In this document: positions 1-41,112 of the stretch, one piece after another | Position numbering within the stretch: the first letter of the stretch is position 1 | Layout of the letters: the number at the start of each line of letters is the position of its first letter | Source: Candidatus Magasanikbacteria bacterium RIFCSPHIGHO2_01_FULL_33_34 | GTDB taxonomy: Bacteria > Patescibacteriota > Patescibacteriia > Magasanikbacterales > UBA922 | Direction: 5' to 3' | Assembly: GCA_001782825.1 (NCBI GenBank) | Contig: MFPS01000002.1 | Span: forward strand, 1-41,112 | Length of the DNA stretch: 41,112 nucleotides | Made by a program: the position numbers and the translations under genes | Notes under the pieces: generated by a model | Told to the model about the DNA's origin: nothing | Databases searched by the model: none | Seen by the model: the letters and a program-made list of their open reading frames with translations, nothing else

Positions 1-1
1 T

Positions 2-2617
2 TATCAAACTTCTAATGTATTGGTTGATGGTGTATCTCAAGGAGTTGTTTCTAGTTATACTTTTTCAAATGTAACTGCTAATCATACAATTTCAGCTGAA
101 TTTGTAGTCAATACACCAACAGAAGGTACATTTGAGATAGACAATCAATTCATTACAGGATTACAAAATCCAACTGCTATGGCTTTTGCACCAGACGGTA
201 GATTATTCGTAACTGAACAAGCTGGAGCAGTACGCATTATTACACCAGAAGGACAACTACTCCCTACTCCGTTTTTAGTAACGACTAATATGAGAAGTGA
301 CGAAGAACGTGGATTATTGGGGATTGCTTTTGATCCTGATTTTGTTAACAACAACTATATCTACATTTTCTATACAGAAAATTCGTTGGGTGCTCGTCTT
401 AGTCGTTTTACAGCCAACGGAAATACTGTTGTACCAAATAGCGAATTGATATTGCTTGAATATTATAATATTTCAGGTAACCACAGAGGTGGAGATATTC
501 ATTTTGGACCTGATGGCAAACTCTATCTATCTCTTGGTGATGCCGGTGAACCACTTAACTCCCAATTAGTAACAAACTATGACGGAAAAATTTTAAGGTT
601 AAATAGTGATGGTACTATTCCAAATGATAATCCTACTAGCTTTGTCAATACATCCGGACAAACTCTTACTCCTGTAGGTCAATATCGTGCTATTTGGGCT
701 TTTGGTTTACGAAACCCATACCGTTTTTCTTTTGATTCAAATACTGGAAAAATGCATATAAACGATGTTGGTGCTGGGGCATGGGAGGAAGTCAATGTTG
801 GTCAAGCTGGTATAAATTATGGTTGGCCAACCTGTGAAGGAATGTGTTCTAACCAATATGCTCAAAATCCAATATATGTACATGAACGTGGTATTGAAGG
901 ATGTGCTATCACTGGAGGTGCTTTCTATACTGGAAACCAATTCCCTGCAACTTACACCGATAATTACTTTATTATTGATTACTGTAGCACATGGATCAGA
1001 TACTTAGACACCAGTAATACTTTTTACACTTTTCCACTGTCAATTCCTCAATTTTCAGTTGACCTAAAAACAGGCCCTGACGGAAGTCTTTATGTAGCCG
1101 GTCATGGATCTGGTATAATATCAAAAATTACATTCGTAGGTAGTGGATCTAATCAAAACCCTGTAGCCCAAGCAAATGTTAGTCCAATTTCAGGAGAAGT
1201 ACCTCTAAATGTCAATTTTGATGGCTCAACCTCTACTGACCCAGATGGCGATCAATTAACCTACACTTGGGATTTTGGTGATGGGATTACTAGCAACAGT
1301 GTTATAACTACTCACACTTACACTATTGGTGGTTCTTACAATGGCAGTTTGACTGTAGATGACGGCCAGGGCGGATCTGATATTGTCAATTTTACTATCA
1401 TGGCTGGATCTACACCAATCGCAGATATCACCCTTCCAGATGGAGGAACATTCTATACTGCAGGCGACACAATCAATTTTTCTGGTGTTGCTACTGATCC
1501 TGACGATGGCGTATTACCGGCTAGCGCTTATAGCTGGACAGTTCTATTCCATCATGATCAACACACACATCCTCATCTTGGTCCGATTAATGGTATTACA
1601 AATGGCTCATTTGACATTCCAACCTTTGGTCATACAGAAGATAATGTATTCTATAGAATATATCTCACTGTTACTGATTCTTCTGGACTACAAACAACAG
1701 TTACTCGCGATGTAATGCCGATAAAAGCAAATATAACTATTGACTCCAATATTCCTGGTACAGAAATTCTTCTCGATGGCCAACCACAAACTACACCTTA
1801 TACCTTTGTCGGAGTTGCCGGAGTACAAAGAACTATAGGCGTAACATCACCACAAACTATTAGTGGACAAGGTTATCAATTTGATACATGGTCAGATGGA
1901 GGTTCAGAAAGCCATATGATTATTACCCCAAATACTAATACAACTTACACTGTCAACATGGTAGAACAAACTATACCAAGCGTACCACCACCTACTATAT
2001 ATTGGAAATTTGATAATAATGTTACGGAATCAATAAATAATATAACAACCGTAGGCCGTGGTTCTATTAGATATAGTACAGATGTTGCACCTATCAATAA
2101 TCCTAACTCAGCATCTCTAACATTTAATGGTGCGACTGGTACATATTTAGCAACAAATGGTTCACAAATTATTAATGGATGGACAGAAGGTAGTACTTCT
2201 GTATGGGTAAAGATTACTGACACTGTAGCAAATTCTTGGTCTACTGGTAGCTATCATGCCTTGCTTTTCAAATATGGCATTCTTCAAACACGAATTCTAA
2301 AAGATTCTACTGGCCTAAAATTTGTAGCCTCTCACAGTAATGGTTCCCCATTTGGTAATCATATTGTATCCACAACCTCAATCCCAACTAATACTTGGGT
2401 AAATCTAGTAACAGTTCACCAAGGGACAAATTTAAATCTATATATAAATGGTCAATTAGCTGGCAGTGGTAATACTACTAATAGTCTAGGTGGATCAAGT
2501 ACAGATGGTTTAGATATCATTGGTCACGGTGGAAATTACTCAGGTTTATTAGATGATTTGAGATTATACAACATAGCCTTATCACCATCTCAAGTACAAC
2601 AACTACCACTTCAATAA
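2..2617 (+). CDS. Large extracellular protein, 5'-truncated by window edge: bacterial repeat domain remnant + PQQ-dependent glucose/sorbosone dehydrogenase-like beta-propeller + PKD domain + Ig-like domains + C-terminal LamG/ConA-like domain
   Basis: Frame is open from base 2 (YQTSNVLVDG...), so the true start lies outside the window. GSDH motifs PTAMAFAPDGRLFV, ERGLLGIAFDPDF, NHRGGDIHFGPDGKLY, GLRNPYRFSFD; PKD motif YTWDFGDG; LamG motifs WVNLVTV, LYING, GLLDDLRLYNIALS. Confidence 0.85.
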   Translation, partial: YQTSNVLVDGVSQGVVSSYTFSNVTANHTISAEFVVNTPTEGTFEIDNQFITGLQNPTAMAFAPDGRLFVTEQAGAVRIITPEGQLLPTPFLVTTNMRSDEERGLLGIAFDPDFVNNNYIYIFYTENSLGARLSRFTANGNTVVPNSELILLEYYNISGNHRGGDIHFGPDGKLYLSLGDAGEPLNSQLVTNYDGKILRLNSDGTIPNDNPTSFVNTSGQTLTPVGQYRAIWAFGLRNPYRFSFDSNTGKMHINDVGAGAWEEVNVGQAGINYGWPTCEGMCSNQYAQNPIYVHERGIEGCAITGGAFYTGNQFPATYTDNYFIIDYCSTWIRYLDTSNTFYTFPLSIPQFSVDLKTGPDGSLYVAGHGSGIISKITFVGSGSNQNPVAQANVSPISGEVPLNVNFDGSTSTDPDGDQLTYTWDFGDGITSNSVITTHTYTIGGSYNGSLTVDDGQGGSDIVNFTIMAGSTPIADITLPDGGTFYTAGDTINFSGVATDPDDGVLPASAYSWTVLFHHDQHTHPHLGPINGITNGSFDIPTFGHTEDNVFYRIYLTVTDSSGLQTTVTRDVMPIKANITIDSNIPGTEILLDGQPQTTPYTFVGVAGVQRTIGVTSPQTISGQGYQFDTWSDGGSESHMIITPNTNTTYTVNMVEQTIPSVPPPTIYWKFDNNVTESINNITTVGRGSIRYSTDVAPINNPNSASLTFNGATGTYLATNGSQIINGWTEGSTSVWVKITDTVANSWSTGSYHALLFKYGILQTRILKDSTGLKFVASHSNGSPFGNHIVSTTSIPTNTWVNLVTVHQGTNLNLYINGQLAGSGNTTNSLGGSSTDGLDIIGHGGNYSGLLDDLRLYNIALSPSQVQQLPLQ

Positions 2618-2636
2618 AGTTTAAACATAAACTTTT

Positions 2637-2669
2637 AAAATAATCCTAATAAAATTAGGATTATTTTTT
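2637..2669. terminator. Intrinsic terminator hairpin (possibly bidirectional)
   Basis: AAAA-TAATCCTAAT-AAA-ATTAGGATTA-TTTTTT just after the stop of the first ORF. Confidence 0.75.
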
Positions 2670-2740
2670 ATTTAATTAAAACACAAAGCTCACTTGACAT
2701 AAATTATTATTGATAATAACCTACAATAGAGGAGGTTACT

Positions 2741-3043
2741 ATGCGTACAAAATTTATAATCATCAGTCTATTTTTGTTAGCAATTGCTATCATTTTTGAC
2801 ACTGTTTCAACCTTTGTTTTTTCCTTTAAACCAAACTTTTCAGAAAAAAACCCAAATATGAGCTGGTGGCTTGAACAAGGATCATATTATTTTATAGCAA
2901 TAAAGTTACTACAACAATTTGTTTCTCTTTTACTACTATGGCTTGCGAGAAAACACAAATATATACCTATTGTAACTTTTTTTCTATTACTAATACACGC
3001 ATATATTGTATTTCTACATATACAACTTTGGCAAAAATTTTAA
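2741..3043 (+). CDS. Small multi-pass membrane protein, DUF5658-like
   Basis: Three hydrophobic segments; D-x-x-S-T...E-x-N-P-x-M...K pattern resembles DUF5658; GGAGG at 2731-2735 before the ATG. Confidence 0.6.
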   Translation: MRTKFIIISLFLLAIAIIFDTVSTFVFSFKPNFSEKNPNMSWWLEQGSYYFIAIKLLQQFVSLLLLWLARKHKYIPIVTFFLLLIHAYIVFLHIQLWQKF

Positions 3044-3053
3044 CCAAAGTAAC

Positions 3054-3082
3054 AAAAAATACCCCGCTCACAAGCGGGGTAT
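3054..3082 (-). terminator. Intrinsic terminator between convergent genes
   Basis: ATACCCCGCT-CACA-AGCGGGGTAT with an A-run on the left (U-tract on the minus strand). Confidence 0.75.
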
Positions 3083-3093
3083 CAAATATATTA

Positions 3094-3597
3094 TTAATGT
3101 ATTTTCCATTGTCTAGCAAACAAATCAGTAAGCGGTTCAGTTTCTTTTTCAAAATCTTCTTCTAAAAATACAGTCATAGCTTCTCTTATATCCAATGGAT
3201 CTTGATCTAAAAGAGGAATTCTGAGTAATGGTCTGATTCCACTTTTTGGTTGGATAAATAAAGTTTTTATTTCTGGTGGCTGATAAATAATATAAAAACT
3301 CTCTAACTCAGAATATTTATAAAATCTATTACCCAATACCACACCAAGCTCTGTTATACTAAATAAAACTTGTGCAGGCTCTTGGTATGATTGAATAAAC
3401 AAGATAATCGCCGACAAAACAATAATCAATGAAAACAAAAAATTATTTGACAAAAATCCATATATAACCAAAATCATGCCAACAGTAATCATAAAAATAT
3501 ACCAAAATAAACCTCTTTGGTGTCTATCAAATTCTTGGACAGTCCACTCATACGCTACATCACCTGTGATACTATTTTCTCTTAATATTTCTGGCAT
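3094..3597 (-). CDS. Hypothetical two-TM membrane protein with soluble C-terminal domain
   Basis: 167-aa ORF; W-x-x-x-E...W N-terminus, TM hairpin; sigma70-like promoter upstream and terminator downstream. Confidence 0.7.
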   Translation of the reverse strand: MPEILRENSITGDVAYEWTVQEFDRHQRGLFWYIFMITVGMILVIYGFLSNNFLFSLIIVLSAIILFIQSYQEPAQVLFSITELGVVLGNRFYKYSELESFYIIYQPPEIKTLFIQPKSGIRPLLRIPLLDQDPLDIREAMTVFLEEDFEKETEPLTDLFARQWKIH

Positions 3598-3660
3598 ATT
3601 TATTTATTTTTTCTACATATATTATACCATAAAAGGCAAAATTGATACAAGAATAAAACC

Positions 3661-3689
3661 TTGATTATTGATTATTTTTAGCATATACT
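3661..3689 (+). promoter_or_regulatory. Sigma70-type promoter predicting a leaderless LCP mRNA
   Basis: TTGATT(3661-3666)-17 nt-TATACT(3684-3689); ATG 7 nt downstream. Confidence 0.65.
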
Positions 3690-3696
3690 ATATCAC

Positions 3697-5223
3697 ATGT
3701 TAGAAGAATATAATAAACCAAGAAAGACGGATAATATCGAAAAAAAACCGTTAAATTTTCTTGACACAAATACAAATAATCCAGAAAAACCTGCCAAAAA
3801 AAACAAAAAAAGTTTTTTTATTTTAGCTATCTTTATTATATTATTTTCCATATTAATAATCAGAACTTTCTCTTCTCCAGCAATATCTGAAAATCCTTAT
3901 GAATACGATCCAATTACACTAGAACCAAACAAACCAGACAATATTCTAAAAAGAATAACAAATTTTGTCTTTAAACGACAGACCGACTTAGTTGGCAAAA
4001 AAGATGACCGTATAAATATACTTTTACTCGGTATGGGTGGTCCTGGACACAATGGCCCATACTTGACAGATACTATAATTACTGTCAGTATAAAACCATC
4101 TACTGGTCATATAGCTATGATTTCTATTCCACGAGACTTGGGAGTTGATATTCCAGACTATGGCAAACAAAAAATCAATCACGCCAATGCTTATGGTGAG
4201 GCAAAGCAAGAAGGTGCTGGAGCTATATACGCCACAAAAGTTATTGAAGATACTTTTGATATCACAATCCCCTATTATGTAAGAGTAGATTTTCAGGCTT
4301 TTAAAGAAATAATTGATAATGTCGGTGGAGTTAAAATTGATGTTGAAACAAGTTTTACTGACCATGAATTTCCAGCTCCAAATGACGAATATCGTTCTTT
4401 GACTTTTGTAAAAGGTGTACAAACAATGGACGGCGAAAGAGCTCTGCAATATGCTAGATCACGCCACGGAAACAACGGAGAAGGTTCTGATTTTGCCAGA
4501 GCCAAAAGACAACAAAAAGTAATCCTTGCACTCAAAGAAAAAATATTATCATTTCAAACCTTATCTAATCCAATCAGAATTAGTAAAATTATAAAATCTC
4601 TTGGAAACCACATTAACACAAATATTGAATTTTCAAGTATGATTTCACTGTTAAAAATTGGTCGATCAATTGATTTAAAAAATATAATTACATTAGTATT
4701 TGATATACAAGATAATAAATTTTTAGAAAGTAGCTACACACCTGAAGGAGCATATATACTAAGTCCAGTAACGGGTAATTTTGACGCAATGAAAGATGCT
4801 ATAAAAAATATTTTTGATAACAATAGTATTGCAGACACAACCCCATCTCAAGACACACCTGCGCCAGAATCCATAAATATTATTGTAGAAAAAGAAAATA
4901 CAAATATAACTGAAACAAAAGAATCCAATCAAAATAAAGATGCGATAGAAATCCAAAATGGAACTTGGCGCGCTGGTCTGGCTTCTAGAGTACAGAATAA
5001 ATTGACTGATTATGATATAATTGTGGAAGAAATTGGTAATACCCAGACACGACCAATAGCTGAAAGTGGATTATACATAATATCAAATATTTCTGATACA
5101 AAGATAATTGAACAAATTCAAACAACCTTAAATATACCCCTTAAAAAAGAAATTCCAGAAAATGAATCTATAGTGAGTAGTACAAAAATATTAATTATTT
5201 TAGGTGAAGATTTTGAAGAATAA
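3697..5223 (+). CDS. LCP (LytR-CpsA-Psr) family glycopolymer transferase with LytR_C domain
   Basis: N-terminal TM; INILLLG, TDTI, SIPRD, KINHA, ALQYARSRH, SDFARAKRQQ; C-terminal IEIQNGT..GLA and IILG. Confidence 0.92.
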   Translation: MLEEYNKPRKTDNIEKKPLNFLDTNTNNPEKPAKKNKKSFFILAIFIILFSILIIRTFSSPAISENPYEYDPITLEPNKPDNILKRITNFVFKRQTDLVGKKDDRINILLLGMGGPGHNGPYLTDTIITVSIKPSTGHIAMISIPRDLGVDIPDYGKQKINHANAYGEAKQEGAGAIYATKVIEDTFDITIPYYVRVDFQAFKEIIDNVGGVKIDVETSFTDHEFPAPNDEYRSLTFVKGVQTMDGERALQYARSRHGNNGEGSDFARAKRQQKVILALKEKILSFQTLSNPIRISKIIKSLGNHINTNIEFSSMISLLKIGRSIDLKNIITLVFDIQDNKFLESSYTPEGAYILSPVTGNFDAMKDAIKNIFDNNSIADTTPSQDTPAPESINIIVEKENTNITETKESNQNKDAIEIQNGTWRAGLASRVQNKLTDYDIIVEEIGNTQTRPIAESGLYIISNISDTKIIEQIQTTLNIPLKKEIPENESIVSSTKILIILGEDFEE

Positions 5224-5251
5224 AATTATATAAAAAATTTATTTAAATTAT

Positions 5252-6640
5252 ATGGATAATGTAGAACAAGAAATAGACAATCTACCGATAATTGCTATCG
5301 TTGGAAGAGTGAATGTAGGAAAATCAACTTTTTTTAATAAATTAATTGAAAAAGATAAAGCTATCACTTCAACAATTCCTGGCACCACTAGAACCAATAA
5401 TGAAGGTACTGTTTTGTGGAACGGAAAATATTTTAGATTAATTGATACTGGTGGTTTAACTTTTGATGATAATATTGAACTAGAAAGCGACATACTCAAA
5501 CAAAGCCAAAGAGCAATGAAGGAAGCCGACGCAATAATATTCATGATTGATGCCAAAACTGATATTATGCCCCAAGAAAAAGAATTGGCAAAATATATAC
5601 GCAGAATTGAATCAAAACCAGTTATTCTAGTGGCCAACAAAGTAGACAACAAAAGAATTGAGATGCAATCACTATCTGGAGAATGGTACAAACTTGGCTT
5701 AGGTGAACCATTCAAAATTTCTTCTTCTAGTGGTAGAAGTATTGGGGATTTACTAGACCACATCTTTAATATTTTACAAAAATCAAAAAAAAGACCAAAA
5801 AAAGAAAAAAAGAAAGAATCCATAAAAGTAAGTATAATTGGCAAGCCAAATGTTGGAAAATCATCATTATTCAACAAAATGATAGGAGAAGACAAAGTAA
5901 TTGTCAGTGAACTAGCCCACACTACTCGCGAACCATTTGATACAGATATTATCTATAAATATACAAGTGATAAAAAAACTATTTCACAAAATATAACCTT
6001 TATTGATACTGCTGGAATTAGACGCAAGACAAAAGTAACTGGAGAATTAGAAAGAAAAGGTATTGGCAAAAGTATTAGAATACTAGAAGAAAGTGATATT
6101 ATACTTTTTGTAATTGATGCAAATGAAATTATTTCTAGTCAAGATATGCAACTTGGAGGACTCATTGAAAAACGCGCAAAAAGTGTAATTATCCTAATAA
6201 ATAAATGGGATTTATCAGACGACAACACTGACACAAAACGACATATGGTTGAAAAAATGGTTTATTCACATTTTCCTCACATCGATTTCGCACCACTGGT
6301 TTTTGTAAGTGGTAAAACTGGTTATAGTGTACACAAAATAATGCCCTTAATAATCAGAGCATGGCAAACACGCCATATAATCGTACCAGTTAAAGCACTA
6401 GAACATTTTATAAAAGAAACTACTCATGAACACAGACCTTCACGCGGTAAAGGTACAAGACACCCAAAAATTGTCGGCATAAGACAAATAGACAGTAATC
6501 CACCCGTACTAGAATTAGCAATCAAACACAGAACTTCCCTACATTATTCTTATGTAAACTTTATAAAAAACAAACTACGTGAACAATTTGATTTCTTTGC
6601 ATCGCCTATTATCATTAAACTAAGAAAAATGAAAAGATAA
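5252..6640 (+). CDS. der: Ribosome biogenesis GTPase Der (EngA)
   Basis: Two GTPase domains (GRVNVGKS/DTGG/NKVD and GKPNVGKS/DTAG/NKWD) plus KH-like C-terminus. Confidence 0.95.
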   Translation: MDNVEQEIDNLPIIAIVGRVNVGKSTFFNKLIEKDKAITSTIPGTTRTNNEGTVLWNGKYFRLIDTGGLTFDDNIELESDILKQSQRAMKEADAIIFMIDAKTDIMPQEKELAKYIRRIESKPVILVANKVDNKRIEMQSLSGEWYKLGLGEPFKISSSSGRSIGDLLDHIFNILQKSKKRPKKEKKKESIKVSIIGKPNVGKSSLFNKMIGEDKVIVSELAHTTREPFDTDIIYKYTSDKKTISQNITFIDTAGIRRKTKVTGELERKGIGKSIRILEESDIILFVIDANEIISSQDMQLGGLIEKRAKSVIILINKWDLSDDNTDTKRHMVEKMVYSHFPHIDFAPLVFVSGKTGYSVHKIMPLIIRAWQTRHIIVPVKALEHFIKETTHEHRPSRGKGTRHPKIVGIRQIDSNPPVLELAIKHRTSLHYSYVNFIKNKLREQFDFFASPIIIKLRKMKR

Positions 6641-6650
6641 TAAATATCTT

Positions 6651-7193
6651 ATGAAATTAATAGTTGGTCTAGGAAACCCCGGAAAAAAATATGAAAAGAC
6701 ACGCCACAATGTTGGCTTTATGGTTTTAGATTATCTAAAAAAAAATTTATCTAAATATAATATAGGTTCTTGGGAATTAAGTAAAAAATTTAATGCTGAA
6801 ATCTGTGGATGTGTCATAAATAATGAAAAAATAATATTAGCAAAACCAATGACATTTATGAATCATTCTGGTCAATCCATCCAACTTATTGCTAATTTTT
6901 ATAATATAACCCCAGAAAATATTATCGTAGCGCATGATGACAAAGACTTGATTCTAGGACAATTAAAAATACAAATTAATCGTGGACATGCTGGACACAA
7001 TGGAATAAAATCAATAATTGAACACATAAAAAGTCAAAATTTTCACCGTATAAGAGTTGGTATAGCCTCTACTAATGAAAATAAAATGAAAAATATTTCA
7101 AAATTTGTTTTGAATAAATTTAGTTTATTTGAAAAACGTAATCTAGAAAAAATGATAGATACAGCAACTAAAGAAATACTAAATTTGGTATAA
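6651..7193 (+). CDS. pth: Peptidyl-tRNA hydrolase
   Basis: LIVGLGNPG, TRHNVGF, KPMTFMN, HDD, GHNG. Confidence 0.96.
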   Translation: MKLIVGLGNPGKKYEKTRHNVGFMVLDYLKKNLSKYNIGSWELSKKFNAEICGCVINNEKIILAKPMTFMNHSGQSIQLIANFYNITPENIIVAHDDKDLILGQLKIQINRGHAGHNGIKSIIEHIKSQNFHRIRVGIASTNENKMKNISKFVLNKFSLFEKRNLEKMIDTATKEILNLV

Positions 7194-7270
7194 ATTAATA
7201 AAACAATATAAACTTTTACACACAACAAGTTTATATATTTTCATATCAATAAAGCAAAAACTAGCTAATT

Positions 7271-8353
7271 ATGAAAAAAGAAATACTTTTTGCGCATTAC
7301 CCAAAAGCAAATGTAAAACGCTACCATGAATTATTGGGAGCTTTTTCAAATTTGGACAATGCTTGGAATGCTCAATTTTCTGATTTTAAAATTCTTGGGT
7401 GGAAAGACTCCACTATAAATGATTTTCTTGATTGGAAAAAAACTATAGACGAAGATAAATTAATCAATACTTTAGAATCAGAACAAATCAAATGTATAAC
7501 CAGGGAAGATGATGATTATCCATCCCTATTAAAAAATATTTATGATCCACCATTCTGTTTATTTGTCAAAGGTAGTCTAAAAAATATAACCTATCCTTTA
7601 GCTATTGTGGGCCCAAGAAAATATAGTACCTATGGTAAACAAATGGCCCAAGATTTTGCTTCTAACCTTGCCAAAGCTGGTTTTAGTATAATTAGTGGAT
7701 TAGCGCTCGGAATTGATGGCATAGCCCACTCTTCTGCGCTTGACATTGGTGGCAAAACTAGTGCAGTCCTTGGCTGTGGTATAAACAAAAATAACATATA
7801 TCCATCATGCCACAAGCAACTCTCCGAAAAAATTATTGCATCCGGAGGAGCATTAATATCAGAATATCCACCAAATACTCTACCAAATAAATATACATTC
7901 CCTATGAGAAATCGCATTGTAGCTGGTATAAGCCTCGGAACTCTTGTGATTGAAGGAGCTGAAAAATCAGGCGCGCTCATTACTGCTCAATGTACCCTTG
8001 ATTATGGTCGTGAAATATTTGCTATACCCCAAAATATAACCTCCCCCACTTCCACTGGCGTAAATAAATTACTAAAAACTGGAGCGCACTTTGTTACAGA
8101 AACAAAAGATATCATTGAAATACTAAACCTATCAGAAATTCTTGAAGTCACAAAGACCATTGACAACTCTGTAGACAGTCATAGTACTGATAATAAAATA
8201 CTATCTACAATGTCCAAAGAACCAATGCATATAGACATAATAGTAAAAAAAACTGGACTAAATAGTCACACAGTCAGCAGTACTCTTGCGCTATTAGAAT
8301 TATCTGGTAAAATACGAAATTTAGGGTCTATGATGTTTGTAATCTCAATATAA
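7271..8353 (+). CDS. dprA: DNA-processing protein DprA (Smf)
   Basis: YPSLLKNIYDPP, IISGLALGIDGIAH, FPMRNRIVAG, SGALITA; C-terminal winged helix. Confidence 0.95.
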   Translation: MKKEILFAHYPKANVKRYHELLGAFSNLDNAWNAQFSDFKILGWKDSTINDFLDWKKTIDEDKLINTLESEQIKCITREDDDYPSLLKNIYDPPFCLFVKGSLKNITYPLAIVGPRKYSTYGKQMAQDFASNLAKAGFSIISGLALGIDGIAHSSALDIGGKTSAVLGCGINKNNIYPSCHKQLSEKIIASGGALISEYPPNTLPNKYTFPMRNRIVAGISLGTLVIEGAEKSGALITAQCTLDYGREIFAIPQNITSPTSTGVNKLLKTGAHFVTETKDIIEILNLSEILEVTKTIDNSVDSHSTDNKILSTMSKEPMHIDIIVKKTGLNSHTVSSTLALLELSGKIRNLGSMMFVISI

Positions 8354-8356
8354 TAT

Positions 8357-9682
8357 ATGAACTTTTTAGAAGCAGAACAATTTTTGTTATCCCTCAGAAA
8401 TATACCCAGAAAAGACTTTATTAAAAAAAATAAAAACTGTCAAATATGTTTAGATAGACTAAACTATTTTTTGTCATTTTTAGGCAATCCCCAAAACAAA
8501 ATTCCTCATTATATACATATAACCGGTACAAGTGGTAAAGGTTCACTTACAACTTATTTACATTCAATTTTACACACCGCTGGTAAAAAAGTTGGAAGTA
8601 CCCAATCACCTCACCCCACTAAAATCACCGAGCATTGGAAAGTTGCTACAAAAAATATGACTGATAAAGAATTTGTAAATATAGTAAAAATAATCAAAGT
8701 AGCGCTTGAAAAATATATATCTTCTAATAAATATGACATAATATCATATTCTGAAGTTCTTACAGCTATCGGTTTATTATTTTTTTATCAAAAAAATGTT
8801 GAATGGGCAATAATAGAGGTGGGGCTTGGAGGTAGATATGACTCAACCAATATAATTCCAAACAAAGATATTGCAATTATTACAAATATTGGGCTTGATC
8901 ATGAAAAATCAATTGGGCCAACAAAAAAAGCTATAACTTACGAAAAATCAGGTATCATAAAACCAAATACAAAAATATTTACCATGGTATCAGATACAAA
9001 ATTATTAAATATAATAAACAATGAATGCAAAAAAAATATAGCTGATATTAAAATAATCAAAAAAAATAATTTTAAAATAATTAATTTTTCTATAAATAAA
9101 ACACAATTTAACTATCTAGATAATGAATATGTACTTACTACACCAGGAATTCACCAAATAAATAATGCATTAATTGCAATTGAAGTCTCAAAATACCTAA
9201 ATATACCTATAAACACTATTAAAAAAGGTCTAGCCAATACCAAACAAATATTGAGATTAGAATTGTTTTATAAAAACCAAATTATTCTAGACGGTGCTCA
9301 CAATAAAGATAAAATGAAATCAACCGTAGACTTTATAAAAAAAATCAATGAAAAAAATGAAAAAAATATTCATATATTAATAGGTTTTTCTGAAAATAAA
9401 AAATATAAACAAATGATTAAAATGATTTTGGATCTGAACCCAAAATCTATAGCTATTTCTAGAAATACAAATAATCCTTTTAGAAAAGTAGCCAGTCCAA
9501 TTGATATAAAAAAAGAATGTAATAAAAAAAATACAAACAATACTCTACATGTTTTTGTAGATCCAGAAAAAGCTTTAGATTGGTCAATGAAAAAAATAAA
9601 AAAAAATGATATACTACTAATCACCGGATCAATCTTTCTCAGTGGTCAAATAAGACCATTATTGACAAAAATGAAATTATAG
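8357..9682 (+). CDS. folC: FolC-like Mur-ligase family protein (folylpolyglutamate/dihydrofolate synthase homolog)
   Basis: HITGTSGKGS P-loop, EVGLGGRYDSTN, ITNIGLDH, LDGAHN, ITGSIF; some motifs diverged. Confidence 0.8.
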   Translation: MNFLEAEQFLLSLRNIPRKDFIKKNKNCQICLDRLNYFLSFLGNPQNKIPHYIHITGTSGKGSLTTYLHSILHTAGKKVGSTQSPHPTKITEHWKVATKNMTDKEFVNIVKIIKVALEKYISSNKYDIISYSEVLTAIGLLFFYQKNVEWAIIEVGLGGRYDSTNIIPNKDIAIITNIGLDHEKSIGPTKKAITYEKSGIIKPNTKIFTMVSDTKLLNIINNECKKNIADIKIIKKNNFKIINFSINKTQFNYLDNEYVLTTPGIHQINNALIAIEVSKYLNIPINTIKKGLANTKQILRLELFYKNQIILDGAHNKDKMKSTVDFIKKINEKNEKNIHILIGFSENKKYKQMIKMILDLNPKSIAISRNTNNPFRKVASPIDIKKECNKKNTNNTLHVFVDPEKALDWSMKKIKKNDILLITGSIFLSGQIRPLLTKMKL

Positions 9683-9690
9683 GCTAGAGT
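9662..9690 (+). promoter_or_regulatory. Putative topA promoter overlapping the folC 3' end (near-leaderless)
   Basis: TTGACA(9662-9667)-17 nt-TAGAGT(9685-9690); ATG 8 nt later. Confidence 0.5.
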
Positions 9691-9698
9691 AAAAAAAT

Positions 9699-12227
9699 AT
9701 GGCAAATAAACTCGTTATTGTAGAAAGTCCTACAAAAGCAAAAACAATTACCAAGTTTTTAGGCAAGGGATTCAAAGTTGAATCCTCTTTTGGACATGTG
9801 CGAGATTTACCAAAAAGTACTATGGGTATAGATATTGAAGGTAATACTTTTGAACCAGTCTACGAAATACCCAACACAAAAAAGAAAAAAGTAACAGAAC
9901 TACGCAAATTAGCCAAAGACGCTGATGAAATCCTATTTGCAACTGATGAGGACCGTGAGGGCGAAGCTATATCATGGCATTTAGCTGAACTTTTAAAAAT
10001 TAAAACTGACAAAGTAAAACGTCTGGTTTTCCATGAAATTACCAAAAGCGCTATAGAACAGGCTATTAATAATCCCCGACCGCTAGATATAAATTTAGTA
10101 GATGCCCAACAAGCCCGTCGTATTCTAGACAGACTAGTCGGATATGAACTATCCCCTCTTTTGTGGAAAAAAGTCAGATATGGCTTGTCTGCTGGACGAG
10201 TCCAATCAGTAGCAGTCCACTTAATCGTAGAAAAAGAAATTGAACGATCAAAATTTAAATCAAGTGAATATTTTGATCTAATTGCATCCCTATCATCTGA
10301 TAAAGAAAAATTTAATGCAAAATTAATTAGTTATAATTCATTAGCCATACCGATTGGAAAAGATTTTGATCCTGATACTGGAAAACTTAAAAAACCTGAA
10401 AACTTTACTTTACTTGATAATAATAAAGCAATTGAATTATCCAAAAAACTTTTAAATACTGAACCTTGGGTAGTATCTGAAATTAATGAAAAACCATACC
10501 AAACTCATCCATACCCACCATTTATAACTTCTACTCTACAACAAGAAGGCCATAGAAAATTAGGCTGGGGAGCAAAACAAACTATGCGTGTAGCTCAATC
10601 ACTTTATGAAAATGGATATATCACCTACATGCGTACTGACTCAGTCAACCTCTCAACCCAAGCAATTGACGCTGCACGAGACGCAGCTATGGAATTTGGC
10701 AAAGAATATGTAAGCACTGAACCAAAAAATTATACAAGCAAATCCAAAGTTGCCCAAGAAGCACATGAAGCAATCCGTCCAGCCGGCAGTTCTTTTATAC
10801 ATCCAAGTCAAATTCAAAAAGAAGTAAATAGCGATGAAAGTAAATTATATGAATTAATTTGGAAAAGAACAGTTGCCTGCCAAATGAAAAGCGCGCAATT
10901 GGTTAGTCTAACTGTTAAAATCAATGTTGAAAAAGCTGAATTTGAAGCTAAAGGTAAAAGAATTGAATTTGCTGGATATTTACGTGCTTATGTAGAAGGA
11001 ACTGATGATCCTGAAGCAGAACTAGAAGATCAAGAAATCACCCTACCAAAATTAAAAGAAAAACAAATTGTAAAAGCAGACTCTGTTAAACCAGAAGGAC
11101 ACACAACTCAAGCTCCAGCTAGATATACCGAAGCTTCGCTTATAAAAAAATTAGAATCAGAAGGAGTCGGAAGGCCATCAACCTATTCAACAATTTTGGA
11201 TACAATTATAGAAAGAGATTATGTTATCAAACATGGCAGTGCATTAGTGCCAACCTATACGGCAATGATAGTAGACCATTACTTACAAAAATATTTTCAA
11301 CCACTTGTCAATGTAAAATTTACATCCAAAATGGAAGATGATCTAGATGATATTGCCATCGGCAAAGAAAAATGGCGACCTTACATTAAAGAATTTTATA
11401 CAAAAAAATTTCACAGCCATATTAAAGAAGCTATGGCTAACGAAGAATACCCAGATATAAATATTGGTAAAGACAAAGACACTAATACCGATATTATTAT
11501 CAAATCTGGAAAATATGGACCATACTTACAGCGAGGTGAAGGTGGAGAAAATAATACTTGTTCCCTACCAGATTCATTAGCACCAGCTGATTTGACACTG
11601 GACTCTGCTATTGAACTACTAGCAAAACCACAAGGCCCTCAAATACTTTACAAAGATGAAAAAACTGGAAAAGATGTAACTCAAAGAACTGGCAGATTTG
11701 GCCCATATTTACAACTAGGTGAAGATGAAGAAACCAAAAAAGCCAAAAAAGTTTCATTGAGTTATGGTCCAAAAAAACTACCGATTGGAGCCAGTCTTGA
11801 TATAGATAATGTAACTAAAGAGCAAGCTACAAAAATTATTTCATTCCCATTAAATATTGGAGAAATTAATGGTGTAAAAGTAACAGCCAGTGTTGGCAGA
11901 TTCGGACCATACCTTAAAAAAGATGATGATTTTAGATCTATTCCAAAAGATAAAGATATTTTGACACTAACACTAGAAGATGCAAAAGAAATCTATGCCC
12001 AAGAAAAAAAAGGGCGAGGAAAACGAAAAACTAAGATTCTAAAAGAATTAGGCGAAGAACCAAAAACCTCAAAACCAGTCCAGATATTAGATGGCCCATA
12101 TGGCCCATATATTTCAAATGGAACTAGAACTTTTGCTCCAGTACCAAAAGATACAAATATAGAAGATATTACCCTCGCACAAGCGCTTGAGCTTATCAAA
12201 GAAAAAAAGGGTAAAAAGAAAAAATAA
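9699..12227 (+). CDS. topA: DNA topoisomerase I with Topo_C_Rpt-type C-terminal repeats (no Zn ribbons)
   Basis: LVIVESPTKAKTI, ATDEDREGEAI, SAGRVQS, ITYMRTDS; repeated G(R/K/P)(F/Y)GPY; basic tail. Confidence 0.96.
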   Translation: MANKLVIVESPTKAKTITKFLGKGFKVESSFGHVRDLPKSTMGIDIEGNTFEPVYEIPNTKKKKVTELRKLAKDADEILFATDEDREGEAISWHLAELLKIKTDKVKRLVFHEITKSAIEQAINNPRPLDINLVDAQQARRILDRLVGYELSPLLWKKVRYGLSAGRVQSVAVHLIVEKEIERSKFKSSEYFDLIASLSSDKEKFNAKLISYNSLAIPIGKDFDPDTGKLKKPENFTLLDNNKAIELSKKLLNTEPWVVSEINEKPYQTHPYPPFITSTLQQEGHRKLGWGAKQTMRVAQSLYENGYITYMRTDSVNLSTQAIDAARDAAMEFGKEYVSTEPKNYTSKSKVAQEAHEAIRPAGSSFIHPSQIQKEVNSDESKLYELIWKRTVACQMKSAQLVSLTVKINVEKAEFEAKGKRIEFAGYLRAYVEGTDDPEAELEDQEITLPKLKEKQIVKADSVKPEGHTTQAPARYTEASLIKKLESEGVGRPSTYSTILDTIIERDYVIKHGSALVPTYTAMIVDHYLQKYFQPLVNVKFTSKMEDDLDDIAIGKEKWRPYIKEFYTKKFHSHIKEAMANEEYPDINIGKDKDTNTDIIIKSGKYGPYLQRGEGGENNTCSLPDSLAPADLTLDSAIELLAKPQGPQILYKDEKTGKDVTQRTGRFGPYLQLGEDEETKKAKKVSLSYGPKKLPIGASLDIDNVTKEQATKIISFPLNIGEINGVKVTASVGRFGPYLKKDDDFRSIPKDKDILTLTLEDAKEIYAQEKKGRGKRKTKILKELGEEPKTSKPVQILDGPYGPYISNGTRTFAPVPKDTNIEDITLAQALELIKEKKGKKKK

Positions 12228-12333
12228 TTATAAGCTCTCCAATACCGAGGGTTTTTAATTATATTTACAAAGTATTAATAGTTGCAAAACTTAAAAAAAA
12301 CATATAAAGTATAAGAAGTTAAGCAATAAAAAT

Positions 12334-13809
12334 ATGAAGGAAAAACAAACCATCCAATCCTTAATAGACAAAATAATGACTTATAGCCCTGAGTCTGATT
12401 TGGATATGGTGCGTTTAGCTTTCAATTTTGCCGATGATGCCCACAGAGGCCAATTCAGAAAATCCAAAGAACCATATATTGTACACCCATTAGCTGCCGC
12501 CCATATTCTAGCAGATATGAGAATTGACCCTATTATAATTACTGCCACCCTACTCCATGATGTACCCGAAGATACCCATGTAACTCTCAAAGAAATTGAG
12601 GATAATTTTGGTAGTGAAATTAAAAACATGGTTGAAGGAATTACAAAACTTGGAAAATTGAAATATCGTGGAGTTGAACGTTATATTGAAAATCTTAGAA
12701 AAATGTTTATAGCCATGGCAGAAGATATCCGTGTCATGATAATCAAATTTGCTGACAGAATTCATAATTTACAAACATTAGACGCATTACCTCCCCAAAA
12801 AAGATACCGGATTGCGCTTGAAAGTCTAGAAATTTATGCACCAATTGCAAATCGACTTGGTATGGCTGAGATGAAAGGTCAATTAGAGGACCTAGCTTTT
12901 AGACATGTTTACCCAAAAGAATATGAAAGAGTAAAAAAATTGATGGACGAAAAATTACGTGGTAAAGAAAAATCTCTTGAAGGTGTAGAAAATATTTCAA
13001 AAGCTGAACTCATAAAATCTAATATAGAAGTAATTGATCTCAAAGGTAGAAGTAAAAGATTATATAGTTTTTATAAAAAACTCTTAAGAAAAGAAAATGA
13101 TATTACAAAAGTGTATGATGTAATAGCAATCAGAGTTATTGTGTCCAACATAGCTGACTGTTATGCCACGCTCGGTATACTCCACAATATTTGGAAACCT
13201 CTCAAAGGTAGAATCAAAGACTATATTTCACAACCAAAACCAAATGGCTATCAATCACTTCATACTACTGTTTTTGATGATCAAGGAGATTTAATTGAAT
13301 TTCAAATTAGAACACTGGAAATGCATGATGAAGCAGAATATGGTGTGGCAGCCCATTGGCATTATGACGAAAGAGGCTCTAGACTACCAGCCAAAGAAAT
13401 TCTCTGGGTCAAAGAATTAGCTGAGATTCAAAAAGATATTTTAAATAAATTATCTGATTTAGAAGAAATTAAAGTTGATTTTTTACAATCTAGAATTTTT
13501 GTTTTCACACCAAAAGGAGACGTTATTGATCTGCCAGAAGATGCAACTCCAGTAGATTTTGCCTACCACATACACACAGACATAGGCAAAAAATGCAATG
13601 GAGTTAGAATAAATGAAAAAATGGCACGATTAGACACTCCACTTAGAAATGGTGACGTGGTTGATATAATAGTTGATAAAAACAGAAAAGGACCAAATCA
13701 AGATTGGTTATCTTTTGTCAAAACTCATACCGCCAAAAATCATATCAAAAATCAACAAAAAAGTACCAGACTCACAGGTTGGTTAAAATCTGTTTTACCA
13801 AAAAAATAA
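12334..13809 (+). CDS. rel: RelA/SpoT family bifunctional (p)ppGpp synthetase/hydrolase (HD + SYN + TGS; no ZFD/ACT)
   Basis: HDVPED hydrolase motif, RIKDY..PKPNGYQSLHT, EFQIRT, TGS FVFTPKGD..DFAYHIHT; 491 aa. Confidence 0.93.
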   Translation: MKEKQTIQSLIDKIMTYSPESDLDMVRLAFNFADDAHRGQFRKSKEPYIVHPLAAAHILADMRIDPIIITATLLHDVPEDTHVTLKEIEDNFGSEIKNMVEGITKLGKLKYRGVERYIENLRKMFIAMAEDIRVMIIKFADRIHNLQTLDALPPQKRYRIALESLEIYAPIANRLGMAEMKGQLEDLAFRHVYPKEYERVKKLMDEKLRGKEKSLEGVENISKAELIKSNIEVIDLKGRSKRLYSFYKKLLRKENDITKVYDVIAIRVIVSNIADCYATLGILHNIWKPLKGRIKDYISQPKPNGYQSLHTTVFDDQGDLIEFQIRTLEMHDEAEYGVAAHWHYDERGSRLPAKEILWVKELAEIQKDILNKLSDLEEIKVDFLQSRIFVFTPKGDVIDLPEDATPVDFAYHIHTDIGKKCNGVRINEKMARLDTPLRNGDVVDIIVDKNRKGPNQDWLSFVKTHTAKNHIKNQQKSTRLTGWLKSVLPKK

Positions 13810-13843
13810 TAAGTTCTCTAAAAACATAAAGGCTTTATTTAAA

Positions 13844-13961
13844 AAGTCTGATAATTTTCTTTTTTACGGATTTGTTTACCACAACAGGCATCACCCTCGG
13901 AGCCTAGGCGAGAATCCTGCCTGCCGGCAGGCAGGGAGTAAAAAAGAAAATTATCAGACTT
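13844..13961 (+). repeat. Structured intergenic element, copy 1 (perfect 24-bp arms, degenerate core, nested 20-nt palindrome)
   Basis: AAGTCTGATAATTTTCTTTTTTAC / GTAAAAAAGAAAATTATCAGACTT; core CGGATTTG..CCACAACAGGC..CCTCGGAGCC..GCGAGAAT shared with the copies at 19155 and 23425. Confidence 0.85.
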
Positions 13962-14023
13962 AATTAAAATAGACAAATATAAATAATTCTATAATATTTT
14001 AAACAAAAGAATTTAAATAAAAA

Positions 14024-14887
14024 TTAAGTAAGTTCTTGTAACAAACGCTTTAACTCGTCTTTTGATGAATAATGAATAGTTATAGTTCCTTTTTTGCCTT
14101 TCTCTAAAATAACAACTTTTGTACCAAGACGTTCCTCCAGCAATTCCTCTTGTGCAACTACATTTGGATCTCGTCTTACAGAACCTTTTCTAGATTTATC
14201 TGTATTACCATATACCTTCATCTCAACATCACGAACAGTCATCTCTTCACCGATCATACTTCTGAAAACTCGCATTTGTTCTTTTTCATCTTTTAAACTC
14301 AAAAGTGCTCTTGCTTTGCCTGCGTTTATTTTTTTGTCTATCAAAGCTTTTTGAATTTCTTCTGGTAAATCTAATAAACGGATCATATTAGCAATCGTAG
14401 ATCTATTTTTACCAACTTGTTCTGATACTTCTTGCTGAGTCAAATTAAATTCTTCAATCAATCTTTTGTATGCAAAACCTTCTTCAATTGCATTTAAATC
14501 TTGTCTTTGTATATTCTCAATCAAAGCAAGTTCAAGTTTTTCTTGTTTGGTTGCAGAACGAACAATTGCTGGAATTGACACAAGACCAACAATCTGAGAT
14601 GCTCTGAATCTTCTTTCGCCAGCAATCAACTCATAGCCACCATCTGTTTTTTCAGTTACAGTGACAGGTTGCAATATTCCATGCTTTTTTATAGACAAAA
14701 CCAAGTCTTCCAAATCTTCGTGTGAAAAATACTTTCGTGGTTGCTCTATATTTGGAGATATTTCACTAATTGGAATATGCCAAATTCTATTATGATCATT
14801 ATCACTGACATTATTTGTTTCCATTCGGATAGTTTTTCTAATCTTTCCTTGTGGAATCAATGAATTTAATCCTTTTCCTAAAGCCAT
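14024..14887 (-). CDS. parB: Chromosome partitioning protein ParB (Spo0J)
   Basis: ALGKGLNSLI, QPRKYF, LIAGERRFRA, ENIQRQDLN, HTH. Confidence 0.95.
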   Translation of the reverse strand: MALGKGLNSLIPQGKIRKTIRMETNNVSDNDHNRIWHIPISEISPNIEQPRKYFSHEDLEDLVLSIKKHGILQPVTVTEKTDGGYELIAGERRFRASQIVGLVSIPAIVRSATKQEKLELALIENIQRQDLNAIEEGFAYKRLIEEFNLTQQEVSEQVGKNRSTIANMIRLLDLPEEIQKALIDKKINAGKARALLSLKDEKEQMRVFRSMIGEEMTVRDVEMKVYGNTDKSRKGSVRRDPNVVAQEELLEERLGTKVVILEKGKKGTITIHYSSKDELKRLLQELT

Positions 14888-14896
14888 AATCTTATA

Positions 14897-15667
14897 TTAA
14901 TAATTACTATGCTTTTCCAAAATTTCACGCGCCAATCTTTCATAAGCTTTTGCGCCTTTACTCTTTGGATCATAATGTAATATACTCTTTCCAAAACTTG
15001 GTGCTTCTGCAAGACGCACTGTTCTTGGAATTATACTTTTAAAAATTGTATCAGGAAAATATCTATATAATTCATTCATAATATCTTCTGATAATTTTGT
15101 ACGTTTATCAAACATAGTAATAACCGCACCCAATATATTTAAATTAGGTTTTATATGTTCTTGAATAAGCTGAATTGTATTTAATAACTGACCCAATCCC
15201 TCAAGCGCATAATATTCAGCTTGAACTGGAATCAAAAGCTCATCGGCCGCAACTAGACTATTAATTGTTAATAACCCCAATGAAGGCGGGCAGTCAATTA
15301 TAATATAATCATATGCATGACGCACTTCCTCTAACAAATCTGATAATTTAAATTCTCTACGCTCAACATCCACAAGTTCAATATTTGCCCCAGCCAAATT
15401 TGCAGTTGCAGGCACAACTCGTAGTGAAGTATGATCGGTATTAAAAATAACATCATGAAAACGTTTCTGACCTGATAATGCCTCATAAATACCGTGCTTC
15501 AAATTGTCTCTTTGCAGACCTAATCCGCTTGAAGCATTTGCTTGTGGATCCATATCGACCAACAACACAAAACTACCCAAATCTGCCAAATAAGCGGCCA
15601 AGTTCATAGCTGTCGTAGTCTTGCCTACGCCACCTTTTTGATTAACAATAGAGACTATTTTTGTCAT
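14897..15667 (-). CDS. parA: Chromosome partitioning ATPase ParA (Soj)
   Basis: NQKGGVGKTT, DMDPQANAS, DCPPSLGLL, EYYALEG, LAEAPSFG. Confidence 0.96.
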   Translation of the reverse strand: MTKIVSIVNQKGGVGKTTTAMNLAAYLADLGSFVLLVDMDPQANASSGLGLQRDNLKHGIYEALSGQKRFHDVIFNTDHTSLRVVPATANLAGANIELVDVERREFKLSDLLEEVRHAYDYIIIDCPPSLGLLTINSLVAADELLIPVQAEYYALEGLGQLLNTIQLIQEHIKPNLNILGAVITMFDKRTKLSEDIMNELYRYFPDTIFKSIIPRTVRLAEAPSFGKSILHYDPKSKGAKAYERLAREILEKHSNY

Positions 15668-15676
15668 ACTTTATAC

Positions 15677-15718
15677 ATTATACACCAAATTGACATAACT
15701 TACAAAATAGGCTATAAT
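15677..15718. promoter_or_regulatory. Overlapping divergent sigma70 promoters (tRNA-Leu on +, parA on -)
   Basis: +: TTGACA(15690-15695)-17-TATAAT(15713-15718). -: TTGTAA(15705-15700)-17-TATAAT(15682-15677), 9 nt before the parA ATG. Confidence 0.8.
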
Positions 15719-15736
15719 TTATCTTATTATAATAAT

Positions 15737-15821
15737 GCCGATGTGGTGGAATTGGTAGACACGCACGACTCAAAATCGTGTGCCGCAAGGCATGTGGGTT
15801 CGATTCCCACCGTCGGCACCA
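15737..15821 (+). tRNA. tRNA-Leu(CAA)
   Basis: GCCGATG/CGTCGGC acceptor stem, anticodon arm CACGA-CTCAAAA-TCGTG, long variable arm, GGTTCGATTCC, encoded CCA. Confidence 0.97.
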
Positions 15822-15825
15822 AAGT

Positions 15826-16803
15826 ATGACCCTTTTTTACGATATTTTAATATTACTCACAATAATGATGACTGCAACCCCTGCAGTAATTTTACTATAC
15901 CATCGCTACAAAGATACAACTTCATGGGAAAGCAAACATAAAAAATTAAGTGTATTTATTTCCATATTACTACTACTTGGATCTTTTACTGTCATATATG
16001 GATCATTCATTGAGCCAAAATTGCTTGTTACAAATTATCAAGATATTGAAATAATTTTAAATGGAAACAGTATCAATGCCTTAATTGTGAGTGATATCCA
16101 TGTTGGAGATTTTAACCGAAGAAACGAGATTAAAAAAATTGCCAAACACATAGTAAAACTAAACCCTGATATTGTATTTATTGTTGGCGATCATATTCTT
16201 GCTACTCACAAAGAAGATGATAGACTAGATTATCTAGAAGAATTAAAAATAGTGGCTGATAATATACCAACCTATGCTGTGCATGGAAACCATGAATACG
16301 GCATTGGTGGAGCTGATGAAAATATTAACAAAAGGTACAAATTACCAAACAAAAGTATAGAAATAAAAAATATACTTGAAAAAATGGGCATGCACTACCT
16401 AGTCAATGAAACTGAAAAACTAACCATAAATAAAAGTGAATTTCTTTTATTTGGCGGTGACGAATATTTGGCTGATAGATTAGATTTTACAAGCCTAGTT
16501 GATATGCAAAAACAATACCCAGATTTGCCATCAATTGCTCTTATCCACAATCCAGCAGGCACACCTATGGCCAATGAAAATAATGTAGATTTCGTAATAT
16601 CAGGTCACACACATGGTGGCCAAGTAAGACTACCTTTTATAGGCGCAGCTATGAAAATTGAAGTTCCAATACCACTTGAATGGTATCAAGGGTTTAGTCA
16701 ATACAAAAATACTCAACTATTTGTAACAAGTGGTGTAAATGAATCAGGTGGACGAATCAGACTTTTTAACCCACCAGAAGTTGTAATGATGAATATCAAA
16801 TAA
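15826..16803 (+). CDS. Membrane-anchored calcineurin-like metallophosphoesterase (YkuE/YaeI-like)
   Basis: SDIHVG, GD, GNHE, HNP, SGHTHGGQ; two N-terminal TMs; start reassigned to the ATG at 15826 after the tRNA. Confidence 0.88.
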   Translation: MTLFYDILILLTIMMTATPAVILLYHRYKDTTSWESKHKKLSVFISILLLLGSFTVIYGSFIEPKLLVTNYQDIEIILNGNSINALIVSDIHVGDFNRRNEIKKIAKHIVKLNPDIVFIVGDHILATHKEDDRLDYLEELKIVADNIPTYAVHGNHEYGIGGADENINKRYKLPNKSIEIKNILEKMGMHYLVNETEKLTINKSEFLLFGGDEYLADRLDFTSLVDMQKQYPDLPSIALIHNPAGTPMANENNVDFVISGHTHGGQVRLPFIGAAMKIEVPIPLEWYQGFSQYKNTQLFVTSGVNESGGRIRLFNPPEVVMMNIK

Positions 16804-16827
16804 AAAACTGCTTATTAGCAGTTTTTT
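16802..16827. terminator. Bidirectional intrinsic terminator
   Basis: AAAAAACTGCT-TATT-AGCAGTTTTTT between convergent genes. Confidence 0.85.
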
Positions 16828-16838
16828 ATTTTATAATT

Positions 16839-17870
16839 TTATGGCCACTGATAATTTTCAAATACCATATTAGCCAAATCTCGAGACTCTGTAAACCTAT
16901 CTTCATGTTCCTCAGCTCCCAATACTACCACATCAACTACCCTACCATCATTATTCCTTATACTCACGGCAAAACTATAACCAGCCGCATTAGTATACCC
17001 AGTCTTTCCACCCAAAACTTCTGCAAAATCATTATTCACCCAACCCAATAATAACCAATCTGTATTCCACATATGATGTGATTTTTCTCTTTGTTTTGAA
17101 TATAAATTGTATTCAGGAGTTTTAAGAGCCTCTACAATTTTTGTATTTTCTAATGCATTATTTAAAAGTATAACAATATCACTTGCACTAGATTTATTAC
17201 CCTCATCAAGACCAGTTGGTTCTACAAAAGTAGTCTCTGTCATTCCCAATTCCCTAGCTTTTTGATTCATCCGCTCGACAAATGCCACCACTGGCCAATC
17301 TAATGCATTAGCAAGACTTAAAATAGCTTTATTTGATGAACCAACAAGCGCTGAATACCAAAGTTCATCAAGAGTATAAATATCCCCTGCATACATATGT
17401 GTCCCCATTGAATCACTCCCGATCACAGTAGCTTCACTATTCCAGTCCGGATTTTTTTCCAACAAAACTAAGGCGCTCATCAATTTTGTAATACTCGCAA
17501 TCGATCTTTTATCATATTCATTTTTACTATACAAAATAGCCCCACTTTTATGATCTTTGACAATAATACTTTTTGCGCCAAAACTATCCTGTGGCAATAA
17601 TTCACCCACCAAAACTGGTATTTCTGGATTTGGAATACTAACTGGTTCTATTACAATATCTCCTCCAGCCAATGTTGATTCACTATCAGACAAATCTGTC
17701 ATTTTTTCCATAACCAATGAAATTTCATTTAATTCTGAAGAAAATTCTAATTTATTTGTAAAAAATGAAACAGTAAATACAGCTCCGACGGCTAATAAAA
17801 CAGAAATAAATTTCCAAAAAAAACCAATCTTATCTACCGGTTTTTCTGGCCCAAAAAAAGGAGTATTCAT
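16839..17870 (-). CDS. D-alanyl-D-alanine carboxypeptidase / peptidase S11 family
   Basis: SxxK (ASITKLM), SxN (SSN), KTG (GKTGYT); N-terminal TM. Confidence 0.9.
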   Translation of the reverse strand: MNTPFFGPEKPVDKIGFFWKFISVLLAVGAVFTVSFFTNKLEFSSELNEISLVMEKMTDLSDSESTLAGGDIVIEPVSIPNPEIPVLVGELLPQDSFGAKSIIVKDHKSGAILYSKNEYDKRSIASITKLMSALVLLEKNPDWNSEATVIGSDSMGTHMYAGDIYTLDELWYSALVGSSNKAILSLANALDWPVVAFVERMNQKARELGMTETTFVEPTGLDEGNKSSASDIVILLNNALENTKIVEALKTPEYNLYSKQREKSHHMWNTDWLLLGWVNNDFAEVLGGKTGYTNAAGYSFAVSIRNNDGRVVDVVVLGAEEHEDRFTESRDLANMVFENYQWP

Positions 17871-17894
17871 AAACTAAACAAGTATAATAATTAA

Positions 17895-18431
17895 TTATTC
17901 CTTCACTTCAATAATTTTTTCTAAATTGGGATGTTCACTCATTTCAGCATAATCTGGCAATTCTGTAACATTTTTTATGCCAAGATGACGAAGGGCTTCA
18001 AAAGACAGACGATAAACCGGCACAATTTTATCAATATCCTCAGCCTCTTCAATCAACCCTCTCATTAACAAATTTCTAATAATCAAAGCGCAATTAACTC
18101 CTCTAATAAGCTCTAATTCTGGTCTTGTAACTGGTTCTCTATAAGCTATTACAGTCAATGTCTCTAACTGTGCTTTTGTCAGCTCACCAACAATTTCATC
18201 TTTTATAAAACTTTCAATTACATCATGATTTTTAGAATTAGTAGCCATTTGCACACTGTCACCAACTTGCAAAATATTTATACCTGATTCTTCATTGTAT
18301 TTCCCTTGCAAAATTTCAACCGCCTCTTCAATCTCAATAATATTTTTACCAATAGCCTTGGCAATTGCCGACAACTTCAATGGTTTTGAAGCAACAAATA
18401 AAATAGATTCAATTTGAGATTGTAAATTCAT
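17895..18431 (-). CDS. scpB: SMC-Scp complex subunit ScpB
   Basis: IESILFVA, LETLTVIAYREPVTR..IRGVN. Confidence 0.93.
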   Translation of the reverse strand: MNLQSQIESILFVASKPLKLSAIAKAIGKNIIEIEEAVEILQGKYNEESGINILQVGDSVQMATNSKNHDVIESFIKDEIVGELTKAQLETLTVIAYREPVTRPELELIRGVNCALIIRNLLMRGLIEEAEDIDKIVPVYRLSFEALRHLGIKNVTELPDYAEMSEHPNLEKIIEVKE

Positions 18432-18440
18432 AATGATTAT

Positions 18441-19133
18441 TTAAATTCTTGTGATTGCAATATCAGAAAAAGCTGAATCCTGTTTTAAAATCACAGTTTT
18501 TTGCTTTACTAACTCTAATAGTGCCAAAAAGTTGATTATTATTTCTGTTCGATTATTTGAATTATCTAATAATTCAAAAAAATTGACTGATTTATTTTTT
18601 TCCAAAATTAATCTTATTTTATCCAACCTTTCCTTCAAAGATATAGCCCTATCAATACTAGTCTCTGGTAATGATTTTAATGGTTGCAATCTCCTAATTA
18701 ATTTTACCATATTATCATACATGGTATTCTTATCCAAATTTGTTGGGGCAACAAACTCTTCTGACTGTCTTGGTGCTTCAATTCTAAATACACTTTGTTT
18801 GCCATCTATCCATAATTTATCTATTTTTCTACTTGCTTCTACAAAAATCTTATACAACCTTAATTGATCCTCCAAACTCTGACCATCTTCTTCCTCTTGA
18901 TTAAATTGTGGTAATAATAATCTAGATTTTATATATAACAATCTTGTTCCGACCAACAAAAAATCTGCCAATTCCTCTTCTTTATTTTCCTCAAGCTTAT
19001 CCAAATATTGCAAATATTGTTCAGTAATTTCTGCAAGTGAAATCTCAGATATACTCATCTGTTTATCACTAATCAAACTCAACAATAGATCAAGTGGACC
19101 ACTAAATTTTTCTAGCTGTACAGTAGCCTTCAT
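18441..19133 (-). CDS. scpA: Segregation and condensation protein ScpA
   Basis: FSGPLDLLLSLI, YIKSRLLLP, FLALLELVK; start reassigned to the ATG at 19133. Confidence 0.92.
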   Translation of the reverse strand: MKATVQLEKFSGPLDLLLSLISDKQMSISEISLAEITEQYLQYLDKLEENKEEELADFLLVGTRLLYIKSRLLLPQFNQEEEDGQSLEDQLRLYKIFVEASRKIDKLWIDGKQSVFRIEAPRQSEEFVAPTNLDKNTMYDNMVKLIRRLQPLKSLPETSIDRAISLKERLDKIRLILEKNKSVNFFELLDNSNNRTEIIINFLALLELVKQKTVILKQDSAFSDIAITRI

Positions 19134-19154
19134 AATTTTGATGAAAAAAATAAT

Positions 19155-19258
19155 AATTAATGATTGGAGATTATCATGAGCGGATTTGATTGCCACAACA
19201 GGCAATCACCTCGGAACCACAGTGAGAATGAGCGAATGATAATCTCCAATCATTAATT
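19155..19258 (+). repeat. Structured intergenic element, copy 2 (perfect 23-bp arms, 58-nt core)
   Basis: AATTAATGATTGGAGATTATCAT / ATGATAATCTCCAATCATTAATT enclosing GAGCGGATTTGATTGCCACAACAGGCAATCACCTCGGAACCACAGTGAGAATGAGCGA. Confidence 0.9.
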
Positions 19259-19280
19259 CTACTATAAATTATAATTTATA

Positions 19281-21041
19281 CTACTTATTATTACTATCAA
19301 TTTTTATATGTAATTCTTTCAATTGTTTATCATCAACTACAGACGGGCTTCCCATCATCGGTTCTTCTGCTTTTTGATTCTTTGGAAATGGTACTACATT
19401 GCGTATATTATCCTCATTTGTAAGTAACATCACTAAACGCTCAATACCCGGAGCAAAACCACAATGGGGTGGAGCGCCAAATTCAAACGCTCTTATCATA
19501 TGTCCAAATTTAGCATCAACCGCTTTTTTGTCATATCCAGCTACCGCAAATGCTCTATACATTATCTCAGGATCTTTATTGCGCACCGCACCCGAAGAAA
19601 TTTCAAGCCCATTGGCAATAATATCATATTGATCAGCTAATATATTCAAAGGATTTTCATCATTCAAAGCTTCTAAACCACCCATTGGCATAGAAAAAGG
19701 ATTGTGCCCAAAATCAATCTTGCCTGATTCTTCATTCAATTCATACATTGGAAAATCTACCACCCATGCCCAGGCAACCAAATTAGGATCAGACAAATTA
19801 AGCTTCTTTGCAACCAAAGTACGAACAGCGCCAAGGGCTGTACAAGAAATTTTCCAATTGTCTGCAGAAAAAAATACAATACTTCCCTCTTCTGCTTTTA
19901 CAAGATCACGAAGCGATAATAATTCTTGTTCTGAAAAAAACTTTGCAATCGATCCCTCAAATTTACCTTCAACATATTTCATCCAAGCAAGACCTTTAGC
20001 ATGAGCACGTTTTGCCACATCAGTAAATTCTTCATCAATTTCTTTTCGTGTAAATTTGGCCCCACCTGGCACAACCAAAGCTCGGACAAATTCAGCTTCT
20101 GCAAAAACTTTAAATCCAGTTTGTTTGGCCCACTCTGCTACATCTACCATTTTCAAATCATACCTCAAATCAGGTCTGTCCCCACCATAAGTTTCCATTA
20201 CTTCCTTATATGGAATTCTTGGAAAAGGACTTTCTTTTACTTGCTTACCAGCAAACTTGGTCAATTCAATAAATAATGGCTCCATCAATTGAAAAAATTC
20301 ATCTGATGTCATAAAACTAGTTTCAACATCAAGTTGATAAAATTCACCCGGACTTCTATCAGCCCGAGGATCTTCATCACGCATACAAGGTGCGATTTGA
20401 TAATATCTATCCATTCCACCAACCATCAAAAGCTGTTTATATTGTTGTGGAGCTTGAGGAAGCGCATAAAACTTTCCAGGATGCAATCTACTTGGCACAA
20501 GAAAATCACGCGCTCCTTCTGGTGAAGACACTGTCAAAACTGGTGTTGCCAATTCAATAAAACCATTATTATCCATATAATCACGAATAACTTTCAACAT
20601 CTTTGCCCTAAAAATCAAAGTATTTTTTAATTTTTCACGACGAATTTCCAAAAATCTATACTTCAAACGAAGGTCCTCATCTTCCTCTGCCTTGCGCGCA
20701 TCAAAAATTTCAAATGGCATTGCTTTGGCTTTGCTCAATACTTCAACTTCACTCACCAACAACTCAATCTCACCAGTAGACAGTTCTTTATTAATTGATT
20801 TTTTGTCTCGCTTTACAACTGCACCTTTTACTTTAATAATATATTCGTACTTCAAACCCTCAGCCACAGAAAAATCAGCCACCTTATCAGGGTGGAATAC
20901 CACTTGAGTAATACCATATCTATCTCGCAAATCAACAAAAATAACCCCACCTAAATCACGGCGCTTATGAACCCAACCAGATAATACTACTTCTCCCTTA
21001 CTTTTTGCAGATAATTCTCCACATGTGTGTGTTCTATACAT
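19281..21041 (-). CDS. aspS: Aspartate--tRNA ligase (probably discriminating type)
   Basis: MYRTHTCGEL, RRDLGG, PEGARDFLVPSR, ALPQAPQ, GAPPHCG; Leu in RRDL and Lys in KRDKK match discriminating AspRS, consistent with the adjacent asnS. Confidence 0.96.
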   Translation of the reverse strand: MYRTHTCGELSAKSKGEVVLSGWVHKRRDLGGVIFVDLRDRYGITQVVFHPDKVADFSVAEGLKYEYIIKVKGAVVKRDKKSINKELSTGEIELLVSEVEVLSKAKAMPFEIFDARKAEEDEDLRLKYRFLEIRREKLKNTLIFRAKMLKVIRDYMDNNGFIELATPVLTVSSPEGARDFLVPSRLHPGKFYALPQAPQQYKQLLMVGGMDRYYQIAPCMRDEDPRADRSPGEFYQLDVETSFMTSDEFFQLMEPLFIELTKFAGKQVKESPFPRIPYKEVMETYGGDRPDLRYDLKMVDVAEWAKQTGFKVFAEAEFVRALVVPGGAKFTRKEIDEEFTDVAKRAHAKGLAWMKYVEGKFEGSIAKFFSEQELLSLRDLVKAEEGSIVFFSADNWKISCTALGAVRTLVAKKLNLSDPNLVAWAWVVDFPMYELNEESGKIDFGHNPFSMPMGGLEALNDENPLNILADQYDIIANGLEISSGAVRNKDPEIMYRAFAVAGYDKKAVDAKFGHMIRAFEFGAPPHCGFAPGIERLVMLLTNEDNIRNVVPFPKNQKAEEPMMGSPSVVDDKQLKELHIKIDSNNK

Positions 21042-21124
21042 AATTTAAAAAATAAAACCATTAAGCCATTTCAAGCCCTTATAGGAATTATTTTAACATA
21101 AAAGTTAGGTCTTGACAACACACC

Positions 21125-21155
21125 AAAAACCACCACAATATACTGTGATGGTTTT
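21125..21155 (-). terminator. Terminator hairpin after asnS
   Basis: AAAACCACCACA-ATATAC-TGTGATGGTTTT. Confidence 0.6.
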
Positions 21156-21164
21156 AAAATTTAA

Positions 21165-21205
21165 AAATGTTTATATGTTTAAATGTTTGAATGTTTATAT
21201 GTTTA
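21165..21205 (-). repeat. Five 8-nt-period repeats (TAAACATW-like on the mRNA) starting at the asnS stop codon
   Basis: AAATGTTT ATATGTTT AAATGTTT GAATGTTT ATATGTTT A on +. Confidence 0.85.
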
Positions 21206-22492
21206 CGGTCTTACTCTGTTAATCATCCGAGGAAATGGAATAGTCTCACGAATATGATGTACCCCACAAATCCAACCAACCATACGCTCCAATCCTAGAC
21301 CAAAACCAGAGTGTGGTACTGATCCATATTTTCGCAAATCCAAATACCATTGATATTCTGGTCCTGAAAGCCCTTCTTTTTGAATTTCAGCTTTTAATAC
21401 TTCATAATCATCTTCACGCTGTGAACCACCAATCAGCTCTCCTGCGCCTTCAATTCCTATCAAATCATTATTTAATACAATCTCTGGATCAGTCGGGTCA
21501 ACCTTCATATAAAATGGCTTAATCGTTTTTGGCCACTTGTGAATAAATACTGGTACTGGTGAATCCTGTGTCAACATTCCTTCGTCATCATTACCCAAAT
21601 CCTCACCAAATTTAATATCAGATCCCAAATGATTCAACTTTTCAATCGCTTCTTTATAAGTTAACCGAGCAAATGGAAGTGTAAGCATTCTCTCAATCGG
21701 CGCAATATCCCGTTCTAATATTACTAACTCTTCTTTTACATTTTCTAAACATCTTCGTGCAATAAATTTAACCATTGCTTCTTGAATATCCATATTTTCA
21801 TCATGTTCTACATAAGCTGCTTCAGCATCCATCATCCAAAATTCTGTTAAATGTCTTTTTGTTTTACTTTTCTCAGCCCGAAATGTCGGACCAAAATCAA
21901 ATCCACGCCCAACCGACATAATAGCAGCTTCCAAATATAATTGACCTGATTGAGACAAAAATACCTCGCCCTCATCAAAATATTCAATTCCAAATAATGT
22001 AGTTGAACCTTCACAAGCATTTGGGGTTATAATCGGTGTATCAATTTTTACAAAATCTTGCTCATGAAAATAATCATAAATAGCCTGAATCACCTCATCA
22101 CGCACTCTCTGAATTGCCCACTGCTTTTTACTGCGAAGCCAAAGATGACGATTATCCAACAAAAAATCTGGTCCATGCTCTTTTTTGGTAATTGGGTATT
22201 CTTCAGCAATCTGAACAATCTCTACTTTTGAAACTTGCAACTCAAATACACCTTCCTGTTTTGGATGTTTACTAATACTACCAACAACTACCAATGAAGA
22301 TTCTTGAGTCAATTTTTCTACATTATTCCATACCTCTTCGCTCACCCCTGACTTTACTACTACAGCCTGAACAAAACCACTTCCGTCCCGTAGCTCCAAA
22401 AAAGCTATTGAACCAGATGATCGCTTGTTATACAACCAACCCTTAATCTCTACCTCTTGATTAACATATTGTGAAATATTTTTTATAAGCAT
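21203..22492 (-). CDS. asnS: Asparagine--tRNA ligase
   Basis: [58 protein letters not shown]. Confidence 0.96.
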
Positions 22493-22662
22493 ATAAACAT
22501 TTTAACATAAAAACATCTAAACATTACCACTTTTTTATACTTTTAACAAGTAGATAATTAAAGATAAAATCATACACAAAAAAATAACATAAATGCTCGT
22601 ATTTAACTATTTTTTAATAACAAGTATATTTGTATATTTAAATGTCTATATGTTTAAATGTA
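22485..22662. repeat. 8-nt-period inverted-repeat cassette spanning the recO stop to the asnS start
   Basis: Left arm ATAAGCAT ATAAACAT TTTAACAT AAAAACAT CTAAACAT (includes the asnS ATG); right arm ATATTTGT ATATTTAA ATGTCTAT ATGTTTAA ATG (includes the recO stop). Confidence 0.75.
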
Positions 22663-23413
22663 ATTCCCAATCTTCAATCTTCTTCTCACTATGAAACAAG
22701 ACAAATTCATAAATTAACTTATGAAGTTTTTTTTGTTCAACTTCCTCCATAGAAAAATCCTGTATTAGTCTCCAGTCATTTTTAAGCAATGCCTGTAAAT
22801 TTGATACTTCTCTCAAACCACAATCAACAATCTGTTCTCCTATGTGTTTTTTTTCTTCACGACACAAAGGACAAATTATTCCTCCACCAGCAAAATAAAA
22901 ACCAAGTTTTTTATTATTTAACAAATTATCTTTTGCCATTTCTTTATATGTTTTTTCACATATAACACAATAATCAAGTATCGGATAAAAACCAAGCACA
23001 GAAAATAAGTTTATTATGAAAGCATCAGTCAATATATTATTAAATTTATCACTTTTATCAACAAACTTAAGCCAACTTAAAAATAATTCAAATATTCTAC
23101 TATCTACTTCTTCAACTTCAGTCATCTGATCCAAAAAAGAACACAAAAATCCCGCATCCATACTCTTGTCAAAATTTTGTCTAATTTTAGCAAAAAAATT
23201 AATAGGAATTACTTTTGTCAAGTGCGCCACTCCTTTACCTTCTGCTATTTCAATTTGAACGTAAGAAAAAGGCTCCAAATGAGCCGAATTTTTACTTTGT
23301 ATTTTCTTGACACCACGTGCAAATAATTCAACCTTTCCAGACTCTTTGGTATAAAAAGTTATATGTTGATCAAATTCTTTAAAATTTCTACGTGCTAATA
23401 CTATTGCTTCCAT
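22646..23413 (-). CDS. recO: DNA repair protein RecO
   Basis: EAIVLARRNFKEFD..FYTKESGKV..ARGVKK..LEPF; Zn motifs CVIC and CPLC. Confidence 0.9.
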   Translation of the reverse strand: MEAIVLARRNFKEFDQHITFYTKESGKVELFARGVKKIQSKNSAHLEPFSYVQIEIAEGKGVAHLTKVIPINFFAKIRQNFDKSMDAGFLCSFLDQMTEVEEVDSRIFELFLSWLKFVDKSDKFNNILTDAFIINLFSVLGFYPILDYCVICEKTYKEMAKDNLLNNKKLGFYFAGGGIICPLCREEKKHIGEQIVDCGLREVSNLQALLKNDWRLIQDFSMEEVEQKKLHKLIYEFVLFHSEKKIEDWELHLNI

Positions 23414-23424
23414 ATTATATTAAA

Positions 23425-23530
23425 AATAAATCTAATAGGAATTATTATGAGCGGATTTGGTTGCCACAACAGGCAACCACCTCGGAGCCACAGCGAGAAT
23501 GAGCGAATGATAATTCCTATTAGATTTATT
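23425..23530 (+). repeat. Structured intergenic element, copy 3 (24-bp arms with one G-T pair, 58-nt core)
   Basis: AATAAATCTAATAGGAATTATTAT / ATGATAATTCCTATTAGATTTATT enclosing GAGCGGATTTGGTTGCCACAACAGGCAACCACCTCGGAGCCACAGCGAGAATGAGCGA; right arm overlaps the ruvX stop. Confidence 0.9.
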
Positions 23531-23888
23531 GTTTATCCAAATAAGTCTGCATAATCACCATCGCTGATTTCTCGTCGCGACTAACGTCACCACCCATACT
23601 ATCAGCTTGACGAGAACTAAATCTCTCATCAACAAACTCCAATGGTAAATTAGTTCTCTTTTTTAATTCTTCTGCAAATTCATTCACTCGCCTAGTATTA
23701 TCATTTTCTTTTGAATCCAATCCTAGTGGCATACCAAGCACAAGCTTGTCTATCCCTTCTTTATTTATAAGAGTAACCAATTCATCAATATTATTGACAA
23801 TACCATAAGGTAATACAACATCAAGCCCAACTTGAACCCAAGCTAATCCAATTCTTTTTTTACCATAATCAATACCTAACAAGTTCAT
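23526..23888 (-). CDS. ruvX: Pre-16S rRNA nuclease YqgF / RuvX
   Basis: LGIDYGKKRIGLA, LVLGMP, VDERFSS, SAMVIMQTYL. Confidence 0.92.
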   Translation of the reverse strand: MNLLGIDYGKKRIGLAWVQVGLDVVLPYGIVNNIDELVTLINKEGIDKLVLGMPLGLDSKENDNTRRVNEFAEELKKRTNLPLEFVDERFSSRQADSMGGDVSRDEKSAMVIMQTYLDKQ

Positions 23889-24040
23889 AGTGAATAGTTC
23901 ATAGCCAATAGGATTTATTTAAAGTTTATATACACTACCCGAATGACTTTTGTTAATATAATTTAATTTTTTATAAATAATTATCTGTGCTTCCAACTTG
24001 CAAAACTAACTATTAGCTCTTGGCTATCAATTATGAACTA
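23882..24040. repeat. 7-nt-period inverted-repeat cassette A (map-ruvX)
   Basis: AGTTCAT AGTGAAT AGTTCAT AGCCAAT AG ... CTATTAG CTCTTGG CTATCAA TTATGAA CTA; arms contain the ruvX ATG and the map TAA. Confidence 0.8.
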
Positions 24041-24825
24041 ATCTCATTTGGCCTTCTAGTAGCTACGACTGGACCATCTTTTGTAATGATAATTGTATGC
24101 TCAAAATGAGCATTCAAACTATGGTCCTGAGTAGATATACTCCAGCCGTCCGCGGCTGTGTCTACTGCATAATCTCCAATAGTTATCATTGGTTCAATAG
24201 CAATCACCACCCCTGGCTCCAAAATCCATGACTCCAAATTCTTGTCATAATAATTTGGAACTCGTGGTTCTTCATGCACAGCATGACCAACGCCATGACC
24301 CACTAGATCACGCACCACACCATACCCCAAAGGCTCTATATAGCTCTGTATAGCCTTACCAATACTTGCAATAGTATTCCCCACCTGACACTGCGCAATG
24401 CCAATTTCTAGAGATTTTTGAGTTTCTGCAAGCAATTTCTTGGTTACTTCATCAATATTACCAACTGGTATAGTGAGAGCTGTATCTGTAAAATATCCAC
24501 CATCTGCTGGGTATCGCATACCAATATCAATACTAAAAATGTCCCCATCCTTGAGAACTTTTTCTTTGGTAGCAATACCATGAACTAATTCATCATTTAT
24601 TGAAGCACAAATTGTAGAAGGAAATGGAGGGTCACTTGGACGAGATTTATACCCTTTGAAAGCTGGGATTCCACCCGCTGCAATAATCATTTTTTCTGCT
24701 TTCTGATCAACATCCCAAGCACTCATACCAACCACTACCATATTGGAAAGATCCTCTAATATCTTTCCCATTAGCTTTCCACCTTCTAAAATAAGCTCTA
24801 ATTCTCTATCTTTTTTAATATACAT
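24031..24825 (-). CDS. map: Methionine aminopeptidase type I
   Basis: CASINDELVHGI, SIDIG, DTA, GHGVG..HEEP, AIEPM, HFEHT. Confidence 0.96.
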   Translation of the reverse strand: MYIKKDRELELILEGGKLMGKILEDLSNMVVVGMSAWDVDQKAEKMIIAAGGIPAFKGYKSRPSDPPFPSTICASINDELVHGIATKEKVLKDGDIFSIDIGMRYPADGGYFTDTALTIPVGNIDEVTKKLLAETQKSLEIGIAQCQVGNTIASIGKAIQSYIEPLGYGVVRDLVGHGVGHAVHEEPRVPNYYDKNLESWILEPGVVIAIEPMITIGDYAVDTAADGWSISTQDHSLNAHFEHTIIITKDGPVVATRRPNEISS

Positions 24826-24826
24826 A

Positions 24827-25420
24827 TTATAATTGATCTAAAATTTCCATAATACTTTTACCAACCTCCTCAATTGATCTTTCACCACTTACTCTTTTTA
24901 ATAAACCAAGACTCTCATAAAAATATAAAATAGGCTTGATAGCTTCATTACCTTGCTCTTCAATTCTCTTTTTCATAATTTCCAACTGATCATCATCTCG
25001 CAAACCATTGGAAGTTTCTTTCCTATGTAAAAGTCTCTCTAAACTTAATTTGTCTGATATATTTACGTCAATAACAACAACATTATTTTCTACACCTTTT
25101 TCCTCAAAAAATCTCTGATACTTTTCTGCCTGTTCAACACTTCTTATGGCCCCATCCAATATAATCCCCTTATTTAACAAAAAGTACTTTTCCATCTCAC
25201 TAAAAACTAATCTATAAATTAGTTCATCATCTACTAATTTACCGTCCTTCATATCATCAAGCATCGCCAAATCATTAGGATCAGCATTTTTATCATCAGC
25301 CAATTTCCTCAACAAATTTCCTGTTGATATGTGGCCATAATTCAATTTTTTTGCCAATATTTCTGCCTGCGTACCTTTCCCACTCCCTGGTACTCCCATT
25401 AAAATAATTACTTTCGCCAT
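24827..25420 (-). CDS. adk: Adenylate kinase family (short LID)
   Basis: GVPGSGKGTQA, HISTGNLLR, LDGAIRSVEQA, LRDDD; likely start MAKVII at 25420. Confidence 0.85.
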   Translation of the reverse strand: MAKVIILMGVPGSGKGTQAEILAKKLNYGHISTGNLLRKLADDKNADPNDLAMLDDMKDGKLVDDELIYRLVFSEMEKYFLLNKGIILDGAIRSVEQAEKYQRFFEEKGVENNVVVIDVNISDKLSLERLLHRKETSNGLRDDDQLEIMKKRIEEQGNEAIKPILYFYESLGLLKRVSGERSIEEVGKSIMEILDQL

Positions 25421-25421
25421 A

Positions 25422-25712
25422 CTATTTATCAAATTTACTAAAATAATTTACAAAGGTGTTCATTAAAATTTTTTGATCATTTTCACTAATTTTATTTTTA
25501 TATTTGAGATTATATATAACTTTATATATATCACGCAAAGACAATTTACCATCTCCAGACCTATGACTTTCTAATTCAGAATAAACCAATTCTTCTTCAT
25601 CCTTAGTTAAAGATTCTACATTCAAATCTCTAAATATTTTTTTAAAATCTTCTAATGGAAATGGCTGTAATTTTTGTGAATACTTATTTGAAGGTGATGA
25701 AAATAAACCCAT
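25422..25712 (-). CDS. Hypothetical protein (96 aa, helical)
   Basis: ORF abuts adk; upstream promoter TTGCAA-17-TAATAT (25776-25748). Confidence 0.65.
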   Translation of the reverse strand: MGLFSSPSNKYSQKLQPFPLEDFKKIFRDLNVESLTKDEEELVYSELESHRSGDGKLSLRDIYKVIYNLKYKNKISENDQKILMNTFVNYFSKFDK

Positions 25713-25786
25713 ACTATATGGCTATATTATAGTTAATTAATAACAATATATTAACAAAGACTCGACTAATTTGCAAACCTTGTTAT

Positions 25787-25880
25787 ACAAACATCTAAAC
25801 ATATAAACATTTTTATAATAAATCCGCCTAATGGCGGATTTATTATGTTTAAATGCTTATATGTTTGTATGTTTAAATGC
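25787..25880. repeat. 8-nt-period inverted-repeat cassette enclosing a strong hairpin (probable terminator) after secY
   Basis: ACAAACAT CTAAACAT ATAAACAT - ATAATAAATCCGCC-TAAT-GGCGGATTTATTAT - GTTTAA ATGCTTAT ATGTTTGT ATGTTTAA ATGC. Confidence 0.85.
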
Positions 25881-25882
25881 AC

Positions 25883-27145
25883 TTATATCTTGTCGTATTC
25901 ATGAACTGTAACCTGAGCATCAATTTGTTTAGCAGAATCAATCGCCACACTCACAACTATCAACAGACTAGTACCACCAATAACTAATGCTTGTGAATTT
26001 GTAACCAATTGCATCAATAATGGCAATACAGCAACAGCTCCTAAAAATAAAGCGCCAATAAAAACAATTCTTGTCATTGTTTGTTGTAAATATTCTTCAG
26101 TTTGTTTTCCTGGGCGAATACCCGGTATAAAACCACCTTGTCTTTGTAAATTTTCAGCTATTTTTTCTGGATTGAAAATTACTGCAGTATAAAAATATGT
26201 AAAACCAAATACCAATGTAAAGTACATCACACCATAAAATAATTGATTTTGAAATAAATTTATTGTACCAATCGCCGCTCTTCCCAAAAAGCCTTCATTG
26301 CCTACAAAAAACTGAGCAATCATCGGTGGAAAAAGAATAATAGAAATAGCAAATATAATTGGGATAACCCCAGCCATATTCACACGCAATGGCAAATGAC
26401 TTTTAGCACCCTGCCCACCTCTGCCTTGTCTAGCATAACTAATAGGAATATTCCTTTGTCCTTCATTTATAATAACAATACCCACAACAGTTGCAATTGC
26501 AATCGCAACAAACAACAGATACGTTGATAAATCTGATGGATTGTAATTAACAGCCGCATTTCTAACAACGGTTGGAAGCGAAGCTACTATTGAAGAAAAA
26601 ATCAAAAGTGAAATTCCATTGCCTATCTTTTTCTCAGTAATCAATTCACCAATCCACATCAAGAATATAGTTCCAGCGGTTACAAACAACATCATGGTTA
26701 CCAGTCTAATTGAAGTCAAATCTCCAAAAATTCCTTGCTGTGAATTACTCAATAATTTCAAAAAACCATATGCTTGTAAAAATGCTAATGGCACTGTTGC
26801 TATTCTAGTATACATGTTTATTTTTTGTTGTCCTGATTCACCTTCTTTTGACATTTCTTCAAGCTTAGGCACAACCATTGTTAACAATTGAAAAATAATT
26901 GATGATGTAATATATGGAGCAATTCCTAACATTACCAAAGAAAAATTTTCAATAGTTCCGCCAGAAAATACATTCAACAAACCTAATATCTGATTACCAG
27001 CCAAAAAACTACTTAGAGCTTCTCTATCTACACCTGGCATTGGGATATGAGCTACCAAACGAAAAATAACTAGCATACCTAAAACAAAAAATATGCTATT
27101 TCTCAAACTTTTTATACCCCAGATTTTTTTAACTTTTTCCCACAT
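25883..27145 (-). CDS. secY: Preprotein translocase subunit SecY
   Basis: LGIAPYITSSII, GNGISLLIF, AGVIPIIFA, FIPGIRPG, GGTSLLIVV. Confidence 0.97.
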   Translation of the reverse strand: MWEKVKKIWGIKSLRNSIFFVLGMLVIFRLVAHIPMPGVDREALSSFLAGNQILGLLNVFSGGTIENFSLVMLGIAPYITSSIIFQLLTMVVPKLEEMSKEGESGQQKINMYTRIATVPLAFLQAYGFLKLLSNSQQGIFGDLTSIRLVTMMLFVTAGTIFLMWIGELITEKKIGNGISLLIFSSIVASLPTVVRNAAVNYNPSDLSTYLLFVAIAIATVVGIVIINEGQRNIPISYARQGRGGQGAKSHLPLRVNMAGVIPIIFAISIILFPPMIAQFFVGNEGFLGRAAIGTINLFQNQLFYGVMYFTLVFGFTYFYTAVIFNPEKIAENLQRQGGFIPGIRPGKQTEEYLQQTMTRIVFIGALFLGAVAVLPLLMQLVTNSQALVIGGTSLLIVVSVAIDSAKQIDAQVTVHEYDKI

Positions 27146-27162
27146 ACCTTAATAATTGCAAT

Positions 27163-27606
27163 TTAAAATTCTAATTTTCCGCCTGCTTTTTCTATAGCTA
27201 CCACTGCCATTTTACTAGCAAAGCATCCTTTTAGAGTAATTTTTTTCTTTAATTCACCTGTAGCAATAACTTTTACACCAAATTGTGGTTTATCAATAAC
27301 CCCCATTTTTTTTAAATATTTTGGAGTTACCACATCGCCATCTTTTGCAACTCTTTCCAAAACTGACAAAGTTATAGTCTGTTTTTTTGGTTTCAAACTA
27401 TTAAAACCACGTATTTTAGGTACTTTTTGAAGTGATCTTTTAAAACCTTTTAGGGCAAGACCGCCTTTGCCACCGGAACGAGCTTTTTGACCTTTCATTC
27501 CGCGACCAGCAGTTGTACCTTTTTGACTTGCATTACCACGACCAACTCTCTTTTTTCGTTTGTGAGAACCTGGTGTAGCTTTAATTGTATGTAAAATTGT
27601 AGCCAT
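27163..27606 (-). CDS. rplO: 50S ribosomal protein L15
   Basis: RVGRG..GTTAGRGMKGQKARSG; operon position. Confidence 0.95.
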   Translation of the reverse strand: MATILHTIKATPGSHKRKKRVGRGNASQKGTTAGRGMKGQKARSGGKGGLALKGFKRSLQKVPKIRGFNSLKPKKQTITLSVLERVAKDGDVVTPKYLKKMGVIDKPQFGVKVIATGELKKKITLKGCFASKMAVVAIEKAGGKLEF

Positions 27607-27629
27607 ATATATTACTTTATAGAGAATAC

Positions 27630-28199
27630 TTATTCACTCTTTGTTTTATCATCTTCTTTTTCTTCAACTATTTTTTTTACAGAATCAACTACTTCCTTTT
27701 TCATAGGCTCTTTTTTTACTTCTCTTTTCTGTCTTATTGGCTTAAACATTTGTAATGCTTCAAAAATAGCTTTAATATTTGTAATTTTATTATTTGTCTT
27801 ACTCATAATCTTTGCAGAAACATTTGGTACACCAGCTAGCTCCAACACAACTCGCACTGAACTTCCAGCAATAATACCAGAACCCAATGGAGCTGGTTTT
27901 AGCATAACTCTACCCGCTCCATACTTAGCTTCTACTCTATGAGGAATAGTATTTTTTGTAATTGGAACAGATATCATATTTTTCTTTGCTTGATTAACAG
28001 CTTTTTCAACTGCCAATTGCACATCTTTGCCTTTTTTTACACCATAACCAACTCTACCTTTTCTATTACCTACCACAACACAAGCACGAAAACTAAGTTG
28101 TTTTCCACCTTTTGTAACACGAGTAACACGAGCCAAATCAACAATCTGTTGGTCAAACTCTGGTTTTTCTTTTTTGAATTTTCCTTTGCCTTTTCGCAT
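27630..28199 (-). CDS. rpsE: 30S ribosomal protein S5
   Basis: RVTRVTKGG..SFRA.VVVGN, LKPAPLGSGIIAG. Confidence 0.96.
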   Translation of the reverse strand: MRKGKGKFKKEKPEFDQQIVDLARVTRVTKGGKQLSFRACVVVGNRKGRVGYGVKKGKDVQLAVEKAVNQAKKNMISVPITKNTIPHRVEAKYGAGRVMLKPAPLGSGIIAGSSVRVVLELAGVPNVSAKIMSKTNNKITNIKAIFEALQMFKPIRQKREVKKEPMKKEVVDSVKKIVEEKEDDKTKSE

Positions 28200-28228
28200 A
28201 ATATTTACAAGTAAAAATATTTAATTTT

Positions 28229-28597
28229 TTATAATATTAAACCAGCTTCACGCGCACCTTCTGCAACCGCCTTAATTCTACCATGATATCTATTTCCACC
28301 TCTATCAAACACTACTTTTGTTACTCCGGCTTCAATTGCTTTTTTACCAAGAGCAATACCTAATAAATAACCTTGAGCAACCTTACCTTTTCTATCCCCT
28401 GCATTACCCTTTTTGTCTATATCTTTTTTTACATTTGCACTGACAAGAGTCTTGCCAATTTCATCATTAATTACCTGCAAATATAATCCAGTTAATGTCT
28501 TGGTTACGTGCAATCTAGGTCTCTCTGTTGTACCAGAAATTTTTGCTCTGATTCTAGCTTTACGTCTATTTTTCATTGTTATTTTTGAATTCTTCAT
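28229..28597 (-). CDS. rplR: 50S ribosomal protein L18
   Basis: GTTERPRL, VVFDRGG.RYHGRIKA.AEGARE.GL. Confidence 0.96.
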   Translation of the reverse strand: MKNSKITMKNRRKARIRAKISGTTERPRLHVTKTLTGLYLQVINDEIGKTLVSANVKKDIDKKGNAGDRKGKVAQGYLLGIALGKKAIEAGVTKVVFDRGGNRYHGRIKAVAEGAREAGLIL

Positions 28598-28615
28598 AAA
28601 ATAGTATAAATTTTA

Positions 28616-29158
28616 CTAAGCTGATTTAGCTGTTTTACCAGCTTTGCGTCTAATAGTTTCTTCAAAATATTTGATACCTTTACCTTTGTATGGCTCTGGT
28701 TTTCTGATTGATCTGATTTCTGATGCAACTCTGCCTAACAATTCATTATTAATACTTTCAAGTGTAATCAAATTCTTTTCAACTACAGCTTTAACGCCTG
28801 CAGGCATTTTGTATATAACTGGGTTTGAAAAACCAATATCAATTTTCAAATCTACGCCTTGTAGTGCTACTTTGTATCCTACTCCATTTATCTCTAGTTG
28901 CCTCTTAAAACCTTCAGTTACACCTTTAATCATATTTTGTATATGAGCAGAAAAAGTACCCCAGAGTGATCTTTCAAATTTATTTTCTTTGTTAACCACA
29001 TCAACCGTAACTTTACCTTCAGCTATATTTACAGTTACAAATTTATGCAAATCACGTTCCAATTGGCCTTTTGGTCCAGAAATAATAACTTTCCCTTCTT
29101 TTACAGAAACTTCTACACCACTTGGAATTTTTATAATTTTTTTACCTATACGTGACAT
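28616..29158 (-). CDS. rplF: 50S ribosomal protein L6
   Basis: MSRIGK, GPKGQL, RKPEPYKGKGIKY. Confidence 0.97.
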   Translation of the reverse strand: MSRIGKKIIKIPSGVEVSVKEGKVIISGPKGQLERDLHKFVTVNIAEGKVTVDVVNKENKFERSLWGTFSAHIQNMIKGVTEGFKRQLEINGVGYKVALQGVDLKIDIGFSNPVIYKMPAGVKAVVEKNLITLESINNELLGRVASEIRSIRKPEPYKGKGIKYFEETIRRKAGKTAKSA

Positions 29159-29167
29159 ATATTTATA

Positions 29168-29267
29168 TATTTATTAGTTCGGAGCCAATAGCCAGTAGGC
29201 TATTATATTAAACTTATTTATCTGATTTATGTCAAACTATTGGCTATGAACTTTTTGCTATGAACTT
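29168..29267. repeat. 7-nt-period inverted-repeat cassette B (rpsH-rplF)
   Basis: TATTTAT TAGTTCG GAGCCAA TAGCCAG TAG ... CTATTGG CTATGAA CTTTTTG CTATGAA CTT. Confidence 0.9.
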
Positions 29268-29272
29268 GTTAA

Positions 29273-29662
29273 TTAATATATTGAACAAATAACCTCTCCT
29301 CCAATTGAATCTTTTCTCGCTTTTTTGTTTGTCATCAAACCTTTTGAAGTAGACAAAATTGCAATACCATAATCATTCAAAATTTTTGGTATTTCATCTG
29401 ACTTACAATACTTTCTGTGCCCTGGTTTACTTTCACGTTTTATAGATTGTATAGCAGGTTTTTTACCAATATATTTAAGTTCCAATCTCAAAACTGGTGG
29501 CTTACTTTCAACCTTTTCTGAAGATTTGATATATCCTTCACTAACTAAAATTGAACAAATATTCATTTTTAATTTTGAATAAGTCAAGTCAACAGTTTTT
29601 TTGCCAACTGCTTGCGCATTACGGATACGTGTTAACATGTCTGCGATTGGATCTGTCATCAT
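29273..29662 (-). CDS. rpsH: 30S ribosomal protein S8
   Basis: DPIADMLTRIRNA, SKPG, STSKGLMT, GGEVIC. Confidence 0.97.
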   Translation of the reverse strand: MMTDPIADMLTRIRNAQAVGKKTVDLTYSKLKMNICSILVSEGYIKSSEKVESKPPVLRLELKYIGKKPAIQSIKRESKPGHRKYCKSDEIPKILNDYGIAILSTSKGLMTNKKARKDSIGGEVICSIY

Positions 29663-29666
29663 ATTT

Positions 29667-29770
29667 TAGTTCTTAGTTCTTGGCCAATAGCCAATAGTAT
29701 AATATATATTAATTATGTCTTAGCTTTTAGTTTATATCTTCTATTGGCTATAAACTATTGGCTATGAACT
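29667..29770. repeat. 7-nt-period inverted-repeat cassette C (rpsN-rpsH)
   Basis: TAGTTCT TAGTTCT TGGCCAA TAGCCAA TAG ... CTATTGG CTATAAA CTATTGG CTATGAA CT. Confidence 0.9.
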
Positions 29771-29775
29771 TTTAC

Positions 29776-29961
29776 TTACCAGCTTGATTTTCGTACACCT
29801 GGCAATTTACCATCATTAGCCAACTCTCTAAAACAAATTCTACACAAATTGAAATGTCTCATATAACCTCTTTTTCTACCACACTTCCAACAACGTCTAA
29901 CAATTCTTGTGCTAAACTTTGGTTTCTTTTTAGATTTTGCGATTTGTCCTTGAGTTGCCAT
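29776..29961 (-). CDS. rpsN: 30S ribosomal protein S14, Zn-binding (type Z)
   Basis: [26 protein letters not shown]; 61 aa. Confidence 0.96.
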
Positions 29962-29978
29962 AGTATAAATAATTTAAA

Positions 29979-30527
29979 TTATTTTTTATCACGAAATGGG
30001 AATCCCATTTTCTTTAACAGTGAAAAACTTTGTTCTTTATTTTTACCTGATATTACAAATGTCATTTCTAACCCATTAATTATATCACTGGTTCCTGCAG
30101 TAATTTCAGGAAAAGCTAATTGCTCTTTAATTCCAACTGTATAATTCCCTTGTTGATCAAAACCTTTTGGGTTAATGCCACGAAAATCCCGAATACGTGG
30201 AAAAGTAATATTTATTAATTTATAAACAAAATCATACATACGCTCACCTCTAATAGTTACAGATGAACCAATACTCATTCCTTCTCTTATTTTAAAGTTT
30301 GAAATTGACTTTCTTGATTTGTTTTCAATAGGTTTTTGACCAGATATTGCTGCTAAAACATCATTTACATGTTTAACATAATTTTTGTCCTTTGCATGTT
30401 TTCCATACCCAACATTAATTACCACTTTTTCTAATTTAGGTACTTGCATAACATTTTTAAAACCAAACTCTTCCTTTAAAAAAGGTGCAATTTCATTTTT
30501 ATATTGTTGGTATAGTACTGATTTCAT
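29979..30527 (-). CDS. rplE: 50S ribosomal protein L5
   Basis: VPKLEKVVIN, FKIREG, PRIRDFRG, GNYTVGIKEQ.FPEI. Confidence 0.97.
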   Translation of the reverse strand: MKSVLYQQYKNEIAPFLKEEFGFKNVMQVPKLEKVVINVGYGKHAKDKNYVKHVNDVLAAISGQKPIENKSRKSISNFKIREGMSIGSSVTIRGERMYDFVYKLINITFPRIRDFRGINPKGFDQQGNYTVGIKEQLAFPEITAGTSDIINGLEMTFVISGKNKEQSFSLLKKMGFPFRDKK

Positions 30528-30550
30528 AAACTATTTTGTAATTCAAATAT

Positions 30551-30868
30551 TTAAATAAATTCACCGCTTTTTTTAGAAACTCTTTTCTTTTCACTACCTT
30601 CCATCTTAAAACCAACTCTAGTAGATTTCTTTGTGTTCGGATCAATAATCATGACATTACTAATATGGATTGGAAAAGATAATTCAATTGTTTGACCTTT
30701 TTCACCAGATCTTTGAGTTTTTAAATGCTTTTTCCTAAGATTCACTCCTTCAACAACAACATAATTCTGACCATTACTTTTGGACTTCAAAACTTGTATG
30801 ACTTTACCAGTCTTACCATTATCTCGTCCACTTAATACTTTTACATTGTCACCTGTTTTTATTTTCAT
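30551..30868 (-). CDS. rplX: 50S ribosomal protein L24
   Basis: KIKTGDNVKVLSGRD.GK.GKV, VEGVN, PIHISNV. Confidence 0.96.
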   Translation of the reverse strand: MKIKTGDNVKVLSGRDNGKTGKVIQVLKSKSNGQNYVVVEGVNLRKKHLKTQRSGEKGQTIELSFPIHISNVMIIDPNTKKSTRVGFKMEGSEKKRVSKKSGEFI

Positions 30869-30879
30869 ACTTTACATTA

Positions 30880-31251
30880 TTATAATACCTCTGGAGCTAA
30901 TGAAACAATTTTTTTATAACCTACCCCACGCAATTCACGAGCAACTGGTCCAAAAATACGGGTTCCTTTTGGTTCTTTAGTTTTATTATCAATAATTACA
31001 GCAGCATTTTCATCAAATCTAATATAAGTACCATCTTTTCTTCTTTTTTCTTTTCTTTGACGTACAATTACAGCATGAACGACCTCACCTTTTTTAACCA
31101 TACCACGAGGTGCAGCTTCCTTCACAGAACAAGTAATAACATCACCAATTTGTGCATATCTTTTTTTGTAACCACCAAGTACACGAATACACATTAGCTT
31201 TTTTGCTCCTGTATTATCTGCTACTTGTAACATTGATGTGTGTTGAATCAT
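30880..31251 (-). CDS. rplN: 50S ribosomal protein L14
   Basis: [35 protein letters not shown]. Confidence 0.97.
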
Positions 31252-31283
31252 ACTATTTTAAACAGTGAAAGCCTAATCGGCAA

Positions 31284-31553
31284 TTACTTAATTACTTTTA
31301 CTAATCTCCATTTTTTTGTTTTACTTATTGGTCTGCATTCTAAAAATGATACTACATCTCCAACTTGTGCTATATTCTTTTCATCATGTACAGCATATTT
31401 CTTGCTAGTAGTATATTGTTTTTTATATTTTGGGTGCATTTTCTTTGTCTTTACTGATACATGAATTGTCTTATGTTCAGCAACACTAACAACCTCACCT
31501 TCAAATTGTCGGTGTATAGATTTTTTAATTGTTTCAGTTTGATTAGTAACCAT
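31284..31553 (-). CDS. rpsQ: 30S ribosomal protein S17
   Basis: HPKYKK, HDEKN..GD.V...ECRPISKTKKW. Confidence 0.96.
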   Translation of the reverse strand: MVTNQTETIKKSIHRQFEGEVVSVAEHKTIHVSVKTKKMHPKYKKQYTTSKKYAVHDEKNIAQVGDVVSFLECRPISKTKKWRLVKVIK

Positions 31554-31573
31554 ATTCTTTGTAACTTATTACT

Positions 31574-31759
31574 CTACTTTTTTGAATTTATTAATGTTAA
31601 TATTTGAGCAACTTCTTTTTTTAATTTTCTTATATCTCTCACATTTTTCAATTGTGCGCCACTTATACCAAATCTTAAATCACGCAACTTTGATTTTTTC
31701 TCAACTAACATTTCTTCTAAATCTTTTACAGATTTGTTTTTTAATTCATTATTATCCAT
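31574..31759 (-). CDS. rpmC: 50S ribosomal protein L29
   Basis: LRF....QLKN...IRKLKKEVAQILT; operon position. Confidence 0.92.
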   Translation of the reverse strand: MDNNELKNKSVKDLEEMLVEKKSKLRDLRFGISGAQLKNVRDIRKLKKEVAQILTLINSKK

Positions 31760-31763
31760 ATTT

Positions 31764-32174
31764 CTATTTCTTTACTACTTTAGCCTTTAAAGGCATCTTA
31801 TGTGAGGCTAAAATCAATGCCTCAATAGCTTTATCATCTGGAACTCCACCCATTTCGAACAAAACTGTTCCAGGTTTTACAGTACATACATAATGATCCG
31901 GAGCACCCTTACCTTTTCCCATAGGCATTTCACTACCCTTTGACGTAACTGGTCTATCTGGAAAAATTCTAATCCAAACTCTTCCTCCACGTCTTACATA
32001 TCTGGTAAGTACTCGACGAGCAGCTTCAATCTGTCTAGATGTTACCCATGAATGGTCCATCGCTTTCAAACCAAACCCACCAAAAGCTACAGTATTGGTT
32101 CTTGAAGCAATACCTTTATTCAATCGTCTTGGCTTATGCCATTTTCTATGTTTTACTTTTTTTGGCAATAACAT
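31764..32174 (-). CDS. rplP: 50S ribosomal protein L16
   Basis: QIEAARR, WIRIFPDRP, MGKGKG. Confidence 0.97.
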   Translation of the reverse strand: MLLPKKVKHRKWHKPRRLNKGIASRTNTVAFGGFGLKAMDHSWVTSRQIEAARRVLTRYVRRGGRVWIRIFPDRPVTSKGSEMPMGKGKGAPDHYVCTVKPGTVLFEMGGVPDDKAIEALILASHKMPLKAKVVKK

Positions 32175-32182
32175 AAATTCAT

Positions 32183-32881
32183 TTATTTAGTTTCTTTTTC
32201 TTTTTTATCTTCACTGTTGTTTTCCAATTTTGAAAATTGATCTTTTCTACCAAATATTTCACCATGATAAACCCAAACTTTCACACCAATCTTACCATAA
32301 GTAGTATTTGCTTCACAAAAACCATAATCAACATCAGATCGCAAAGTAATCAATGGAACTTTTCCAGCTGACAATTTTTCTGCTCTAGCAATTTCTACTC
32401 CGTTCAATCTACCAGACAAACCAATCTTAACACCTTTTGCTCCAGATTTCATTACTTTCTCAATTGACTGTTTCATCACTCTACGAAATGGCATGCGTTT
32501 TTCAATCTCAGATGCTACAGTCTGTGCAATTATAGCAGCTGACAAAGCTGGTGAATGAACTTCCTGAATATTCAATTTAACTTTCAAAGACATCTGTAAA
32601 AATTTCCTCTCAATATATTTTCTTAAATCCTCAAGACCTTGTCCACCACGTCCAATAATAAAACCAGGTTTAGCTGCAAAAACTGTTACGGTCATATTCT
32701 TTGGACCTCTGGCAATACCAATAGAATCAATATGAGCATCTCTATATTTCTTCATCAAAAACTCACGAATACGAATATCGTGTTCTGCATATTGTGCATA
32801 TTTTTTCTTTCCAAACCATCTAGAATCCCAAGTATAAATAACTTGCATTCTATTAATTCTTGGATGAACTTTATGTCCCAT
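32183..32881 (-). CDS. rpsC: 30S ribosomal protein S3
   Basis: MGHKVHP, PGFIIGRGG, SGRLNGVEIAR, TTYGKIGVKVW. Confidence 0.97.
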   Translation of the reverse strand: MGHKVHPRINRMQVIYTWDSRWFGKKKYAQYAEHDIRIREFLMKKYRDAHIDSIGIARGPKNMTVTVFAAKPGFIIGRGGQGLEDLRKYIERKFLQMSLKVKLNIQEVHSPALSAAIIAQTVASEIEKRMPFRRVMKQSIEKVMKSGAKGVKIGLSGRLNGVEIARAEKLSAGKVPLITLRSDVDYGFCEANTTYGKIGVKVWVYHGEIFGRKDQFSKLENNSEDKKEKETK

Positions 32882-32890
32882 ATATTTATA

Positions 32891-32981
32891 TAGTTATTAG
32901 TTCGGAGCCAATAGCCAGTAGGCTATTATATTAAACTTATTTATGTCAATCTATTGGCTATGAACTATTTGCTATTAACTT
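32891..32981. repeat. 7-nt-period inverted-repeat cassette D (rplV-rpsC), near-identical to B
   Basis: TAGTTAT TAGTTCG GAGCCAA TAGCCAG TAG ... CTATTGG CTATGAA CTATTTG CTATTAA CTT. Confidence 0.9.
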
Positions 32982-32982
32982 G

Positions 32983-33444
32983 TTAATTAACTTTTTCACC
33001 TTTGATTTCTTCTACTTCAGCATCTTTTACATTTTCTTTGGCTTCATTTTCTTTATTACCTTTTGTTTTTTCTTTTATTTTTTTCTTTGCTAATTTTTCA
33101 TCAACTTCACCTTCCAAAACCAATGTAATATGTGATGTCCTTTTACGGATTGGTGTAGCTCTTCCCATAGCTTTTGGAGTCCATCTATGTAATGTTTCTC
33201 CGCCATCTACGAAGGCTACTTTAATTACTAATGTCTCTGGTTTAATCTGATGATTGTGTTTAGCATTAGCAATAGCTGATTTTAACAATTTTAATACTGG
33301 TTCTGAAGAATGCTTACTGGAAATTTGTAACTGAGCAATAGCCTTATTAACTTGCATCCCACGAATAAGGTCGATAAGCAAACGCACCTTTCTTGGGGCT
33401 ACTCTTAATTTTCGTAATGTTACTTTTGTTTGTAGTTTTTCCAT
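32983..33444 (-). CDS. rplV: 50S ribosomal protein L22 with charged C-terminal extension
   Basis: APRKVRL..DLIRG, SAIANA.HN, GRA.PIRKRTSHIT. Confidence 0.96.
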   Translation of the reverse strand: MEKLQTKVTLRKLRVAPRKVRLLIDLIRGMQVNKAIAQLQISSKHSSEPVLKLLKSAIANAKHNHQIKPETLVIKVAFVDGGETLHRWTPKAMGRATPIRKRTSHITLVLEGEVDEKLAKKKIKEKTKGNKENEAKENVKDAEVEEIKGEKVN

Positions 33445-33469
33445 ATAAACTTGTAATCAGTATATATAA

Positions 33470-33796
33470 TTATTTTTTACTATCTTTACTCTCAGGCTTT
33501 AATGCAGTAGTGCCTTTTTCTTCAGTCTTTTGCATCTTACCACCGTGTTTAACAAATTTTCTTGTAAGCGCAAACTCACCAAGTTTATGTCCAACCATAT
33601 TTTCATCAATATAGACATTCAAAAAGTCCTTACCATTGTGAACCAAAAAAGTAAATCCAACCATTTCAGGAGTAACAGTAGATGAGCGAGCCCATGTTTT
33701 AATAGACTTATTTTTTTCACCTGCATCAATTGCTTTTTTGACCTTTTTCATCAAATTTTCATCAACGTAAGGGCCTTTTTTTAAACTTCTTGACAT
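33470..33796 (-). CDS. rpsS: 30S ribosomal protein S19
   Basis: [29 protein letters not shown]. Confidence 0.97.
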
Positions 33797-33802
33797 ATTT
33801 AA

Positions 33803-33900
33803 TAGTTCTTAGTTCATAGTTCAAAACCAATAATTAATTATTTTAAAGTTCAATTACCATTTACTTATTTCTATTGGCTATGAACTATTGGCTATAAACT
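33803..33900. repeat. 7-nt-period inverted-repeat cassette E (rplB-rpsS)
   Basis: TAGTTCT TAGTTCA TAGTTCA AAACCAA TAA ... CTATTGG CTATGAA CTATTGG CTATAAA CT. Confidence 0.88.
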
Positions 33901-33916
33901 TTTTAATTATTTCCTT

Positions 33917-34753
33917 TTACTTTTTCCTTCTACTTACAATAAACTTATCGCTCCATTTACCTCTTTCACGAGTCTTAACACCCAAAGCTTTCTTACCCCA
34001 AGGAGTTTTCGGACCAGTTTTCAAACCAATCGGACTGTGTCCCTCACCACCACCGTGTGGATGATCAACCGGATTCATATTCTTACCTTTAACAGTTGGC
34101 TTCCAGCCTTTATGTCTCATTCTACCAGCTTTTCCCCATCTTACCAATTTATAATCTGGATTACTGACCTTACCAATAGTTGCTGAACAATCTTCACTTA
34201 TAAGTCTGACTTCACCAGATGGTAATTTAAATTGTGCCATACCATTATCTGATATCTGTAATTGTACACCTGTTCCAGCACCCTTTATAATTTGCCCACC
34301 CCTTAATGGAGTCAATTCAACATTGTAAACAAATAAACCAACTGGAATATGCTTTAATGGCATTCTATTACCAGTTACTGCTTCAATCTTGTTAAGAGAT
34401 GAAACTACTTTATCTCCAACTTTCATACCTTCAGCAGCTAAAATATATGATCTTGTATTATCTGGAGATACAACTAATGCAATCCTTGAATTACGATTTG
34501 GATCATATTCAATTGCAACTACTTCATATACAACATCATAATCTTGTCTTTTAAAATCAACTACTCTGTACAATCTCTTAGCACCACCGCCACGATGTCT
34601 AACTGTAATCCTACCTGTATTGTTACGGCCAGATTTCTTATTTAAAACTGCAGTAAGATTTTTTTCAGGTCTTGTTTTTGTTACATCAGAAAAATCCTGG
34701 ACACTTGATTTGCGTCTTCCTGGAGTAGTTGGTTTGTAAACTTTTACTGCCAT
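33917..34753 (-). CDS. rplB: 50S ribosomal protein L2
   Basis: GRNNTGRITVRHRGGG, IEYDPNR, MNPVDHPHGGGEG. Confidence 0.98.
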   Translation of the reverse strand: MAVKVYKPTTPGRRKSSVQDFSDVTKTRPEKNLTAVLNKKSGRNNTGRITVRHRGGGAKRLYRVVDFKRQDYDVVYEVVAIEYDPNRNSRIALVVSPDNTRSYILAAEGMKVGDKVVSSLNKIEAVTGNRMPLKHIPVGLFVYNVELTPLRGGQIIKGAGTGVQLQISDNGMAQFKLPSGEVRLISEDCSATIGKVSNPDYKLVRWGKAGRMRHKGWKPTVKGKNMNPVDHPHGGGEGHSPIGLKTGPKTPWGKKALGVKTRERGKWSDKFIVSRRKK

Positions 34754-34760
34754 ACTTTTA

Positions 34761-34854
34761 TAGTTCTTAGTTAATAGTTCGGAGCCAATAGTCAGTAGTT
34801 TATTGAAAATTATTATGTAATTTCTATAAACTATTAGCTATTGGCCATGAACTA
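34761..34854. repeat. 7-nt-period inverted-repeat cassette F (rplW-rplB)
   Basis: TAGTTCT TAGTTAA TAGTTCG GAGCCAA TAGTCAG TAG ... CTATAAA CTATTAG CTATTGG CCATGAA CTA. Confidence 0.9.
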
Positions 34855-34855
34855 T

Positions 34856-35293
34856 TTAAACACCTTCATGTATATTAATTGTTTTACCTTTTGGTAATTT
34901 AATAAATGCTTTTTTCCAATCAGATCTCTTGCCTAATCTTTGGCCAAAACTAGTTCTCTTGCCTTCAACATTTAATATTCTTACTTTTTTTGGCATTACC
35001 CCATAAACTTCTCTTATTGCTTCTTTTACTTGAAATTTGTTAGCTTTTATATCAACTACAAATGCATATGTACCCATTTGTTCCAAGACAGCAGATTTTT
35101 CACTAACAAGTGGTCTAATCAATATTTTATTTGAAGTAATACTAGCTGAAGGTACTTTCTTTTCTGATACTGTTTTTTCTGCTTTATCTTTTTTTACAAC
35201 CTCTTTTTTATCTACCAAAACATCAGCAGATTTTTTTGAGTCTGTTACATCTTCAACTTTATCTTTCTTTTTTAACTTATCAAGTAAACCCAT
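34856..35293 (-). CDS. rplW: 50S ribosomal protein L23 with ~50-aa N-terminal extension
   Basis: RPLVSEK, ANK.QVK.AI...YGV, WKKA.IKL. Confidence 0.93.
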   Translation of the reverse strand: MGLLDKLKKKDKVEDVTDSKKSADVLVDKKEVVKKDKAEKTVSEKKVPSASITSNKILIRPLVSEKSAVLEQMGTYAFVVDIKANKFQVKEAIREVYGVMPKKVRILNVEGKRTSFGQRLGKRSDWKKAFIKLPKGKTINIHEGV

Positions 35294-35305
35294 ATAATAA
35301 AATAT

Positions 35306-35935
35306 TTATTTTACTAATCTATTCTCTAATTCTTTTACACCATCTTTTGTTGTAATAATATATTGGTGATGTAGTAAATCTATAACATTAACATCAGATG
35401 CAGTCTGTATATCCAATTTAGGAATATTATTTACTGCTCTTTTCAAAGCTTCATCATTTTTTGATGCTAAAAGCAATGTTGTTTTTCCAAGTCCAGGCAA
35501 AGCCGCTCTTAATGTTGCCATTGTTTTAGTTTTACCATCTACTACTAAATTTTCCAAAACAATAAACTTACTTGTTTGAACCTTATCAGAAAGACACATC
35601 TTTACTGCTGTTTTTTTAGTTTTTTTATTTATTTTTTGTTTATAATTTCTGGTATTCAATGGACCAAATGTAGCACCACCTCCACGCCAAATAGGTGAAC
35701 GAATAGAACCATGGCGAGCGCGACCAGTACCTTTTTGTTTCCATGGTTTTTTTCCACCACCACTAACTTCAGATTTATCTATTGCATGTGCCCATGGTTC
35801 ACGAGCATTTGCCATCAAAGCAAGGTATACCTGATGAATAACTGCCATTTTTGATTTCAAACCAAAAATATTATCATCTAATTCAAGTGATCCATTTTCC
35901 TTACCACGATCATTGTAGATTGCTACTTTTGCCAT
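35306..35935 (-). CDS. rplD: 50S ribosomal protein L4
   Basis: EVSGGGKKPWKQKGTGRARHGSIRSPIWRGGG. Confidence 0.97.
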   Translation of the reverse strand: MAKVAIYNDRGKENGSLELDDNIFGLKSKMAVIHQVYLALMANAREPWAHAIDKSEVSGGGKKPWKQKGTGRARHGSIRSPIWRGGGATFGPLNTRNYKQKINKKTKKTAVKMCLSDKVQTSKFIVLENLVVDGKTKTMATLRAALPGLGKTTLLLASKNDEALKRAVNNIPKLDIQTASDVNVIDLLHHQYIITTKDGVKELENRLVK

Positions 35936-35954
35936 ATTATTTAATTCTTAGGTT

Positions 35955-35984
35955 TCACCCCGAGGGTGACCAGCCTCTGGCTGG
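35955..35984. repeat. 30-nt twin-hairpin palindrome, copy 1
   Basis: TCACCC-CGA-GGGTGA CCAGCC-TCT-GGCTGG. Confidence 0.8.
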
Positions 35985-36000
35985 CTTCTTATTCTGTTAT

Positions 36001-36765
36001 CTATTTTGTATTATTATCTGACTCTTCTTTTATTTCCTCAGCTTTTACTTCTGCTGTTTTTTCTTCTTTTGTTTCTTCATTTTTTTCTTCTACTACAGGT
36101 GTTTCTTCTTTTACATCTTCTTTAGATTTTTCGATTTCAATTTTTATTTCACCATTAACATTTGAAATCAACAATAAACTTCCTTTTGCTCCAGGTACAG
36201 CACCCTTTATGTAAATAGTATTTTCTTTAGGGTCTACTTCAACTACTTCTAAATTCAAAACAGATACCTGAGCATCACCCATATGTCCAGCCATTCTAGT
36301 TCCTTTGAAAACTCGTCCTGGATCAGTTGCACCAATACTACCAGGCATACGCAATTGATCTTTATGACCGTGACTAGCTGGAGAACCTCTAAAGTTATGT
36401 CTTTTTACAACACCTTGGAAACCTTTACCTTTTGACCATCCAGTTACTTTTACCTTATCCCCTGCTTCAAAAGTATTCACTGTAAACATGTCTCCTCTTT
36501 TTAAACCTTCTGCATTATCAGTTCTAAATTCTTTAAGTATTTTTACAATTGGCAAATCTTTCAAATGACCCTGTTTTGCTTTATTTAAACGAAACTTCTT
36601 TTGTTCAGAAAAACCAACTTGAATAGAATTAACACCATCTTTTTTGGCTGTCTTTACTTGTGTTACTACACATGGTCCAGCTTGTACACGAGTAACAGGA
36701 ACCACAGTCCCATCCGGACGAAACAATTGTGTCATTCCATTTTTTGTACCAAGAATAAATTTCAT
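36001..36765 (-). CDS. rplC: 50S ribosomal protein L3 with acidic/Lys C-terminal extension
   Basis: [36 protein letters not shown]; likely start MKFILG. Confidence 0.97.
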
Positions 36766-36823
36766 AACCTTTAGCATTATAAGCTTTTGTATATTATATT
36801 TTGTCTTTTCTAATCATTATATT

Positions 36824-37104
36824 AAAAAAGCCAGAAGACAACCCTAACCATTTCAGCCAAAGGCTGACCAGCCATAGGCTGGAATTTAAACTAATTTATA
36901 ATAAACGATCCATACAGACAAAAATCTGTTTAAATCTTATAAAAAATATGTTTAAATTTATTGTTAGTACTACCTTCTAGCCATTTTGGCTTATTTTGTA
37001 GTTTGTTTTGGTTGCTTTTTCCTCTTGTGCCTAAATAACTCACTAGATGTTTTTAAACTCTTTCGAGTTAATCTTATCTAACTTGTCTTATAGACATTTA
37101 AACT
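36824..37104 (-). promoter_or_regulatory. Long structured rplC leader with an attenuator-like stem and U-tract
   Basis: 36981-36963 pairs with 36848-36830 (18/19 bp including several G-U on the minus strand), followed by U6; further internal stems. Confidence 0.6.
36853..36882. repeat. 30-nt twin-hairpin palindrome, copy 2
   Basis: TCAGCC-AAA-GGCTGA CCAGCC-ATA-GGCTGG. Confidence 0.8.
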
Positions 37105-37110
37105 GTGCCA

Positions 37111-37139
37111 ATTTTACATTATTTTAAAATATCTGTCAA
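37111..37139 (-). promoter_or_regulatory. Sigma70 promoter between rpsJ and rplC
   Basis: TTGACA(37139-37134)-17-TAAAAT(37116-37111). Confidence 0.75.
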
Positions 37140-37203
37140 GTCTTTTTAATATTTTAATAATTGTGTTAAATTAGCTAATTTTATTGTACGAAATTAAACC
37201 TTA

Positions 37204-37590
37204 TTACATCTTTATTTCAACATCTACTCCACTTGGCAAATTTAGACTCATCAGAGCGTCAATTGCCTTAGGATTTGCATCAATAATATCTATCAATCTT
37301 TTGTGAACACGAATTTCATATTGCTCTGAAGATGTTTTGTGAACAAAAGTTGAACGATTCACACTAAACTTCTTCTTTGCAGTTGGTAATGGTACCGGAC
37401 CCACAACTTTTGCATTATTTCTCTCAGCAGTATTGATAATTGTTTTTGTTGCAATATCAATAATTTTGCTATCAAATGCACAAATCTTGATTCTAATCTT
37501 TTGACCTGCTTCTGCTTGATCAGCTTTGGCAGTTGCCTTATCTTCTTTATTTGATGTATGAATTTTCTTTTCTGTTTTTGTAGCTGACAT
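37204..37590 (-). CDS. rpsJ: 30S ribosomal protein S10 with N-terminal extension
   Basis: KIRIKI.AFD, GPVPLPT, HK...EQYEIRVHKRLIDI, LPSGVDVEI; likely start MSATK. Confidence 0.95.
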   Translation of the reverse strand: MSATKTEKKIHTSNKEDKATAKADQAEAGQKIRIKICAFDSKIIDIATKTIINTAERNNAKVVGPVPLPTAKKKFSVNRSTFVHKTSSEQYEIRVHKRLIDIIDANPKAIDALMSLNLPSGVDVEIKM

Positions 37591-37607
37591 AATTAATCCA
37601 AAGAGCA

Positions 37608-37635
37608 TCCAGTCTCGCCTTTCGGCGAGACTGGA
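37608..37635 (-). other. Perfect 12-bp GC-rich hairpin with GAAA tetraloop between tuf and rpsJ
   Basis: TCCAGTCTCGCC-GAAA-GGCGAGACTGGA on minus; no U-tract. Confidence 0.75.
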
Positions 37636-37643
37636 ATATTAAG

Positions 37644-38834
37644 TTATTTAATAATTTTTGTTACAACACCAGCTCCAACAGTTCTTCCACCTTCACGAAT
37701 AGCAAAACGAACTTTTTCTTCCATAGCTACTGGTACTATTAATTTAATTGTTAAGTTTGCAGTGTCTCCTGGCATCACCATCTCTGTACCTGCTGGTAAA
37801 GTTACATCTCCAGTTACATCAGTAGTTCTAATGTAAAATTGTGGTTTATAACCTTTGAAAAATGGCTTATGACGACCACCTTCATCTTTTGTAAGAGCAT
37901 ATACTTCTGCTTCAAACTCAGTATGAGGTGTAATTGTACCTGGTTTAGCTAACACCATTCCACGTTCAACTTCTTCTTTTTTTGTACCACGAAGCAAGAT
38001 TCCAGCATTGTCACCAGCTTGTCCTTGATTAAGATTCTTGTTAAACATTTCTACACCAGTAACAGTTGTTTTCATTGTTTCAGGATTTATACCGACAATT
38101 TCAACTTCTTCACCAACTTTAACAACACCACGTTCAATACGTCCAGTTACAACAGTACCACGACCTTCAATTGAGAAAACATCTTCAATCGGCATCAAAA
38201 ATGTCTTGTCAAGATCACGTTCTGGAGTTGGAATATATTCATCCAATGTTTTTAGTAAATCCATAACTGGTTTACTCAATGTCTCATCACTTGGATTTTC
38301 CAAAGCTTTCAAAGCTGAACCACGAATAATAGGAGTTGTGTCCCCTGGGAAATCATATTTCTTCAATAACTCTTTTATTTCTTCTTCAACAAGATCAATC
38401 AATTCTGGATCAGATACTTGATCTACTTTATTTAAGAAAACTACGATATAAGGCACACCTACTTGACGAGCAAGTAAAATATGTTCACGTGTCTGAGGCA
38501 TTGGGCCGTCAGCAGCTGACACAACTAAAATTGCACCATCCATTTGGGCAGCACCTGTAATCATGTTTTTAACATAATCTGCGTGACCTGGACAATCAAC
38601 GTGTGCGTAATGTCTAGCTTCAGTCTCATATTCAACATGAGCTGTAGCAATTGTAATACCACGAGCCTTTTCTTCTGGCGCAGCATCAATTTGGTCTATA
38701 TTTTTAGTTTGTGCAGTCAAACCATGAGCTGCGGCAACTTTCAAAATAGAAGCTGTTAATGTTGTTTTACCATGGTCAACGTGTCCAATAGTACCAACAT
38801 TTACATGGGCCTTTGAACGATCAAAGTCTACCAT
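37644..38834 (-). CDS. tuf: Elongation factor Tu
   Basis: [52 protein letters not shown]. Confidence 0.99.
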
Positions 38835-38974
38835 ATTAACATTTTTTCCCGCACTGTTTATGAGTGGTCACAACAGTTTTGTAATCCAGCGGATCTTATT
38901 ATTTATTTATAGATTAAAATACATGTAAAGAAACCTAAAATAGGGTACTTTTACATTTATATTTGATGTTGACA

Positions 38975-39003
38975 ATTATACATTAATCATCAATTTAAGT
39001 CAA
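38975..39003 (-). promoter_or_regulatory. tuf promoter
   Basis: TTGACT(39003-38998)-17-TATAAT(38980-38975). Confidence 0.75.
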
Positions 39004-39048
39004 GTAGCACAAATCAAAATTTTGGGGATAAAAGAATAAAATATATTT

Positions 39049-39621
39049 TTATACTGGTTCCTCATAAAAAACTGGCTCATCATCCCCCAAAGACTCTTCT
39101 TCCCAAACTTGGTTTTTTTCTTCACCTGATTTCTGAGGAATAATTTTTGGTTCTATATCTTTTACCATATCTTCATCTACTTCATATGGTTTACTAATTT
39201 CTTTTACATTACTCAAAGATTCATTACCAACCCCTTCATAATCAAAAAATTCAGCTAAACCACCCTCTGATTCTTTAACTTCGTCTGTAAAGTCAATTTC
39301 AGATTCATCAAATTTATCACTTAAAACATTGCCAGCACTAAACCAACTTCCACCTATATCTCTGCCACCTTCTTCATCAACAAAATCATCATATATATCA
39401 TCATCTTCAAGTTTGGTATTGGCTCTCCAGATAGCAATATCACGATTTATTTGATCAAGCAATTGTTTATCAGACAGATTCCGAACATCTCGTCTATTAT
39501 CCAAAAGCATTTCATATTCATCAACATTCATTATTACAATATCCTCCCCTTTTTCAGGTTGATGAACTATCAATCTATCTCCTGTTTTTCTAGCTAAATT
39601 TATTAAACGATCCAGTGACAT
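39049..39621 (-). CDS. Hypothetical protein: Phd/YefM-like N-terminal module + long acidic tail
   Basis: GDRLIV....IVIMNVDEYEML pattern; D/E-rich tail ending VFYEEPV; promoter TTGACC-18-TATAAT at 39681-39652. Confidence 0.7.
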   Translation of the reverse strand: MSLDRLINLARKTGDRLIVHQPEKGEDIVIMNVDEYEMLLDNRRDVRNLSDKQLLDQINRDIAIWRANTKLEDDDIYDDFVDEEGGRDIGGSWFSAGNVLSDKFDESEIDFTDEVKESEGGLAEFFDYEGVGNESLSNVKEISKPYEVDEDMVKDIEPKIIPQKSGEEKNQVWEEESLGDDEPVFYEEPV

Positions 39622-39711
39622 ATTCAAAAAATTAATACTTAAGTTGTAACGATTATATCGCCATACTTATAAATTGGTCAAGGGTTAAAAAAAGACTTTT
39701 GACCTAAAATT

Positions 39712-39832
39712 GAAAGACCCCCAGAAAAAAATGTTTGTCTTTCTCTTGGGGGTGTGGGATTAGCGGAGTCTGTGGGGAAATTTTGTATCGATTACGACAC
39801 ATTATTTCGGTCCAAGCTCTACGCTCTTCCTT
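39712..39832 (-). ncRNA. Candidate small ncRNA 2 (long bulged hairpin + terminator-like hairpin)
   Basis: Promoter TTTACA(39867-39862)-17-TATTAT(39844-39839); nested pairings AGCG/CGCU, GAG/CUC, UGG/CCA, GAAAU/AUUUC, UGUGUCG/CGAUACA; no ORF. Confidence 0.45.
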
Positions 39833-39874
39833 ATATTTATAATAATTAATAAATAACATTATGTAAATAGACTG

Positions 39875-39883
39875 TGTGGATAA
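39875..39883 (-). promoter_or_regulatory. Consensus DnaA box
   Basis: TTATCCACA on minus, 7 nt upstream of a -35 element. Confidence 0.6.
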
Positions 39884-39888
39884 GGTAC

Positions 39889-40097
39889 AAAAAAATAGGG
39901 TCTTGCCCTATAAATTAACAAGGGTTCTCATAAAGAGAACCCAGTTTTTTGCTCGATGGAGCTAAGTGATAGATTTCTATTACTTATACTAAGTCTCAGA
40001 AACCTATCACTTTCACTAAAAGTTTTTTTAATTACCCTACATGAGGATAATCCGACAATGTCGTATACTCCCTGCCCTTTTGAGCAGCTCATCTAAC
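39889..40097 (-). ncRNA. Candidate structured ncRNA 1 (~210 nt, multi-stem)
   Basis: Promoter TTGACA(40132-40127)-17-TATGGT(40109-40104); several hairpins inside a closing stem; terminator ATAGGG-CAAGA-CCCTAT-T6. Confidence 0.55.
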
Positions 40098-40141
40098 AAA
40101 TTAACCATACCACAAACTAACAATCCTGTCAACCCTTAGAC

Positions 40142-40150
40142 TGTGGATAA
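40142..40150 (-). promoter_or_regulatory. Consensus DnaA box
   Basis: TTATCCACA on minus, 9 nt upstream of TTGACA. Confidence 0.6.
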
Positions 40151-40151
40151 C

Positions 40152-40175
40152 AAAAAATCGCCTACTAAGCGATTT
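40152..40175 (-). terminator. Terminator of the 16S rRNA transcript
   Basis: AAATCGCTTAGTAGGCGATTTTTT on minus, ~135 nt after the 16S 3' end. Confidence 0.7.
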
Positions 40176-40307
40176 CTCTTAAACTATTTCTTCCACCGAA
40201 TAAATGTGATAAAGACTAGAACGTCTAATAATCCTGGTCCATGATAGGACCTCTATGTGATCTCACCGAAGTGAGATTTTTTTCTTTCTTCCGAAAGAAT
40301 GTACTCC

Positions 40308-41112
40308 AGAAAGGAGGTGATCCATCCACAGCTTCCGCTACGGATGCCTTGTTACGACTTTACCCTAATTACTGACCTCACCTTCAACCCTATACAGGGT
40401 CTTCGGGTGTTGCCAACTTTCGTGGTATGACGGGCGGTGAGTACAAGACCCGAGAACGTATTCAACGCGCCGAGCTGATGCACGTTTACTAGCGATTCCA
40501 ACTTCATGAAGGCGAATTTCAGCCTTCAATCCGAACTGAGATTGGTTTTGAGGGATTGGCTACACCTTGCGGCTTCGCTACCCGTTGTACCAACCATTGT
40601 ATCATGTGTGTAGCCCTGGACGTAAGAGCCATGCTGATTTGACGTCGTCCCCACCTTCCTCCTGCTTGCGCAGGCAGTCTTGTGTGTACAATTTAACACA
40701 CAACGAGGGTTGCGCTCGTTACCCCACTTAAGGGTACACCTCACGGCACGAGCTGACGGCAACCATGCAGCACCTATCTAACACCCTCGAAGGAGGCTTC
40801 CCTTTCAGGTAGCTTGCAGTTAGTAGTTGAGCCCAGGTAAGGTTCCCGCGTATCATCGAATTAAACCACATGATCCACCGCTTGTGCGGGTCCCCGTCTA
40901 TTCCTTTGAGTTTTAACCTTGCGGTCGTACTCCCCAGGCGGTGCACTTAACGCGTTAGCTTTTTTAAACGACACTGAAAGGGTCGATACTTCCAATGTCT
41001 AGTGCACATCGTTTACAGCGTGGACTACGGGGGTATCTAATCCCCTTCGCTACCCACGCTTTCGTCCCTGAGTGTCAGGCATGTTCTAGCAAGCTGCCTT
41101 CGCCTTTGGTGT
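40308..41112 (-). rRNA. rrs: 16S rRNA, 3' half (runs off the window)
   Basis: Universal motifs on +: AAGGAGGTGATCC, CCTTGTTACGACTT, GACGGGCGGTGAGTAC, GGGTTGCGCTCG, CCGTCTATTCCTTTGAGTTT, GGACTAC..GGGTATCTAATC. Confidence 0.98.

Follow-up and report, generated by a model that had tools for sequence, protein, structure and literature searches.

The window analysed here, a 41,112-nt stretch of DNA from a Candidatus Magasanikbacteria genome, contains three copies of a structured element that we interpret, with a probability of roughly 0.6, as members of a MITE family: non-coding transposon derivatives with nested palindromes and a folded core. All three copies were located in the window sequence on the + strand, at 13844-13961 (copy 1), 19155-19258 (copy 2) and 23425-23530 (copy 3), the positions given in the original prediction. 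In each minimum-energy fold a stem of 23-24 bp closes a three-way junction, which agrees with the closing arms and branched core proposed before. A 12-mer from the core occurs exactly three times in the window, and allowing up to two mismatches gives five matches, compared to 1.96 expected.

Copies 2 and 3 both have the layout originally described, in which the arm is followed by GA/GA, GC/GC, GG/GA, AUU/AAU, P2 and P3. In copy 2, the 23-nt 5' arm (19155-19177; class A type, based on sequence, fold and class comparison) and the 3' arm (19236-19258; sequence and fold) enclose a core (19178-19235) that comprises both purine-rich internal loops (GA/GA, GC/GC, GG/GA) and P1, P2 and P3, assigned from sequence, fold and alignment, with a covariance model score of 92.2 bits. 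The corresponding parts of copy 3, delineated in the same way, are a 24-nt 5' arm of a class A variant (23425-23448), a core (23449-23506) scoring 94.8 bits and a 3' arm (23507-23530) that forms one U-G wobble with its partner arm; the last bases of the 3' arm overlap the stop codon of an ORF on the - strand (23526-23888). Both copies are placed antisense to the flanking genes, as had been noted, and the compensatory change reported for P2, from A-U to G-C, is seen in their sequences.

Copy 1 (118 nt) differs in having no GA/GA step and one additional palindrome. In the minimum-energy fold, its 23-nt 5' arm (13844-13866) is base-paired to 13939-13961. The core (13867-13915; 73.0 bits by the covariance model), also identified by a pattern match and by alignment A1, reads CGGAUUU, hairpin P2, CCUC, bulge, hairpin P3 and GAGAAU. 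Inserted between GAGAAU and a GAG is P4 (13916-13935), an optional GC-rich perfect palindrome of 20 nt, which is present in 21 of 53 family copies and also at three sites outside the family. The GAG and the 3' arm together span 13936-13961 (sequence and fold). A tentative full extent of 13810-14005, with approximate boundaries, comes from manual comparison with the class B consensus (see below) and includes degraded outer segments resembling class B outer arms. All features of the three copies lie on the + strand.

The core architecture consists of P1 (UU/AA), the variable hairpin P2, one or two C residues and P3, which together form the three-way junction, with conserved purine-purine internal loops below it. 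P3, originally read as a hairpin of the form CTCG-N9-YGAG, is better described as an invariant CUC/GAG, a 3-nt bulge with A as its last residue, and a variable inner helix. The predicted folding energies are -52.1, -46.9 and -48.4 kcal/mol for copies 1, 2 and 3 (z -7.6, -9.1 and -11.6), and for each copy none of 200 shuffled sequences matched the native value. Folding energy by itself cannot choose the strand, since the reverse strands fold well too (z -8.2, -7.8 and -7.6), in copy 1 marginally better than the + strand. In the arms of this genome G-U exceeds A-C 35:14, and other-phyla copies give ratios of 73:8 and 21:3. This excess, together with the covariation of the stems, indicates that one strand carries the fold, and that strand is the + sense on which the fold had been drawn.

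Covariation among further copies, which had been put forward as a check, is present. In the alignment of 53 copies, 90.3% of cells are paired, compared to 36-48% with the partners slid, and both sides have changed in 19 of 36 pairs, compared to 9.9 in shuffles (19 was reached in none of 500). The inner pair of P3 covaries from G-C to A-U in 4 of the 53. Among 21 copies found by the covariance model, CUC/GAG and UU/AA are invariant (21/21), and 21 of 28 pairs differ on both sides; only these 21 are free of the search pattern for other-phyla copies, which imposes part of the conservation. Alignments A2-A4 were fitted to the covariance model. Hairpin covariation is weaker functional evidence than usual, because template switching can yield compensated changes without selection.

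A pattern search of the 1.0 Mb genome gave 53 copies and the covariance model 54; they are about 105-200 nt long, none lies within an ORF, and they are spaced at approximately one per 19 kb across all large contigs. The arms had been thought to differ from copy to copy; instead they sort into subfamilies, each common to many copies, and the arms of the window copies are unlike each other because they are subfamily-specific. The largest subfamily, class B, has 18 copies conserved over ~195 nt with inverted-repeat termini TGTAAGAAT...ATCTTACA. At least six of seven flanking bases match in 9 of the 18, compared to 6.2% of cross-pairs, which marks a 7-bp target duplication. None is clear at any of the three window copies, whose termini are likewise ill-defined, and the duplication statistics come from class B and a Nitrospirota genome only; the earlier statement that no duplication is visible thus gives way at the level of the family. 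Four copies have mixed arms, with the 5' arm from one subfamily and the 3' arm from another, and three have lost the central hairpin, each with different break points; both point to instability of the hairpin. Given its terminal inverted repeats and target duplications, the family behaves as a DDE-type MITE.

The distribution of the element is patchy. Of 40 relatives searched, the only carrier is one genome of the same genus (G002), whose spacers at the positions of copies 1 and 2 are short or empty; the element is missing from the same-genus genome G001 and from 38 others. The search beyond this genome suggested in the original prediction, run by pattern and covariance model, showed that MAGs of Nitrospirota, Saccharibacteria, Acidobacteria, Ignavibacteria and Desulfobacteraceae also have multi-copy elements with this core. 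The model confirmed 67 of 80 retrieved pattern matches from other phyla. Two Nitrospiraceae MAGs have at least 50 and at least 53 core matches, and further surveys detected the core in 10 of 150 other Nitrospirota and in 1 of 150 other Patescibacteria. Copy numbers can reach 50 to more than 100 per genome. Binning may misplace some MAG contigs (L103 and L108 look like those of the Thermodesulfovibrionales MAG G041 yet belong to other bins). Little similarity remains between lineages in the arms, termini, P2 and P3, whereas the unpaired and junction nucleotides are fixed.

In Nitrospirota, the core is situated between termini that match a resident IS1380-family element. G041 has at least 40 copies with 91-98% identity over ~166 nt (40 of 206 candidates were scored), with termini CCCATATT.../...AAGTGGG. 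Identical 4-mers (YTAR), the mark of a 4-bp target duplication, flank 8 of 15 of these copies, compared to 47 of 210 cross-pairs, a high background (22%) that reflects a biased target. In the Nitrospiraceae genome G042, an insertion sequence of ~1.66 kb has the same ~20-nt termini, with CTAA at either side, and encodes an IS1380-family transposase (NF033539, E 1.4e-122; PF13701, E 1.8e-153). The covariance model, with filters off, found no core in this IS (best E 0.29 over six loci), and hence the core is no remnant of IS sequence. With the core present in other phyla and located between IS1380 termini in Nitrospirota, we conclude that one folded module sits on unrelated transposon ends. That the core crosses phyla on elements with unrelated termini is new here.

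In G042 the resident IS is an autonomous element that shares its termini with the Nitrospirota copies; searches with DDE_Tnp_1 (PF01609), which has no match in this genome (99.8% complete) or G002, with rve, which revealed no element matching the MITE ends in either, and for multi-copy ORFs, of which this genome has none, did not identify one in the two Magasanikbacteria. The check whether relatives flank a transposase was run for the other-phyla copies, and none of 104 adjoining ORF pieces matches a transposase family. A retroelement origin (group II intron or retron) was rejected, with no matches to the reverse transcriptase PF00078 in this genome; reverse transcriptase genes are present in G002 and G001. 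A derivative of IS200/IS605 (PATE) or a TnpB guide RNA was rejected as well, with neither TnpA nor TnpB in this genome and G002 and the same 104 pieces negative.

The folding strand coincides with the strand of negative GC skew in 51 of 53 copies in this genome and in 9 of 9 in G002, giving 60 of 62 in the genus. Relative to neighbouring genes, 21 copies here have the same orientation, 21 the opposite and 11 a mixed one. In the two Nitrospiraceae MAGs, + and - copies are interleaved on shared contigs, and replication polarity is therefore no family-wide property.

Several other explanations bear on the core. It may be a functional RNA, either a structured small RNA or a ribozyme of a new kind that cleaves or processes itself, spread by the MITE and in some or all copies transcribed from promoters in the ends; we regard this as unlikely, although it is the strongest of the alternatives. 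The G-U excess, the conserved tandem purine mismatches, the invariant bulged A and the compact three-way junction with variable outer hairpins form a conservation pattern typical of RNA motifs, some classes of self-cleaving ribozymes occur as many copies on mobile elements, and a TTGTAA-N17-TATAAT-like motif directed toward the sense strand is located at the 5' end of class B in 9 of 18 copies. Orientation is, however, independent of neighbouring transcription, both here and in other phyla (25 copies in the same direction as the upstream gene, 27 opposite), the sense direction of 60 of the 62 genus copies meets replication head-on, which would be odd for an expressed RNA gene, and the window region is not enriched in promoter-like sites above chance (57, compared to 46.2 ± 7.1). 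Despite the likeness to known self-cleaving ribozyme and small-RNA families in its compact multi-helix junction and conserved purines, the element matches none of the 4227 models of Rfam 15: at gathering threshold only rRNA and tRNA were detected, and permissive scans (E up to 10 for copies 1 and 2, up to 1 for five other-phyla copies) returned weak hairpin look-alikes only. The known ribozymes (hammerhead, twister, twister-sister, pistol, hatchet and HDV-like) were rejected, with no covariance model match. The proposal of an undescribed non-autonomous repeat family is supported by these scans. Alternatively, the core may have no function, its apparent conservation being due to recent MITE transfer between phyla and its stem covariation to palindrome correction alone. 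The patchy distribution, typical of transfer, and the compensated changes, explicable by template switching, fit this idea, but the constancy of unpaired and junction nucleotides amid diverged arms, termini, P2 and P3, the termini from different transposon types, and the G-U over A-C asymmetry, which template switching does not create, make it improbable.

The polarity in the genus lends itself to two further accounts. A domesticated chromosomal signal for replication, recombination or segregation, with a host protein reading one strand, would fit the single polarity of 60 of 62 copies relative to GC skew and their spacing of about one per 19 kb on all large contigs. It is somewhat harder still to credit, however, because G001 and the 38 other relatives do without the element, the copy 1 and 2 sites are short or empty in G002, the Nitrospiraceae copies have no polarity, and copies decay and recombine. 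The REP/HUH route of the original prediction, taken here to mean that a REP/REPIN-like or IS200/IS605-type element moves as single-stranded DNA by a Y1 transposase, would account for the polarity and the strand-specific fold, and the long hairpin has the size found in REPINs, yet it is very improbable. Y1_Tnp (PF01797) and TnpB (zinc ribbon) have no matches in this genome or G002; inverted-repeat termini and target duplications exist, and the Nitrospirota copies share their termini with an IS1380 DDE element. The conserved centre and variable arms reverse the REPIN pattern, and the folding strand is on the leading-strand template rather than the exposed lagging-strand template. Weak Y1_Tnp matches occur only in G001, which is free of the element.

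For the preferred MITE reading, we propose a build in which the outermost terminal inverted repeats would be the target of a DDE transposase acting in trans and would enclose a long inner hairpin with the conserved three-way junction at its tip. Intrastrand template switching may mend mismatches in one arm with the other arm as template and, along with selection on the hairpin, would keep arms complementary while subfamilies diverge. The core may be a cis-acting module, no host gene, kept by selection on the element and working as a folded single strand. In this genome it would matter as DNA, with the better-folding strand tolerated on the leading-strand template only; copies in the opposite orientation would never have inserted, or would have been lost through deletions that the hairpin provokes on the lagging-strand template. 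Such a deletion bias is a candidate account of the orientation pattern. We speculate, with considerable doubt, that the unit of selection is the core itself, a new strand-specific nucleic-acid module, catalytic or recruiting a widely conserved host factor, that crossed phyla by settling at the centre of unrelated palindromic transposon derivatives (IS1380-type ends in Nitrospirota, TG...CA-type in Magasanikbacteria) and set their success and, here, their polarity.

Bacterial MITEs with structured centres include Correia/NEMIS (Neisseria), BOX and RUP (Streptococcus), ERIC and bcr1 (Bacillus cereus group). Like these, the family is short, non-coding, multi-copy and intergenic, with inverted-repeat ends, target duplications, the potential for long hairpins, a modular or nested build and a transposase presumed to act in trans. 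In contrast to them, its most conserved part is the three-way-junction centre, shared by at least four phyla on unrelated termini with duplications of 7 bp or 4 bp, its arms are variable, and in one genus its replication polarity is strict. It is usually the ends that define a MITE, with the middle regarded as junk. This family reverses that view: ends, arms and duplication length vary by lineage, whereas the part retained from phylum to phylum is a ~60-nt three-way junction whose unpaired purines are fixed. The Nitrospirota copies share the ~20-nt termini and 4-bp YTAR-type flanking repeats of the resident IS, from which they differ in having the core, and the copies in the window's genome, where the searches revealed no transposase of this kind, differ from them in their termini. 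For comparison, IS1247 of the IS1380 family is listed with 1672 bp and a 5-bp duplication (Table 2 of PMC3281130). REPINs, as far as the account in PMC3116915 goes, are hairpin-forming REP doublets of ~100 nt linked to RAYT genes; like the present family they are non-autonomous and thought to act as single strands, and clusters arise by insertion into or beside existing copies, but RAYT genes are lacking in this genome and G002 by the PF01797 search, and REPINs differ as well in having no target duplications and in keeping their REP arms conserved around a variable spacer.

With this family, the idea that a structured cis-module may govern how mobile DNA spreads or survives can be tested on a concrete case, and the polarity shared within the genus provides a natural test of the old idea that hairpins are tolerated unequally on the two replication templates. 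It also accounts for many intergenic 'structured RNA' predictions in these genomes. Short-read assemblies break where the copies sit.

The window carries three structured stretches on the + strand, copy 1 at 13844-13961, copy 2 at 19155-19258 and copy 3 at 23425-23530, each of them consisting of a closing stem of 23-24 bp around a branched centre, as the original prediction had described. The window contains exactly three occurrences of a 12-mer from the core. Folding energies of the copies lie well below those of shuffled sequences (z -7.6, -9.1 and -11.6 for copies 1, 2 and 3), and none of 200 shuffles folded as well as any copy. Because the reverse complements fold well too (z -8.2, -7.8 and -7.6), folding energy cannot pick the strand. 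From the outside inwards, the element comprises an arm, two base pairs, a GG/GA loop, and a three-way junction of P1 (UU/AA), hairpin P2, one or two C residues and hairpin P3. P3 is built from CUC/GAG, a 3-nt bulge and an inner helix, in which one pair switches from G-C to A-U in 4 copies.

We found the same element throughout the genome to which the window belongs (G000; 9 contigs, 1.0 Mb, 33% G+C, the window being one contig), with 53 copies recovered by a loose pattern and 54 by a covariance model built from those 53. In the alignment of the 53 copies, 90.3% of the paired cells can pair, compared with 36-48% when the partners are slid, and two-sided changes occur at 19 of 36 pairs (9.9 in shuffles). 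Hairpin P2 is 7-9 bp long in this family. By their arms, 21 copies fall into class A, copies 2 and 3 among them, and 18 into class B; copy 1 is among the other 14. The tandem G-A step that follows the arm on its inner side is confined to class A, and the two pairs above the arm are GC/GC, or AC/GU in class B. The arms had been noted as perfect or near-perfect inverted repeats that nevertheless differ between copies: the pairing holds, and the differences are those of subfamily-specific arms. Quasi-palindromes are corrected by intrastrand template switching, and this process, together with selection for the hairpin, would keep the arms complementary.

In 21 of the 53 copies, copy 1 included, an additional GC-rich, perfect palindrome of 20 nt is located between GAGAAU and GAG. 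The four copies of mixed class, with a 5' arm of one class and a 3' arm of another, all contain it. Since the palindrome is also present at three sites outside the family (C6:150603, C7:7262 and C7:28799 of G000), in one case in the middle of another hairpin, which is AT-rich, it may itself be a very small mobile module. At three loci the central hairpin is gone and the outer parts are kept, with break points that differ.

The core is not restricted to this genus. A core-motif pattern run on a collection of species-representative genomes matched more than 109 stretches, which is a lower bound, and the covariance model confirmed 67 of the 80 that were fetched; the remaining 13 are without model support and were judged chance matches. 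Most confirmed stretches are from Nitrospirota (Thermodesulfovibrionales, Nitrospiraceae), with five loci in a Ca. Magasanikbacteria record, two in a Ca. Saccharibacteria record and one each in Acidobacteria, Ignavibacteria and Desulfobacteraceae. Two more, one binned with Elusimicrobiales and the other with Nitrososphaerales, resemble those of Thermodesulfovibrionales and may have been assigned to the wrong bin. Two Nitrospiraceae MAGs gave at least 50 and at least 53 model matches (150 candidates scored in each). A broader model identified carriers among other Nitrospirota (10 of 150) and other Patescibacteria (1 of 150), and among 40 relatives of G000 only one, of the same genus, carries the element. 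The distribution is patchy, as expected of mobile DNA. Two pattern matches in viral contigs, both within ORFs, were not confirmed by the model.

The copies from other genomes were aligned by fitting them to the model, a procedure that biases the alignments towards the structure; with that limit, 88% of cells pair in the 21 copies that only the model recovered (31-58% with slid partners), two-sided changes occur at 21 of 28 pairs, and G-U exceeds A-C by 21 to 3 in this set and by 73 to 8 in the copies from other genomes. The CUC/GAG and UU/AA pairs are invariant in all 21 model-only copies, and GAGAAUGAG is nearly so. In the arms of the 53 copies of G000, G-T exceeds A-C by 35 to 14. Because of this excess, and because the conserved mismatches on it are purine-purine, the + sense is the folding strand, as RNA or single-stranded DNA, in agreement with the sense proposed from the window. 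The sequence comparison speaks for purifying selection that acts on one strand in its folded form: the nucleotides of the junction and loops are fixed, those of stems, arms and ends are exchanged, and G-U pairs are overrepresented.

The reading of the element as a family of MITEs (small, non-autonomous, non-coding transposon derivatives) is well supported. None of the 53 copies of G000 lies within an ORF. Conservation of class B spans ~195 nt, with termini TGTAAGAAT...ATCTTACA, and the flanks share at least 6 of 7 bases in 9 of 18 copies, compared with 6.2% of cross-pairs; this flanking repeat is a target duplication of 7 bp. Ends of this kind are also present on the copies of G002, a genome of the same genus. 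Both G002 and G001, a congener devoid of the element, are syntenic with the window region, and G002 has spacers of ~0 and 35 nt at the sites of copies 1 and 2. Base-exact empty sites for these copies were not recovered, as at 65-79% identity the sequences have diverged too far for a base-for-base alignment of the G002 spacers. Contigs of four public DNA runs end inside the copies, and none of those on the region joins across an empty site. The G001 site syntenic to window ~13810-14015 (L085) holds a 171-nt spacer with GC-rich palindromic sequence of another kind.

Different ends are found in Nitrospirota. A Thermodesulfovibrionales MAG (G041) contains at least 40 copies of ~166 nt that are 91-98% identical, with termini CCCATATT.../...AAGTGGG and 225 occurrences of the end motif; the flanks are identical 4-mers of YTAR type in 8 of 15 copies, compared with 47 of 210 cross-pairs. 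The same termini delimit an IS of ~1.66 kb in a Nitrospiraceae MAG (G042), which has CTAA on both sides and encodes a 448-aa IS1380-family transposase (profile match). The covariance model did not detect the core in this IS or in five other IS loci. Thus, the Nitrospirota elements use IS1380-type ends, whereas those of Magasanikbacteria have other ends with a 7-bp duplication, and the core, which is common to both, is not IS-derived sequence. New in these data are the occurrence of the core across phyla, its link to IS1380 and the statistics on target duplications. In G042, copies often form inverted pairs ~170-180 nt apart (e.g. C1:732685-732957, C1:266721-266979 and C2:292810-293061).

Profile searches of G000 for Y1 transposase, TnpB, DDE_Tnp_1, rve and reverse transcriptase found none of them, and an all-against-all comparison of its 909 ORFs revealed no multi-copy gene. 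Accordingly, as judged from these families, the mover is not encoded in G000 now. The single clear rve element of G002 was rejected for this role, being IS3-like with visible ends unlike those of the MITE; part of it is masked. This element (L235, contig C15), in which a 93-aa ORF precedes the rve ORF of 271 aa, lies inside an interrupted gene, the 5' part of which is duplicated on both sides. Two MITE-end matches 1.6 kb apart in G041 were likewise dismissed; they enclose ordinary small ORFs and no evident transposase. Of 104 ORF pieces next to the 67 confirmed copies, which all come from genomes other than that of the window, none matched a transposase family; these pieces are from ordinary housekeeping genes.

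In the whole window, Rfam matches at gathering threshold were limited to a tRNA and a fragment of 16S; permissive scans of copies 1 and 2 gave weak hairpin look-alikes only, and none of five copies from other phyla matched. Integron attC sites appear unsuitable, as the copies lie scattered instead of forming arrays. A kink-turn was rejected because no 3-nt bulge adjoins the tandem G-A pairs, and a hammerhead-like core because of an unsuitable motif order and the negative Rfam result. For comparison we used the REPIN paper (PMC3116915) and the Paracoccus mobilome paper (PMC3281130), and no published description of the element was found in a search of listings and abstracts that left out subscription journals and ISfinder.

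Whether the core works as DNA or RNA can be weighed from its orientation and its motifs. Relative to neighbouring ORFs, 21 of the 53 copies are in the same and 21 in the opposite orientation, with 6 and 5 mixed. Orientation is also unbiased in other phyla (25 same and 27 opposite for the upstream ORF; 20 and 35 for the downstream ORF). The folding strand lies on the negative-skew strand in 51 of 53 copies in G000 and 9 of 9 in G002; the 16S gene and most genes are on the positive-skew strand, opposite to it. The GC skew of G000 is unusually strong (~+/-0.2 to 0.3 in 10-kb bins), its sign staying the same across the majority of bins in every large contig, with a few exceptions close to contig ends. 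As skew and gene bias are usually read, the negative-skew strand is the leading-strand template. Copies with the better-folding strand on the lagging-strand template would then have been lost or never inserted. Copies on the + and - strands alternate over distances of tens of kb in two Nitrospiraceae MAGs, frequently as inverted pairs separated by ~170-180 nt, and the polarity is therefore a trait of this genus, not of the family. The indifference to transcription and the replication polarity point towards DNA in this genus. The style of the motifs leans towards RNA, as does a promoter-like TTGTAA-N17-TATAAT motif. This motif, carried by 9 of the 18 copies in class B (e.g. L031, L036 and L040), points inward from the 5' outer inverted repeat and ends 28-29 nt before the core. 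A weaker mirror motif is present at the 3' end of 4 of 18. Over 13600-23700 promoter-like sites are not above chance (57 versus 46.2 +/- 7.1), and no terminators were called at the copies. We favour the core as a cis-acting module serving the element itself.

The window also contains an 82-nt tRNA gene with a long variable arm (15737-15818, + strand; Rfam 60.2 bits), at which contig depth of other organisms piles up in public runs. The 3' part of the 16S rRNA gene (40310-41112, - strand) is on the positive-skew strand and runs off the window end. Two contig ends of G000 (C3:~121040-121117 and C6:~151730-151834) have in common a GC-rich repeat that differs from the remaining genome sequence. 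The listed start of the ORF at 18441-19205 (- strand) is a TTG inside copy 2; the in-frame ATG at position 19133, which the element does not include and which is 21 nt away from it, is more likely to be its start.

Follow-up and report, generated by a model that had tools for sequence, protein, structure and literature searches.

What occupies the unusually long spacers that separate some genes of the otherwise compact ribosomal-protein operon of Candidatus Magasanikbacteria bacterium RIFCSPHIGHO2_01_FULL_33_34? Within the window, i.e. the whole 41,112-nt stretch of contig MFPS01000002.1 that was analysed, ORF coordinates delineate six long spacers of 101–142 nt, vs 4–65 nt for the other 14 spacers from rplC to secY, in line with an earlier estimate of ~100–145 nt against mostly ~5–30 nt. 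All ten genes flanking these six spacers received NCBIfam names above cut-off. Each long spacer carries a (TAG-N4)n arm on the mRNA 5′ side and a (CTA-N4)n arm on the 3′ side, with TAGTTCA and TAGCCAA as units, as the preliminary description of this DNA had read them. The six cassettes are listed below with the z-score of their fold relative to shuffles.

map-ruvX cassette, 23881..24040, (-) strand: spacer 23889-24030, 142 nt; arms 24020-24040 (mRNA 5′) and 23881-23908 (3′); weak fold, z -0.6
rpsH-rplF empty cassette, 29159..29272, 114 nt, (-) strand: arms 29233-29267 (5′) and 29175-29195 (3′); z -2.5
rpsN-rpsH empty cassette, 29663..29775, 113 nt, (-) strand: arms 29744-29771 (5′) and 29667-29701 (3′); z -2.7
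rplV-rpsC empty cassette, 32882..32982, 101 nt, (-) strand: arms 32947-32981 (5′) and 32898-32918 (3′); z -3.1
rplB-rpsS empty cassette, 33797..33916, 120 nt, (-) strand: arms 33867-33901 (5′) and 33796-33830 (3′); z -3.7
rplW-rplB empty cassette, 34754..34855, 102 nt, (-) strand: arms 34827-34854 (5′) and 34761-34788 (3′); z -4.9 and -6.9 in two analyses

None of the six contains an ORF and one, map-ruvX, contains a 73-nt gene remnant; the end of the map ORF falls within the first arm unit of this same cassette. Rfam annotation of the window returned just a 16S rRNA fragment and one tRNA.

Distribution, placement and folding of the arms

Scanning the 1.0-Mb genome for three consecutive units (at least 18 of 21 matches) yielded 29 arms of ~21–35 nt, while the same scan of three shuffled genomes yielded 0, 0, and 0. 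These arms form 14 convergent pairs plus one solo arm, i.e. a larger family than the six members first recognized, and all 14 pairs have co-directional, protein-coding ORFs on both sides. The genome-wide search had been proposed as a way to record which ORFs the arms flank: two pairs enclose a four-helix-bundle (PF05635/TIGR02436) gene, map-ruvX holds the remnant, and 11 are empty (the “12 empty cassettes” of the fold and polarity counts below are these 11 plus map-ruvX). Translation-related operons host 10 of the 14 cassettes (S10/spc/map, rpsL-rpsG-fusA, nusG-rplK, and the junction before rplT), and the remaining sites are ybaB-recR, mreB-glycosyltransferase, and sugar-metabolism genes. At gathering scores, no Rfam family matched the cassettes. 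The genome also has an octamer arm family, for which a matching gene was not found. Separately, short Logan contigs from four DNA runs often end at cassettes, although this is weak evidence.

The cassettes are placed exactly from the upstream stop codon to the next co-directional start codon, and their polarity with respect to transcription is constant. When the 12 empty copies are put in host-transcription orientation, same-sense similarity exceeds antisense similarity in 56 of 66 pairs, and each of the 17 empty copies aligned from three genomes finishes with ...GAACTAAGAACTAT or a close variant before the ATG, in columns that are conserved but not invariant. Stop-to-start folds beat shuffles (z of -2.5 or lower) in 10 of the 12, including five of the six in the window; the two folds no better than shuffles are those of map-ruvX and rpsL-rpsG (z -0.6 each). 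Relative to the stop, the stem base ranges from -12 to +9 nt, and relative to the ATG from -12 to +23 nt, which makes the 10–25 nt predicted to separate stop and ATG upon folding about right. The in-register pairing claimed for the arms stood only in part: the arms are indeed inverted, but the 3′ arm has one or two extra outer units (AACTAAGAACTA), unpaired and ahead of the ATG, as well as a recurrent CTCCGAAC variant. Covariation, suggested at that stage as a further check, covered seven consensus pairs within the family, one of which changed on both sides, and was uninformative. Given the fixed polarity and the presence of rnc in the genome (232 bits vs a cut-off of 166), we infer that the cassettes act at the RNA level. 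A look through RNA runs found none that contains the region.

The four-helix-bundle gene and its flanks across phyla

The cargo protein matches PF05635 at 129.6 bits (cut-off 33.8, E 6.7e-38), and the two filled-cassette proteins match TIGR02436 at 122.7 and 125.6 bits (cut-off 24). The map-ruvX loop includes the following feature.

PF05635 gene remnant, 23921..23993, 73 nt, (-) strand: 58/73 nt identity with the filled copy C7:194987-195422

This alignment scores 43, against a mean of 13.6, a standard deviation of 2.0, and a maximum of 24 in 500 shuffles; the remnant reads EAQIIIYKKLNYINK... and the filled copy ETQIIISKKLNFINN.... Judging by this alignment, map-ruvX has decayed but retains part of its gene, and we show that internal deletion of filled copies gives rise to empty ones. 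A link to TIGR02436/PF05635 genes, with the spacers as their “empty” versions, had been put forward as an unverified suggestion; it is now verified in this genome by the two filled pairs and the map-ruvX remnant, and the association extends to PF05635 genes across phyla. We know of no function for this very large family outside of diversity-generating retroelements (DGRs). Its copies number up to 16 in ~1-Mb genomes, and it is present in 40 of the 61 genomes of the host’s family.

The generality of the arrangement was evaluated across many phyla, on 80 PF05635 loci. A period of 7, 8, or 9 nt fitted best in 142 of 160 flanks (59 of 152 in controls), both flanks shared the same 7–9-nt period at 59 of 80 loci (4 of 76), and the flanks were inverted repeats scoring at least 24 at 58 of 80 loci (2 of 76), with controls being displaced windows, mostly coding, and a control from other intergenic gaps giving just six gaps. 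Same-strand ORFs flank 61 of 77 cassettes, with median distances of 1.5 nt between the upstream stop and the 5′ arm and 5 nt between the 3′ arm and the downstream start. On the sense strand, stop triplets occur at 0.115 per nt in the 5′ arm, vs 0.067 in the 3′ arm and 0.072 in shuffles, and the 5′ arm is the denser one at 50 loci against 12. Most arms include 3–5 units (77 of the 94 scored), with a mode of 4.

Every protein subfamily comes with a unit of its own, both within one genome and across genera. Arm 6-mers are shared by 0.7% of pairs at 30–40% protein identity, 44% at 60–70%, and 85% above 70%, and the observed correlation between arms and proteins was reached by 1 of 2000 permutations. 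For Group I cassettes from three genera, 4-fold sites are saturated (22–46% identical), yet arms match the two units TAGTTCA and TAGCCAA at 89–96%. Co-variation of proteins and arms can partly reflect the shared descent of whole cassettes.

Occupied and empty junctions in related genomes

Orthologous junctions were compared in five genomes, namely this one (G000), G001, G002, G003, and G017. The rpsH-rplF junction is occupied also in G001 and G002, and the rplB-rpsS junction in G001 (112 nt), with 10–14 nt in G002, G003, and G017. At the other four window junctions, only G000 has a cassette: relatives display 3–31 nt at rplW-rplB, 20–33 nt at rplV-rpsC, and (in four of them) 35–54 nt at rpsN-rpsH, and map-ruvX is likewise specific to G000. 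Elsewhere in the operon, rplX-rplE is occupied only in G002, and rplN-rplX carries these arms only in G001, the 100-nt spacer found there in G002 having another arm type; many G002 junctions instead hold an unrelated GC-rich element. Aligning orthologous spacers, an approach that the preliminary description had recommended, thus separated clean occupied and empty states across related genomes. The rplV-rpsC and rpsH-rplF copies are 90–93% identical, and such identity between copies extends over 61–76 nt, loop and pre-ATG spacer included. Since presence/absence is clean at orthologous junctions and copies are this similar, the cassettes move: these comparisons show that they have been gained and lost between sister species and copied within the genome, as expected for a mobile or intervening cassette, one of the two readings originally offered (the other being a periodic binding site for a multimeric protein).

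Single arms represent 17 of the 33 arm sites in G002, and at least 8 of these 17 adjoin a stop, in the case of TAG-type arms, or a start, for CTA-type arms; pairing of the arms is therefore not obligatory. Despite the many TAGTTCA/TAGCCAA arms of G002, no Group I gene was found when the arm surroundings (with 30 proteins) and the flanks of 6 of 10 PF05635 genes were searched in this 86%-complete genome, hence empty copies may outlast their cognate protein. No target-site duplication was seen at eight compared junctions and no recombinase was found, nor was a reverse transcriptase (PF00078) or a Y1 transposase/RAYT (PF01797) in the 99.8%-complete genome.

Interpretation and comparison with known elements

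Taken together, we consider it likely that all six spacers represent an intervening-sequence-type cassette that has lost its gene, with a gene remnant left in one decayed copy. A full cassette consists of a 5′ arm of 3–5 short units (here 7-nt TAGTTCA/TAGCCAA), a PF05635/TIGR02436 gene, and a reverse-complement 3′ arm. On the operon mRNA, the arms would pair into an imperfect ~30-bp hairpin, the 5′ arm would present stop codons in all frames to ribosomes reading in, and the extra unpaired 3′ units may give the next gene an A-rich leader. The stem may either bridge stop and start for coupled translation or, by analogy with 23S rRNA intervening sequences, be cut by the host RNase III, and bridging or cutting would each allow the insertion to be tolerated in essential operons. 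The cognate protein probably reads the unit sequence.

The arms may alternatively be primarily binding-site arrays, with one unit per subunit of a ring-shaped PF05635 pentamer that binds RNA or DNA and thereby either drives mobility or exerts control over the cassette, and with the hairpin as a secondary feature; this overlaps with the explanation just given and is not exclusive of it. We regard it as a real possibility, if not a probable one. Units are conserved at 89–96% across genera despite saturated 4-fold sites, each subfamily has its own unit within a genome and across genera, 77 of 94 scored arms have 3–5 units, single arms persist beside start or stop codons in G002, and pentamers are seen both in the solved relatives 2gsc and 2rld (5 chains each) and in X. 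campestris S23p, reported as a homopentameric toroid (PMC4990558). However, arms most often have 4 units rather than 5; on one strand the two arms do not read alike, so that a single-strand reader would see just one of them; and arms occur where no matching gene was found, i.e. at ~33 sites in G002 (partial search for Group I, 86%-complete genome) and in the octamer family of G000. Extending the intervening-sequence-type cassette further, it is tentatively conceivable, though we doubt it somewhat more, that PF05635 pentamers read the units at about one per subunit, in which case each subfamily and its 7–9-nt unit would form a co-evolving pair and these elements would represent a pan-bacterial inter-cistron mobile class, of which 23S rRNA intervening sequences, gene-less hairpins of ribosomal-protein operons, and orphan heptamers such as TAACTGA would be special cases.

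Two other readings dispense with a selfish cassette built around its own gene. The location of 10 of 14 cassettes in translation-related operons and their fixed polarity relative to transcription would fit host regulatory elements, i.e. processing or attenuation sites setting ribosomal-protein ratios, and a comparable idea has been proposed for TAACTGA repeats (PMC4679880). Such a role appears improbable, as congeneric species differ in their occupied junctions (four of the six in the window being occupied in G000 only), many G002 junctions hold an unrelated GC-rich element, and other cassettes are found at ybaB-recR, mreB-glycosyltransferase, and sugar-metabolism genes. We give very little credence to ordinary miniature repeats of MITE or REP/BIME type, driven by a transposase or RAYT and adjoining PF05635 genes by chance: being short, intergenic, and multi-copy, with terminal inverted repeats, the cassettes resemble them, yet neither a Y1 transposase (in the 99.8%-complete genome), nor a target-site duplication, nor an Rfam family at gathering scores was found, one “empty” copy includes a gene remnant, and arms accompany 58–59 of 80 PF05635 genes across phyla vs 2–4 of 76 controls.

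PF05635/TIGR02436 genes thus ride in a stereotyped cassette: its inverted arms are periodic, the 5′ arm is rich in stops, the element fits exactly from stop to start, and the unit follows the protein subfamily. This offers a testable context for the family. Three separate observations are joined here, namely rRNA intervening sequences, intergenic heptamer repeats, and long operon spacers in reduced genomes. For annotation, the cassettes account for unusually long spacers in compact ribosomal-protein operons and, with the Logan contig ends as weak evidence, for assembly breaks, and they constitute a natural module able to occupy an essential operon without breaking it.

Several known systems share part of these features. 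STRR heptamer repeats of heterocystous cyanobacteria are tandem 7-nt intergenic units, like the arms, and serve as a fingerprinting tool. MITE, REP, and BIME elements are similarly short, non-autonomous, hairpin-forming, intergenic, polymorphic for presence/absence, and derived from or dependent on a gene-bearing element; unlike them, the cassettes have periodic arms, strict stop-to-start placement, and fixed polarity, without a transposase/RAYT (PF01797 search) or target-site duplication (8 junctions), and, unlike for MITEs, a four-helix-bundle protein is all that the parent cassette encodes. Avd of DGRs belongs to the same four-helix-bundle superfamily as the cargo, whereas the cassettes have no template or variable repeat context. 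The cargo itself was rejected as a DGR Avd (PF22296 26.7 bits, cut-off 40; NF033474 25.3 and 33.4 bits, cut-off 80; PF00078 not found in the genome).

The intergenic TAACTGA heptamer repeats of Beggiatoaceae, Cyanobacteria, and Bacteroidetes (MacGregor 2015, PMC4679880), for which mobile origin and translational roles were both weighed, are described as having stop triplets in their heptamers, 2–6 copies per set, positions a few nt before start codons and inside ribosomal-protein operons, and usually no Shine-Dalgarno site, all as in the cassettes. They are, however, direct repeats, with 1 inverted set among 170, whereas the cassettes are inverted TAGTTCA/TAGCCAA pairs, and the main text of that paper has 0 occurrences each of “four helix”, “S23”, and “intervening sequence”. 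Among 110 PF05635 loci, TAACTGA or its complement occurred once in each of three flanks from two loci (L032 on both sides, L108 downstream), and never in tandem.

Among known elements, the S23p-type 23S rRNA intervening sequence (IVS) comes closest; it is cited for Leptospira, Brucella, and Xanthomonas as well as Coxiella, where it includes an S23p ORF, a 28-bp terminal stem cut mid-stem by RNase III, and tandem GACAGAT heptamers (PMC4990558). S23p-type IVSs insert in rRNA helix 25 or 45, whereas all 14 cassettes lie between protein genes of operons, abutting stop and start codons, and most cassettes have lost the gene. RNase III cutting has been demonstrated for the Coxiella IVS (PMC4990558) and may occur in the cassettes; in the literature searched, we found no description of 7–9-nt periodic arms, a stop-rich 5′ arm, or protein-unit co-variation for S23p-type IVSs. 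A small PF05635/S23p gene sits in the loop of S23p-type IVSs and of 2 of the 14 cassettes. In both systems, terminal inverted repeats form a stem of ~28–30 bp (arms of ~21–35 nt here), and the arm upstream of the ORF contains tandem heptamers, with a GACAGAT copy number that varies by strain in Coxiella (PMC4990558). Finally, the S23p-type ORF is often decaying and the element is regarded as selfish (PMC4990558), two parallels with the cassettes.

Paired heptamer arms between co-directional genes

The genes at 21-37 kb of the window lie on the minus strand, and NCBIfam names the ten that adjoin the six long spacers as map, ruvX, rpsH, rplF, rpsN (type Z), rplV, rpsC, rplB, rpsS and rplW. These spacers span 101-142 nt, compared with 4-65 nt for the remaining 14 between rplC and secY. 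Read in the mRNA sense, each opens a few bases past the stop codon with (A/T)AGTTCA TAGCCAA TAG... and closes with ...CTATTGG CT(AT/CC)GAA CTAAGAA CTA, with 4-16 A/T-rich bases left before the ATG. The six periodic inverted-repeat spacers of the preliminary description are thus present, with arms at both ends, but its family size of six holds for the window only. Across the full genome (1.0 Mb in 9 contigs, 33% GC), a scan for three consecutive units of TAGTTCA or TAGCCAA, with at least 18 of 21 positions matching, returned 29 arms, which form 14 convergent pairs and one single arm; three shuffled genomes returned 0, 0 and 0. All 14 pairs lie between co-directional ORFs, abutting stop and start codons. 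Contexts outside the window (nusG, rplK and the 74-aa ORF before rplT being named without family scoring) were:

rpsL-rpsG
rpsG-fusA
nusG-rplK
junction before rplT
ybaB-recR
mreB-glycosyltransferase

Chance or slippage as the origin of the arms is ruled out by the shuffled genomes together with loops common to different copies: between the rpsH-rplF and rplV-rpsC copies identity is 90-93% over 61-76 nt, loop and pre-ATG stretch included, and one loop is common to the nusG-rplK and rpsL-rpsG copies. A role as terminators was set aside, as no T runs follow the 3' arms, and Rfam at gathering scores gave no match in the spacers. Neither a recombinase, a reverse transcriptase (RT) nor a Y1 transposase was found in this genome, and models of retro-mobility and of RAYT type were set aside for it given the lack of the latter two.

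The sole single heptamer arm (contig C7:67175-67281) runs into the annotated N-terminal end of an epimerase-like ORF, which probably starts immediately past the arm. Directly after the upstream stop and before the arm lies an array with a 9-nt period, its units resembling AGCAGAATA when read as mRNA; two arm families may be combined here.

Other repeats occur in the same genome. In a second periodic family, with at least 14 arrays, units of 8 nt form inverted pairs, (AAACATNN)n ... (NNATGTTT)n; arms of this type were at none of the 110 PF05635 loci examined, and no matching gene was found in this genome. A GC-richer repeat of ~74 nt (CGGATTTG..CCACAACAGGCA..CCTCGGAGCC...), whose copies share 78-93% identity, resembles a further miniature element.

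21142-21206, 8-nt-unit arrays
22513-22665, 8-nt-unit arrays, recO to class II aaRS spacer
25791-25884, 8-nt-unit arrays around a GC hairpin (AAATCCGCC...GGCGGATTT), secY-orf96 spacer
C6:39303-39592, C9:169618-169737 and C9:184552-184672, 8-nt-unit arrays elsewhere in the genome
13867-13915, 19170-19243 and 23441-23514, copies of the ~74-nt repeat; the ruvX-recO spacer copy is bracketed by a short inverted repeat (ATCTAATAGGA...TCCTATTAGAT)
35936-36000, rplC-rplD spacer, 65 nt, two GC-rich hairpins (GCCAGCCAGAGGCTGGTC; CACCCTCGGGGTG), unlike the cassettes

Filled, decayed and empty cassettes

The preliminary description linked similar arms to the flanks of four-helix-bundle genes (PF05635/TIGR02436) and proposed that the spacers could be empty versions of such cassettes. 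The genome-wide arm search it outlined bears this out, in that 2 of the 14 pairs enclose a PF05635 ORF and one gene-less loop holds a 73-nt gene remnant:

C7:117771-118212, filled cassette, ~440 nt, one 23S_rRNA_IVP (PF05635) ORF, ATG at the start position
C7:194987-195422, filled cassette, ~440 nt, one 23S_rRNA_IVP (PF05635) ORF, ATT at the start position
23921-23993, map-ruvX loop, 73 nt, 58 positions matching a filled copy in the same sense

The filled-cassette ORFs match PF05635 with an E-value of 6.7e-38 and TIGR02436 with 122.7 and 125.6 bits (cut-off 24). Upstream of the second copy, an ORF that looks like folA runs into the 5' arm, from which its last residues and stop are derived. The map-ruvX remnant scored 43, against a mean of 13.6 (sd 2.0, maximum 24) in 500 shuffles, and no trace of the gene was found in the 11 other empty loops of the 12 (scores 6-15). 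Because of the filled pairs and this remnant, we conclude that the empty copies are deletion derivatives of gene-bearing cassettes.

Periodic inverted arms are not confined to this unit sequence. PF05635 is present in 40 of 61 genomes of the same taxonomic family, at up to 16 copies per genome, and at 30 loci inspected by eye the genes lie between inverted arrays of short units whose sequence varies by locus, including heptamers (TAGGTTT, AGCTTAT, AGTAAGT, GATTAAA), 8-mers (e.g., GTAAGTGA, AAGGCTTA) and 9-mers (e.g., AAAGTCCAT); in every one of the 30, the two arms are complementary. We then scored 80 PF05635 loci from Patescibacteria, Bacteroidota, Clostridia, Planctomycetota, Acidobacteriota, Elusimicrobiota and others. 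The best autocorrelation lag was 7 in 100 of 160 flanks, 8 in 30 and 9 in 12, with controls displaced by 400 nt flat. One lag of 7-9 was common to both flanks in 59/80 loci vs 4/76 controls and the inverted-repeat score reached at least 24 in 58/80 vs 2/76, the controls being displaced windows (mostly coding sequence) and shuffles, as other non-coding gaps in the 80 loci gave only 6. An inverted repeat of this score was found in 78 of 117 loci; 77 could be placed, 61 of them with same-strand ORFs on both sides, and the median distance to the arm was 1.5 nt for the upstream stop and 5 nt for the start that follows it. In the 94 of 220 arms that showed a clear periodic run, arms were 26-34 nt long (interquartile range), mostly of 3-5 units with a mode of 4.

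Unit sequence follows the cargo protein. Arm 6-mer sharing climbs with protein identity, a correlation reached by 1 of 2000 permutations, and one congener (G002) has several PF05635 subfamilies in a single genome, each with its own unit. Among cassettes of the subfamily with TAGTTCA/TAGCCAA arms (Group I) from three genera, 4-fold sites are saturated (22-46% identical), and the arms match the same two heptamers at 89-96%. Complementarity alone is insufficient to explain such conservation; the unit sequence is probably read by something, and the obvious candidate for this reader would be the cargo PF05635 protein itself. Solved relatives of this protein have five chains per entry, and one S23p relative is described in a passage of PMC4990558 as a pentameric ring.

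In G002, TAGTTCA/TAGCCAA arm pairs also surround GC-rich, foreign-looking ORFs on contig C65 (locus L125, 2576-3277 and 17242-18651). The first, of 137 aa, sits between terminator-like hairpins and has no Pfam or NCBIfam match; a similar arm-enclosed GC-rich ORF of this genome adjoins a run of N. The arms are therefore able to carry cargo other than PF05635.

Occupied junctions and RNA-level clues

Alignment of orthologous spacers, as proposed in the preliminary description, distinguished occupied from unoccupied junctions among this genome, its congeners G001 and G002, and G003 and G017 from two further genera. The rplW-rplB spacer, 102 nt in this genome, has counterparts of 3, 10, 25 and 31 nt in the four relatives; its spacers at rplV-rpsC (101 nt), rpsN-rpsH (113 nt) and map-ruvX (142 nt) correspond there to 20-33, 35-54 and 1-58 nt, respectively. 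Within these five genomes, the rplB-rpsS cassette occurs in this genome and G001 only, and all three congeners have one at rpsH-rplF. Cassettes with TAGTTCA/TAGCCAA arms are found at rplN-rplX only in G001, where the 100-nt spacer of G002 has another arm type, and at rplX-rplE only in G002. These differences in occupancy, together with the near-identical copies, support mobility of the cassettes. No target-site duplication was seen at the compared junctions. Allowing up to 2 mismatches, a 17-nt arm motif has 31, 27 and 51 occurrences in the three congeners, compared with 0-8 in 38 other relatives and close to 0 in controls; of 251 genomes sampled from the whole class, only the present one contains its exact form. 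G002 has 17 single arms among 33 arm sites, and a partial search of this 86% complete genome found no Group I gene. Contigs from four DNA runs over the window were mostly pieces of other organisms' ribosomal genes, often ending at cassettes, which is weak evidence; one X12 contig has 16 letters in place of 29660-29776, a hint, too weak to use, of a relative without the rpsN-rpsH cassette.

Other insertions affect the same gene row. The ribosomal-protein operon of G002 (L011) holds 6 copies of an unrelated GC-rich element of ~90 nt (..GACCAACGAGATCCCTCGCTCGGTC..GGGATGACAGATTT), at rplD-rplW, rpmC-rpsQ, rpsQ-rplN, rplE-rpsN, rpsE-rplO and rplO-secY; the operon serves generally as a landing site for small insertions. 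Gaps of 1310 nt at secY-orf96 and 2062 nt from recO to the aaRS gene in G001 (L012), and of 1273 nt at adk-map in G017 (L014), are large insertions at other junctions of this conserved row.

The 12 empty copies, oriented by host transcription, are more similar in the same sense than in antisense in 56 of 66 pairs, and their 3' arms carry extra unpaired units before the ATG. This fixed polarity suggests either selection acting on the RNA or transcription-coupled insertion. On the sense strand, stop triplets number 0.115 per nt in the 5' arm, compared with 0.067 in the 3' arm and 0.072 after shuffling (5' enrichment in 50 loci vs 12), and all three frames are closed in 35/78 5' arms vs 18/78 3' arms. 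Such counts fit a stop-rich 5' arm that would end read-in translation in any frame, in some cases supplying the neighbour's stop. Folds reach z -2.5 or lower in ten of the 12 empty copies and are no better than shuffles in two, and a gene for RNase III is present in the genome. For 17 empty copies of the three congeners, RNAalifold gave 7 consensus pairs, 1 of them changed on both sides, in an alignment whose arms are too conserved and register too slippery to inform on covariation either way. From these sequence features we infer that the cassettes probably act at the RNA level.

Relation to known elements

Direct heptamer repeats of TAACTGA are reported just upstream of start codons, also within ribosomal-protein operons (MacGregor, PMC4679880), a study whose main text lacks the terms 'four helix', 'S23' and 'intervening sequence'. 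Among 110 PF05635 loci, this heptamer or its complement appears in three flanks belonging to 2 loci, a single time in each flank and never in tandem; with these single occurrences only, a link is not established. In the open-access literature, we found no general link of PF05635/S23p genes to periodic inverted arms or to gene-less operon copies. The nearest relative of the cassettes is the S23p-type 23S rRNA intervening sequence. In Coxiella (PMC4990558), this element spans 428 nt and contains an S23p ORF; its terminal stem of 28 bp is cut by RNase III at the middle, and three to four tandem GACAGAT heptamers, strain-variable in number, precede the ORF. Cargo family, stem and heptamers are common to both, but the cassettes described here lie outside rRNA and are therefore not strict members of that class. 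Taken together, the evidence supports an intervening-sequence-type element that lives between cistrons and is mostly gene-less.

Follow-up and report, generated by a model that had tools for sequence, protein, structure and literature searches.

Neisseria Correia/NEMIS, enterobacterial ERIC/IRU and Yersinia YPAL elements are co-transcribed miniature palindromic repeats, ~100-150 nt long and non-coding. REP sequences are 20-40-nt palindromes that depend on a RAYT (Y1) transposase, and the STRR of heterocystous cyanobacteria are tandem heptanucleotides of unknown function that include a TTGGTCA-type unit. Phage T7 carries imperfect hairpins with internal loops between the cistrons of one long transcript. 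These intercistronic RNase III sites of T7 early mRNA go back to Dunn and Studier (1973), as cited in PMC4990558. That source also describes the intervening sequence (IVS) in helix 45 of Coxiella burnetii 23S rRNA, with GACAGAT heptamer repeats in its stem, the first of which is where RNase III cuts, and cites ORF-bearing IVS in Leptospira as well.

The window analysed here is a stretch of 41,112 nt from a Patescibacteria groundwater bacterium with a 1.0-Mb, 99.8%-complete genome. It contains two near-identical intergenic elements, copies E and C, in a ribosomal-protein operon (Table 1). As in the ORF-bearing 23S IVS of Coxiella (PMC4990558), the terminal stem is long and built of tandem heptamer repeats, a full-size form has a PF05635/S23p gene in its loop (here at two sibling loci and one remnant), the ORF is prone to decay, and occurrence is sporadic. 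Unlike rRNA IVS, C and E lie between protein-coding cistrons rather than inside an rRNA helix, and unlike the ORF-bearing forms, their loops lack a PF05635 ORF. In build the element is thus like an rRNA intervening sequence, yet it sits between protein genes. Sequence comparison makes it probable (about 0.6) that the pair reflects the recent copying of a complete stop-to-start module, an IVS-like and MITE-like element. A literature search found no description of gene-less IVS-like copies in mRNA spacers.

Table 1. Positions in the window of the two elements, their neighbouring genes and further family members
Feature	Position	Strand	Remarks
map-ruvX spacer	23870..24040	-	Decayed gene-bearing cassette: same arms, loop with a 74-nt PF05635 ORF remnant
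rplF (L6)	28616..29158	-	Pfam; downstream of copy E
Copy E	29159..29276	-	rpsH-rplF spacer element
9-nt indel CTGATTTAT (+ strand)	29222..29230	.	Present in E, missing from C; between two ATTTAT direct repeats
rpsH (S8)	29273..29662	-	Pfam; upstream of copy E
rpsN-rpsH spacer	29663..29775	-	Family member: same arms, unrelated loop; fold z -3.99
rpsC (S3)	32183..32881	-	Pfam; downstream of copy C
Copy C	32882..32990	-	rplV-rpsC spacer element; near-identical to E, minus 9 nt
rplV (L22)	32983..33444	-	Pfam; upstream of copy C
rplB-rpsS spacer	33797..33916	-	Family member; fold z -4.09; junction occupied in G111 too
rplW-rplB spacer ('cassette F')	34754..34855	-	Family member, TAGTTCGGAGCCAATAG at 34775-34791; fold z -6.85; no element at this junction in G111 (10 nt) or G210 (3 nt)

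On the gene strand, copy E runs from TTAATTAA through the 5' arm units AAGTTCATAGCAAAAAGTTCATAGCCAATAG, a 45-nt loop, the 3' arm CTATTGGCTCCGAACT and an A/T tail to the ATG of rplF. Alignment bears out the earlier note's account of the pair: C and E share every base from TTAATTAACAAG to ...TATAAATAT-ATG apart from four substitutions in ~105 aligned bases and one 9-nt indel, which looks like a slippage-type change. Their flanks do not align beyond TTAATTAA on one side and the ATG on the other. Within the genome, blastn gives the two copies 88.6% identity over 114 columns with E = 3e-32, which excludes chance likeness. The proposed use of the stops can be read directly from the sequence, rpsH ending at the first TAA of TTAATTAA (29275-29273) and rplV at the second (32985-32983). 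The rpsH C-terminus, ...CSIY*, is kept up to the stop in both same-genus genomes (G111 and G210), and the Lys/Glu-rich tail of rplV, whose end is the element's TTAATTAA, falls 15-28 aa short of its length in G210 and G111. Neither loop, at 36-45 nt, contains an ORF.

An assembler could have set down a collapsed or duplicated repeat twice, and contigs in short-read assemblies do break within the shared stretch at both loci: among Logan contigs, used here as independent assemblies, those of runs X1 and X9 (from two different studies) stop at 29192-29200 and 32915-32923. Such an artefact is nevertheless extremely improbable, given that X1 and X9 recover all four unique flanks with 0 differences, that a contig of run X10 spans the entire rplV-rpsC spacer (32804-33300, 0 differences), and that the copies differ by substitutions and an indel. 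For the rpsH-rplF spacer, no single bridging contig was among the matches listed. The alternative join, rplV-rplF plus rpsH-rpsC, contradicts the gene order of every Patescibacteria locus covering both junctions (22 loci; rpsH-rplF is covered by 23) in a sample of 80 operon loci, 27 Patescibacteria. Independent assemblies thus support both copies.

Not recognised in the earlier note is the membership of C and E in a dispersed family with ties to PF05635 gene cassettes. They are the youngest pair among about 15 loci with long imperfect hairpins in this genome, the arms of which are tandem 7-nt units, TAGTTCA/TAGCCAA on one arm and their complements on the other. The 16-mer AGTTCATAGCCAATAG (<=3 mismatches) has 56 genome matches, against 6-16 in five shuffles, and these cluster into 15 loci. 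A search for further near-identical copies left C and E as the sole pair alike over their full length; the other loci share arms only. Twelve copies are gene-less, sized 75-233 nt and spread over five contigs, and nine of them lie in translation-gene operons (S10-spc, str, rpmI-rplT and nusG-rplK). The motif TAGTTCGGAGCCAATAG that the note had ascribed to 'cassette F' is indeed present in the rplW-rplB spacer (family D2).

This anatomy can be compared with the miniature repeats named above. The family shares with Correia/NEMIS, ERIC/IRU and YPAL elements its size range, its non-coding nature, its inverted-repeat ends, its many dispersed copies and its uneven presence between relatives, as well as transcribed intergenic sites and folding in mRNA, both of which are predicted here. 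It differs in that its arms are arrays of 7-nt units with a variable pairing register, in that the elements occupy stop-to-start junctions with a polarity relative to the neighbouring genes, and in that target-site duplications were not seen; the flanks of C, E and the other copies contain no repeat, though A/T-rich ends would hide short duplications. Several features of a MITE are present, namely a short non-coding unit, terminal inverted repeats, dispersed copies and presence or absence at orthologous sites; the same-ended partner encodes PF05635 instead of a transposase. Like REP/BIME sequences, the elements are intergenic, repeated and hairpin-forming, but they are ~100 nt long, and a search of this genome for the Y1 transposase (PF01797), which covered the Y1/HUH family only, gave 0 matches.

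PF05635, the protein family of 23S-rRNA intervening sequences (S23p), a four-helix bundle, is not known to have a catalytic role or transposase activity. A 117-aa PF05635 protein (E = 6.7e-38) is encoded at C7:117806-118159 between the family's arms, and the same arms enclose a second gene copy at C7:195036-195386. The remnant in the map-ruvX spacer is 81% identical in nucleotides to the PF05635 ORF (tblastn E = 4.8e-5; its score of 71 compares with at most 41 in shuffles); at this junction the map stop TAG lies inside a TAGTTCA unit and the ruvX ATG inside a CTATGAACT unit. PF05635 occurs in 57 of 86 genomes of the taxonomic family, and at 26 of 30 sampled loci flanking inverted repeats with ~7-nt units beat 20 shuffles. 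It is carried by 20 of 21 genomes with the arm motif and 26 of 50 without (Fisher p = 3.3e-4, from counts tabulated by hand and genomes that are not independent). No PF05635 ORF turned up in the 80 sampled S10-spc loci, and the genome's own 23S gene (C6:11-2599) lacks the arm motif.

The family is patchy across the order, the arm 16-mer (<=1 mismatch) being present in 41 of 201 genomes (23 of 102 genera), with one hit for a reversed-pattern control. The sequence of the arms is conserved exactly from genus to genus; that of the loops is not. In 25 aligned copies from 11 genomes, the conserved 5' arm begins at, or within ~17 nt of, the upstream stop, and the AACTA-rich tail ends 5-25 nt upstream of the ATG, which supports the proposed stop-to-start unit at the level of the family. 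The sequence TAATTAAC recurs at the upstream-stop end in this genome's rpmI-rplT spacer and in the rpsH-rplF spacer of G210.

Comparison within the genus bears on the age of the two sites. The rplV-rpsC junction is short and element-free in both congeners (33 nt in G111, 26 nt in G210), whereas rpsH-rplF is occupied in all three genomes, each time with a different loop. Neither ground that would have refuted the note, a mis-assembly or two ancient spacers equally conserved across distant relatives, is thus borne out, and the small number of differences, the arms-only likeness of the remaining family and the empty junction in the congeners all support the recent copy that had been proposed.

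How the copy was made, by copy-paste or by gene conversion, cannot be fully separated. Because no residue of an old rplV-rpsC spacer lies beside copy C, replacement fits better than simple insertion. Gene conversion between two older copies, with one overwriting the other and no new insertion, would also account for homology that is limited to the element and ends where unrelated genes begin, and the differing loops at rpsH-rplF suggest that contents are replaced at occupied sites. We still regard conversion of this kind as unlikely. With rplV-rpsC empty in the congeners, it would need an extra, unseen prior insertion, and G210 holds a C/E-subfamily copy, loop included, at an unrelated junction, with a thioredoxin-like gene (called by eye) on one side and the next gene on the other. 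This copy aligns to C over its whole length with a local alignment score of 108, so the unit can evidently arrive as a whole at new sites.

In predicted RNA folds, copy E reaches -21.7 kcal/mol (z -3.47) and copy C -22.0 kcal/mol (z -3.55), within a range of z-scores from -3.5 to -6.9 across the elements. Their stems, of ~14-20 bp with a 2x2 internal loop, are among the weakest in the family. RNAalifold finds only four consensus pairs in the family alignment because the pairing register differs between copies. Two candidate identities were rejected. An intrinsic terminator or promoter module does not fit, as no spacer element contains a terminator-like site (GC-rich stem with a U-run), promoter-like sites are not in excess (37 against 33.9 expected), and the gap from TTGACA to TATAAT in the loop, 22 nt in E and 13 nt in C, is not 16-18 nt; a 17-nt alternative in E, TTTAAT, was not called. 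A ribosomal-protein leader or other Rfam family is likewise rejected: only rRNA and tRNA reach the gathering score, and the elements match no curated covariance model at E <= 1.

The region from -20 to -1 before the downstream gene belongs entirely to the element, and the predicted folds leave it unpaired. Shine-Dalgarno (SD) sequences are not in use in this genome (SD core in 43 of 734 ORFs against a 5.5% background), which has T at -1 in 79%. These data are consistent with the earlier suggestion that the element carries its own translation initiation region, which would fit the SD-less start context of this genome.

Such features could also mean that the host keeps these hairpins as intercistronic RNA, as processing or stabilising sites or as translational insulators that tune ribosomal-protein operon stoichiometry, so that their spread would be recruitment and not parasitism. 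The concentration of gene-less copies in translation operons, the unpaired tail before the ATG and the occupation of rpsH-rplF in three species speak for this view. So do the constant polarity relative to the genes (on the gene strand, 18 copies have more AACTA than TAGTT, with the reverse in 4 and a tie in 4), the frequent closure of all three frames within 30 nt (seen in 18 of 27 copies but in only 13% of shuffles), and the fact that other hairpin families occupy the same junctions in relatives. We judge host maintenance the less probable account. Junction occupancy varies even within the genus, and more widely among G000, G111, G210, G073, G028, L004 and L009, with G028 having no element in this operon; the loops are unconserved, the elements match no Rfam family, and the mRNA strand has no strand-specific G-U signature.

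The strand comparison itself raises a further alternative. In 20 of 27 copies the antisense strand folds more stably than the sense strand, and it has 97 G-U pairs in all against 67 for the sense folds, so the pairing looks like a DNA-level palindrome rather than an mRNA-selected RNA structure. The active form might then be a template-strand ssDNA hairpin, moved by a strand-specific enzyme as in IS200/IS605, REP-RAYT or integron attC systems, with the RNA hairpin as a by-product. Biased orientation and the exact conservation of arms but not loops would agree with such a form. It is nonetheless quite improbable: this nearly complete genome encodes no Y1/HUH transposase, the copies showed no conserved cleavage tetranucleotide beyond their arms, and mRNA-level selection explains the orientation bias equally well.

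The preferred reading, a recent copy of a stop-to-start module, suggests the following sequence of events. A gene-less palindromic family of ~100 nt would come and go at stop-start junctions of co-directional housekeeping operons, mainly those for ribosomal proteins. One complete module, in which TAATTAA stops and a frame-closing 5' arm are followed by a loop, the 3' arm and an unpaired A/U-rich tail that ends in T-ATG, may recently have been placed at rplV-rpsC, where congeners have a short spacer, from the rpsH-rplF copy or a sibling of the same subfamily as donor. C and E would then have diverged by their substitutions and one slippage indel. The frequent three-frame closure and the polarity of the copies fit this module reading as well. 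Points against it are the better antisense folds, the few consensus pairs, the weak stems of C and E, the failure to find a target-site duplication or a transposase, the lack of PF05635 ORFs in the sampled S10-spc loci, and a weaker bias towards ribosomal-protein junctions elsewhere (5 among 30 loci, taken one per genome). A search of RNA runs for the stretch gave no match. As neither terminator nor promoter signals were found, the element is presumably transcribed together with the operon, and its tail may act as the SD-less initiation region of the downstream gene. The imperfect stem of 20-30 bp could be a substrate of RNase III, the rnc gene for which is present in this genome. RNase III excision is demonstrated for the Coxiella IVS (PMC4990558) and here is predicted by analogy. 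For the possible action of the stem, the T7 RNase III sites offer the best analogy, though they are unique rather than repeated mobile units and are not built of heptamers. On the whole, the element is probably selfish or neutral.

A broader and rather doubtful extension is that hairpins with heptamer arms, whether or not they carry a PF05635 gene, make up a single widespread mobile class of 'junction modules' homing to the most-transcribed DNA (rRNA genes and ribosomal-protein operons). Each would combine three-frame stops, an RNase III stem and an SD-less tail, and the four-helix-bundle protein would be a trans-acting factor that recognises heptamer arrays to copy or maintain them. If so, rRNA intervening sequences would be merely the rRNA-resident minority of this class.

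Two smaller observations concern the arms and their turnover. The TTGGTCA-type unit of the cyanobacterial STRR resembles the TTGGCTA of this family; no STRR-PF05635 link turned up in the literature search, as judged from listings alone. In addition, some contigs have 4 or 16 nt in place of 29660-29776, a weak hint of presence and absence at that junction.

The genome under study (G000) comprises 1,005,716 bases in 9 contigs at 33% G+C, contig C2 being the window. The closest relatives of its S8 protein in a species collection are Patescibacteria, namely Candidatus Paceibacter and Magasanikbacteria MAGs at 57-67% identity, and Pfam matches show the usual gene order on the minus strand (tuf-rpsJ-rplC-...-rpsH-rplF-...-secY-adk-map). 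Within this operon, the spacers preceding rpsC (copy C) and rplF (copy E) carry near-identical elements. On the gene strand, the two are alignable from TTAATTAACAAG up to the last base 5' of the ATG, with four substitutions and one 9-nt indel flanked by ATTTAT repeats, and no alignment exists between the two loci outside this stretch; the earlier note's observation that the likeness runs exactly to the start codon is thereby confirmed. The shared stop region TTAATTAA is used differently, since the first TAA ends rpsH and the second ends rplV. No other two copies in the genome are alike over their full length (E = 3e-32 for this pair).

Coordinates of the elements, spacers and reading frames discussed (positions without a prefix lie in the window; C7 is another contig of the same genome)
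Feature	Position	Strand	Details
rpsH-rplF spacer, copy E	29159-29272 (to 29276 with TTAATTAA)	-	
rplV-rpsC spacer, copy C	32882-32986 (to 32990 with TTAATTAA)	-	
rpsN-rpsH element	29660-29776		
map-ruvX element	23870-24040		
Solo arm CTATTGGCTCTGAACTATTGGCTAAGAA (gene strand)	C7:67176-67224		
First PF05635 (23S_rRNA_IVP) ORF	C7:117806-118159		117 aa; E = 6.7e-38
Second PF05635 ORF (locus L130)	C7:195036-195386		77% identical to first; just downstream of folA
rpsE-rplO spacer	27607-27629		23 nt
ORF between secY and adk	25422-25712	-	96 aa; no Pfam match
Palindromic element, three copies	13833-13972, 19155-19258, 23419-23536		~100 nt
Hairpins with tandem ATGTTTA(N) arms	21151-21205, 22486-22540, 22625-22665, 25785-25884		
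rpsJ-rplC spacer	36778-37203		426 nt

The stretch is contained in 17 sequencing runs from 8 studies, all of DNA, with strain-level matches in runs X9-X13. Logan contigs from two runs of different studies (X1 and X9) break at 29192-29200 and 32915-32923, within ~50 bases common to both copies. All four unique flanks are recovered in these runs with 0 differences, and a single contig from a further run (X10) bridges the rplV-rpsC spacer entire; no one-piece contig bridging the rpsH-rplF spacer is among the contigs listed. The alternative join is contradicted by the gene order of every Patescibacteria operon locus covering both junctions. Together, the recovered flanks, the bridging contig and the conserved gene order make mis-assembly very unlikely, and both copies draw support from independent assemblies. 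In practical terms, such repeats break short-read assemblies exactly at ribosomal-protein genes that serve as markers in binning and phylogeny.

Searching for further copies, as the earlier note had proposed, places the pair in a family of 15 loci. The S10-spc region has five long spacers (rplW-rplB, rplB-rpsS, rplV-rpsC, rpsN-rpsH and rpsH-rplF), each an imperfect hairpin with TAGTTCA/TAGCCAA heptamers in the 5' arm, their complements in the 3' arm, extra AACTA units and an A/T tail leading to the ATG. Allowing up to 3 mismatches, the core 16-mer of these heptamers has 56 matches in the genome, compared with 6-16 in shuffles, and the matches form 12 gene-less hairpins, one solo arm and two loci with arms ~400 nt apart. 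According to the Pfam identity of neighbouring genes, translation operons house 9 of the 12 gene-less copies over four separate ribosomal loci: the five in S10-spc and one each at rpsL-rpsG, rpsG-fusA, rpmI-rplT and nusG-rplK. The remaining three lie at ybaB-recR, mreB-glycosyltransferase and map-ruvX, the last with both the map TAG stop and the ruvX ATG inside arm units. Predicted RNA folds have z values from -3.5 (copies C and E) to -6.9, and in them the 17-20 nt immediately upstream of the ATG stay unpaired. The stems of E and C span 29176-29266 and 32899-32980, respectively. The elements show no recognisable target-site duplication and no Rfam match, either at gathering score or at E <= 1. 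The solo arm falls within codons 1-16 of an epimerase-like ORF, just ahead of a GxxGxxG motif identified by eye; the ORF may have taken it up as an N-terminal extension.

The family extends well beyond this genome, and its positions differ between genomes. With at most 1 mismatch, the 16-mer is found in 41 genomes out of 201 in the order, up to 43 times in one genome; these fall in 23 of 102 genera and two families. Reversing the pattern as a control gives 1 hit in total. Operon junction occupancy varies even within the genus. One congener, G111 (~70% nucleotide identity), has copies at rplB-rpsS, rplN-rplX and rpsH-rplF, and short spacers at rplW-rplB (10 nt), rplV-rpsC (33 nt) and rpsN-rpsH (43 nt). 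The other, G210 (74-83% identity), has copies at rplX-rplE and rpsH-rplF, an rplV-rpsC spacer of 26 nt, and a C/E-subfamily copy complete with its loop, located between a thioredoxin-like gene and the gene after it. Among other relatives, G028 has no operon copy and G073 has one at rplN-rplX, while in more distant Patescibacteria the same family sits at rplN-rplX (L004) and rplF-rplR (L009). The same kinds of junction in Patescibacteria relatives also hold other hairpin families with different repeat units. At 30 loci in other genomes (one per genome), a ribosomal-protein gene is touched in five (rpsL, rplB-rpsS, rplN, rplF-rplR and rpmE-prfA), a weaker bias than in G000. Further loci with a nearby Pfam-identified gene include nrdA-nrdB, rnpA-yidD and thyA-folA, and others adjoin secF, dnaK, ruvA, dnaB, msrA, ychF and clpB. 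In contigs from runs X1 and X12, the rpsN-rpsH element is replaced by 16 letters, and in one X1 contig by 4; these contigs, matched at 85% likeness, could come from other organisms and weakly hint at strains or species close to this one in which the junction is empty.

The earlier note had read the pair as a recent copy or gene conversion of a complete stop-to-start module, a reading that the present analysis supports and extends. Because the rplV-rpsC junction is empty and rpsH-rplF occupied in both congeners, the rplV-rpsC copy is the new one. Its donor would be either the rpsH-rplF copy or another member of that copy's subfamily, and the four substitutions and the indel between ATTTAT repeats would have arisen after copying. 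In all three species, S8 ends in ...CSIY*, and the element follows the TAA directly. The Lys/Glu tail of L22 is variable; here it is 15-28 aa shorter than in the congeners and ends within the element's own TTAATTAA, which fits the module having supplied the rplV stop. No older spacer residue is found on either side of copy C, so the event looks like a replacement of gene end and spacer rather than a clean insertion. The shared terminus TTAATTAAC was considered as a sign of copying direction and dropped, as it also occurs in the rpmI-rplT copy and in the rpsH-rplF copy of G210; it belongs to the family's 5' end.

The wide-arm loci link the hairpins to a known protein family. Each holds one small ORF between its arms, and both ORFs match PF05635, the S23p family of rRNA intervening sequences (IVSs). 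The second has ATT in place of its paralogue's ATG and is otherwise open, suggesting a rare start codon or beginning decay. Moreover, the map-ruvX element, an intermediate between gene-bearing and gene-less forms, contains a 74-nt stretch 81% identical to this second ORF; the alignment scores 71, the best shuffle 41, and tblastn gives E = 4.8e-5. PF05635 occurs in 57 of 86 genomes of the taxonomic family, with up to 17 copies per ~1-Mb genome. Inverted repeats flank 26 of 30 sampled PF05635 loci, exceeding the best of 20 shuffles, at 10-79 nt from the match; they consist of ~7-nt units whose sequence varies by cassette, eight being of the TAGTTCA/TAGCCAA type. In counts tabulated by hand, PF05635 is carried by 20 of 21 genomes that have the arm motif and by 26 of 50 that lack it (Fisher p = 3.3e-4, overstated because the genomes are related). 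The C/E loop has weak and very short similarity (score 35) to the short arm-to-ORF stretches of gene-bearing cassettes. No PF05635 gene was found in the large gaps of 80 S10-spc loci; rplV-rpsC gaps of 380-496 nt in three of them (L048, L058 and L081) are really the N-terminal half of S3, missed by ORF matching. A gene-less family copy occupies the thyA-folA junction of G028 (L105).

Several properties bear on how such a module sits in an operon. Of 27 copies, 18 close all three frames within 30 nt, compared with 13% of composition-matched shuffles (median 25 versus 59 nt), as expected from TAG-bearing heptamers, since 7 = 1 mod 3. The elements are polar relative to their host genes: among 26 copies, one near-duplicate having been dropped, 18 have more AACTA than TAGTT units on the gene strand, 4 have more TAGTT and 4 have equal numbers. 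The organism does without Shine-Dalgarno use, despite a 16S 3' end of CACCTCCTT; such cores precede 43 of 734 long ORFs compared with 5.5% of random 17-mers. Start contexts across the genome are rich in A/T, T occupying -1 in 79%, and the element tails follow this pattern. A scan for terminators and promoters placed no site in the elements and showed no excess of promoter-like sites, so transcription of the operon should run through them. In the C/E loop, TTGACA and TATAAT were set aside as probably chance because their spacing is wrong for a promoter.

Within the operon RNA, the imperfect stems, 20-30 bp long, are similar to the one in the Coxiella 23S IVS, where GACAGAT heptamers stand in tandem and the first of them is the RNase III cleavage site (PMC4990558). 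The rnc gene is present here (C9:23667-24059), and by analogy RNase III would cut the element stems as well. A strand test for RNA-level selection gives no support for the mRNA strand: the antisense folds better in 20 of 27 copies, and G-U pairs number 67 in sense folds versus 97 in antisense. When 25 copies were aligned with MAFFT and passed to RNAalifold, only 4 pairs emerged, since the register of pairing changes from copy to copy; folds of individual copies were used instead. The better antisense folds, the G-U counts and the shifting register together indicate that the palindrome is primarily a property of the element's DNA. The Y1 transposase (PF01797) is absent from the genome.

Compared with known kinds, the element shares its build with ORF-bearing rRNA IVSs, yet these are defined by their site in an rRNA gene, whereas the element sits elsewhere and copies C and E lack an ORF. 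It behaves like the co-transcribed MITEs of Correia/ERIC type, but its gene-bearing partner encodes no known transposase, and no target duplication is visible at its A/T-rich ends, where short ones would escape notice. The element is regarded here as a variant of both kinds. In the openly accessible literature searched, neither IVS-like hairpins lacking a gene and lying between protein genes nor MITEs in Patescibacteria are described. One source describes the IVS and its S23p/PF05635 gene as ~30 years without a known function or means of spread (PMC4990558), and another calls the PF05635 domain functionally uncharacterized (bioRxiv 10.1101/2024.02.27.582315). The family presents IVS architecture outside rRNA in gene-bearing and gene-less forms, together with a very recent copying event whose limits, those of a full stop-to-start module, are readable to the base. 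It thus offers a handle on the nature of the mobile unit, on the tolerance of elements within essential, tightly packed operons of 1-Mb genomes, and on whether operon mRNA processing is altered by them in bacteria that dispense with Shine-Dalgarno sites.

Other repeats and spacers lie nearby. The three-copy palindromic element is of a different type, with a G+C-richer core (CGGATTTG.TTGCCACAACAGGCAA.CACCTCGGA.CC) inside its own inverted repeats and no Rfam match at gathering score. The ATGTTTA(N) hairpins give sub-threshold, miRNA-like Rfam hits only, and the copy that follows secY has a GC hairpin (AAATCCGCC-ATTA-GGCGGATTT) within it. In G210, the operon locus L163 (contig C42) holds six copies of a G+C-rich ~100-nt element (…GACCAACGAGATCCCTCGCTCGGTC…CCGCTCGGGATGACAGATTT…) at rplD-rplW, rpmC-rpsQ, rpsQ-rplN, rplE-rpsN, rpsE-rplO and rplO-secY; from rplD to secY, ~100-nt spacers occupy 9 junctions in total. 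The rpmD gene (L30), whose loss is a hallmark of the candidate phyla radiation, is absent between rpsE and rplO here and in the Patescibacteria loci compared. The place of the secY-adk ORF is taken in six relatives' loci (L003, L004, L007, L015, L021 and L028) by ORFs of 100-116 aa, likewise without a Pfam match. The rpsJ-rplC spacer contains paired GC hairpins (CCAGCC..GGCTGG types) without an Rfam match; it is similarly long (267-376 nt) and strongly folded in G111, G028 and G210, and may be a conserved leader or non-coding RNA.
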